Assembly: GCA_964473095.1 (NCBI GenBank)
Contig: CAYYMY010000003.1
Coordinates: 1 to 45,536 of the forward strand
From: an uncultured Oscillospiraceae bacterium
Lineage (GTDB): Bacteria; Bacillota; Clostridia; Peptostreptococcales; Anaerovoracaceae
DNA length: 45,536 bases
Direction: 5' to 3'
Below the pieces are notes generated by a model. The model worked only from the letters and a program-made list of their open reading frames with translations. It was not told the DNA's origin and did no database searches. A program made the translations under genes and the position numbers. Positions 1 to 45,536 of the stretch are shown here, piece after piece. Position 1 is the stretch's first letter. The number at the start of each line of letters is the position of its first letter.

Positions 1-48
1 CAGCCTATCGGTTAACAGCCGAGTGCTCCACCATTGAGCTACCTTGGA
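1..48 (-). tRNA. tRNA-Asn (GTT), 5' portion; 3' end runs off the window
   Basis: Reverse complement reads TCCAAGGTAGCTCAATGGTGGAGCACTCGGCTGTTAACCGATAGGCTG: D-arm GCTC...GAGC with GG, anticodon arm TCGG-CTGTTAA-CCGA, anticodon GTT at 14-16. Confidence 0.93.
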
Positions 49-80
49 ATATTAGGTTGGGTCTCGTAACGACAAGTAGT

Positions 81-109
81 ATTATACAATTATCGTCTTG
101 AGATGTCAA
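81..109 (-). promoter_or_regulatory. Consensus sigmaA promoter of the tRNA gene
   Basis: Minus strand TTGACA (104-109), 17 bp spacer, TATAAT (81-86), about 30 bp upstream of the tRNA. Confidence 0.85.
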
Positions 110-121
110 CCTATTTCACCT

Positions 122-1405
122 TTAATTTTTCTTACCAAAACGCTTTACAATCGTCTTTCGTTCTTCAGTTTTTTTCTCGTTTTCGAGGTGATTTTCCGGC
201 GTTTCATCATCGCTGTATTCGGAAGCTTTTTTCACTTCATCCGCTTCATCGATCTCGATATGTTCAGGCTCCATGAGAGCATGCTCACTAGCCTGCAGCT
301 TTTCATCTTCCTCTTTAGTTTCCTTTATATGCTGCTCCTGTTCCTCTTTCATAGTATTTTCTATGAGTTCTATTTTATTCTTATATTTCTTTATATTTTC
401 TCTGTCGCCCTCCTCTTCATATATTGAAAGCAGTTCTCTCATGGTTTCCAGATGACTTCCGTTTATCTGAAGCACCTTTCTGAAAGCACTGACCGCGTCG
501 GCTCTTTTGCCTGTCATCTCATATCCTATGCCCAGATAGTAATGCAGCGGCCACCAATCGTTGAATCTGCTTGAAAGGAAAGGCTCAAGCATCTGTATCC
601 CGTTTTCGTATCTTCCTGCCAGAATCTCATTGTATCCCTTTTCTATCTGTATCGGCTCTGCTATCTGATTTATCCTGTTTCTTATTTCCTTCTTATCCTT
701 GCCGTTCCTGCTGAATTTTAAAAATTCTTTCCATGTCAGCTCTGCTTTAGAGTAAAATCCCATATTCAGATACATATACCCCAGATAGTAATAACCCGGT
801 GCAAAACGCGGATGGGTTTCCGTAAGGAGTTCAAACCAGTCCAGAGATTCCGCTTTGAATCTGCCCACATATTCCTCATTGCGGCTGTTCATATACATTA
901 CTCTGCAGGCTCTCGCGTAGCTGTACATACTGTGAAGATAATTGTACTGCATGCAGAGCGACGCTCTGAAATGGATGCACGCATTGTCCATATCTCCTCG
1001 CTCTGCCGCGTCTCTGCCTTCTTTCATCATTCCTTCGTATAGCTTATAATTGTACAGCTTTTTCAGTATGGCAACGTAATCTTTAGTATGTTTGAAATGA
1101 GGGTCGCAGCCCATTACCCACGCCATATTCTCTGCAAGCACCAGCATATCTATACCTGCACCGCCTGCAAACTCTTTTATTTCTTTCTTTCTGAGCGGTA
1201 TAGGCACACCGCGCATCAGGTCTCCTGCCTTAGATTGCTTCATGAATTCATCGGAGAATTCAGCGAATACAAATTTATTCAGATATTTTCTGAAATACTT
1301 TCCTATCCTGTCCTCTCTGAGCTGTATGTCAGATTCCTCTCTCGGTCTTATAACCGTTCTTGTTATGCCCATCGTCTGGGCTAAGTTCTTCTTTTCCTTA
1401 CTCAT
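122..1405 (-). CDS. Tetratricopeptide-repeat protein, function unknown
   Basis: 427 aa ORF with TPR-like helices (GYYYLGYMYLNMGFYSKAELTW; LHYYLGIGYEMTGKRADAVSAFRKVLQIN) and an acidic, low-complexity C-terminal tail. Confidence 0.75.
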   Translation of the reverse strand: MSKEKKNLAQTMGITRTVIRPREESDIQLREDRIGKYFRKYLNKFVFAEFSDEFMKQSKAGDLMRGVPIPLRKKEIKEFAGGAGIDMLVLAENMAWVMGCDPHFKHTKDYVAILKKLYNYKLYEGMMKEGRDAAERGDMDNACIHFRASLCMQYNYLHSMYSYARACRVMYMNSRNEEYVGRFKAESLDWFELLTETHPRFAPGYYYLGYMYLNMGFYSKAELTWKEFLKFSRNGKDKKEIRNRINQIAEPIQIEKGYNEILAGRYENGIQMLEPFLSSRFNDWWPLHYYLGIGYEMTGKRADAVSAFRKVLQINGSHLETMRELLSIYEEEGDRENIKKYKNKIELIENTMKEEQEQHIKETKEEDEKLQASEHALMEPEHIEIDEADEVKKASEYSDDETPENHLENEKKTEERKTIVKRFGKKN

Positions 1406-1427
1406 AATATACCTCTTCTACCGTATC

Positions 1428-2300
1428 TTAAAGCGCCCTGAATCTCTCATCTTTGAACATATCGTGATTTTTCATGGCAGTTTTTAAAAGTTCCATCATC
1501 TTTTCTTTATCTTCAGGAAGATTTCCTCTCAAAGAAACGTAATTTGACGCGTGATTGCTTCTCAGCACGCACGTTTTGGTGACATTCGTATGCTTGAGCA
1601 TCAGAAGCGTTTCAGCCATGACTTCCTCAGGTGAAAGCAGCTTCAGCTTTCCCGATTCTATATCCTTTGCCATAGGAACGCTCGGCTCTACCATGAGAGT
1701 TAAAAGACCCACATAGGAAGGCTCCATTTCACTTATCATGGTCCCTGTCTGAACAGCATGATCCTCCCAGCCATCCTTTCCCGCAAGCCCTGATATAAAC
1801 GTAACCGAAGCCTGCATACCGCACGCCTCTATTTTTTTCACTCCGTCGATTATCTGCTGTCTCGTCTCGCCTTTGCATACATCTTTGAGAACCTTGTCAC
1901 TTCCCGATTCCGCTCCGATATAAACCATCTTAAGTCCCGCATCGTAAAGCTCCTTCATCTCCTCATCCGATTTTTTCAGCACATCGCTTCCTCTTCCGTA
2001 TATCGACACCCTTTCACATTCCGGAAAATTCTCCGCGATATACTCAAGTATAGGCATAAGACGAGCGTTAGACATTGCCAGTGCATCACCGTCGCAAAGA
2101 AAGATTCTGTTAACGCTCCTGTATCTCGCCCTTGCCCATGCCAGATCCTCTATAACCTCTTCGAGTTTTCTGACTTTGAACTTCTTGTCTTTGAACATTT
2201 TGCAGAATGTGCATTTGTTGTGAGTACAGCCTATGGTCACCTGCACCAGAAGACTGTATGCTTCACTTGGCGGTCTGTATATATCTCCTTCGTATCTCAT
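1428..2300 (-). CDS. Radical SAM protein (uncharacterised family, N-terminus MRYEGxIYRPPSE)
   Basis: CxxxCxxC motif CTHNKCTFC, FLCDGDAL, YIGAESGSD and C-terminal RSNHASNY. Confidence 0.85.
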   Translation of the reverse strand: MRYEGDIYRPPSEAYSLLVQVTIGCTHNKCTFCKMFKDKKFKVRKLEEVIEDLAWARARYRSVNRIFLCDGDALAMSNARLMPILEYIAENFPECERVSIYGRGSDVLKKSDEEMKELYDAGLKMVYIGAESGSDKVLKDVCKGETRQQIIDGVKKIEACGMQASVTFISGLAGKDGWEDHAVQTGTMISEMEPSYVGLLTLMVEPSVPMAKDIESGKLKLLSPEEVMAETLLMLKHTNVTKTCVLRSNHASNYVSLRGNLPEDKEKMMELLKTAMKNHDMFKDERFRAL

Positions 2301-2330
2301 GTATATCTCCTTTATCTTTTATTTGCTGTG

Positions 2331-4043
2331 CTACATTCTTTCCGGCGCTTTTATTCCAAGCAGAGAAAGGCCATTTTTAATAACTGCTTTCGCTGCCATG
2401 ACAAGAGCTGTCTTGGCGTTCCTTTCTTCTTCATTCTCAACTAAGATATGTTCGTCATGATAGAATTTGTTGAACGCCTGCGCCACATCTATTATATGTC
2501 TCGTAACTACTGACGGCTCGTATCTTTCTCCCGCGTCACATACGACATCAGGGAATTCATATATCAGCTTTATCAGCTCATGAGCGCTTTCACCGGTTAT
2601 ATACGACGGATCGAAACCCTCTTTTGCCTTTGCCTCGGCATCCTCATCGGCATTTCTGAGTACGCTGCATGCTCTCGCGTGAGTATACTGCACATACGGA
2701 CCTGTCTCACCATCGAAATTGAGGACTTTATCCCATGAGAAAACGTAATCCTTTATTCTGTAGTTGGCAAGTTCGTTGAACATTACGGCGCCGATTCCCA
2801 CATCCTTCGATGTCTCATCTATATTGTCCGTATTTACATTTTTCTCTTCTATTATCTGTTTTGTCTTTTCTATCGCTTTGTTCAGCACATCTTCAAGGAA
2901 TACCACTCTGCCATCTCTTGTCGACATGATCCCATCTTCCATGCTCACAAGCCCGAACGGCACATGTATGCAGTCCTTTGCCCAGTCGTAGCCAAGGAGC
3001 TCTATGACTTTTATCCATTGCTGGAAGTGCAGATTCTGCTGTGATGCTACCACATAAATATTTTTATAAAAATCATAGGTTTCTTTTCTGTAAACCGCCG
3101 CAGCGATATCTCTCGTTATATAAAGTGTCGAGCCGTCGGATTTTGTTATGAGTGCAGGCGGAAGCCCGTAGTCATCAAGTCTCACTATCTGCGCTCCATT
3201 ATCTTCCACAAGAAGGCCTTTATCTTTCAGTTCCTGCACGAATCTCGGCATTTTATCGGAATAAAAGCTTTCGCCGTTGTATGAATCGAAGCTTATTCCC
3301 ATCATATCGTAAACTCTGTTAAATTCCCTGAGGCTTTCATCGCGAAACCACTGCCAGAGTTCAACCTCTTCCGCTTCTCCCTTTTCAAGCTTTGCAAATA
3401 TAGCCCTCGCCTCATCCTCAAGCTCCGGATGCTTCTTCGCTTCTTCATGAAATTTAGTATAATATGACAGAAGAGACTTTATCGGCTCTCTTATAACATC
3501 TTTCTTATTGCCCCATCTTCTGTACGCGCATATCATCTTTCCGAACTGCGTGCCGTAATCACCGAGATGATTTATCCTTACGGTGTCATATCCAAGAAAA
3601 TCATATATCTTGTATATTGAGTTCCCTATGACCGTACTTCTTATATGTCCTATATGGAACGGCTTTGCTATATTAGGCGATGAATATTCGATTATCACTT
3701 TCTTCCCTCTGCCGACTTCGCTTCTTCCGTAATCATCACCTTTGGATAGTACCTCCGTTATCACCTCACCGGCAAAAGCCTTTTTTGAAATGAACATATT
3801 GACGTAAGCCTTAACGTTCTCGACCTTTTCGAAAAGCTCTTCGTCTTTTATCTGCTCTGCAACAGACTCCGCGATAAGAGGCGGTGCCTTTTTCATCATC
3901 TTTGCCAGCTTAAAACATGGGAAAGCATAATCTCCCTTTCGACTGTCAGCCGGTGATTCTATCATCGAAACGATATCATCTCTATCAACACCTTCCACGT
4001 GTTCGGACAGAATATCCGCAATTTTATCTTTATAGCTTATCAT
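2331..4043 (-). CDS. argS: Arginyl-tRNA synthetase
   Basis: EYSSPNIAKPFHIGHIRS (HIGH), INHLGDYGTQFG, MSTRDG, GETGPYVQYTHAR, C-terminal APERM. Confidence 0.97.
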   Translation of the reverse strand: MISYKDKIADILSEHVEGVDRDDIVSMIESPADSRKGDYAFPCFKLAKMMKKAPPLIAESVAEQIKDEELFEKVENVKAYVNMFISKKAFAGEVITEVLSKGDDYGRSEVGRGKKVIIEYSSPNIAKPFHIGHIRSTVIGNSIYKIYDFLGYDTVRINHLGDYGTQFGKMICAYRRWGNKKDVIREPIKSLLSYYTKFHEEAKKHPELEDEARAIFAKLEKGEAEEVELWQWFRDESLREFNRVYDMMGISFDSYNGESFYSDKMPRFVQELKDKGLLVEDNGAQIVRLDDYGLPPALITKSDGSTLYITRDIAAAVYRKETYDFYKNIYVVASQQNLHFQQWIKVIELLGYDWAKDCIHVPFGLVSMEDGIMSTRDGRVVFLEDVLNKAIEKTKQIIEEKNVNTDNIDETSKDVGIGAVMFNELANYRIKDYVFSWDKVLNFDGETGPYVQYTHARACSVLRNADEDAEAKAKEGFDPSYITGESAHELIKLIYEFPDVVCDAGERYEPSVVTRHIIDVAQAFNKFYHDEHILVENEEERNAKTALVMAAKAVIKNGLSLLGIKAPERM

Positions 4044-4070
4044 AATGTTTTCTCCTTACTCCGATATATT

Positions 4071-6449
4071 CTAAACCTTAAGCTTTACGACGGTTACACC
4101 GTCACCGCCTTCCTGATATCCTCCGTTTCTGAAGCTTTTAATATTCCTGTTCCTCTTGAGGGCTTCCTGTATCCCGTTTCTCAATATGCCCTCACCTCTT
4201 CCGTGAATAACAGTTACCTCGTTCAGTCCCGAAATAAATGCATCATCTACATATTTTTCCACATCCATTACGGCATCGTCAAGGTTTTTCCCTCTCACAT
4301 CGACAGATGAAGATACGTTGCTTACCTTGCTTCTGTACATTTCACCGTATCCGCTGCTCTTTTTCAGTATGCGTTTTTTTCTTGCGCCGCCATCTATAAG
4401 CATTATATCCTTTATGTTGACATCTATCTTCATGACGCCTACCTGTACCTGGAGATTGCCCTTCTCATCCGGCAATGATACAATTTCTCCGTTCTGGTTC
4501 AGCGTCAGTATTTTCACTCTATCATTTATTTTCAGAAGATCAGCGTCCACCGGCTCTGCGTTTATCTCCGTCTTTATGGTGCTTCTGTTCTTCTTTTCAA
4601 GCTCCCTTATCTTCCTTCGGCTGTTATCAAATCTTCCGTTTCGCTCTCCAATGCTTTCAAGTCTTGCGATTTCCCTGAGCTCTTCCTTCACCTCTTCCGT
4701 TGTTTCTTTTGCTTCCCGGATTATCTCCCTGGCTTTTTCTTTGGCCCTTTCAAGCTCTCTTTCCTTTTTTTTCTCAAATTTTCTTTCCTTTTCATCCAGC
4801 TCTTCTTTTCTGCGTTTTATTTCTATTCCTAGCAGAATAGCTTCTTCCCGCTCTTCTTCGGCTTTTTTTCTGTCATCTTCAAGAGAGGCTATCACGTCTT
4901 CAAACGCCATATCTCCGCCTTTTATCAATTCCCCTGCTCTGTCTATCAGCTTTCCTGAAAGCCCGAGCTTTCTTGAAATTTCAAAGGCATTTGATTTGCC
5001 TGGTATTCCTATGTTTAATTTATACGTCGGACTAAGTGTTTCCACATCGAATTCCATCGACGCGTTTTCGACTCCATCGGTTGAAACAGCAAATTTCTTA
5101 AGCTCCGTATAATGTGTGGTTGCTATTACGTCCGCGCCTTTCCTCTTCAGCTCTTCAAGTATCGATATCGCCAGAGCCGCACCTTCTGTCGGGTCAGTTC
5201 CCGCACCAAGCTCATCCAGCAGTACGAGGCTTCTTCTGCCGGCCTTCTCTGTTATTCGGACGATATTCTTCATATGCGACGAAAATGTCGAGAGACTTTG
5301 CTCTATGCTCTGTTCATCACCTATATCCGCGAATATATCTTTATATACCGGTATACAGCTACCCGGAGCTGAAGGCAGATGGAGTCCCGACTGCGCCATA
5401 AGCGCAAAAAGTCCCGCAGTCTTAAGAGTCACCGTCTTTCCTCCTGTATTCGGCCCCGTTATAACGAGCGCGCTGTAGCTTTCACCTATCCTGATATCTA
5501 TCGGAACCACCTTTTTTTCATCTATCAGTGGATGTCTGGCTCCTCTTATATTCATTATCCCTTCTTCACTTATTTTCGGCTCTTCTCCTCCCATTGCTGC
5601 TGACAGTCTGCCTTTTGCCATGAAGAAATCAAGCTGCACCATCAATTCCTGATTATTTTTCAGAGCATGATAGTTTTCGGAAACACCTTCCGATAATTCT
5701 TTCAGAATCCTGTTTATTTCCGCCTGCTCATCGAGTTCAAGCTGCCTCAGCTCGTTGTTCAGCTCCACTATGGGCTGCGGCTCTATAAACAGTGTCGCTC
5801 CGCTGCCGCTCTGGTCGTGGACTATGCCCGGTACGCTCCCTCGATGCTCCTGTTTTACAGGGATCACATATCTTCCGTTTCTCACGGTAACTATTGAATC
5901 CTGAAGAATTCTTTTGTTATCTCCTGAGGTCAGTATACGATTTATCCTGTTTTTCACGGCATCCTTCTGTCTTACTATACTCCTTCTTATTCTCCTGAGC
6001 TCTGGAGAAGCATTATCTGCCATTTCATCTTCTGATATTATGCATCTGTCTATTTCTTCAGCGAGGCTTTTATGTACCGTTATAAGTTCTGCAACAGACA
6101 TTATCGTCGGTATCTCCGGGATATCTCCCTTCAGAAAAGTCACTATTCTGTCGGCAGTCTTCATATTGGCAAGTATACGCAGAAGCTGCGCCATACTGAG
6201 GGTGCCGCCCTTCCTCGCCAGCGATACAGACTCTCCAATATCATAAAAACCACCGACAGGTAATAGACCCTTATGATTTATGAGTCTTACCGCTTCCGTG
6301 GTTTCAGTCTGCTTTTCTTTTATTACATTTATATCATCAAAAGGCACCAGCTCCGAAATGACCGTTTTTGTCAGTTCAGAGCCGGTCTGCTCTCTGAGCA
6401 TATCTGTTATTTTATTGTATTCGAGTATTTTTAAAGTCTTTTTTTCCAT
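4071..6449 (-). CDS. mutS2: Endonuclease MutS2 (ATPase, coiled coil, KOW and Smr domains)
   Basis: ITGPNTGGKT Walker A, DIGDEQSIEQSLSTFSSHM, LLDELGAGTDP, C-terminal Smr VIHGRGEGILR...GGDGVTVV. Confidence 0.96.
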   Translation of the reverse strand: MEKKTLKILEYNKITDMLREQTGSELTKTVISELVPFDDINVIKEKQTETTEAVRLINHKGLLPVGGFYDIGESVSLARKGGTLSMAQLLRILANMKTADRIVTFLKGDIPEIPTIMSVAELITVHKSLAEEIDRCIISEDEMADNASPELRRIRRSIVRQKDAVKNRINRILTSGDNKRILQDSIVTVRNGRYVIPVKQEHRGSVPGIVHDQSGSGATLFIEPQPIVELNNELRQLELDEQAEINRILKELSEGVSENYHALKNNQELMVQLDFFMAKGRLSAAMGGEEPKISEEGIMNIRGARHPLIDEKKVVPIDIRIGESYSALVITGPNTGGKTVTLKTAGLFALMAQSGLHLPSAPGSCIPVYKDIFADIGDEQSIEQSLSTFSSHMKNIVRITEKAGRRSLVLLDELGAGTDPTEGAALAISILEELKRKGADVIATTHYTELKKFAVSTDGVENASMEFDVETLSPTYKLNIGIPGKSNAFEISRKLGLSGKLIDRAGELIKGGDMAFEDVIASLEDDRKKAEEEREEAILLGIEIKRRKEELDEKERKFEKKKERELERAKEKAREIIREAKETTEEVKEELREIARLESIGERNGRFDNSRRKIRELEKKNRSTIKTEINAEPVDADLLKINDRVKILTLNQNGEIVSLPDEKGNLQVQVGVMKIDVNIKDIMLIDGGARKKRILKKSSGYGEMYRSKVSNVSSSVDVRGKNLDDAVMDVEKYVDDAFISGLNEVTVIHGRGEGILRNGIQEALKRNRNIKSFRNGGYQEGGDGVTVVKLKV

Positions 6450-6455
6450 TTAAAG

Positions 6456-7025
6456 CTATCCGATATTTGTGTTGTTTTTGTATTTTTCTATTTCCCTTTT
6501 CAGCTGAAGGTTTTCCATCTGCAAGTCAAAGAAGCTGTTTTCAAGCTCCTTGCATTTTGCTTCCACTTCTTTCACCACTTCCTCCATGCTGCTCTGAGTC
6601 TGTTTCTTTGCCGTTTCTATAGCTTCCTCCAGCTGCTGATTTTCCGCGTCTTTCTGCCTTATCTGATTAAGCAGCTCATCTTTCTGAAGAACTATCGCCT
6701 GAGTTTCCTCTTTGTAATCCATATAATTTTTCTTGGATTCATCCCACAGCTGAACATAATGCTGCGCATCCTTTTCGAGCTGTATGTTCATGCGCTTCAG
6801 CTCTTCCATTTCATCAAGCATCTGAAAATACTCGCTGGCAATGTTCACGGCAGTCAGAACAGCTATATTTGAAGACGCTGCTCCTGCTGACTTCGCAGCT
6901 TCGCTTATTTCCTGCATCTTTGTATCCACATGCGCTGCGACCTGTACTATCTCTTCTCTTGATTTCTCTCCGGCAATAACATATTCCTGTCCGTAGATTT
7001 TTACTTTCACCTTATTGTTTTCCAT
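6456..7025 (-). CDS. zapA: Cell division protein ZapA with long C-terminal coiled coil
   Basis: N-terminal KVKVKIYGQEYVI...AVLTAVNIA ZapA signature; position between pheT and mutS2. Confidence 0.85.
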   Translation of the reverse strand: MENNKVKVKIYGQEYVIAGEKSREEIVQVAAHVDTKMQEISEAAKSAGAASSNIAVLTAVNIASEYFQMLDEMEELKRMNIQLEKDAQHYVQLWDESKKNYMDYKEETQAIVLQKDELLNQIRQKDAENQQLEEAIETAKKQTQSSMEEVVKEVEAKCKELENSFFDLQMENLQLKREIEKYKNNTNIG

Positions 7026-7035
7026 AAAAACTCTC

Positions 7036-9513
7036 CTACATTTCTCTCAGAACCGCATTCAGTTTTTCTTTGAGCGCTTCAAGCACCTTACTGTGAACTT
7101 TTGCAACCTCCTCATCGGTCAGTGTCTTATTTTTATCTCTGTATGTCAAAGCAAACGCAACGCTCTTCTTACCTTTTTCCACCTGTCTGCCCCTGTACAC
7201 ATCAAACAGTTTTACGCTTTCAAGTATGCTTCCCGCATACTCTTTTATAACGTCTTCTATTTTACCGACCTCCATATCTTCATTCACGAGAAGCGCTATA
7301 TCCCTCGATGTCGACGGGTATTTAGGAAGCGGTGTATACGCAACAGTTCGATCCGAATGTCTCTTTACCGCATCAAACATCAGCTCGCAGCAGTATATTC
7401 TCACTCCGTTCATACCGTATTTTTCTGCAACATCCGGATGAATTTCTCCCATTATTCCCAGCTCATCTTCGTACAGTGGCTCAGCTTCTTCCGGCGCATC
7501 CATCACGGCTTTCACCGATATTCTGGCGCATCTTCCCGGATGATATGTTCCGCATCCGGATCCTGCCGTGAATTTCGCGTCCTTTATTCCCAGTACCCTG
7601 AAAAGCTCTTCCAGTATGCCTTTGAGCGAATAAAAATCCTCGCCTTTTCCGTACATACCTATACACAGAGAATACTGCTCATCAGGAAGTTCATCTTCAT
7701 TCATCATATTTTTTATGAAAGTATTGCCTATTTCAAAAGCTCCTGCTTTTTCTATATTTCTTGAATAATTTCTTCCGAGAGCCTCCAGCATATTTGGGGT
7801 AAGAACCGTCCTCATTACCGAGTTTTCTTCTCCTAAAGGATTGAGTATCTTTACGAATGCCCGCTCCCACGAATCTTCCGCTATGCCTATATTATCCACT
7901 CCTTTAGGACTTACAAAGGAATATGTCTGGATTTCATTGAGACCCATGCCGCAAAGCGATTCCCTTGTCAAATCGCGAAGCGCCCTTTCTTCAGGTATTC
8001 CTGCTTCATTGTTTCCCCTCGGGAGAGTCACAGGTAATCTGTCGTAACCGTAGATTCTGGCAACTTCTTCTATATAATCCTCTTCCTCCAGCAGATCCTG
8101 TCTGACTGTAGGAGGAGTAACCGTCATAATATTTCCGCTGCCTCCAACCTTTATTTCGAGAGAGCTGAGCACCTTTTCCATGTATTCGCGCTCAAGCTCA
8201 ACTCCCAGAACATGATTTATTCTGTCCACTCTTATATCTATGGTTCTGGCTTTTGCTTCGGCAGGATAATTGTCTATTTTCCCTCTGCACACCTTTCCGG
8301 CTCCCACTATCTCTATCAGTCTGCACACTCTGTCTGCAGCCGCTTCGCAAAGGTTAGGGTCTATCCCCTTTTCAAACCTCGAGGAGGCTTCCGTCCTGAG
8401 CGCCAGCTTCTTTGATGTGCTTCTTACGCTGTCTCCGTTGAAATTAGCGGACTCGACTATTATCGTTGTAGTATCCTCCTCTATTTCAGAATTCAGTCCG
8501 CCCATTACACCGGCGATACCTATGCTTCTTTCTGCATCCTTTATAAGAAGCATATCGTCTGAAAGCACTCTTTCCGTATTATCAAGAGTCGTGAACTTTT
8601 CTCCCTGCGAGGCATTTTCCACTATTATTTTTCCGCCTTTTACCTGTCTTATATCATACGCATGGAGCGGCTGTCCATATTCAAGCATGACAAAATTCGT
8701 GATATCTACGATATTGTTTATCGGACGCATGCCTGCATACATAAGTCTCTTCTGAAGCCACCACGGGGACTGTTCGACTTTCACGTCTGTCACTACCCTT
8801 GCGACAAATCTTCTGCACCCTTCAGGATTTTTTATATCTACCGACAGATAATCCCCAGCTTCTCCTTCTCCGTTTTCGTTTTCTATATCGGTATCAGGGT
8901 ATCTGAAAGGTTTTCCAAAGGTTGCCGAAGCTTCCCTTGCCATTCCTACCATTGCAAGGCAGTCAGGCCTGTTCGGCGTTATCTCAAAATCAACCACAGC
9001 CTGTTTAAGTCCGAGGGCTTCCGCAAAGTCCCTTCCTGTTTCGTACTCATCTTCAAGTATCCATATGCCGTCCTTATGAGCTATCGGAACCACTTTGTCC
9101 TCAAATCCGAGTTCTCCTGCAGAGCATAGCATGCCGAAGGATTCCACTCCTCTGAGCTTTCCCTTTTTTATCTTCACTCCGCCTCCCTGTTTAGGCTGAC
9201 CGTGAAGCGGTCCAGGTATCCTGCTGTTATGAAGCGCCACAGGAACATAGGCTCCTTCAAATACGTTGGGCGCTCCCGTCACTATCTGTATATCTTCATC
9301 CTGTCCGACGTCCACCATGCATACCACAAGCTTATCGGCATCAGGGTGCTTTTCTATCTTATCTATTCTTCCGACTACAACGTTTTCCATCTCTTCACAG
9401 AAATGTTCGCAGGTTTCAAGGTTTGAGCCCGACATGATCATTCTGTCGCAGAAATCTTCGGTGGAAACATCCAAATCTATATAATCTTTAAGCCATTCTA
9501 TTGGAACTAACAT
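7036..9513 (-). CDS. pheT: Phenylalanyl-tRNA synthetase beta subunit
   Basis: KHPDADKL, GVESFGMLCS, EITPNRPDCL, NNIVDITNFVMLEYGQPLHAYD, C-terminal FDVYRG...KKSVAF anticodon-binding domain. Confidence 0.97.
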   Translation of the reverse strand: MLVPIEWLKDYIDLDVSTEDFCDRMIMSGSNLETCEHFCEEMENVVVGRIDKIEKHPDADKLVVCMVDVGQDEDIQIVTGAPNVFEGAYVPVALHNSRIPGPLHGQPKQGGGVKIKKGKLRGVESFGMLCSAGELGFEDKVVPIAHKDGIWILEDEYETGRDFAEALGLKQAVVDFEITPNRPDCLAMVGMAREASATFGKPFRYPDTDIENENGEGEAGDYLSVDIKNPEGCRRFVARVVTDVKVEQSPWWLQKRLMYAGMRPINNIVDITNFVMLEYGQPLHAYDIRQVKGGKIIVENASQGEKFTTLDNTERVLSDDMLLIKDAERSIGIAGVMGGLNSEIEEDTTTIIVESANFNGDSVRSTSKKLALRTEASSRFEKGIDPNLCEAAADRVCRLIEIVGAGKVCRGKIDNYPAEAKARTIDIRVDRINHVLGVELEREYMEKVLSSLEIKVGGSGNIMTVTPPTVRQDLLEEEDYIEEVARIYGYDRLPVTLPRGNNEAGIPEERALRDLTRESLCGMGLNEIQTYSFVSPKGVDNIGIAEDSWERAFVKILNPLGEENSVMRTVLTPNMLEALGRNYSRNIEKAGAFEIGNTFIKNMMNEDELPDEQYSLCIGMYGKGEDFYSLKGILEELFRVLGIKDAKFTAGSGCGTYHPGRCARISVKAVMDAPEEAEPLYEDELGIMGEIHPDVAEKYGMNGVRIYCCELMFDAVKRHSDRTVAYTPLPKYPSTSRDIALLVNEDMEVGKIEDVIKEYAGSILESVKLFDVYRGRQVEKGKKSVAFALTYRDKNKTLTDEEVAKVHSKVLEALKEKLNAVLREM

Positions 9514-9524
9514 CCGATATCCTC

Positions 9525-10547
9525 CTATTTGAACTGTTGTATGAATCTCATATCATTTTCATAGAACAATCTTATATCCTCCACACCGTACTTGAGCATG
9601 GCTGCTCTCTCCACACCCATACCAAATGCGAATCCCGTGTATTTTTCAGTATCGACTCCCCCGACTTTAAGAACATTCGGATGCACCATGCCGCAGCCCA
9701 GAATCTCTATCCATCCGCTGCCTTTGCATACTCTGCAGCCCTTACCTCCGCACTTGAAGCAGGAAACATCCATCTCTGCGCTCGGCTCAGTGAACGGGAA
9801 ATGATGAGGTCTGAACTTCGTCTTCGTACTTGTCCCGAAAAGCTGCTTTGCGAAGCTGTCAAGAGTTCCTTTAAGATCTGCCATCGTTATCCCTTCGTCC
9901 ACCAGAAGACCTTCTATCTGATGGAACATAGGTGAATGCGTTGCATCGGGAGTATCACATCTGAAACATCTTCCCGGTGATATGACCTTGATAGGAGGCT
10001 TCTGCTTCATAAGCGTTCTCACCTGTACCGGAGATGTCTGCGTTCTGAGAAGTATATCCTCGCTTATATAAAAAGTATCCGTCATATCCCTGGATGGGTG
10101 ATTAGGACCTGCGTTGAGAGCATCGAAATTGTTGAATACAGTCTCGACTTCAGGTCCTTCAACAATGGAGAATCCCATGCTCATAAATACTTTTGAAATT
10201 TCTTCCATCGTTATCGTGAGAGGGTGCTTGACACCGAGTTTTATATCCCTGCCCGGCTCCGTAACATCTATTCTTTCGAGTCTGAACTGGGCTTCTTTCG
10301 CAACGTCCTTCATCTCTTTGAATTTCTTTTCAAGCATTTCCTCTATCTCCGCCCGGACTTTATTTGCCATCTGACCGGTGGATTTTCTCTCTTCAGGAGA
10401 CAGCTTCCCCATACCTCTGAGTATCTCTGTAAGCTTTCCTTTTTTGCCGAGTATCTTTACTCGAATATCATCCGTTTCCGCTACAGAAGCGGCGGTTTTC
10501 AACTCTTCTTTTGCTTCTTCCAAAATTCTGTTCAACTGAGCTTGCAT
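9525..10547 (-). CDS. pheS: Phenylalanyl-tRNA synthetase alpha subunit
   Basis: LLRTQTSPVQ, DATHSPMFHQIEG, FPFTEPSAE, CFKCGGKGCRVC Zn insert, GFAFGMGVER. Confidence 0.97.
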   Translation of the reverse strand: MQAQLNRILEEAKEELKTAASVAETDDIRVKILGKKGKLTEILRGMGKLSPEERKSTGQMANKVRAEIEEMLEKKFKEMKDVAKEAQFRLERIDVTEPGRDIKLGVKHPLTITMEEISKVFMSMGFSIVEGPEVETVFNNFDALNAGPNHPSRDMTDTFYISEDILLRTQTSPVQVRTLMKQKPPIKVISPGRCFRCDTPDATHSPMFHQIEGLLVDEGITMADLKGTLDSFAKQLFGTSTKTKFRPHHFPFTEPSAEMDVSCFKCGGKGCRVCKGSGWIEILGCGMVHPNVLKVGGVDTEKYTGFAFGMGVERAAMLKYGVEDIRLFYENDMRFIQQFK

Positions 10548-10563
10548 TTCTGTTACCTCTCAT

Positions 10564-11346
10564 CTATTTTATCTTATTTGACTGATACATGAGTATTCCC
10601 GCCGCGACCGCCGCATTAAGAGACTCTATGGACCCCATCATCGGGATTCTTATTTTCAGGTCCGCCGCTTTCATGAATTCTTTTCCTATACCCTGTCCTT
10701 CATTACCTATTACTAGGGCAGTACTCTCGCTTATATCTGCGTCGCGATAAAGCGTATCTCCGTCCAGACTTGCCGCCACTATTTTAAATCCATGTTTTTT
10801 GAGCTCCGATATTACACTGTCATGATTTATGCCTTCTATCACCGGCATTCTGAACAAGGAGCCCGCGGCAGCTCTCACAACTTTAGGCGAATACACATCC
10901 GCGCATCCCGGTACAGTTATGACTCCGCAATATCCGGCAGCTTCCGCGGTTCTTATCACCGTCCCCACGTTGCCCGGGTCCTGAAGTCTGTCAATAACCA
11001 CCAGATTCCCGCCGTTCTTCAATCTGATTTCTCCGAGCACATCCATACTGCTGTTTGTTTTCTTTACTACAGCTATAACTCCCTGTGAATGTTCCGTATC
11101 TGTCAGCGCATTAAACAGTTCTCTGTCAAGTATCGTTAAGTCATATCCTGTATCATCCGGTACAGATATATCAAAATTCCCGTCGCATACGAATATCTCC
11201 TCTATCTCTATCCCGAGAGAAACAGCGTCAAGCAGAGGCTTTATTCCTTCGAGAAGATAAAGTCCGTATTCATCTCTGTACTTTCTTTTCAAAAGTTTGC
11301 GTGTTTTCTTATATATCGGATTGTCTTTCGAACCTATCGTTTTCAT
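10564..11346 (-). CDS. TrmH/SpoU family RNA 2'-O-methyltransferase
   Basis: LQDPGNVGTVIRTAEAAG, IGNEGQG, RIPM...ESLNAAVAAGILMY SPOUT motifs. Start moved to the ATG of MKTIG (11346) rather than the track start at 11370. Confidence 0.9.
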   Translation of the reverse strand: MKTIGSKDNPIYKKTRKLLKRKYRDEYGLYLLEGIKPLLDAVSLGIEIEEIFVCDGNFDISVPDDTGYDLTILDRELFNALTDTEHSQGVIAVVKKTNSSMDVLGEIRLKNGGNLVVIDRLQDPGNVGTVIRTAEAAGYCGVITVPGCADVYSPKVVRAAAGSLFRMPVIEGINHDSVISELKKHGFKIVAASLDGDTLYRDADISESTALVIGNEGQGIGKEFMKAADLKIRIPMMGSIESLNAAVAAGILMYQSNKIK

Positions 11347-11369
11347 ATCCGTCCGAAACCTAACTAACA

Positions 11370-11392
11370 ATAGCCGGTGGAAAACCGGCTAT
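11370..11392 (-). terminator. Hairpin downstream of ftsZ (weak U-tract, possibly leaky terminator)
   Basis: ATAGCCGGT-ggaaa-ACCGGCTAT inverted repeat 20 bp after the ftsZ stop. Confidence 0.5.
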
Positions 11393-11413
11393 CGATTAAA
11401 TTACCCTTCTGAC

Positions 11414-12523
11414 TTATCTCTTTAAAAATGTAGGGATATCTATTCCTGACATTCCCTTGTAAATATCATCCGATGATGCAGCCTGACTTTCCGATTCCGT
11501 ATACGTCTCGTCGCTGTTTTCCGTTCCTTTATTTGGTATGACTGAGCTGTTGAGGATGTCCACATTCTGCGGTTTTTCAAATCCTGCAGCTATTACGGTC
11601 ACTGCTAACTCATCCTGCATAGCTTCCTTGATGGAAGCTCCCATTATTATAATAGCATTGTCATCAGCCTCAGCATCTATCTGCGTAGCAACTTTATCTA
11701 CATCAAACATCGTAAGGTCTCTTCCGCCTGTTATGTTTATGAGAACAGCTCTTGCTCCGGAAATCTTTGTTTCAAGAAGCGGACTGTTTATAGCTCCCGA
11801 AACTGCATCTTCCAGCTTGTTTTCGCCTTTTCCTCTTCCTACTCCCATATGTACTATGCCTCTGTCCTTCATGATAGTGGTGACATCGGCAAAATCCAGA
11901 TTGATGAGAGCATCGTCCACTATTATATCCGAGATCCCCTGAACTCCATACTTGAGTATTTCATCCGCTAGTTCAAAAGCTTCAAGAAGCGATGTCTGCT
12001 CCTGAACGGTTTCCAATAATTTATCATTCGGTACCACTACTAATGAATCCACATACTTTTTCAGGAATTTTATCCCAAGTTCAGCATGCTCTCCTCGTTT
12101 TTTCCCTTCGAATTTAAAGGGTTTTGTAACGACTCCGACAGTCAGTATCCCCATGTCCTTTGCAATTTTGGCTATTATAGGGGCTGCTCCTGTACCTGTT
12201 CCTCCTCCCATTCCGCAGGTAACGAATATCATATCGGAGCCTGCAATGAATTTTTCAAGGTCTTCGAGATTCTCTTCCGCGGATTTCTGACCAATCTCAG
12301 GATTGCCGCCTGCTCCCAGTCCCTTCGTGAGCTTTTCTCCGATTTGTATCTTTGTCTCGGCCTTGCTTCTGTCAAGCGCCTGCTTGTCCGTATTAACGGC
12401 TATAAAAGCAACTCCTTTCATGCCGGATTCTATCATTCTGTTAACAGCGTTACATCCGCCGCCGCCGACACCGATGACTTTTATCTCCTGCAGCGTAGAG
12501 TCGTTTATCTCAAATTGCAACAT
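11414..12523 (-). CDS. ftsZ: Cell division protein FtsZ
   Basis: [26 protein letters not shown] tubulin motif, NLDFADV, C-terminal IDIPTFLKR peptide. Confidence 0.98.
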
Positions 12524-12564
12524 TCAGAAGTACCTCCTGTAATTTTTAAATAATTTCACTTTGT

Positions 12565-12593
12565 ATTATAACACAATAATTTTATGGCGTAAA
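12565..12593 (-). promoter_or_regulatory. Internal sigmaA promoter for ftsZ
   Basis: Minus strand TTTACG (12588-12593), 17 bp, extended -10 TGtTATAAT (12565-12573); overlaps the 3' end of ftsQ. Confidence 0.6.
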
Positions 12594-13361
12594 GGAACAA
12601 TAATTGTTACTCCCGATGTTGATAATTCCGCTTTCCGTACCTTTCTGATATAAATCGAAAACCACTGTTTTCAGCGCTCCGGATTCAATACAATCGACTA
12701 CATTATCATAGGTTCCTTTACAGTAAAGTCCGTCGTATATATATGCCGTGATTTTGTCCCCGTCGACTACAAGTTTTTTGAAGTAAAGATCCCCTTCCTC
12801 CATAAGCTTTATTATTCTCATAGCCTTGTCGTATTCACTGGTTTTATCAACCTCTATATCTTTATTAAGCTCTGCTTCCTTTACTTTGATATTTTCAACC
12901 AGCGTGACCTGCTGCTCTTCTTTGGTTATATCCAGTACCTTTCCATCATTATCTGTGATTATATATCGTTTTCCCTTTACGAACTGAGCCTTGCCGGTCT
13001 TTTCTTTAACTGTTATCTCAATTTTATTCGGAAATTTTCTTTTAACATCCACATCTTCTATATACAGATTTTTTTTCTTTATACGTCTTTCAACAAGCCA
13101 GGGATGCACGTCGAATATATTTTCTCCTGTCTCGATCTCCGAAAGTCTTATCACCTCTTCATCAGTCACATCTGTATTTCCTGTAACGACAATACCGTCT
13201 ATAACAAAATAGTCTATATGTACCGCAAAATAAAGCCCCGTGCACACCAGCAGAAATATTATGAACTTAAGTAAATACCGTTTTTTCTTTCTTCGCTTTT
13301 TTCTTCTTTTATTCTCCCTGTCGCATTCTTTATTCATACTCTGAAATCTCTCCGCATACAC
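12582..13361 (-). CDS. ftsQ: FtsQ/DivIB-type POTRA-domain division protein
   Basis: Basic N-terminus, single TM, POTRA-like region (VVTGNTDVTDEEVIRLS...VKRKFPNKIEITVKE); between murG and ftsZ. Confidence 0.85.
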   Translation of the reverse strand: MYAERFQSMNKECDRENKRRKKRRKKKRYLLKFIIFLLVCTGLYFAVHIDYFVIDGIVVTGNTDVTDEEVIRLSEIETGENIFDVHPWLVERRIKKKNLYIEDVDVKRKFPNKIEITVKEKTGKAQFVKGKRYIITDNDGKVLDITKEEQQVTLVENIKVKEAELNKDIEVDKTSEYDKAMRIIKLMEEGDLYFKKLVVDGDKITAYIYDGLYCKGTYDNVVDCIESGALKTVVFDLYQKGTESGIINIGSNNYCSFTP

Positions 13362-13366
13362 AATCG

Positions 13367-14473
13367 TTACTTGACGGTAAATTCATCTATATTGTCGCAT
13401 ATCCTGCCCGCAGCATTATCAGGCGCTGCTATGCGGCTTTTCTGCGACATATCTTCAAGTATTGCTCTGTCATTTTTAAGTTTCAGTATCGTAGATATCA
13501 GCTCCTCATCATCTAGGTCTTTTTCCTCTATGACGATAGCCCCTCCTCTTTCAGAGACAGCCTTAGCGTTGTAGTACTGATGATTTCCGGTGGCGGCGGG
13601 CGACGGTATGAATATGGCGGGTTTTCCGCATGATGTCACTTCCGCTACAGTTATGGCTCCGCTCCTGCTGATAACAAGGTCCGCCGCTGCAAGATACCTG
13701 TTCATGTTATTTATATATTCCTTTATCTGTATATTTTCTCCGTCCCCTGCTCCTCTCTCTTTGAGTTCGTCTAAAATGGCATCATAGTAAAATTTACCGG
13801 TGCCGAGACATATCTTTATATCTGTAGAAGGCTCCAAAGCTTCTATTACGCCTATCATTGCCTTATTTATCCTGCCGGCCCCCTGGCTTCCTCCGAAAGC
13901 CAGCAGCACAAAGTCGTCTTTGCCGTATTTGAGTTCTTTTCTCGCGGCTTCTTTATCCGTATTGAGAAAATTCCCCCTTACGGGATTGCCGCACACAACA
14001 TGCTTTTCCGGATATTTTAAATATTTTGATGCCTCCTCAAAACCGAGAAAAACCTTTTTTACATGTTTTTCCAGCATCTTGTTCGTCACTCCCGGGAATG
14101 CGTTCTGTTCGTGTATATACGTCGGTATCTCAAGTTTCTGAGCCGCTTTCAAAAGCGGCGCGCTCGCATATCCGCCTGTTCCTATTACGACATCGGGACC
14201 AAACCTCTTCAGTATATCGGCTGCCCTTCTGCTTCCCTTGTTGAACTCCTTTATGACCTTTATATTTTTAAACGGCTTTTTCCTGTTGAATCCATGTATT
14301 GGTATAAGCTCTATGGGATATCCGTTTTCCGGAACAATGGTTTTCTCAAGACCTCTTTCAGCTCCGACAAACAGTATTTCCGCTTCTTCAAATCTTTTTC
14401 TGATTTCATCCGCTATAGATATGGCCGGATATATATGTCCCCCGGTGCCGCCGCCAGTCATGATCACTCTCAT
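13367..14473 (-). CDS. murG: Lipid II GlcNAc transferase MurG
   Basis: TGGGTGGHIYPA, GTGGYAS, HEQNAFPG, GNPVR, FGGSQGA, SRSGA, NHQYYNA. Confidence 0.97.
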   Translation of the reverse strand: MRVIMTGGGTGGHIYPAISIADEIRKRFEEAEILFVGAERGLEKTIVPENGYPIELIPIHGFNRKKPFKNIKVIKEFNKGSRRAADILKRFGPDVVIGTGGYASAPLLKAAQKLEIPTYIHEQNAFPGVTNKMLEKHVKKVFLGFEEASKYLKYPEKHVVCGNPVRGNFLNTDKEAARKELKYGKDDFVLLAFGGSQGAGRINKAMIGVIEALEPSTDIKICLGTGKFYYDAILDELKERGAGDGENIQIKEYINNMNRYLAAADLVISRSGAITVAEVTSCGKPAIFIPSPAATGNHQYYNAKAVSERGGAIVIEEKDLDDEELISTILKLKNDRAILEDMSQKSRIAAPDNAAGRICDNIDEFTVK

Positions 14474-15616
14474 TTAATCAACTCCTGTATTCTTAGGCTT
14501 ATGCCTTGAAATGTTGAGAAGAACTCCGGTTGAAAACATAAATATCAAAAGAGCGTTTCCTCCGTAACTTACAAAGGGCAGATTTATCCCTGTAGCCGGC
14601 ATCGATGATGTAACTACCGCTATATTCAGTATTACCTGTATACCAACCATGAGAACTATTCCCGATACCAGAAGCATACTGAACTGGTCTGGAGCGTTTA
14701 TCGCTATATGAACACCTCGCCAGAGGAAACAGCAGTAAAGCGCTATAAGCAGTATAAGTCCTACAAATCCCAGTTCTTCTCCTATGATTGCAAGTATAAA
14801 GTCATTTTGAGGTTCAGGCAAGTAAAGATTTTTCTGAACGCTCTTTCCGAGTCCTACTCCGAAAAGTCCGCCGGAGCCCAAAGCAAGCAATGACTGCACC
14901 GCCTGATATCCTTCATTCAAAGGGTCCTGGAAAGGATCTATAAAGCTTGTAAGCCTCTGATACCAGTAGCTGTCCTTCATGAACAGAAGTATGCTCAGTA
15001 TGCCGGCTCCTCCTATTGCCACAAGTCCTGCAAAGTATCTCCATTTCATACCCGCAACCAGCATCATGGCGATTATTATACCGCATACCGTTATAGCCGT
15101 CGAAAGGTTAGGCTGTTTTATTATCATCGCACCGTATATCGCCGCAACCACCAGAAGAGGCAATATACCTCTGACAGGAGATTTTATCCTGTCCGGCTTC
15201 TCGCTTAAAAACGAGGCGGTAAAGATGATAACAACCAGCTTAGCAATTTCCCCCGGCATTATCGTCACAGGACCTACTCCTATCCATCTGGTCGCATTGT
15301 TCGCGGAATGCCCCAGAGGTGTGAACAACAGCGCCAGCAGTATAACTCCGACAATTAAAAGCGGTACTGCAATTTTCCTGTATATCCTGTAGTCCACAGC
15401 TGCTCCGACTATCAAGGCACCAAACCCAAGCACCGCCCACAGACCATGCCTTAGGAGATAGCTGTACGCGTTACCGTCCTGACTTATGGAATAATAATAG
15501 CTTGCGCTGAACACCATTATTATTCCGAAAATCACCAGCATCGCAGTGAAAATCGTCAGCAGAAAATCTCCCGATCTCAGCTTCTTTTTCTTTTTTCTGT
15601 CAGATTTCTGTCTCAA
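14474..15616 (-). CDS. ftsW: SEDS family peptidoglycan polymerase FtsW/SpoVE
   Basis: Multi-TM protein with NATRWI, QPNLSTA, GYQAVQSLLALGSGG, LPEPQNDFILAIIGEELG, GINLPFVSYGG. Confidence 0.92.
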   Translation of the reverse strand: MRQKSDRKKKKKLRSGDFLLTIFTAMLVIFGIIMVFSASYYYSISQDGNAYSYLLRHGLWAVLGFGALIVGAAVDYRIYRKIAVPLLIVGVILLALLFTPLGHSANNATRWIGVGPVTIMPGEIAKLVVIIFTASFLSEKPDRIKSPVRGILPLLVVAAIYGAMIIKQPNLSTAITVCGIIIAMMLVAGMKWRYFAGLVAIGGAGILSILLFMKDSYWYQRLTSFIDPFQDPLNEGYQAVQSLLALGSGGLFGVGLGKSVQKNLYLPEPQNDFILAIIGEELGFVGLILLIALYCCFLWRGVHIAINAPDQFSMLLVSGIVLMVGIQVILNIAVVTSSMPATGINLPFVSYGGNALLIFMFSTGVLLNISRHKPKNTGVD

Positions 15617-15625
15617 TTCTAATTA

Positions 15626-17002
15626 TTACCTTTCCAAAGCTCTGACACAAGATTTGAAATGATTGCCCCTTTGTTCAAAGCTGGTATACATATCCCAGCT
15701 CGCACACGCCGGAGAAAGCAGCACCGTATCCCCCGGCTCAGCTATCCTGTACGCTTCCCTTACGCATGCTTCCATATCTTTCAATATTATGGATTTTGTG
15801 AATCCCGCTCTTTCAGCGGCATCTTTTATCTTGGTCGCCGTCTTTCCCATGAGAAGCAGAGCTTTTACTCTGCCGTCAAACGCTTCCACAAATTCATCGA
15901 AGGATGAATCCTTATCATATCCTCCTGCTATAAGTATTATATTCTTCTTTATCGCTTCTATCGCCTTTATCGCCGCGTCGAGATTTGTTCCTTTGGAATC
16001 GTTTACAAATTTTACGCCGTCTATTTCATTACACAGCTCTATGCGGTGCTCAACACCCTTGAACTCTTTGATTACCTTTGATATTACTTCGGGCTCTATC
16101 CCTCCGAAATACGCTACGGCACATGCTGCAAGCGCATTTTCCAGATTATGAGCTCCCGGGATCTGCAGTTCATCCGTCCTGCAGATTTCAACGCTCTTAT
16201 CCCTGTCTCTCACTGTAATAATGTCGTTTTGTACATAAACTCCGAAATCAAGAATCTTCCTTCTGCTGAACGGAACTACAGAAGCTCTGCATTTATCCGC
16301 AAGCTTCATACATTCTTCATCATCATAGTTTATGACGCAGTATTGATTTTTATCTTGATTTTTGAATATTTGTGATTTAGCATCCGCATACCGCTCCATA
16401 GTATGATGCCTGTCCATATGGTCAGGCGTGAGATTCAGTATCGCTGAAATTTCAGGACGGAAATCCTTTATGGTCTCAAGCTGGAAGCTGCTGGTTTCGG
16501 TTATAAGCCAGCTGTCCTCCTCCGCCGACAGCGCCTTAGATATAACTGCCACTCCTATATTCCCCACAACATATGTCTTTCTTCCCGACGCTTTGTATAT
16601 TTCACCTACCAGGGTTGTGGTGGTAGTCTTTCCGTTCGTACCCGTTATCGCTACATAATTTCCCTTTCCCACTCTGTAGGCGATCTCAAATTCTCCTATT
16701 ATTTCCGCCCCATATTCTTTAGCTTCATCTATGAAATCGAGATGAAGCGGTACTCCCGGGCTCAGTATCAGCATGTCAAAGGCACTCATATCCTCAGGCT
16801 GATCGTTCCAGTAGCATTTTATATTTCTGTCCTTCAGAAAAACTCTTAGCTGAGGTTCCACTTCCTCTTCTTTTTTACTGTCCTGAACGTATACATCGGC
16901 TCCTAGCTTCACCATTGCCTGTGCAGCGGCCTTGCCGGATTTTCCCATGCCGACTATCAGCACTTTTTTGTTTTTCATATCGGATATCATACTGTTTGAC
17001 AT
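15626..17002 (-). CDS. murD: UDP-MurNAc-L-Ala:D-Glu ligase
   Basis: AITGTNGKTTTT, ETSSFQL, NLTPDHMDRH, NDSKGTN, LLSPACASWDMY. Confidence 0.97.
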   Translation of the reverse strand: MSNSMISDMKNKKVLIVGMGKSGKAAAQAMVKLGADVYVQDSKKEEEVEPQLRVFLKDRNIKCYWNDQPEDMSAFDMLILSPGVPLHLDFIDEAKEYGAEIIGEFEIAYRVGKGNYVAITGTNGKTTTTTLVGEIYKASGRKTYVVGNIGVAVISKALSAEEDSWLITETSSFQLETIKDFRPEISAILNLTPDHMDRHHTMERYADAKSQIFKNQDKNQYCVINYDDEECMKLADKCRASVVPFSRRKILDFGVYVQNDIITVRDRDKSVEICRTDELQIPGAHNLENALAACAVAYFGGIEPEVISKVIKEFKGVEHRIELCNEIDGVKFVNDSKGTNLDAAIKAIEAIKKNIILIAGGYDKDSSFDEFVEAFDGRVKALLLMGKTATKIKDAAERAGFTKSIILKDMEACVREAYRIAEPGDTVLLSPACASWDMYTSFEQRGNHFKSCVRALER

Positions 17003-17048
17003 ATTTACTATCTCCTAACAAATTGTAAATTCCAAACTATACTATTTT

Positions 17049-18020
17049 TCATATTATTCCGAGTCCGACTATACAGCATATTATAGCAAACAGCCAAAAC
17101 GCTATCACTACCTGTACCTCACTGAATCCGCTTTTTTCAAAGTGATGGTGTATCGGAGCCATCTTGAATATCCTTTTTCCCCTGCTGATTTTAAAATATC
17201 CCACCTGGATTATTACAGAGAGGGCTTCTATAACATAAAGCAATCCCACTATTGGAAGCATAAGTTCAAGCTTCATTACTATTGCGGCAGTTGCCAGTCC
17301 TCCGCCGAGGGCGAGCGAGCCGGCATCTCCCATAAACACTTTTGCCGGATGTCTGTTGAACACAAGAAATCCCAAGCAAGCGCCGCACAGAGCCGCGCAG
17401 AAATATTCTCCCGACACTATTCCATACATCATTCCGGCTACTGTAAAAAACAAGGACACCAGTGCCGTCACACCTGATGCCAGCCCATCAAGACCATCGG
17501 TCAGATTAACAGCGTTTGTCATTGCAAGCATCACAAAGATAACAAACGGTATATACCATATCCCGAAATCCACATATATATCCGCTATCGGTATATACAC
17601 CATTGTGCTTCCGAGAGTATATCCCGCAAGATATACGGCAAGAAGTATGGAAAGTATCATCTGCAGTCCGAATTTCTGATAGGCTCTCAATCCCAGATTG
17701 TTTTTCTTTATCACCTTCAGATAGTCATCGATAAATCCTATCAGCCCGAAGCCTATAAATACAACTATTATAAGAACAGTCTCCATCTCACTGCCGCTTC
17801 TGAGCACTGCCGTGGCAGCCGCTGATGTCAACGCGGCCGCTGCGATTATCGATATGCCGCCCATGCTTGGCGTGCCGGCTTTGGAAAGATGTGATTCCGG
17901 ACCGTCTTCCCTTATATTCTGACCTGCTTTTTTCTTCAATACAGGTATTTCAATCTTCGTAATTATAAGCGATATGAAAAAAGAGATTAAAATAATTATT
18001 CCTATGACGATGTAATTCAT
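17049..18020 (-). CDS. mraY: Phospho-MurNAc-pentapeptide translocase
   Basis: KAGTPSMGG, GFIDDYLK, NAVNLTDGLDGL, VFMGDAGS, MAPIHHHFE. Confidence 0.97.
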   Translation of the reverse strand: MNYIVIGIIILISFFISLIITKIEIPVLKKKAGQNIREDGPESHLSKAGTPSMGGISIIAAAALTSAAATAVLRSGSEMETVLIIVVFIGFGLIGFIDDYLKVIKKNNLGLRAYQKFGLQMILSILLAVYLAGYTLGSTMVYIPIADIYVDFGIWYIPFVIFVMLAMTNAVNLTDGLDGLASGVTALVSLFFTVAGMMYGIVSGEYFCAALCGACLGFLVFNRHPAKVFMGDAGSLALGGGLATAAIVMKLELMLPIVGLLYVIEALSVIIQVGYFKISRGKRIFKMAPIHHHFEKSGFSEVQVVIAFWLFAIICCIVGLGII

Positions 18021-18028
18021 GACGACTC

Positions 18029-19429
18029 CTAAAGTTTTAAAATATCTTCCACTATCTGCTCCATATGCATTCCTCTGGAACCTTTGACAAGAATGATATT
18101 CCCTTTGCCCGCAAAACGGTGCATATCCCGATAAAAATCGTTTTTCTCTTTATAGTACAGAGCTTCGGCCTTTCCTCCCAATGCTCCCTCGTATATTTTT
18201 TCCGCATTTCTTCCTACTGCAATCACTCTGTCGATGTCAAGTCCCCCAGCAAACACCCCAACTCCGAAGTGCTGCTTCTCGCTGTCAGCTCCCAGTTCAT
18301 ACATATCTCCCAAAACAGCGATTTTTTCTGCACTACACCTGCTTTTCTCCAGAACTTTCAATGCGCTTTTCATGGAATCCGGGCTTGCATTGTAGGTGTC
18401 ATCTATCACTCTTAATTTTCCGTTTCCCAGCTGCTTCAGACGACTGCCTGTAAGGTCTGTTTTCCCAAGTCCGTCTTCTATTTCACGCCAGCTGAGTCCC
18501 AGCAATTCCCCTGTCGCCGCTGCTATTGAAGCATTTGCAGCATTGTGTCTTCCGGGTACAGGCACAGTTATCCTCCTGCTTTTCTCTGAATGCTCCAAAG
18601 TGAATTTTATACCATCGAGACCAAAATCGTCAATATCGGATATTATATAATCGCTTTTTCCGTTTTCTCCTATAGATATCTGCCTGTAATTTCCCTTAGT
18701 GCTTTCCCTTGTCAGAAAGTTTCCGTCATTAAGGAATATGAGTGTACCCTCATTCCCGTCCAAGCCGATATGTTTCGTCAGCTCCATTTTCGCTTTGAAT
18801 ATACCTTCACGGCTTCCCAGCGTCTCCATATGTGCCACGCCTATATTAGTTATTATACCTATATCAGGCTCAACTATTTCCGCAAGTCTTCCTATTTCAC
18901 CGAATTCACTCATCCCCATTTCAAGCACTACAGCTTCCATACTCCTGTCAAATCTGAATATCGACAGAGGCAGGCCGATCAGATTGTTGAAATTCTTCAT
19001 ATTTCTTCCGCATCTGAATTTTTCACTCAGCACATAATATATCATATCACGCACCGATGTTTTTCCCACGCTTCCGGTAACAGCGATTTTTTTTACATCA
19101 AGCGTAGAAAGATAATATTTTGCCAGATCTCCCATAGCGCGAACAGTATCGCCTGCTTTAACAACATTCAGCTTCTTATCGCCGTTTTTTTCCAAAATAT
19201 CACTCAGGTCGATATCTTCCGATACGAGCAGCGTCCTGCAGCCCTTTTCTATTACCTGCGGGATATAGCTGTGACCATCCTGATTCTCGCCGATTACAGC
19301 CACGAACATATCATCTTTTTCACATTCTCTGGAATCATGTTTTACTCCGAGCACAAAATCTTCAGTGCTGCCGGATACGAGCTTTCCGCCTGTCGCCTCT
19401 AGGATTTCTTTTATACTTATCTTTTCCAT
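18029..19429 (-). CDS. murF: UDP-MurNAc-tripeptide:D-Ala-D-Ala ligase
   Basis: AVTGSVGKTS, NFNNLIGLP, VLEMGM, DDTYNASPDSM, LGDMYELG, LVKGSRGM. Confidence 0.96.
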   Translation of the reverse strand: MEKISIKEILEATGGKLVSGSTEDFVLGVKHDSRECEKDDMFVAVIGENQDGHSYIPQVIEKGCRTLLVSEDIDLSDILEKNGDKKLNVVKAGDTVRAMGDLAKYYLSTLDVKKIAVTGSVGKTSVRDMIYYVLSEKFRCGRNMKNFNNLIGLPLSIFRFDRSMEAVVLEMGMSEFGEIGRLAEIVEPDIGIITNIGVAHMETLGSREGIFKAKMELTKHIGLDGNEGTLIFLNDGNFLTRESTKGNYRQISIGENGKSDYIISDIDDFGLDGIKFTLEHSEKSRRITVPVPGRHNAANASIAAATGELLGLSWREIEDGLGKTDLTGSRLKQLGNGKLRVIDDTYNASPDSMKSALKVLEKSRCSAEKIAVLGDMYELGADSEKQHFGVGVFAGGLDIDRVIAVGRNAEKIYEGALGGKAEALYYKEKNDFYRDMHRFAGKGNIILVKGSRGMHMEQIVEDILKL

Positions 19430-19434
19430 TTTTT

Positions 19435-21429
19435 CTAATCGTTATAAAGATATATTTTACTACCCTTCTTTACCTCCGTGCCTGCCGAAGGATACTGTTT
19501 TGAAACCACAAAGTCTTCCTTTGAAGCAACCTCCTCATCCATATCATAAGACAGACCTGCCCCCTCTAAAACTCCTATAGCCTCACTCGCGCTCATTCCC
19601 GTGACATCAGGGATTTCCACCTTCTCTGTCTCGTCGCTCTGCTGACTTTCTTCATCAGGCGAAACATTGAGATAGCTCAGAGTATCGGACAGTATCTGCT
19701 TCATTCCCGGACCTGCTACAACGCTTCCGTAATGAACTCCTTTTGGATTATCTACTATAAGAAGTACTGCTACCTGAGGATCATCCATAGGCGCCATAGC
19801 TATTGCGGAAGAATAGGTTTCATCGCTGTACCCTCCGCTGGAGTCAGGTTTGTTTGCTGTTCCTGTCTTTCCGCCAACATTATATCCGTCCAGCTTGAAT
19901 GAACCGCCGCCTCCACTGTCTACAACGAACTGCATTATTTCACACATCTCATCGGCAGTTTCCTTAGATACGGTCTGCCTCACAACTTCAGTATCAAAAG
20001 TCATCACCGTATTTCCGTCAGAGTCGCGCAGCTCTTTGACAAGTCTCGGCTTCATCATTTTGCCGTCATTTCCGAAAGAGCTTATAGCCGTTATAAGCTG
20101 TATAGGCGTCACGGCTATCCCCTGACCAAAGCCTATGGTCGCAAGCCCCACAGTCCCTGCAGAATCTTTATCCTGCAGAAGAGCCGTGGCCTCTCCAGGA
20201 AAATCTATTCCTGTAGTCCCTGTGATGCCGAATGTATCGAGATGCTCATAAAACTTATCTATCCCCGTCTTGGTAGCAAGCTGTACGAAGACAGGATTGC
20301 ATGAATTGTTTACCGCTTCCTGAAGGCTCTGATGTCCGTGAGGCTGATCTGTTCTCCAGCAGTGTATGGTCCTGTCGGCCACCTTTATCTCGCCTGTACA
20401 GTTGTATGTGCTGTCCGGTGTCGCTATATCTTCTTCAAGAGCTATTGCCGTTGTTATGAGCTTGAATGTTGAGCCAGGCTCATATACATCCGATATAAGT
20501 GAATTTCTCCACATCCTGTTCAGATATTCCGTCTGCTCCGATTCAGACATGGCTTCAAATTCCGTTATCTCATCTTCATCCGCAGGCTCCCGCGGATTGT
20601 TCAAATCATAATCCGGAGTCTGCGCCATGGCAAGTATATCTCCCGTCTTCGGATCCATCACTATAGCCATGACTCTGTCCGCATCAGTCTGCTCCATAAC
20701 CTGGTCGAGCGCCTTCTCCGTATAATGCTGTATGACCTGATCAATGGTGGTAACGATACTGTAACCGTCTTCCGCCTGATAGTACCTTTCGTTTCCGTAG
20801 GACAACCTGTTGCCGCTTGTATCGGTATAATTTATCCATCTTCCCGATACTCCGCTCAAGTATGTATTGTATTGCAGCTCAAGTCCCGAAAGTCCTACGT
20901 TGTCATCACTTACCGTACCCAATGTATGGGCTGCAAAAGAGCTGAGAGGATAATTTCTCTTTGTATCTTCAGCAATCTCCACTCCCGGCAGCTCCTCGTT
21001 TCTTATCTTGTCCGCCGTATCTTTATCAATGCCCTTTTTCACTTTTACTATGCTCTGCTCTTTGGTCACGAGCTTTTCAACTTCATCGTATTCCATATCG
21101 AGATACTCGGAAAGCTTCTGCGTCACATTTTCTATCTTTGCCTGAGATTCTTCATCGGTATCCGCGCTTCTGACATCGCTAGGTCTCACCCATATCGTGT
21201 AGCATGTGACACTAACTGCAAGCTCATTGCCGTTTGTATCATATATCGTTCCTCGTTCGGCTTCTATAGGTGTATCGCTCGTCTGCTGCTCAAGAGCCTT
21301 TTCCGAGTATTCCTCTCCTCTTACTATCTGTATCCATCCCAGTCTTATTATCAGCATCAGCATGAAAAAGAATACTATTCCAAGGATGAAAATCAGATTC
21401 TTTTTACTTTTATTATTTGATGGTGTCAT
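19435..21429 (-). CDS. Class B penicillin-binding protein (FtsI/SpoVD-like) with C-terminal PASTA domain
   Basis: RGTIYDTNG dimerisation motif, GLELQYN, EPGSTFK (SxxK), SCN (SxN), KTGTA (KTG), PASTA-like IPDVTGMS...QYPSAGTEV. Confidence 0.93.
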   Translation of the reverse strand: MTPSNNKSKKNLIFILGIVFFFMLMLIIRLGWIQIVRGEEYSEKALEQQTSDTPIEAERGTIYDTNGNELAVSVTCYTIWVRPSDVRSADTDEESQAKIENVTQKLSEYLDMEYDEVEKLVTKEQSIVKVKKGIDKDTADKIRNEELPGVEIAEDTKRNYPLSSFAAHTLGTVSDDNVGLSGLELQYNTYLSGVSGRWINYTDTSGNRLSYGNERYYQAEDGYSIVTTIDQVIQHYTEKALDQVMEQTDADRVMAIVMDPKTGDILAMAQTPDYDLNNPREPADEDEITEFEAMSESEQTEYLNRMWRNSLISDVYEPGSTFKLITTAIALEEDIATPDSTYNCTGEIKVADRTIHCWRTDQPHGHQSLQEAVNNSCNPVFVQLATKTGIDKFYEHLDTFGITGTTGIDFPGEATALLQDKDSAGTVGLATIGFGQGIAVTPIQLITAISSFGNDGKMMKPRLVKELRDSDGNTVMTFDTEVVRQTVSKETADEMCEIMQFVVDSGGGGSFKLDGYNVGGKTGTANKPDSSGGYSDETYSSAIAMAPMDDPQVAVLLIVDNPKGVHYGSVVAGPGMKQILSDTLSYLNVSPDEESQQSDETEKVEIPDVTGMSASEAIGVLEGAGLSYDMDEEVASKEDFVVSKQYPSAGTEVKKGSKIYLYND

Positions 21430-21533
21430 TTTTCTCCTTTAAAAACACCCGGACATCTCTGCCTTATGAAACTGCCCGGGTATAGTCACAAATCTTATTA
21501 TCTTCAACTAAAACATATTATATTTTTATCACA

Positions 21534-21992
21534 TCAGTTATATGCCTTTTCCTTGAGTACTTCCCCGAATCCATCTTCAGGCATATCATCTTCTGTAATA
21601 TATACTTTCTCTTCGGAATCCGGATATGTCATTCCCAAATCTTCTATCGCTCTGCTTTCAATATAGTTGATGTTGTTGGTGCTGTAAAGCTTTGCCTGAA
21701 GATTTTCTATTTCCCCCGTTAAAGCATTGTTTTCCTTTATAACAGTATTTATATCATATCTGATATTGGCTGCATATGCCGTAACTATTATCAGCATAAT
21801 CATGATTATCCCTGTCGCAAGAACAGCGGAAAAGGCTATTTTTTTACCGTTTCCGAAAGGAACAGCCACTTTCTTTACATGTCTTTTCCTGTGTTTTCTC
21901 GGTTCAGGCTTCGGCTCCAGCCTCGGCTTCATATCAAAGCCGTATTTCTGATAATTTTTCTGATATTCATACCATCTTTCCGCGTCTATCAT
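21534..21992 (-). CDS. ftsL: FtsL-like bitopic coiled-coil division protein
   Basis: Single TM followed by a coiled coil and IESRAIEDLGMTYP; canonical position between rsmH and the PBP. Confidence 0.75.
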   Translation of the reverse strand: MIDAERWYEYQKNYQKYGFDMKPRLEPKPEPRKHRKRHVKKVAVPFGNGKKIAFSAVLATGIIMIMLIIVTAYAANIRYDINTVIKENNALTGEIENLQAKLYSTNNINYIESRAIEDLGMTYPDSEEKVYITEDDMPEDGFGEVLKEKAYN

Positions 21993-21995
21993 CGT

Positions 21996-22934
21996 CTACC
22001 TCTTTTTTTCTATGGCTCTGAGCTTGGCGCTTCTCGATCTCGGGTTGCGTTCAAGTTCTTCCTTATCCGAAATAACAGGCTTTCCTGTAACTTTAACTAC
22101 ATCTGTTTTTTTCCCGCATACGCATACAGGGAACTCTTTCGGACATGTGCACGGATTAAGTCTCCTTTCAAATGCCTCCTTGACGATTCTATCTTCCAGC
22201 GAATGGAAGGTTATTATACACAGCCTTCCTCCCGGAAGAAGCACATCGCAAAATTCGTCAACAGCTTTTTTAAGCTGATCAAGTTCTCCGTTCACTTCTA
22301 TCCTTATCGCCTGAAATGTTCTCTTTGCCGGGTGCGGTCCGCTTCTCCTCGCCGAGGCCGGTATAGCGGCTTTTATCACATCTACCAGCTCCCCCGTGGT
22401 TTCTATCGGTTTTTCCTTTCTTCTTTTTACAATAAACTCACTAATCCTCGAAGCCCATCTTTCTTCCCCGTATTTACTTATAATATCGGATAGTTCTTTT
22501 CTGCTGTACTCATTCACCACATTTAAAGCGGAAAATCCGTCATCTCTATTCATTCTCATATCCAGAGGCGCATCATGCATGTAAGAGAATCCTCTTTCTT
22601 CGTTATCAAGCTGATAAGAAGAAACTCCTATGTCGAGCAAAGCGCCGTTCAGTCCACTGACACCTGTTTCTTTCAGTATCTCTTTTATATCCGCAAATTC
22701 ACCGTGCACCAGTCTGACTTTGCATTTAAGCGAAGAAAGCTTTTTCCCTGCCGCTGATATGGCTTCCGTGTCTCTGTCTATTCCTATCAGCATTCCATTT
22801 TCGCCAAGCCTGCTGCCTATTCCAAAAGCATGCCCGCCTCCGCCCAATGTCCCGTCCGCATATATGCCGTCTGGAATTATATTGAGATTATCTATACACT
22901 CTTCAAAAAGTACAGGTGTATGATTAAAATCCAT
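21996..22934 (-). CDS. rsmH: 16S rRNA m4C1402 methyltransferase
   Basis: HTPVL, DGTLGGGGH, DIGVSSYQLD, PLDMRM, FQAIRIEVN, TFHSLEDR, NPRSRSAKLR. Start taken at MDFNH (22934). Confidence 0.96.
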   Translation of the reverse strand: MDFNHTPVLFEECIDNLNIIPDGIYADGTLGGGGHAFGIGSRLGENGMLIGIDRDTEAISAAGKKLSSLKCKVRLVHGEFADIKEILKETGVSGLNGALLDIGVSSYQLDNEERGFSYMHDAPLDMRMNRDDGFSALNVVNEYSRKELSDIISKYGEERWASRISEFIVKRRKEKPIETTGELVDVIKAAIPASARRSGPHPAKRTFQAIRIEVNGELDQLKKAVDEFCDVLLPGGRLCIITFHSLEDRIVKEAFERRLNPCTCPKEFPVCVCGKKTDVVKVTGKPVISDKEELERNPRSRSAKLRAIEKKR

Positions 22935-23367
22935 ATTGCTCCATACCTTCCGCGATTTCACTGGCGTTCATCAGCTCACCGGTCTCCTCATCCAGCTGTT
23001 TCTGCCACTCCTCTTTGCTCCACACTTCTATCGTGCGGTTGCTCCCTATAGTAATAAGGTCCTTTTCTATACCCGCGTAATTCACAAGATCCTGCGGAAG
23101 CTTGAGTCTTCCCTGCTTGTCCACATCACATTCCGCTGCTGAAGAAAGGAAATGACGCTTAAGTCTTCGGGCATCCGGATTTGAGTCCGGCAGCAGTTCA
23201 AGTTTTTCGGCAACAAATTTTTCCCACTGTCCAAAGGGATATATGGTCAGGCATTTATCAAGGGATTTTGCAACGATGCATCTGCATCCCAGCTCGTCCC
23301 TGAATTTTGCAGGCACTATAAGTCTGAGCTTGCTGTCTGTTGAATTGTAATATTTGCCTACAAACAT
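22924..23367 (-). CDS. mraZ: Transcriptional regulator MraZ
   Basis: MFVGKYYNSTDSKLRLIVPAKFR, second repeat DKQGRL, IEVWSKEEW; first gene of the dcw cluster. Confidence 0.95.
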   Translation of the reverse strand: MFVGKYYNSTDSKLRLIVPAKFRDELGCRCIVAKSLDKCLTIYPFGQWEKFVAEKLELLPDSNPDARRLKRHFLSSAAECDVDKQGRLKLPQDLVNYAGIEKDLITIGSNRTIEVWSKEEWQKQLDEETGELMNASEIAEGMEQYGF

Positions 23368-23387
23368 ATAAAACCTCCCATTATTAT

Positions 23388-23438
23388 TTTACTCCATTTT
23401 AAACCACTTTAAACCATTTATCAACATTTTTACTCCAC
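23388..23438 (-). promoter_or_regulatory. MraZ-binding direct repeats (about 10 bp period, 5 units)
   Basis: Minus strand GTGGAGTAAA-a-ATGTTGATAA-ATGGTTTAAA-GTGGTTTAAA-ATGGAGTAAA just upstream of the mraZ RBS; matches the GTGG(A/T)G-type repeats known for MraZ autoregulation. Confidence 0.75.
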
Positions 23439-23505
23439 AACTGCACATATTTATGTAAAAAAATTTTTTTTAAAATGAAATGAATTTGATGTGCTTTTAT
23501 TCAAA

Positions 23506-23521
23506 GCTCTATATATAGTGT
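23506..23521. promoter_or_regulatory. NrdR-box-like palindrome
   Basis: GCTCTATATATAGTGT matches 14/16 of acaCwAtATaTwGtgt; a weaker copy lies at 23536-23551. Confidence 0.4.
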
Positions 23522-23563
23522 TTAAAATCATATTACACCGACATATTGTAATGTTTTTTGTAC

Positions 23564-23605
23564 AAAAAAAGACTGCAAAATTGAAATCAGCCTAATCCTG
23601 CAGTC
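23564..23605 (-). terminator. Intrinsic terminator upstream of the dcw promoter region
   Basis: Minus strand GACTGCAGGATT...AATTTTGCAGTC stem (with GU pairs) followed by T7. Confidence 0.7.
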
Positions 23606-23656
23606 CTGTTGCCAGACCTCTAATCAGATACGCTGTCAGCGTATCTGTATAACAAC

Positions 23657-23689
23657 AAAAAGAACCGCATCATCCTGATACGGTTCTTT
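23657..23689 (-). terminator. Intrinsic terminator of the hotdog lyase gene
   Basis: Minus strand AAAGAACCGTATCA-gga-TGATGCGGTTCTTT followed by TT, about 27 bp after the stop. Confidence 0.75.
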
Positions 23690-23716
23690 GATATTCTATT
23701 TATAATCCCATGAGAC

Positions 23717-24229
23717 TTATGCGAAAGCCTTTGCTCCAGCTGCCTTAGCATCTGCCGCAAACTTAGGGTCGCCGAATTCAGGTCTCTGAAGTTCCTTAGC
23801 AACCATAAGAGTACCGGTACCGTAAGCGCAGAGTTCAGGAGGATTAACCATTTCAGCTCCCGATCCGTTGATTACATTGCCGTTTTCGTCTTTTGAATCC
23901 TTCATCCACTTATAAGCGAAGAATTTGCAAGTAAAGGAAGTGTTACCAACCTTTTCGATGTATCCACCGTATTCCATCCAGTCACCTGCATATACAGGAG
24001 CAGTGTATCTAACTTCTGAATATCCAACGAATAATGATTCGTCACCAAACAGTCTGATAGCTAATTCAGTACCAACATCTCCCCATGCAGTTACAATGTG
24101 AGCACCTTCTACCAATTCTCCGGCGTAGTGAGCATCTCCCGCAGACATTCTTGCCTTCAGATTAACGTATTCACCGATGATCTTAGGATTATTTTCTCTT
24201 TCCATAATACAATCTAAAGGTGTTTTCAT
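23717..24229 (-). CDS. Hotdog-fold aminoacyl-CoA lyase, beta-alanyl-CoA:ammonia lyase (Acl)/3-aminobutyryl-CoA ammonia lyase (Kal) family
   Basis: MSAGDAHYAGELVEGAHIVTAWGDVGTEL...GDESLFVGY...TAPVYAGDWMEYGGYIEKVGNTSFTCKF matches the DAHYxGxLVxGA / GDVxTEL / APVYxGD / KVGNxS family pattern. WGDVGTEL, MEY and TCKF recall Acl more than Kal (recognised from memory, no search). RBS AGGGAGG. Confidence 0.8.
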   Translation of the reverse strand: MKTPLDCIMERENNPKIIGEYVNLKARMSAGDAHYAGELVEGAHIVTAWGDVGTELAIRLFGDESLFVGYSEVRYTAPVYAGDWMEYGGYIEKVGNTSFTCKFFAYKWMKDSKDENGNVINGSGAEMVNPPELCAYGTGTLMVAKELQRPEFGDPKFAADAKAAGAKAFA

Positions 24230-24292
24230 ATTCTTAGCCCTCCCTTAAACTATTGACTACTAAATATTACTTTGAAGATATTTTGTAAGCTC

Positions 24293-24321
24293 AGTATACT
24301 ATTCCAAACCTTTCTCGTCAA
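24293..24321 (-). promoter_or_regulatory. sigmaA promoter of the hotdog lyase gene
   Basis: Minus strand TTGACG (24316-24321), 17 bp, TATACT (24293-24298). Confidence 0.7.
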
Positions 24322-24521
24322 TGGCATTGTGAAACTTTTATCGGAATTTATTTTTTCTCATTTTTCTGACTTTAATATTGCTCTCAAATCACCGACAAAC
24401 CGATTAAAAAGTACGATTACCTTTAATTTATTGCGTTACAAGATTTTAATAGAGCGCATTTTGTCGCATTTTTGTTACCTACAGTTGTTCCTTTTGATAT
24501 AATATTGTCGAGGTGAAAAAC

Positions 24522-24660
24522 ATGTATCTTAATATAACGCCGCGTGCAAATAACTAAAAATATCTATCAATAATACACGGTTACCGTGACGAAAACGGCA
24601 AAGTTAAGAAAAAGACCATATAATCTCTCGATTATCTCGACGAGTTGCAGAAAAAATATG
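24522..24660 (+). pseudogene. IS1634-family transposase N-terminal remnant with two in-frame stops
   Basis: Manual translation after RBS GAGGTG: MYLNITPRANN*KYLSIIHGYRDENGKVKKKTI*SLDYLDELQKKY, resembling the YLSIxxGYRDxxGKxxxKTIxxLGYLDELxKxY start of IS1634 transposases. Stops at 24555-24557 and 24621-24623. Not in the ORF track. Confidence 0.7.
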
Positions 24661-24715
24661 CGCATAGAAAAAGTCCAACCTCTCTCCTTAAAGCCAGTCT
24701 TTTGTCTACAATCTG

Positions 24716-24741
24716 AGGGACGGCACAATAAAGCCGTCCCT
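24716..24741. terminator. GC-rich hairpin right after the sigma54 activator stop
   Basis: AGGGACGGC-acaataaa-GCCGTCCCT perfect 9 bp stem; no U-tract on the minus strand. Confidence 0.5.
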
Positions 24742-24745
24742 GTTA

Positions 24746-26158
24746 TTATTTTTTCTGTTGTTGCAGTGTTTGTCTTCTGTATTCCGGTATATGTTCCATC
24801 ATGAGTCTGTATGCTTTGGACTGACTTATTCCAAGCATCTTTGCCGCTTTGATGCTGCTTCCGCATATTCTGTATGCGTCCGTTATCATCTTCCTTTCAA
24901 CAGATTTCAGCGCATCATTCAAATTATAATTTTTTTCAACATCAAAAGCTCCTCCTGAATCAATGCCTTTTTCACCGGTATTATCATGCTCCGCAGGGCG
25001 CTGGTCTTTAAGTTCGAACATATATTTGGGCAGATCGTTTATGCTTATATTTTTTTCTTTTGACAACACCACTGTTTTTTCCATTATATTGGAAAGTTCT
25101 CTCAGGTTGCCGGGCCATGAATATTTCTCCATCATATCGTAAACGCCTTTTGATATCGTATGTTCTTTATTGTATTTTTTATTGAACAGCTCAAGATAGT
25201 AATCCATAAATCCTGATATATCCTCTTTTCTTTCACGAAGAGGAGGTACTTTAAGCTCAAAAGTATTCAAGCGAAAATAGAGATCTGCTCTAAAACTATT
25301 GCTTTCCACCATTTGCTTCAAATCTCTGTTGGAAGCTGTTATGATACGGACATCTACTTCCTGCTCTTTTTCACCTCCTACCGGTATGAATTTTTTATAT
25401 TGTATAAAATAGAGAAGTTTAGCCTGTAGATCATAATCTATCTCAGATATCTCATCCATAAACAGGATACCGCCGTCGGCAATTTCCACCATGCCTTTTT
25501 TACCATTCATATTAGCGCCGGAAAAAGCCCCTTTTTTATAACCAAACAATTCAGACTCCATGATATTCGGATTTATACACGCACAGTTTATCGTGACCAA
25601 CGGGCGGTCACTCCTGTTGCCAACGCTGTGTATATAGTTAGCTAGGACATTCTTGCCCGTTCCCGTCTCCCCTGATATGAAACACGGAGAATCTATATCC
25701 TTTATCTTATCTATCATCTCAAGATTTCGCCGCATTTTCCAGTCATTCCCGAAATATGGCTTATCTACATCCTTTGAATCAGATTCTATCTGTATAGGCT
25801 TTGTCTCTATCAGGTTCATCCTATTTATCTGATACATATCGTTGACGTTTTGCGCTACATATTCTATTCCCCCCTTATCGTCTAAAATCGGAGTTGATAT
25901 AGTTATTATGTCATGCCCCAGATTCGTTATCTGACGCCTTACGACCATTTTTTTTGTCCTGTACACTTCAGGAAGGGTGGAATTTCCCCAGTAATGATCG
26001 TCAAGATCTTCAAATTTTTTACCTATAAGCTCCTCCGCTTTAACTCCATAATGTCTTTCCGCAGCTTTATTGACATAAATCATATTATAATCATCATCAA
26101 ATACCATTATTTCATCGTGAAGATTATCTACAATATTTTTGAAATCCTTATAGTCCAT
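24746..26158 (-). CDS. sigma54-dependent enhancer-binding protein (PAS, AAA+, Fis HTH)
   Basis: N-terminal PAS (YVNKAAERHYG...LIGK), Walker A GETGTGK, ESELFGYKKGAFSGA, Walker B LFMDEI, FRADLYFRLN, WPGNLREL, HTH KAAKMLGISQSKAYR. Confidence 0.95.
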   Translation of the reverse strand: MDYKDFKNIVDNLHDEIMVFDDDYNMIYVNKAAERHYGVKAEELIGKKFEDLDDHYWGNSTLPEVYRTKKMVVRRQITNLGHDIITISTPILDDKGGIEYVAQNVNDMYQINRMNLIETKPIQIESDSKDVDKPYFGNDWKMRRNLEMIDKIKDIDSPCFISGETGTGKNVLANYIHSVGNRSDRPLVTINCACINPNIMESELFGYKKGAFSGANMNGKKGMVEIADGGILFMDEISEIDYDLQAKLLYFIQYKKFIPVGGEKEQEVDVRIITASNRDLKQMVESNSFRADLYFRLNTFELKVPPLRERKEDISGFMDYYLELFNKKYNKEHTISKGVYDMMEKYSWPGNLRELSNIMEKTVVLSKEKNISINDLPKYMFELKDQRPAEHDNTGEKGIDSGGAFDVEKNYNLNDALKSVERKMITDAYRICGSSIKAAKMLGISQSKAYRLMMEHIPEYRRQTLQQQKK

Positions 26159-26199
26159 ACAGTACCCTCAAAATAAATAAGCTCCTATATTTGTTGCTA

Positions 26200-26230
26200 A
26201 TTATAACATGGTCACATGACTGTGTGTCAA
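26200..26230 (-). promoter_or_regulatory. Probable sigmaA promoter of the activator gene
   Basis: Extended -10 TGtTATAAT (26200-26208); TTGACA at 26225-26230 overlaps the BCCT stop, with a long 19 bp spacer. Confidence 0.45.
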
Positions 26231-27828
26231 ATTTTACTTTCACCTTCGTTTATACCTTCCTGTATCTCTCCTGCTTTTATAATCTCATCCTTAGTCATTT
26301 TTCCGTAATCTTTGAACATCTCCCGCATAAATCCCCAATAAATTATTGCCAGCACCACTACAAGAGGCAGCCCTGTTGCCAATACTATAGATTTTATCGT
26401 ATCTATATCTGTTCCCGCATATGATATTGCCAACGGTATTGCTATAGTAACAAGACACCATACGAATTTCAGTCCTTTGTTGGGGTCTTCATTTCCTTTA
26501 AGATTCTTAGATATTGTCGAGGACAATGTGAATGAGCACGAGTCAAGCGTTGTTGCCAAGAATAAAATAATAACTACTAAATAGAGCACTATGGCTATCT
26601 TTGAAAACGGCAGAGTATTCATTACTGCAGATGCAATTTCTTCCGATTCTCCATTGGTTATCATTGCGGGTATATCCAAAATACCGTTTATCTTAAGGTT
26701 TTGCCCATATGCTCCTATTATTCCGAAGAAAAGGAATAGTCCTGCAGTTCCTGAAACAAGCATGTTCAGAATTATATCCCTTATCTTTCTTCCTTCAGAT
26801 ATCTTAGCCACGAACAATCCCGTAAACGGGCCGAATACAAACCAGTACACAAGGTAAAATACTGTCCAGTCCTGCGGATATCCGCTCTGCGCAATAGGGT
26901 CAGTATAAGTAGTCATACGGAAGAATTCACTCCCCAGAACGCCCATTGAATTTACGAGCGAATCCAGTATAAACCTTGTCGGTCCGGCAACGAGCATAAA
27001 CAGAAGCAATGCCGCGCAAAAATATACATTCCAGTCGCTTATTTTACGCATTCCTTTTTCTATCCCCACAATATTGGACAGAGAATACAATACGGCAACA
27101 CCGAGAAGAACTATTATAGTCAATGTGAACGAATTTTGTATTCCCAGCAGATCTGCTATCGCAGCCGAAATCGTGCTGCCGGAAGTACCCGCCGTTATAC
27201 ATATGGAGCCTACCGCTGCAAATATAAAAATAAAATCTATTATTTTCCCAACCCAGCTTTTTACTCTCTTTTCTCCAACGGCATATTTACATAAAGCGCT
27301 AAATTTCAATTCACTGTCTTTCTTCACATAATAATGATACGCAAAAGGAAGAACAAAAACACACAGAAGAGCCCATGCCGCAGGTCCCCAGTCATACATG
27401 GAATACGCTAGAGACAATTCGTAATTATATGCCTCTGATACTGCGGCTCCTTCAAGCTGAATTCCTGCATTGAAATGATTTCCCCATTCCAGGAACGCCC
27501 AATATACAGTACCGGCGCCCAACCCTGTAAAAAACATCATCGATACCCAGCTCAACGTTCTGTACTTCGGTTTTTTGTTTCCAAGCCGTATATTTCCGTA
27601 TTTTGATACTCCAAGGATTATAAGAAATACAAGGATTATCACAGTGATAAACTGCATTGTAGAGCCGAAAGTATGCGTAAGCATATTAAGCAGATTTCCT
27701 GCTATCTCTTTGCCTTTGTCCGGCCATACAGTTAATCCTACGACCATCAAAGCTACGATAAAAACACTGACAATCATCAGTCCTACTTCATATTTTTCAG
27801 TTAATTTCGTTTTCTGCCTGTTCTCCAC
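26227..27828 (-). CDS. BCCT family (betaine/carnitine/choline) transporter
   Basis: About 12 TMs; SKYGNIRLG, SWVSMMFFTGLGAG, GIEKGMRKIS, WTVFY...FVAKISEGR, FLATTLDS. Confidence 0.93.
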   Translation of the reverse strand: MENRQKTKLTEKYEVGLMIVSVFIVALMVVGLTVWPDKGKEIAGNLLNMLTHTFGSTMQFITVIILVFLIILGVSKYGNIRLGNKKPKYRTLSWVSMMFFTGLGAGTVYWAFLEWGNHFNAGIQLEGAAVSEAYNYELSLAYSMYDWGPAAWALLCVFVLPFAYHYYVKKDSELKFSALCKYAVGEKRVKSWVGKIIDFIFIFAAVGSICITAGTSGSTISAAIADLLGIQNSFTLTIIVLLGVAVLYSLSNIVGIEKGMRKISDWNVYFCAALLLFMLVAGPTRFILDSLVNSMGVLGSEFFRMTTYTDPIAQSGYPQDWTVFYLVYWFVFGPFTGLFVAKISEGRKIRDIILNMLVSGTAGLFLFFGIIGAYGQNLKINGILDIPAMITNGESEEIASAVMNTLPFSKIAIVLYLVVIILFLATTLDSCSFTLSSTISKNLKGNEDPNKGLKFVWCLVTIAIPLAISYAGTDIDTIKSIVLATGLPLVVVLAIIYWGFMREMFKDYGKMTKDEIIKAGEIQEGINEGESKI

Positions 27829-27873
27829 GATACTACCTCCAGATTTTATTCCATATATGCTGAATTATTTAAA

Positions 27874-29055
27874 TCATATTATCCCTTCAACTCTCAGTGA
27901 TTCTATTTTATTTTTTTCATATCCTAGCTTCGTCATTATTTCTTCCGTATTTTCTCCAAGAAGAGGTGATGCAATATCCGTAGAAGGGCTTGCTTCTGAG
28001 AGCTTTATCGGATTTCCCACTAGCTTTATATCACCAAGCACGGGATCATCCACTGTTATCACCATATCCCTTGCTATCAGATGTTCATCACTTAGAGCTT
28101 CTTCTATCCCCATAACATGAGATGCTGCTATCCCTGCATCGTTCAGCCTTTTTTCCGCTTCATACATGCTGATATTTTTAAATCTTTTTTCTATTTCATA
28201 CGCCAGATCATCTGCATTCTCAAGCCGCATATCCTTTGAAGAAAATCGCTCATCCCCTTTAAGCTCCTCCATTTCCAAAACACTGCAGAAGTCTTCCCAT
28301 TGCTTACTATCTTTAACTGATACGGCAATGTATCCGTCCTCTGTTTTATAAACATCTCCCGGCGCGTAATACAAGCTTCTGTTTCCCCGTCTTCCGATAC
28401 ATTTGCCTTTATTTAAATATTCCATGATAGGATATTCCAGCGTCGTTATAAGAGAACCCAACATAGTCGCATCCACCTTTTGTCCCTCCCCTGTTTTTAA
28501 ACGATGATAATACGCAGTCAATATCCCCATAAGAAGTATGAGTCCTGAATAACTGTCCCCTATAGCCGGTCCGATTTTCGCCGGATCTTTATCTGCAAAT
28601 CCGTTTATATCCATTACGCCGCTCATGCTTTGAATAACATTGTCGTATGCCGCATAGGAAGAGAGTTCTCCTTTTACTCCAAACCCTGAAAGTTCTGCAT
28701 ATATGATGTCTTTTTTTACTTCCTTCATTTTTTCATATCCAATTCCGTATCTCTCCATCGTGCCTGCTTTAAAATTGGATATTACGATATCAGCATCTTT
28801 GAGCAGCTCAAATATGATATTTCTGCCTTCTTCACTCGCAATATTCAGTGTGAGACTTCTCTTTCCTCTGTTGAAAGATGCGTAATACCCGCTGTATCCA
28901 TTTTTGAAAGGTCCCCATGTCCTCGACTGATCTCCGCCTTCTACTCTTTCTATCTTTATTACTTCCGCGCCGTAATCAGCAAGATTCATAGAACAAAAAG
29001 GGCCTGAATAAGCATGTGTAAAATCTATAACTTTCACATCATCAAAAATTGCCAT
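27874..29055 (-). CDS. Family III (CaiB/BaiF) CoA-transferase, catalytic Asp present
   Basis: VIDFTHAYSGPFCSMNLADYGAEVIKIER, NRGKRSLTLN, ADIVISNFKAG, SGFG, PAIGDSYSG (Asp codon 28555-28557), SPLLGENT. Confidence 0.93.
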   Translation of the reverse strand: MAIFDDVKVIDFTHAYSGPFCSMNLADYGAEVIKIERVEGGDQSRTWGPFKNGYSGYYASFNRGKRSLTLNIASEEGRNIIFELLKDADIVISNFKAGTMERYGIGYEKMKEVKKDIIYAELSGFGVKGELSSYAAYDNVIQSMSGVMDINGFADKDPAKIGPAIGDSYSGLILLMGILTAYYHRLKTGEGQKVDATMLGSLITTLEYPIMEYLNKGKCIGRRGNRSLYYAPGDVYKTEDGYIAVSVKDSKQWEDFCSVLEMEELKGDERFSSKDMRLENADDLAYEIEKRFKNISMYEAEKRLNDAGIAASHVMGIEEALSDEHLIARDMVITVDDPVLGDIKLVGNPIKLSEASPSTDIASPLLGENTEEIMTKLGYEKNKIESLRVEGII

Positions 29056-29065
29056 GACGTTCCTC

Positions 29066-30250
29066 CTAAATCACTTTATTTCTCTTTAACAGCTCAATCG
29101 CTTCCTCACTCATTCCTATAATGCCGCATAACTCTGCGGTATCCTGCCCCAGATCAGGCGAATCTCCAAAAATAGCTGCAGGTGTTTTTTCCAGAGAAAA
29201 CGGAAGCGCCGGAAATTTCATCTCACCTATGTCTGTGCAGTCTCTATTGAGAATAAATCCGTTTTCCACCGTATTTGGCATGTCAGCGATTTCATCTACT
29301 GCCAACACGGCGCAGCACGGTATACCTTTCTCGCGGCATTTATATTCGATTTCAAATTTACTCATTTTCTCTATTATCTTCGCTAATTCAGGTCTCAGGA
29401 AATTCTCGTAATTTTCACATCTTTTTTCATTGGTGAGATATTTATCATCATCCTTCAAATATTCCATCCCCATGACATCGCAAAAATATTCCCACTGTCT
29501 TTGAGTTGCAACTCCTATTGTGACGTATCCGTCTTTCGTGCGGTAAGTATCGTAAGGTGCGCATGAAGGATCATCATTTCCCTTTCTTGTCTGAATTTCT
29601 CCCGTTAGAGAAGCCGCAACCGGTGCAGTTTCTATACATGAGAAAATTGAATCCTGCAGGGATATATCCACAGCCTGTCCAATCTTTCTGTTTTTCTTTT
29701 CTATAAGCGCCATCAAAATCCCTGAAGTCAGATATCCAGCCGCATAATGCTCCATAAGTGAAGGTGCGCTGCTGACCGGATAGTCGTTTTTGGTTCCCGT
29801 CATATCCATCGCAACCCCGAGGGCCTGTACCGACAGACTGCTTGAAGGTCTGTCCTTCATAGGTCCGCTCATACCGAAAGGCGTACAGGAAGCATATATT
29901 ATATCTTTCTTCACTTTTTTTATGTGCTCATATCCCAGTCCCAACGACCTTATCTCTCCCGGAGTACCATCTACACATATCACGTCAAAATATTCAACGA
30001 GCTTTAATAAAATATCCCGTCCTTCCTTTTTTTCAACGTTTAAAGTCATACTTTTCTTCCCGCTGTTAAGATAGTTGAAATAGCAACTTTTTCCGCCTTT
30101 TAAAGGCTCCCAGTTTCTTATCCTGCTTCCTCCTTCAGGTGCTTCAACGCACACTACTTCCGCACCGAATGACTTCAAATACATCGTTGCAAGATTTCCC
30201 GCCAAACCGCTGCTTAAATCTAAAATTTTAATATCGCTCAACGGCAACAT
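29066..30250 (-). CDS. Family III CoA-transferase-like subunit, catalytic Asp replaced by Glu
   Basis: ILDLSSGLAG...FGAEVVCVEAP, NSGKKSMTLN, PFGMSGP, GQAVDISL, SPDLGQDT. PSLMEHYAA aligns with PAIGDSYSG of the neighbouring gene. Confidence 0.88.
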   Translation of the reverse strand: MLPLSDIKILDLSSGLAGNLATMYLKSFGAEVVCVEAPEGGSRIRNWEPLKGGKSCYFNYLNSGKKSMTLNVEKKEGRDILLKLVEYFDVICVDGTPGEIRSLGLGYEHIKKVKKDIIYASCTPFGMSGPMKDRPSSSLSVQALGVAMDMTGTKNDYPVSSAPSLMEHYAAGYLTSGILMALIEKKNRKIGQAVDISLQDSIFSCIETAPVAASLTGEIQTRKGNDDPSCAPYDTYRTKDGYVTIGVATQRQWEYFCDVMGMEYLKDDDKYLTNEKRCENYENFLRPELAKIIEKMSKFEIEYKCREKGIPCCAVLAVDEIADMPNTVENGFILNRDCTDIGEMKFPALPFSLEKTPAAIFGDSPDLGQDTAELCGIIGMSEEAIELLKRNKVI

Positions 30251-30304
30251 ACATTTCCCTCCTATCCGCTTTTTATTGCATTTTTAATATTCACAGCATA
30301 TTAA

Positions 30305-30321
30305 AGCAAATGTTATGCCAA
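30305..30321 (-). promoter_or_regulatory. sigma54 (-24/-12) promoter
   Basis: Minus strand TTGGCATAACATTTGCT = GG-N10-GC, close to YTGGCACGNNNNTTGCW, about 55 bp upstream of the first CoA-transferase start. Confidence 0.88.
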
Positions 30322-30410
30322 TTTAAAAACGTCTATTTTTCAACGAAAAAAGCAATCATTTACCACGACTTATTCATTTCAGACTAATTTCTGTCTTCAA
30401 AAACTAAAAA

Positions 30411-30452
30411 AAGCTATTCAGATATGACTAATTAGTCATATCTGAATAGCTT
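30411..30452. repeat. Perfect 42 bp palindrome: ychF terminator and/or activator binding sites
   Basis: AAGCTATTCAGATATGACTAATTAGTCATATCTGAATAGCTT is fully self-complementary; followed by a T-run on the minus strand (A-run at 30406-30412). Confidence 0.8.
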
Positions 30453-30496
30453 CCATTTCAACATTCATACTTTTAACAAAATATCATAAAAAATAT

Positions 30497-31588
30497 TTAC
30501 ACATTGAACAGGAAGTGCATCACGTCTCCGTCCTTTACCACGTAATCCTTGCCTTCTGAACGCACCAGACCTTTTTCCTTCGCTGCGGCAAGATTGCCGC
30601 CGTATTCTATCAGTTTGTCGTATGCTATTGTTTCCGCTCTTATGAAGCCCTTTTCAAAATCAGAATGTATTTTCCCGGCAGCAGCAGGCGCTTTAGTTCC
30701 GTTCTTAACAGTCCATGCTCTTACTTCAGGCTCTCCCGCGGTGAGGAAGGATATGAGATCCAACAGTCTGTAGGAAGCCTTTACAAGCTTGTCCAGTCCC
30801 GACTCCTCTATTCCCAGTTCTTCAAGAAACATCGCCTTTTCATCATCATCCAGCTCAGCCATTTCTGCTTCAAGCCTTGCACATACCACTATAACGTCAG
30901 AGTCTTCAGTCTCTGCAAATTCCCTTACTCTTCTTACATATTCGTTATCCTCTTCGGAAGCGTCGTCCTCAGGAACATTCGCAGCATATATAACAGGCTT
31001 ATACGACAGCAAATCGAGGCTTTTTACGAAATCCGCCTCATCATCATCCAGCTCCATAGCTCTCGCCGATCTGCCTTCTCCCAAAAATTCACTGACTTTT
31101 TCAAGAAGGTCAAGCTCTTTCTGAAGGCTTTTATCGCCTTTCAGATTTTTTCTCGTCTTCTGTATTCGTCTTTCAAGCACTTCCATATCCGATAATATCA
31201 GCTCTGTATTTATCGTCTCTATATCGGAAACAGGGTCTATCTTGCCGTCAACGTGCACTACGTTGGCATCATCAAAGCATCGTACTACATGAACTATAGC
31301 CGCCACTTCACGTATATGTCCCAAAAATTTATTGCCGAGTCCTTCTCCCTTTGAAGCCCCCTTTACAAGTCCGGCTATATCATAAAATTCTATTGTGGTA
31401 TATACGGTTTTTTTTGAATCATACATTTCATGGAGCACTTTCAGTCTTTCATCCGGCACTGCTACAACGCCCACATTCGGCTCTATTGTGCAGAACGGAT
31501 AATTGGCGGCTTCCGCTCCGGCTTTGGTTATCGCATTAAAAAGCGTGCTTTTGCCCACATTAGGCAGTCCGACGATTCCTAATTTCAT
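30497..31588 (-). CDS. ychF: Ribosome-binding ATPase YchF
   Basis: GIVGLPNVGKSTLFNA, NYPFCTIEPN, DIAGLVKGASKGEGLGNKFL, AAGKIHSDFEKGFIRAE, GDVMHFLFNV. Confidence 0.97.
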   Translation of the reverse strand: MKLGIVGLPNVGKSTLFNAITKAGAEAANYPFCTIEPNVGVVAVPDERLKVLHEMYDSKKTVYTTIEFYDIAGLVKGASKGEGLGNKFLGHIREVAAIVHVVRCFDDANVVHVDGKIDPVSDIETINTELILSDMEVLERRIQKTRKNLKGDKSLQKELDLLEKVSEFLGEGRSARAMELDDDEADFVKSLDLLSYKPVIYAANVPEDDASEEDNEYVRRVREFAETEDSDVIVVCARLEAEMAELDDDEKAMFLEELGIEESGLDKLVKASYRLLDLISFLTAGEPEVRAWTVKNGTKAPAAAGKIHSDFEKGFIRAETIAYDKLIEYGGNLAAAKEKGLVRSEGKDYVVKDGDVMHFLFNV

Positions 31589-31605
31589 TTTTAACTAGAT
31601 CTCCT

Positions 31606-32346
31606 TTATCTTGACGTTTTCTTTCTCAGAATTAAATAAAAAGCTGTGCAGATAATGATCACTGCCAGGCTTAAAACCTGCGCCTGTCTGAACGGTCCTA
31701 TCATCAGACTGTCCGTACGCAATCCTTCCACAAAAAATCTCTCAACAGAATACAATATACCATAAAGCAGTATAGTCTGTCCCTCAAATTTCCTCCTGTT
31801 ATCAACATATATCAGAAAGAAAAACAGCATGAAGCACCATATCGATTCATACAGAAAGGTAGGATGATACGTCATTCCGTCTATTTCCACTCCCCACGGA
31901 AGGTCTGTAGGTCCTCCGTGAGCTTCAGAATTGAAATAGTTGCCCCATCTTCCCACGGACTGAGCTATTGCTATACAGGGCGCTGCCAGATCCATGACAT
32001 TCAGCGGCCTTATTTTCCATAATGCACAAAGTACAGCCGCCGCACCGAGACCGAATATAAGCCCTCCATGTATCGCAAGACCTCCAAGTCTTATATTCAA
32101 TATTTTCAGCATATCTCCCGAATACATATCCCAGTTGAAAACAACATAATAAAGCCTTGCTCCTATCACAGCTGCCGGAATACATATTATAACGAAATTT
32201 ATAATATTGTCAGATGTGAGATCGTGCTTAGGCGCCCTTTTACAGCAGATAATCGTCGCGATCGCTATCCCCAATGTTATCAGGATACCGTACCACATTA
32301 TATCTATATTGAATATCGTAAAAGCTACAGGCTCCGGCTGCGGCAT
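31606..32346 (-). CDS. lgt: Prolipoprotein diacylglyceryl transferase
   Basis: WYGILI, GARLYYV, GGLAIHGG, GRWGNYFNSEAHG, HPTFLYES, RFFVEGLR. Start placed at MPQP (32346), behind GGAGGGAAAGGA. Confidence 0.95.
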   Translation of the reverse strand: MPQPEPVAFTIFNIDIMWYGILITLGIAIATIICCKRAPKHDLTSDNIINFVIICIPAAVIGARLYYVVFNWDMYSGDMLKILNIRLGGLAIHGGLIFGLGAAAVLCALWKIRPLNVMDLAAPCIAIAQSVGRWGNYFNSEAHGGPTDLPWGVEIDGMTYHPTFLYESIWCFMLFFFLIYVDNRRKFEGQTILLYGILYSVERFFVEGLRTDSLMIGPFRQAQVLSLAVIIICTAFYLILRKKTSR

Positions 32347-32386
32347 ATCCTTTCCCTCCATGTTACATTTCTGTTCTATTATACTA

Positions 32387-32416
32387 AAAAAGATGTGTAA
32401 CGCGCCACATCTTTTT
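32387..32416. terminator. Bidirectional-looking intrinsic terminator
   Basis: AAAAAGATGTG-taacgcgc-CACATCTTTTT downstream of the lipoprotein gene. Confidence 0.7.
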
Positions 32417-32442
32417 GCTCATATGGAATCTGTATCATCTTT

Positions 32443-32940
32443 TTATTCTGTCTCTACATCTTCAGGTTCGGTTTCAAGTATAAGCACTGCCGATTCGCCC
32501 ATAAGATAAACGGTATACAGTTTCTCTTCGCCGCTGTCTTTTTCCTGCTCTTCGATGAATTCATCCGGAGATTTGACCGTCAGTTCACCGTTCTCAAGAC
32601 ACGCTATCCTTCCGTCAAAGCCGAACTCCACATCGTGAGTTATGTTATTGTCCGCGATATAGTAGCCGTCTTCATAATTTGAATTAGTCACTACCTCTCT
32701 TTCAGATATGTGCACGCTGTAGGAATCCTCCCCTGTCTTTTCCATGGTAACTGCGCCCAGCACCGTCTCCGCTCCGTCTGTGATAAGCTGCTGTGAGTAT
32801 TCCCCCGCGAGATATTCTCCCGTTATCTCAGGTTCGTTTATCGTCTGTCCGGACTTATCTTCTCCGCATCCTGACAGGGCAAGCATAAACAGCGCACACA
32901 TAGCCACACAGCTGAAAATAAGCCCTAATTTTTTCCTCAT
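32443..32940 (-). CDS. Putative lipoprotein, acidic, function unknown
   Basis: MRKK-hydrophobic-LSGC lipobox; start placed at MRKKLG (32940). Confidence 0.75.
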   Translation of the reverse strand: MRKKLGLIFSCVAMCALFMLALSGCGEDKSGQTINEPEITGEYLAGEYSQQLITDGAETVLGAVTMEKTGEDSYSVHISEREVVTNSNYEDGYYIADNNITHDVEFGFDGRIACLENGELTVKSPDEFIEEQEKDSGEEKLYTVYLMGESAVLILETEPEDVETE

Positions 32941-33067
32941 ATTTTTTCTCCCAATAAAATATTCCAATATTGCTATTATTTACTGTACTGATATTCTACT
33001 CTTTGGATACGCAATTTTCAAGCAAATTAGAAAAATATAATAAAAATATGTCAGGGCTGTTTTAAAA

Positions 33068-33505
33068 TCAGACTTTTTTGATGAATTTCGTATGACAATG
33101 AGGACACGTTATGCTTATTTTCCCGGCTCCTTTAGGCACTCGTAGCTTTTCCCCGCAGCTTGGGCATCTCAGTATTTTATGTGTCCTATCCTTATACGCA
33201 GCACCTGTTCTGAAACCGCCCGCGGAGCTGTATCCGGAGCCTCCTCTGCCGAATTTTCTCCTTATGGTGTTTTCAAACTTAAGGAATCTCTGATTCTCAG
33301 CATATCTCGCGTTTACATTTCTCGAGAACATTCTGCAGTAAATGTATATCAGAAGTATTACAACCGCAAAATTTATCATCTGAGATCTTACGAATATATT
33401 TATAACTATGAGAATAAAAGTTCCTATCATTATGGCTCTGTTGAGATTGTCCGTGCCGTACCGGCCTCTCATAATATTGGCGAGCCACATATTAAATCTA
33501 CCCAT
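33068..33505 (-). CDS. Small membrane protein with C-terminal Zn ribbon
   Basis: MRGRYGTDNLN, two TMs, RMFSRN, CPSC...LRVPKGAGKISITCPHC. Start at MGRF (33505) with AGGAGG RBS, overlapping the metH stop. Confidence 0.8.
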   Translation of the reverse strand: MGRFNMWLANIMRGRYGTDNLNRAIMIGTFILIVINIFVRSQMINFAVVILLIYIYCRMFSRNVNARYAENQRFLKFENTIRRKFGRGGSGYSSAGGFRTGAAYKDRTHKILRCPSCGEKLRVPKGAGKISITCPHCHTKFIKKV

Positions 33506-35942
33506 TAAAAACCTCCTGTGCAGCTTCCACGGATTTGAGAGCATCCCTGCAGTAATAATCCGCGCCTATTTTCTTCGCATAATCCGCAGTAAGCACCGCA
33601 CCGCCCACCATTACTCTGCAGTCCGGAGCCGCTTCCTTCACAGCCTTTATAGTCTCCTCCATACTCTTCAGAGTCGTTGTCATCAGCGCGCTCAGTCCGA
33701 CCAGCTTTATATTCCTGTTCAATACTGCTCTCACCACTTCATCCGCAGGAACATCGCGTCCCAAATCTATCATCCTGAAGCCATAATTCTCCATTATGAC
33801 CTTTACTATGTTTTTACCTATATCGTGTATATCTCCTTTAACTGTGGCTATAACCACTTCTCCAAGAGACACCGCCTCCCTGTCGCCTTCCGCAAGCCTC
33901 TGCTTTATCACATCGAATCCTGCCTGCGCCGCCGTTGCCGACTGAAGCATCTGGGGCAGAAATATGGTTCCTTTTTCGAATCCTTTTCCAACTCTGTCAA
34001 GCGCCGGTATAAGATAGTCATTCACCACTTCCATTTCATCACAGGACTTCAATAGTTCTTTGACCGCCGATACGGTATCGCTTTTGATTCCCTTTTCTAT
34101 GGAATAGAATATATCATATTCTCTGTCGCCTTTTTCTGCAGTTTCTGTGTTTTTTTCGTTTTTTTTCAGTGAAGATATTGACTGCACGGCGGAGGAAGAA
34201 TCTCCATATCTGTCTATAAATGCTGAGGCATTCACATCGATGTTCTTCAAAACATGAAAAGCATATATCGACGCCATCATATCCTCATCATTGGGATTTA
34301 TTATCGGAAGGTCAAGACCGCACTCCATTGCCATCGCCAGAAATGTCCTGTTGATAACGGGTCTGAGCGGGAGTCCGAAACTTATATTAGAAACTCCGAG
34401 AGCGGTTTTAAGCCCTAGCCTCTTCTTTACCATAGTCAAAGCTTTCAGGGTTTCATCTACTTCCTTTTGCTGCGCTGATGCCGTAAGCGTAAGACAGTCG
34501 ATTATCACATTTTCTCTGGATATTCCATATTCTTCAGCTTTTTTAAGTATCCTTTCCGCTATTTCAAATCTTTCCTCTGCTTTGGCTGGTATGCCTTTTT
34601 CATCAAGAGTAAGACCTACAACCGCTGCTCCGTATTTCTTAACGACAGGAAAAATTTTTTCCATGCTTTCCGCTTCTCCATTGACGGAATTTACAATAGC
34701 TTTCCCATTATATACTCTCAGTGCTGCCGCCACTGCATCCGCATCAGAAGAATCTATCTGTAGCGGTACATCTGTGACAGACTGCAGTCTTCTGACTACT
34801 TCAGGCAGCAGTTCAGCTTCATTGACAGACGGTATGCCCACATTGACATCCAGTATTTCCGCTCCCGCATCGACCTGTTCTATAGCCTGCGCAAGTATAT
34901 AATCAAAATCGCCTTCGAGCAGAGCCTGTTTAAGCCGTTTCTTGCCTGTGGGATTTATCCTCTCTCCTATCACCGTCACATGATCCACCGTTACAACAGA
35001 ATTCCCGCTGCATACTTTTAGTTTTTTTGCGTTATCTGCTGCTCTTTCGGCATCCGTATTCCTATACGCTTTGTTATCTCTGTTTTTTTCATCCGTAAGT
35101 TTTTTCAGTTTGCTGATGCAGTCAGGGTCAGTCCCGCAACATCCGCCGATCATATTCACTCCTATATCTGCATACTCAGCCATTTTTTCAGCAAACTGAG
35201 ATGAAGCGATACTGTATTCGCCTGTTTCGGGGTCAGGCAGTCCGGCATTCGGCTTTACAAGTATCGGAAGCTTTGTAAGGCTTCTCAGTTTTTCAGCAAG
35301 AGGATATATCTCCGAGGGTCCGAGAGAGCAGTTTATTCCAACAGCATCCACACCGAGCCCTTCAAGGGTCACAGCTATCGCTTCAAGACTTACTCCCGTA
35401 AATGTTCTGCCGCTTTCTTCAAATGTCATCGAGGCTATTACCGGAAGACTGCATCCTTCTTTAGCCGCAAGTACAGCCGCTTTCACTTCGTAAAGGTCTG
35501 TCATCGTTTCTATAACGACAACGTCTGCTTTTTCACATCCGGCGTCTATTATCTCTCTGAAAACATCATATGCATCTTCAAATCTGAGCGTGCCCATTGG
35601 CTCCAGCATTTCACCGACAGGTCCTATACCGAGTACGATTTTTACATTTTTCCCTTTTTCTCCGGAAGCCTCTTTTGCTTTCAATGCGGCATCCATGGCG
35701 GCGTTTACCGCATCATATACAGATACTCCTATTTCACCAACCTTGAATCTGTTGATTCCGAATGTGCTGGCATATATCATTTCCGCTCCGGCATCTATAT
35801 ATTTCCTATGTATCTCTGTCAATATTTCCGGATGTCTGAATCCGAATGCCATCGTCGTCTCATCCGCCGACATTCCTTCTTTCTGAAGCATAGTTCCCAT
35901 AGCTCCGTCAAGTATCCAAATTTTTTCGTTAAAATCAATCAC
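33498..35942 (-). CDS. metH: B12-dependent methionine synthase (Hcy, pterin and cobalamin domains; no activation domain)
   Basis: LDGAMGT, GINCSLG and GGCCGT Zn ligands, GERINPTG, GVSNISFG, DIHDIG B12 motif, SALMTTT, VGGAV. Confidence 0.93.
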   Translation of the reverse strand: MIDFNEKIWILDGAMGTMLQKEGMSADETTMAFGFRHPEILTEIHRKYIDAGAEMIYASTFGINRFKVGEIGVSVYDAVNAAMDAALKAKEASGEKGKNVKIVLGIGPVGEMLEPMGTLRFEDAYDVFREIIDAGCEKADVVVIETMTDLYEVKAAVLAAKEGCSLPVIASMTFEESGRTFTGVSLEAIAVTLEGLGVDAVGINCSLGPSEIYPLAEKLRSLTKLPILVKPNAGLPDPETGEYSIASSQFAEKMAEYADIGVNMIGGCCGTDPDCISKLKKLTDEKNRDNKAYRNTDAERAADNAKKLKVCSGNSVVTVDHVTVIGERINPTGKKRLKQALLEGDFDYILAQAIEQVDAGAEILDVNVGIPSVNEAELLPEVVRRLQSVTDVPLQIDSSDADAVAAALRVYNGKAIVNSVNGEAESMEKIFPVVKKYGAAVVGLTLDEKGIPAKAEERFEIAERILKKAEEYGISRENVIIDCLTLTASAQQKEVDETLKALTMVKKRLGLKTALGVSNISFGLPLRPVINRTFLAMAMECGLDLPIINPNDEDMMASIYAFHVLKNIDVNASAFIDRYGDSSSAVQSISSLKKNEKNTETAEKGDREYDIFYSIEKGIKSDTVSAVKELLKSCDEMEVVNDYLIPALDRVGKGFEKGTIFLPQMLQSATAAQAGFDVIKQRLAEGDREAVSLGEVVIATVKGDIHDIGKNIVKVIMENYGFRMIDLGRDVPADEVVRAVLNRNIKLVGLSALMTTTLKSMEETIKAVKEAAPDCRVMVGGAVLTADYAKKIGADYYCRDALKSVEAAQEVFNG

Positions 35943-36579
35943 CGCAAAATTTCCCTTCTTTTCTCAAATCGCACTTCTCTCTCAGTACACATTCATCGCA
36001 TGTTGCAAGATTTCCCGAGACCGGTCTGCAGGAAATTCCTATCACAGCAGTCACGGATTTTCTCGGTATCAGCAGATTTTCAGAAGTCACATTCAGACCT
36101 ATCTTTCTCTGCCCGTCTATATATCTGACCATATCGGGCTGCAGCTCTATCGGGAAATCGCCGTATCCTGGGCTGAACCTGGATGTAGTGTGCCCGTCGA
36201 CCCTGCTGTCTATCACTTTCTGGAATTCATCACATATCTGCTCTATGAGAACAGAAGCGCCGCAGTCCGCCATCACTGCCGCAGACATATCCGTTATCTG
36301 AAGACGTCTTATCAGATTGTCCGCACCTGCTCCAAGAGTAGCTCCCATCACCACAGCCTTGCAGCAGCCGTTAAGATGCTCCCTGATTGATTTACCTTCA
36401 AGTCTCATATCCGATAATTCCATTACTCTGTAGACAGCCTTCGGTGAAACAGCTGACATTAGCATTTTCTCTACATTTTTAAGCTTTGATACTGTTTCTT
36501 CATCTGGAGTCTCTTTTACACCAAGCGCTTTGAGCCATGCTTGCAAATTTATTTCATTCTCTGTTCTTATATCCATCAC
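35935..36579 (-). CDS. Stand-alone methionine synthase activation (reactivation) domain protein
   Basis: GATLG, RFSPGYGDFP, PRKSVTAVIG, Cys-rich C-terminus CDEC-x5-C-x8-C; overlaps the metH start. Confidence 0.85.
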   Translation of the reverse strand: MMDIRTENEINLQAWLKALGVKETPDEETVSKLKNVEKMLMSAVSPKAVYRVMELSDMRLEGKSIREHLNGCCKAVVMGATLGAGADNLIRRLQITDMSAAVMADCGASVLIEQICDEFQKVIDSRVDGHTTSRFSPGYGDFPIELQPDMVRYIDGQRKIGLNVTSENLLIPRKSVTAVIGISCRPVSGNLATCDECVLREKCDLRKEGKFCGD

Positions 36580-36591
36580 ACAAAATCTTCA

Positions 36592-37461
36592 TCATCCGAG
36601 CAAGTCCTTTATATTCTCATGCACTCTTAAAGCAACCTGCGGATTATTCATCGTATAAACGTGTATGCCGTCCGCGCCGTTCGTTATCAAATCCCTTATC
36701 TGTTCAACGGCGTATTCTATGCCTGCTTCAAAAAGACCCTCTGCATCGTTTTCATACAGACTTATCATTTTAGTAAATTTATGAGGAAGGCTCGCACCGC
36801 TGAGCGCAACGGTTTTTTCTATCTGTCTTGAATTCACTATCGGCATTATTCCCGCGGATACAGGAACGTCTAGACCCATCAGTCTCGCTTTGCCCATAAA
36901 TTCATAAAACACCTGATTGTCAAAGAAAAGCTGAGTTATCAGGACTTTCACTCCTGCCCCTATCTTATATTTCAGATTCTGTATATCTTCGTCAAGGGAT
37001 TTGCTCTCATAGTGACCTTCCGGATAGCAGGCTCCCAGTATTTCAAGATTTTCGCTGCATTTGCGCTGCACTTCTATGGCAAGTTCGTTTGCATGCTTAA
37101 AATCCGTCTTGATATCCTCTTCCGAAATTATATCCCCTCGAAGCGCCAGCACGTTTTCTATATCGGCATCGGCAAATCTCCCGATCATCTCTTTCACATC
37201 TTCTTTCGTCGAATTCACACAAGTAAGATGCGCCACCGTCTCTATGCCGTATTTTTTCTTTATATTTGAAGCTATCTCACATGTGGAATTGTCTGCTATG
37301 TTGCCGCCGGCGCCGTAAGTTACACTGATAAAATCGGGCTTACATACAGCTAGCTTTTCAACAGTATCATATATTGAGTCAAGGTTTGACTTTCTTTTCG
37401 GCGGAAATATTTCTAGGGAAAAAACAGGCTTTTTCTTTTCGTAAAGTTCAGGTATTTTCAT
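36592..37461 (-). CDS. metF: 5,10-methylenetetrahydrofolate reductase
   Basis: FSLEIFPPK, SVTYGAGG, AHLTC, LALRGD, ACYPEGH, ITQLFFD, GIMP, HVYTMN. Confidence 0.96.
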   Translation of the reverse strand: MKIPELYEKKKPVFSLEIFPPKRKSNLDSIYDTVEKLAVCKPDFISVTYGAGGNIADNSTCEIASNIKKKYGIETVAHLTCVNSTKEDVKEMIGRFADADIENVLALRGDIISEEDIKTDFKHANELAIEVQRKCSENLEILGACYPEGHYESKSLDEDIQNLKYKIGAGVKVLITQLFFDNQVFYEFMGKARLMGLDVPVSAGIMPIVNSRQIEKTVALSGASLPHKFTKMISLYENDAEGLFEAGIEYAVEQIRDLITNGADGIHVYTMNNPQVALRVHENIKDLLG

Positions 37462-37493
37462 TTTTACTTCTCCATTTCGTTATATAACAATAT

Positions 37494-37522
37494 ATTATAC
37501 CCTTTTGTATTTTCAAATGCAA
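37494..37522 (-). promoter_or_regulatory. sigmaA promoter of the metF operon
   Basis: Minus strand TTGCAT (37517-37522), 17 bp, TATAAT (37494-37499). A divergent extended -10 TGATATAAT at 37551-37559 serves deoC. Confidence 0.65.
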
Positions 37523-37605
37523 TATGACACTTTTCTGGACGCATGATGTCTGATATAATTATTTGATAGGCAGTCAAAAGACAAAAAGTGAAAGGAAGCC
37601 AAATT

Positions 37606-38280
37606 ATGGATAAATTCAGCAAAAAATTCGATCACACTCTTCTCAAAGCTGACGCATCTCACAGCGATATACTGAGACTGTGCCGAGAGGCATTGGAATA
37701 TGACTTTGCTTCGGTATGCGTAAACGGATGTTATGTACCTCTTGCGTCACGCCTTCTCTCAGATACTGACGTAAAAATATCCTGCGTCGCAGGATTTCCT
37801 CTTGGCGCGATGTCATCGTCCGTAAAAGTAGCCGAAGTCAAAGACGCAATCGAAAACGGAGCAGATGAAATCGACACAGTAATAAATATAGGAGCACTGA
37901 AAGACGGCAAATATGACTATATCCGTAGCGAACTGTCGCTCCTTTCCGAAATATGCAGCTCATTCGGCGCTGTCCTGAAAGTGATACTTGAAACATGCCT
38001 CCTTTCAGATGAAAAGATAAAGGCCGCATGTATTATAGCAATGGAATCCGGAGCCGATTTTGTCAAAACCTCTACCGGCTTCAGCACATCGGGAGCAACC
38101 GCCCATCACGTTGAACTTATGCGCAAAACTGTCGGAAATGCTATGAAGGTCAAAGCCTCCGCAGGCATACGCACGCTTGCTGACGCACAGCTTCTTATAA
38201 AGTCCGGAGCAGACAGGCTCGGATGCAGCGCCTCTGTATCCATCATGGAAGAATACATACACAAAAGGGAAGCACGCTGA
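37606..38280 (+). CDS. deoC: Deoxyribose-phosphate aldolase
   Basis: DHTLLK, FASVCVN, VAGFPLGA, GADEID, LKVILET, FVKTSTGF, VKASAGIRT, GADRLGCS. Start taken at MDKF (37606). Confidence 0.96.
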   Translation: MDKFSKKFDHTLLKADASHSDILRLCREALEYDFASVCVNGCYVPLASRLLSDTDVKISCVAGFPLGAMSSSVKVAEVKDAIENGADEIDTVINIGALKDGKYDYIRSELSLLSEICSSFGAVLKVILETCLLSDEKIKAACIIAMESGADFVKTSTGFSTSGATAHHVELMRKTVGNAMKVKASAGIRTLADAQLLIKSGADRLGCSASVSIMEEYIHKREAR

Positions 38281-38297
38281 ATCACGCGCTTCCCTTT
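38264..38297. terminator. Shared terminator between convergent deoC and gap
   Basis: AAAGGGAAGC...GCTTCCCTTT inverted repeat spanning the deoC stop. Confidence 0.65.
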
Positions 38298-38336
38298 ATC
38301 GCTCTTTCTGTACGAATAATTCCTGTCCGTCTACAT

Positions 38337-39353
38337 CTAAAGCATATTCGCAAGATATCCTATAGTCCTTATCATCTGTGAAACATAGCTCATTTCGTTG
38401 TCATACCATGCGACCACCTGTACCTCGAACATGCCTGTTCCGCTTCTTTCAACGAAAGTCTGAGTAGCATCAAACAGCGAGCCGTAACTCATACCTATAA
38501 CGTCACTTGATACGATCATTTCCTCATTGTATCCAAAGGACTCGTTTGCAGCTTCTTTCATTGCATTGTTTACACCTTCCAGAGTCACTGTTTCCGATGA
38601 ATCCTTAAGCACGGCAGTAAGTATCGTTACTGATCCTGTAGGTACAGGCACTCTCTGAGCAGAACCGCTGAGCTTGCCTGCCAGTTCAGGAATGACAAGA
38701 CCTATGGCTTTAGCCGCTCCCGTAGAATTTGGCACTATATTTATCGCTCCGGCTCTTGCCCTTCTGAAATTATTTTTCCTGTGCGGTCCGTCCAGTATCA
38801 TCTGATCTCCGGTATACGCATGTATTGTCGTCATGAGGCCTGTCCTGACCTCTCTGTAATCATTAAGCGCTTTTGCCATAGGAGCCAAGCAGTTTGTTGT
38901 GCACGAAGCAGCTGATATTATTTTATCCTCTTTTGTAAGAATGTTTTCATTGACCCCGTATACAACGGTCGGAAGATCGTCTCCCGCAGGGGCGGAAATA
39001 ACGACTTTTTTGGCGCCTGCATCTATATGCGCCTGGGACTTTGCCCTAGCTGCAAACAATCCTGTACATTCCAGAACTATGTCTATATCAAGTTCACCCC
39101 ACGGCAGTTTTGACGGATCGGCTTCTTTATATACCTTTATCGACTTTCCGTCAACGTATATGTTTTCATCATCGCTGTTCACATCGTATTCGAACATTCT
39201 CTGCACGCTGTCGTACTTGAGAAGATACGCCAGCATATCGGTTGATGCCAGGTCATTTACCGCGACTATTTCAAACCTGTCATCATCAAACATCTTTCTG
39301 AACGATAATCTTCCTATCCTTCCAAAACCATTGATTGCAATTTTAGCAGCCAT
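38337..39353 (-). CDS. gap: Type I glyceraldehyde-3-phosphate dehydrogenase
   Basis: [41 protein letters not shown]. Start at MAAK (39353) after AAGGAGG. Confidence 0.97.
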
Positions 39354-39364
39354 AATATACCTCC

Positions 39365-40240
39365 TTAAAAATGATTTGTCTTCCATTTCATTATATTATC
39401 TATGAATTTACATTCCATCTTTCCCGAATCCTGAAGATATGTCAGATAGCTCTTTACCGTAGAGCCTAGCAGAGCCTGATTGGCTATCCTTGCACGGATT
39501 CTGAGTTTTTCATACATTCCTTTCAGAATGTAATCAAATCCCGTATACTCACGACATATATCCATTATCATTTCAGCGATGCCGAGGACATTTTCTCTGT
39601 TCATATCCGCAATTTCACTTATATCATTCTCTATTTCTCCATGAGACGGTATATACAGATTTCCATTCAGCGTCTTCACTTTATCCAGAGTTTCAAGGTA
39701 TGCTCCCACATTATATATGAAGCCGAAAGGGTTTTTGTCAAGCAGCCGCCTTCCTAGATATGCATCGCCCAGAAACCAGACTCCGTCATCAGTCATTATC
39801 CCCACCATTCCGAAAGAATGTCCCGGAAGATAAGTCCACCTACACCAGTCAAAATTCTTTTTCTCCAGCGTTTTAAATCCTATCATACCGGGATGTTTGA
39901 ATATTTTTCTCAGCTTTTCAGAAGGATAACCTCCATTCATATAAGCCGCTTCAAGCTCCGAATAATGGGCGAAAGTCATGTCATAATCCGTACAGTACGC
40001 CGGAACGCCGTACTTGTCCATCAGGTACTCATTCCCTCCGATATGGTCTATATGTGTATGGGTATTAAGTATATACTCCAGTTTCCATCCCTTTTCACAG
40101 AGAAGAGCATCGATTTTTTCACCGTCTCCTTCCGAGCCTGTATCTATAAGACATACTCTGCCATCTGCAATCTTATATATTCCTATATTCGTATTTCCTT
40201 CTATATAATAAGTTCTCGCTCTCGCCTGCTTTATTTCCAT
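39365..40240 (-). CDS. Metallo-beta-lactamase-fold hydrolase
   Basis: [15 protein letters not shown] (HxHxDH), PGHS, LGDA, PSHG. Confidence 0.9.
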
Positions 40241-40411
40241 ATAAATAATATTCCTCTTATCCGGCTTTAAATTATTATGTATTATTTATTATCTCTTGAC
40301 GCTTTACAAAGTATTATACATTTTTTTCTTCCTGTAGTAAATACGTATAGTTCCTGTTTATACCATAAAACGCCTTTTTATTCCATTTTTTACTATTTAT
40401 CCTCATGTAAA

Positions 40412-40441
40412 GAGCCACTCCGATTCGTATCGAAGCAGCTC
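40412..40441 (-). terminator. Terminator of the PFOR gene
   Basis: Minus strand GAGCTGCTTCGAT-acga-ATCGGAGTGGCTC (GU pairs) followed by TTT. Confidence 0.6.
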
Positions 40442-40496
40442 CTGAAAATCTTATATTGTTGTCTCCTGTCGCCCGACCGATGCTGCAGACAGTTTG

Positions 40497-44087
<3,591 letters not shown>

Positions 44088-44154
44088 TTATTAAGATTAA
44101 GTACCACTCAGCACTAAAAATAATGTTAGTACTAAACGGTACTCCACTCTATAA

Positions 44155-44183
44155 ACTTTACAGTAACTATGATATTTTGTCAA
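44155..44183 (-). promoter_or_regulatory. Probable sigmaA promoter of nifJ
   Basis: Minus strand TTGACA (44178-44183), 17 bp, TAAAGT (44155-44160). Confidence 0.55.
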
Positions 44184-44281
44184 CCGTGTACTTAAAATTA
44201 TACAAAATACACCATTTGAATTTTATACACCTTGAAATTCCAATGATTTGACAGTTATTTAACAAGTCCTGCACGCTTGTT

Positions 44282-44311
44282 AAAAAAGGAGACCCTGTCC
44301 AGGTCTCCTTT
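44282..44311 (-). terminator. Intrinsic terminator of tuf
   Basis: AAAGGAGACC-ctgtcca-GGTCTCCTTT with a T-run on the minus strand, about 22 bp after the stop. Confidence 0.8.
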
Positions 44312-44333
44312 ATCTTTATGCTATCCTCACAGC

Positions 44334-45527
44334 TTATTCGATGATCTCCGTTACTACTCCGGAGCCTACTGTCCTTCCACCTTCTCTTATCGCGAATCTG
44401 AGTCCTTCCTCTATCGCTATCGGCGTGATCAGCGTGATCGTCATCGTGATGTTGTCTCCAGGCATGCACATCTCTGTTCCTTCAGGAAGCTGCAGATCTC
44501 CCGTTACGTCCGTTGTTCTGAAGTAGAACTGAGGTCTGTATCCGTTAAAGAACGGCGTGTGTCTTCCGCCTTCTTCCTTCTTCAGTACGTATACCTCTCC
44601 CTTGAACTTCGTGTGCGGTTGGATCGTTCCTGGCTCCGCAAGTACCTGTCCTCTCTCTATCTCATCTCTCTGCACTCCTCTTAAAAGCGCTCCGATGTTG
44701 TCTCCTGTCTCTGCTTCGTCAAGCAGCTTTCTGAACATCTCGATCCCCGTTACTACTACTTTTCTCTTCTCTTCCGTAAGTCCTATGATCTCGACTTCCG
44801 TTCCTACCGTCAGGCTTCCTCTCTCTACTCTTCCTGTCGCTACTGTTCCTCTTCCTGTTATCGAGAATACGTCCTCTACCGGCATCAGGAACGGTTTGTC
44901 GTTGTCTCTCTCCGGCTCCGGTATATATTCGTCTATCGCTTCGAACAGCTCTACTATCTTATCTCCCCATGCTCCCGCAGGTTCTTCCAGCGCCATCAGC
45001 GCCGACCCTCTGATTATCGGTGTGTCGTCTCCTGGGAATTCGTACTGGTCCAGCAGCTCTCTTACTTCCATCTCCACCAGGTCAAGCAGCTCTTCGTCGT
45101 CTACCATGTCGCATTTATTCAGGAACACTATGATGTACGGTACTCCTACCTGTCTTGAAAGCAGTATATGCTCTCTCGTCTGCGGCATCGGTCCGTCTGT
45201 TGCCGCCACTACCAGGATCGCTCCATCCATCTGCGCTGCTCCTGTGATCATGTTCTTTACATAGTCCGCGTGTCCCGGGCAGTCTACGTGCGCGTAGTGT
45301 CTATTCGGTGTCTCATACTCTACGTGCGCTGTCGCTATCGTTATTCCTCTTTCTTTTTCTTCCGGCGCTTTATCTATCTGATCAAACGCCACGTCTCCTC
45401 CAAGCCCGTATCTTTGGTGCAGCACTGTCGTTATCGCTGCTGTAAGCGTTGTCTTTCCGTGATCTACGTGCCCTATCGTTCCGATATTGATATGCGGCTT
45501 ATTTCTTTCGAATTTCTGCTTTGCCAT
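44334..45527 (-). CDS. tuf: Elongation factor Tu
   Basis: [28 protein letters not shown]. Start at MAKQKF (45527); the upstream region is outside the window. Confidence 0.98.
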
Positions 45528-45536
45528 TTTCATTTC

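What the first reader, a model, noticed from the sequence alone, without database searches (positions are those of the whole stretch)
23717..30452. Candidate new anaerobic beta-amino/onium acid catabolic system: sigma54-controlled CoA-transferase pair, BCCT and Acl-type hotdog lyase
Seen: a -24/-12 promoter, two tandem family III CoA-transferase genes, a BCCT transporter, a PAS-type sigma54 activator and a co-oriented Acl/Kal-family hotdog lyase, in a block between housekeeping genes. Known: Acl eliminates NH3 from beta-alanyl-CoA to give acryloyl-CoA. The Emergencia bbu/gbu cluster uses two family III CoA-transferases plus a BCCT, but with an acyl-CoA-dehydrogenase-like TMA lyase. DMSP catabolism uses DddD (tandem CaiB domains) with the BCCT DddT. 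Inference: this locus imports a beta-substituted acid (beta-alanine, N-methylated beta-alanines or beta-alanine betaine, DMSP, 3-aminobutyrate), activates it to the CoA ester and beta-eliminates NH3, methylamines, TMA or DMS with a cofactor-free hotdog enzyme. A TMA or DMS product would be a route distinct from CutC, CntA and BbuA. Caveats: the lyase has its own sigmaA promoter and is separated by an IS scar, so the linkage could be incidental, and no acryloyl-CoA reductase or ETF is in the window.
Basis: partly seen in the sequence, partly recalled or inferred. Interest (0 to 1): 0.85.

Follow-up and report, generated by a model that had tools for sequence, protein, structure and literature searches.

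The report
CoA-transferase cassette beside unrelated hotdog lyase
A four-gene cassette that likely imports and activates an unknown amine- or betaine-type acid sits next to a separately promoted lyase-like gene, and related genomes carry each of the two without the other, so the proposed new five-gene pathway is not supported here.

Summary
All five genes, the -24/-12 site and the IS scar are there. They are two units, not one system. The cassette (sigma54 promoter, CoA-transferases A and B, BCCT, PAS activator) recurs without a lyase. G013 has it at the same ychF-mraZ site with no hotdog gene there. Complete genome G494 has the orthologous transferase pair and no Acl/Kal-family gene found. 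The hotdog clade occurs in 21 of 77 genus genomes; the transferase-A orthologue in 2. None of the other 20 has the cassette upstream of the hotdog. The hotdog keeps its own sigmaA-type promoter in 16 of 17 upstream regions. It fits better with an acryloyl-CoA reductase/Etf/CoA-transferase operon elsewhere in this genome. Transferase A has Glu for the catalytic Asp, as in bbu-order clusters, so the pair is likely a heterodimer of unknown substrate. Those are the better leads. Verdict: new variant of a known kind, interest 0.32.

The parts
30409..30454 (-). 20-bp hairpin with T tail, likely the ychF terminator that isolates the cassette
30306..30320 (-). sigma54 -24/-12 promoter TGGCA-N6-TTGC, 70 bases upstream of transferase A
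   Evidence: present in 9 of 10 related cassettes
29066..30250 (-). family III CoA-transferase subunit A; Glu167 in the column of the catalytic Asp
27874..29055 (-). family III CoA-transferase subunit B; Asp167 retained; 32% identical to A
26227..27828 (-). BCCT transporter; best solved relative DddT (E 9e-91); cage W147/Y328/W329/F332
24746..26158 (-). PAS-AAA-HTH sigma54 enhancer-binding activator, GAFSGA loop at residue 210
24716..24741 (.). GC-rich hairpin after the activator; its T run is on the + strand side, so it is not a clear terminator of the cassette
24422..24658 (+). broken 5' end of an IS1634-family transposase gene (two stops, truncated); intact in G062, G088, G013
24293..24321 (-). 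sigmaA-type promoter of the hotdog gene, conserved with the gene at other chromosomal sites
23717..24229 (-). Acl/Kal-family hotdog protein, 170 aa; separate unit; own clade, neither Acl nor Kal orthologue
23659..23689 (-). terminator-like hairpin after the hotdog gene

Best explanation
The region holds two independent units side by side at a variable site between ychF and mraZ: a four-gene sigma54 cassette that likely imports an unidentified amino- or betaine-type acid and likely turns it into its CoA ester, and a separately promoted hotdog gene that likely acts as a beta-aminoacyl-CoA ammonia-lyase in another pathway. Cassette (all steps inferred): the PAS activator senses the substrate and fires the -24/-12 promoter. 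The BCCT takes the acid up. Transferases A and B form a BbuBC-like heterodimer in which B supplies the catalytic Asp, and they move CoA from a short-chain acyl-CoA onto the acid. The next step is done by an enzyme encoded elsewhere and need not be an Acl-type elimination. Hotdog (inferred): it removes ammonia from beta-alanyl-CoA or a substituted form such as 3-aminoisobutyryl-CoA, probably supplied by pyrimidine reduction and a single Act-like CoA-transferase. The enoyl-CoA is then reduced by the AcrC/Etf operon on contig C2.
For: Shown: hotdog clade (E<=1e-55) in 21 of 77 genus genomes, transferase-A orthologue (E<=1e-110) in 2 of 77. In all 20 other hotdog genomes the upstream neighbour is not the cassette, and no family III transferase or BCCT lies in the stretch fetched (several contigs are short). 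G062 and G088 have IS-hotdog-sfsA-mraZ with other cargo upstream, and their family III genes are not of the cassette clade. G013 has the cassette and the IS before mraZ with no hotdog; its hotdog follows ahcY. G494 (1 contig, 99% complete) has activator-A(49%)-B(59%)-BCCT, no hotdog in 20 kb, and no Acl/Kal match (best family E 0.0016). Sister cassettes: 0 of 10 have a hotdog within 4 kb on the same strand (three have short flanks, three were checked on wide loci). Hotdog promoter conserved in 16 of 17 upstream regions, 0 of 17 with a -24/-12 site. The C2 acyl-CoA dehydrogenase passes the AcrC cut-off, 657.9 against 640; the transferase of that operon co-occurs with the hotdog clade in 17 of 21 genomes (kin are not independent). 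The hotdog's sister group (71-82%) lies directly before a single CoA-transferase in L072, L076, L197. G000 has two hydantoinases, a carbamoylase-family amidase and an NCS1 permease; the hotdog abuts an NCS1 permease in G061, G093, G100. Glu replaces Asp in 11 of 11 transferase-A clade rows and in the first transferase of bbu-order clusters. BbuB and BbuC are both needed for activity (10.1101/2021.01.25.428109, passages).
Against: Both genus genomes with the cassette (G000, G013) also carry the hotdog clade and the AcrC operon, so use in trans remains possible. The IS sits at this site in four species, so cassette and hotdog may both be old residents with later losses, not a recent accident. 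The BCCT's best solved relative is the DMSP importer DddT, and all four cage positions stay aromatic. G494's BCCT is only 34% identical to the window's, so its substrate may differ. A related transferase-pair clade does carry a hotdog in 14 of 20 loci. Four hotdog genomes (G005, G061, G093, G100) have no C2-type transferase match and no AcrC over the cut-off, and the C2 operon has its own double hotdog, so the hotdog's partner is not settled. The assembly is 1.15 Mb against about 1.8 Mb for its closest relative, so partner genes may be missing. No substrate was tested.
Confidence: 0.68

Rival explanations
1. One reading: the cassette activates beta-alanine betaine, DMSP or an N-alkyl-beta-alanine; this hotdog (or the double hotdog on C2) eliminates TMA, DMS or an amine; AcrC/Etf reduces acryloyl-CoA to propionyl-CoA.
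For: Co-orientation; BCCT nearest DddT with an aromatic cage; AcrC in the genome; both genus carriers of the cassette have hotdog and AcrC operon; related transferase pairs do sit with hotdogs.
Against: No shared neighbourhood in 20 of 20 other hotdog genomes; separate conserved promoters; G494 lacks the lyase family; DddT's critical W320 is Tyr and Y112 is Asn here; the cage test is weak, since the BCCT of a bbu-order cluster also lacks the Trp cage.
Confidence: 0.14
2. The cassette serves a cai-like or beta-oxidation route for a C4-C5 amino or betaine acid (crotonobetaine, gamma-butyrobetaine, carnitine, 4-aminobutyrate or 5-aminovalerate type): CoA on, oxidation or reduction by an acyl-CoA dehydrogenase with Etf, CoA off, product out. 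This refines the best explanation at its open step.
For: Sister cassettes lie beside thiolase, hydroxybutyryl-CoA dehydrogenase-like, acyl-CoA dehydrogenase and Etf genes in G557, G602, G144, and beside a beta-keto acid cleavage enzyme and a family I transferase-like pair in G513 (some labels read from N-terminal sequence); same Glu/Asp pattern as the bbu-order pair.
Against: Those neighbours belong to the sister clade (39-41% to transferase A). The window has none. G000 has only two acyl-CoA dehydrogenases, 30% and 32% identical to the BbuA-like protein.
Confidence: 0.3
3. The cassette is decaying or silent cargo; transferase A is a dead copy.
For: Rare in the genus (2 of 77); adjacent IS is broken; A lacks the Asp.
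Against: All four frames are intact; the Glu is conserved in 11 of 11 clade rows including distant taxa; promoter conserved.
Confidence: 0.05

Closest known systems
bbu/gbu cluster of Emergencia timonensis (BbuABCDEF; 10.1101/2021.01.25.428109, abstract and passages read)
   Same: Two family III transferases in tandem plus a BCCT; both subunits needed in BbuBC; first subunit with Glu and second with Asp in clusters of bbu gene order (L206, L207).
   Different: No BbuA, ferredoxin or thioesterase; a sigma54 activator instead; only 34% and 37% identity to the bbu-order pair and 31% to its BCCT. The bbu reference is identified by gene order, not by a named sequence.
beta-alanyl-CoA:ammonia lyase Acl2 with Act of Anaerotignum propionicum (PDB 4mtu; PMC13067684, passages)
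   Same: Hotdog is in this family: E 4e-38, about 52% identity (69 of 132, counted by hand); motifs DAHY, WGD.GTE, APVY.GD shared.
   Different: Separate clade; much closer Acl orthologues (E 3e-76) coexist with it in G005, G009, G016, G095; N-terminal extension; no Act next to it.
3-aminobutyryl-CoA ammonia-lyase Kal (lysine fermentation)
   Same: Best NCBIfam hit.
   Different: 115.5 bits against cut-off 160; no BKACE-family (kce) gene found in G000; separate clade.
DddT/DddD DMSP catabolism (PMC13270143, passages)
   Same: DddT is the best PDB hit of the BCCT; W105, G101, W140, W313, F316, Y317, W321 positions kept.
   Different: W320 to Tyr, Y324 to Phe, Y112 to Asn, S204 to Thr; transferases are separate genes; no comparison with the DddD sequence was run.
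BbsEF and other two-subunit family III CoA-transferases; E. coli caiTABCD
   Same: Two-subunit transferase (9fn0 A and B both hit); BCCT plus family III transferase as in cai (recalled).
   Different: All NCBIfam family III models are below cut-off; no dehydrogenase or hydratase in the operon.

Membership tests
bbu/gbu gamma-butyrobetaine TMA-lyase cluster | two tandem family III CoA-transferases | tested here: met
bbu/gbu gamma-butyrobetaine TMA-lyase cluster | BCCT transporter in the cluster | tested here: met
   31% to the bbu-order BCCT
bbu/gbu gamma-butyrobetaine TMA-lyase cluster | BbuA acyl-CoA-dehydrogenase-like TMA-lyase | tested here: not met
   none in window; genome's two dehydrogenases 30% and 32% to the L206 protein
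bbu/gbu gamma-butyrobetaine TMA-lyase cluster | ferredoxin and thioesterase genes; orthology of the transferases | tested here: not met
   no such genes in the block; 34% and 37% identity
family III CoA-transferase, two-subunit type | PF02515 over cut-off in both genes | tested here: met
   390 and 301 bits
family III CoA-transferase, two-subunit type | catalytic Asp (its role is recalled knowledge) | tested here: met
   Asp167 in B; Glu167 in A
family III CoA-transferase, two-subunit type | A and B form a complex and both are needed | not tested
   no complex prediction sent; inferred from BbuBC
[quoted passage not shown] | Acl/Kal-type hotdog sequence | tested here: met
[quoted passage not shown] | orthology to Acl2 | tested here: not met
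   own clade; closer Acl orthologues in the same genomes
[quoted passage not shown] | ammonia elimination from beta-alanyl-CoA | not testable with these tools
   needs an assay
Kal (lysine fermentation) | NF052388 over cut-off; kce in the genome | tested here: not met
DddT-type DMSP importer | cage W140/W320/W321/Y324 and entry residues | tested here: inconclusive
   W147/Y328/W329/F332; Y112 lost
sigma54-dependent operon | -24/-12 site, enhancer-binding activator, rpoN | tested here: met
   loop reads GAFSGA
proposed five-gene beta-elimination system | conserved linkage of this hotdog clade to the transferase/BCCT block | tested here: not met
   0 of 20 other hotdog genomes; 0 of 2 other cassette-clade genomes

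The most novel reading that the evidence does not exclude
The cassette activates an onium or N-alkylated beta-alanine (beta-alanine betaine, DMSP), and a cofactor-free Acl-family hotdog of this genome cleaves the CoA ester in trans to TMA, DMS or an amine plus acryloyl-CoA for the AcrC/Etf operon: an anaerobic TMA- or DMS-forming route distinct from CutC, CntA and BbuA. The same chemistry looks more likely for G013:C37, where a bbu-like pair (49% and 45%) and a BCCT are followed by two hotdogs and no BbuA.
Probability: 0.14. Interest if true: 0.78.

Novelty: new variant of a known kind. Interest (0 to 1): 0.32.

Why it matters
As it stands: an uncharacterised, conserved sigma54 uptake-and-activation cassette of the BbuBC type in anaerobic clostridia, and an untested Acl-like lyase clade. 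Finding the cassette's substrate would add an amine or betaine to the known menu of these anaerobes. If a hotdog enzyme released TMA or DMS from a CoA ester, it would be a new cofactor-free source of a disease-linked or climate-active gas. The work here moves that question to operons in relatives where the linkage is real.

Tried and rejected
One search used a wrong spacer (N7) and missed the promoter; one search corrected it. The genome-contig scan with transferase A gave one distant locus (28%). The family search with transferase B at E<=1e-125 found only G000 in 301 genomes (G013 was not in that draw). Sequencing runs: none was listed, so expression was not examined. The 186-aa gene that often precedes the hotdog in relatives has no Pfam, NCBIfam or useful Atlas hit and was not found in G000. 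The ends of G000 contigs C31 and C10 show no overlap; that they hold one split cassette is inferred from complementary halves (residues 1-195 and 201-393) and the 94% orthologue in G062. BCCT cage residues were tried as a substrate predictor and judged weak. Both trees are quick trees without bootstrap; the output was cut by about 900 characters, and four of the affected loci were reprinted. No structure or complex prediction was run. Paper searches listed no paper on this cassette or on a hotdog TMA/DMS lyase; the library lacks most subscription papers, and only listings were seen for papers not cited. PMC10818641 (passages) said nothing on the BbsEF catalytic residue. PMC12026204 (passages) confirmed gbuABCE as the essential genes. 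No supplements were opened; those of the bbu preprint are closed and would hold the BbuB/C sequences. Earlier scan findings: none returned. Rejected: Kal in lysine fermentation; bbu membership; pseudogene.
Full report
Observation. The five frames, their families and their order are as described. The -24/-12 site lies 70 bases before transferase A. One such match per window is common by chance (27 of 100 shuffles), but the site recurs before the first transferase in 9 of 10 related cassettes, and rpoN is in the genome. The IS scar is the broken 5' end of an IS1634 transposase gene that is intact in G062, G088 and G013. The genome is an anaerobic clostridium by its named protein neighbours (inference). 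The assembly is 1.15 Mb in 66 contigs, against about 1.8 Mb for the closest relative G062, so absences in it are soft.

The linkage test. The hotdog clade is in 21 of 77 genus genomes and the transferase-A orthologue in 2 of 77, G000 included. I fetched the neighbourhood of all 20 other hotdog genomes. The gene sits after ahcY, near ribF, before an NCS1 permease, after an unknown 186-aa gene, between an aldehyde dehydrogenase and a true acl, or before sfsA-mraZ. In none is the upstream neighbour the cassette, and no family III transferase or BCCT is in the stretch held; several contigs are short. The two relatives that share the window's site, G062 and G088, read cargo-IS-hotdog-sfsA-mraZ, with phage-like genes or a nitrilase-like/DASS/regulator set as cargo. 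G013 reads ychF-A-B on one contig and BCCT-activator-IS-mraZ on another, with no hotdog before mraZ; its hotdog follows ahcY. G494, a single-contig genome, has activator-A-B-BCCT and no Acl/Kal-family gene found by protein or by family search. The hotdog carries a TTGAC-17-TAnnnT promoter in 16 of 17 upstream regions and a -24/-12 site in none. Each unit therefore exists without the other. The adjacency may be old, but it is not fixed.

The cassette. Transferase pairs split into a first-gene and a second-gene clade (quick tree). In the window's first-gene subclade, 11 of 11 rows have Glu where the family has its catalytic Asp; B keeps Asp167. Clusters with the exact bbu gene order found in this family (L206, L207, L208) show the same Glu/Asp pattern, and BbuB and BbuC are both required (10.1101/2021.01.25.428109, passages). 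A heterodimer is therefore likely. Identity to the bbu-order pair is only 34% and 37%, and BbuA, ferredoxin and thioesterase are missing, so this is not a bbu cluster. A sister cassette of the same architecture, with a BCCT 64-66% identical where it was seen, occurs again in G000 (C10/C31) and in G013, G062, G144, G251, G602, G557; with G513, G155 and G383, 0 of 10 such pairs have a hotdog within 4 kb on the same strand. Several lie beside thiolase, acyl-CoA dehydrogenase and Etf genes. The BCCT's best solved relative is DddT (E 9e-91; CaiT 7e-58). Against the DMSP-binding residues in PMC13270143 (passages), the cage stays aromatic but the critical W320 is Tyr and Y112 is Asn. A bbu-order BCCT also lacks the Trp cage, so this neither names nor excludes a betaine. 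An amino or onium acid is the likely class; the compound is open.

The hotdog. It is about 52% identical to Acl2 (hand count), below the Kal cut-off, and forms its own clade. Much closer Acl orthologues coexist with it in four genomes, which hints at a different substrate such as 3-aminoisobutyryl-CoA (inference). Its nearest sister proteins precede a single CoA-transferase, with MerR nearby in two of three cases (L072, L076, L197), the act-acl pattern (PMC13067684, passages). G000 has an AcrC-Etf-transferase-double hotdog-MerR operon on C2, with AcrC over its cut-off. That operon's transferase co-occurs with the hotdog clade in 17 of 21 genomes each way. The four hotdog genomes without it also lack an AcrC over cut-off, which counts against a strict partnership. 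Hydantoinases, a carbamoylase-family amidase and an NCS1 permease give a plausible source of beta-alanine or 3-aminoisobutyrate. No kce was found.

G013:C37 (L059) reads BCCT-transferase-transferase-hotdog-hotdog beside a MerR gene, and its pair is 49% and 45% identical to the bbu-order pair, with no BbuA in the operon. G013:C20 and G088:C26 read hotdog-transferase-BCCT with MerR. A third transferase-pair clade has a divergent hotdog (29% to the window's) on the same strand in 14 of 20 loci, with NhaC, MFS or APC-like transporters and sigma54 activators. These are true operons and better targets than the window.

Novelty and score. Nine paper searches listed nothing on this cassette or on a hotdog TMA/DMS lyase, within a library that lacks most subscription papers. 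Every part belongs to a known kind, and the combination that made the finding striking fails the synteny test. What remains is an uncharacterised BbuBC-type cassette and an untested Acl-like clade. Interest 0.32; the in-trans TMA/DMS reading has probability 0.14 and would merit 0.78.

Noticed in passing
L059:8891-15225 (G013:C37): BCCT, bbu-like transferase pair (49% and 45% to the bbu-order pair), two hotdog genes and a MerR gene, with no BbuA: the best candidate for a hotdog-based amine or TMA lyase system.
   Followed up: partly
L060, L061, L062, L178-L180, L183, L185-L191: Widespread operon of a transferase pair, a divergent Kal/Acl-like hotdog, a transporter and a sigma54 activator (14 of 20 loci), often with alanine dehydrogenase-like, saccharopine dehydrogenase-like, acyl-CoA dehydrogenase and Etf genes. 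N- or S-carboxyethyl compounds are a speculative substrate class.
   Followed up: partly
L118:1794-8219 (G000:C2:44793-51218): AcrC (over cut-off), EtfB, EtfA, single family III transferase, fused double hotdog and MerR; the transferase is conserved in 21 of 77 genus genomes.
   Followed up: partly
L121:2-1794 and L122:2501-6198 (G000:C10 start, C31 end): Second transferase-pair/BCCT/PAS-sigma54 cassette in the same genome, with its own -24/-12 site and no lyase; both subunits' Asp status is known only for the first gene (Asp).
   Followed up: partly
L120:3484-8098 (G000:C21): Third PAS-sigma54 activator ahead of a SauS-like acylating aldehyde dehydrogenase and a class III aminotransferase (PRK06062 over cut-off); could make an aminoacyl- or sulfoacyl-CoA without a transferase.
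   Followed up: no
L051:8480-11015 and L052, L054, L056, L070, L093, L100-L102: A 186-aa protein with no family hit precedes the hotdog in about ten loci, often after a CoA-acylating aldehyde dehydrogenase and sometimes a true acl; not found in G000.
   Followed up: partly
window 24422-24658; L092:5237-6748; L096:6950-8437; L129:7001-8599: An IS1634-family transposase gene holds the same chromosomal site in four species while the cargo beside it changes.
   Followed up: partly
L207:3236-5617, L208:5370-7751, L182:6329-8863: Natural fusions of the two transferase subunits (793 aa in bbu-order clusters; 844 aa before a Kal-like hotdog).
   Followed up: no
L050, L053, L100, L104:7788-8702, L205: Tandem duplicated hotdog genes; G031 has two other Acl-like genes at the ychF-mraZ site.
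   Followed up: no
window 26200-26230 (-): TTGACA-19-TATAAT before the activator gene, a possible own promoter with a long spacer; not flagged by the scan.
   Followed up: no
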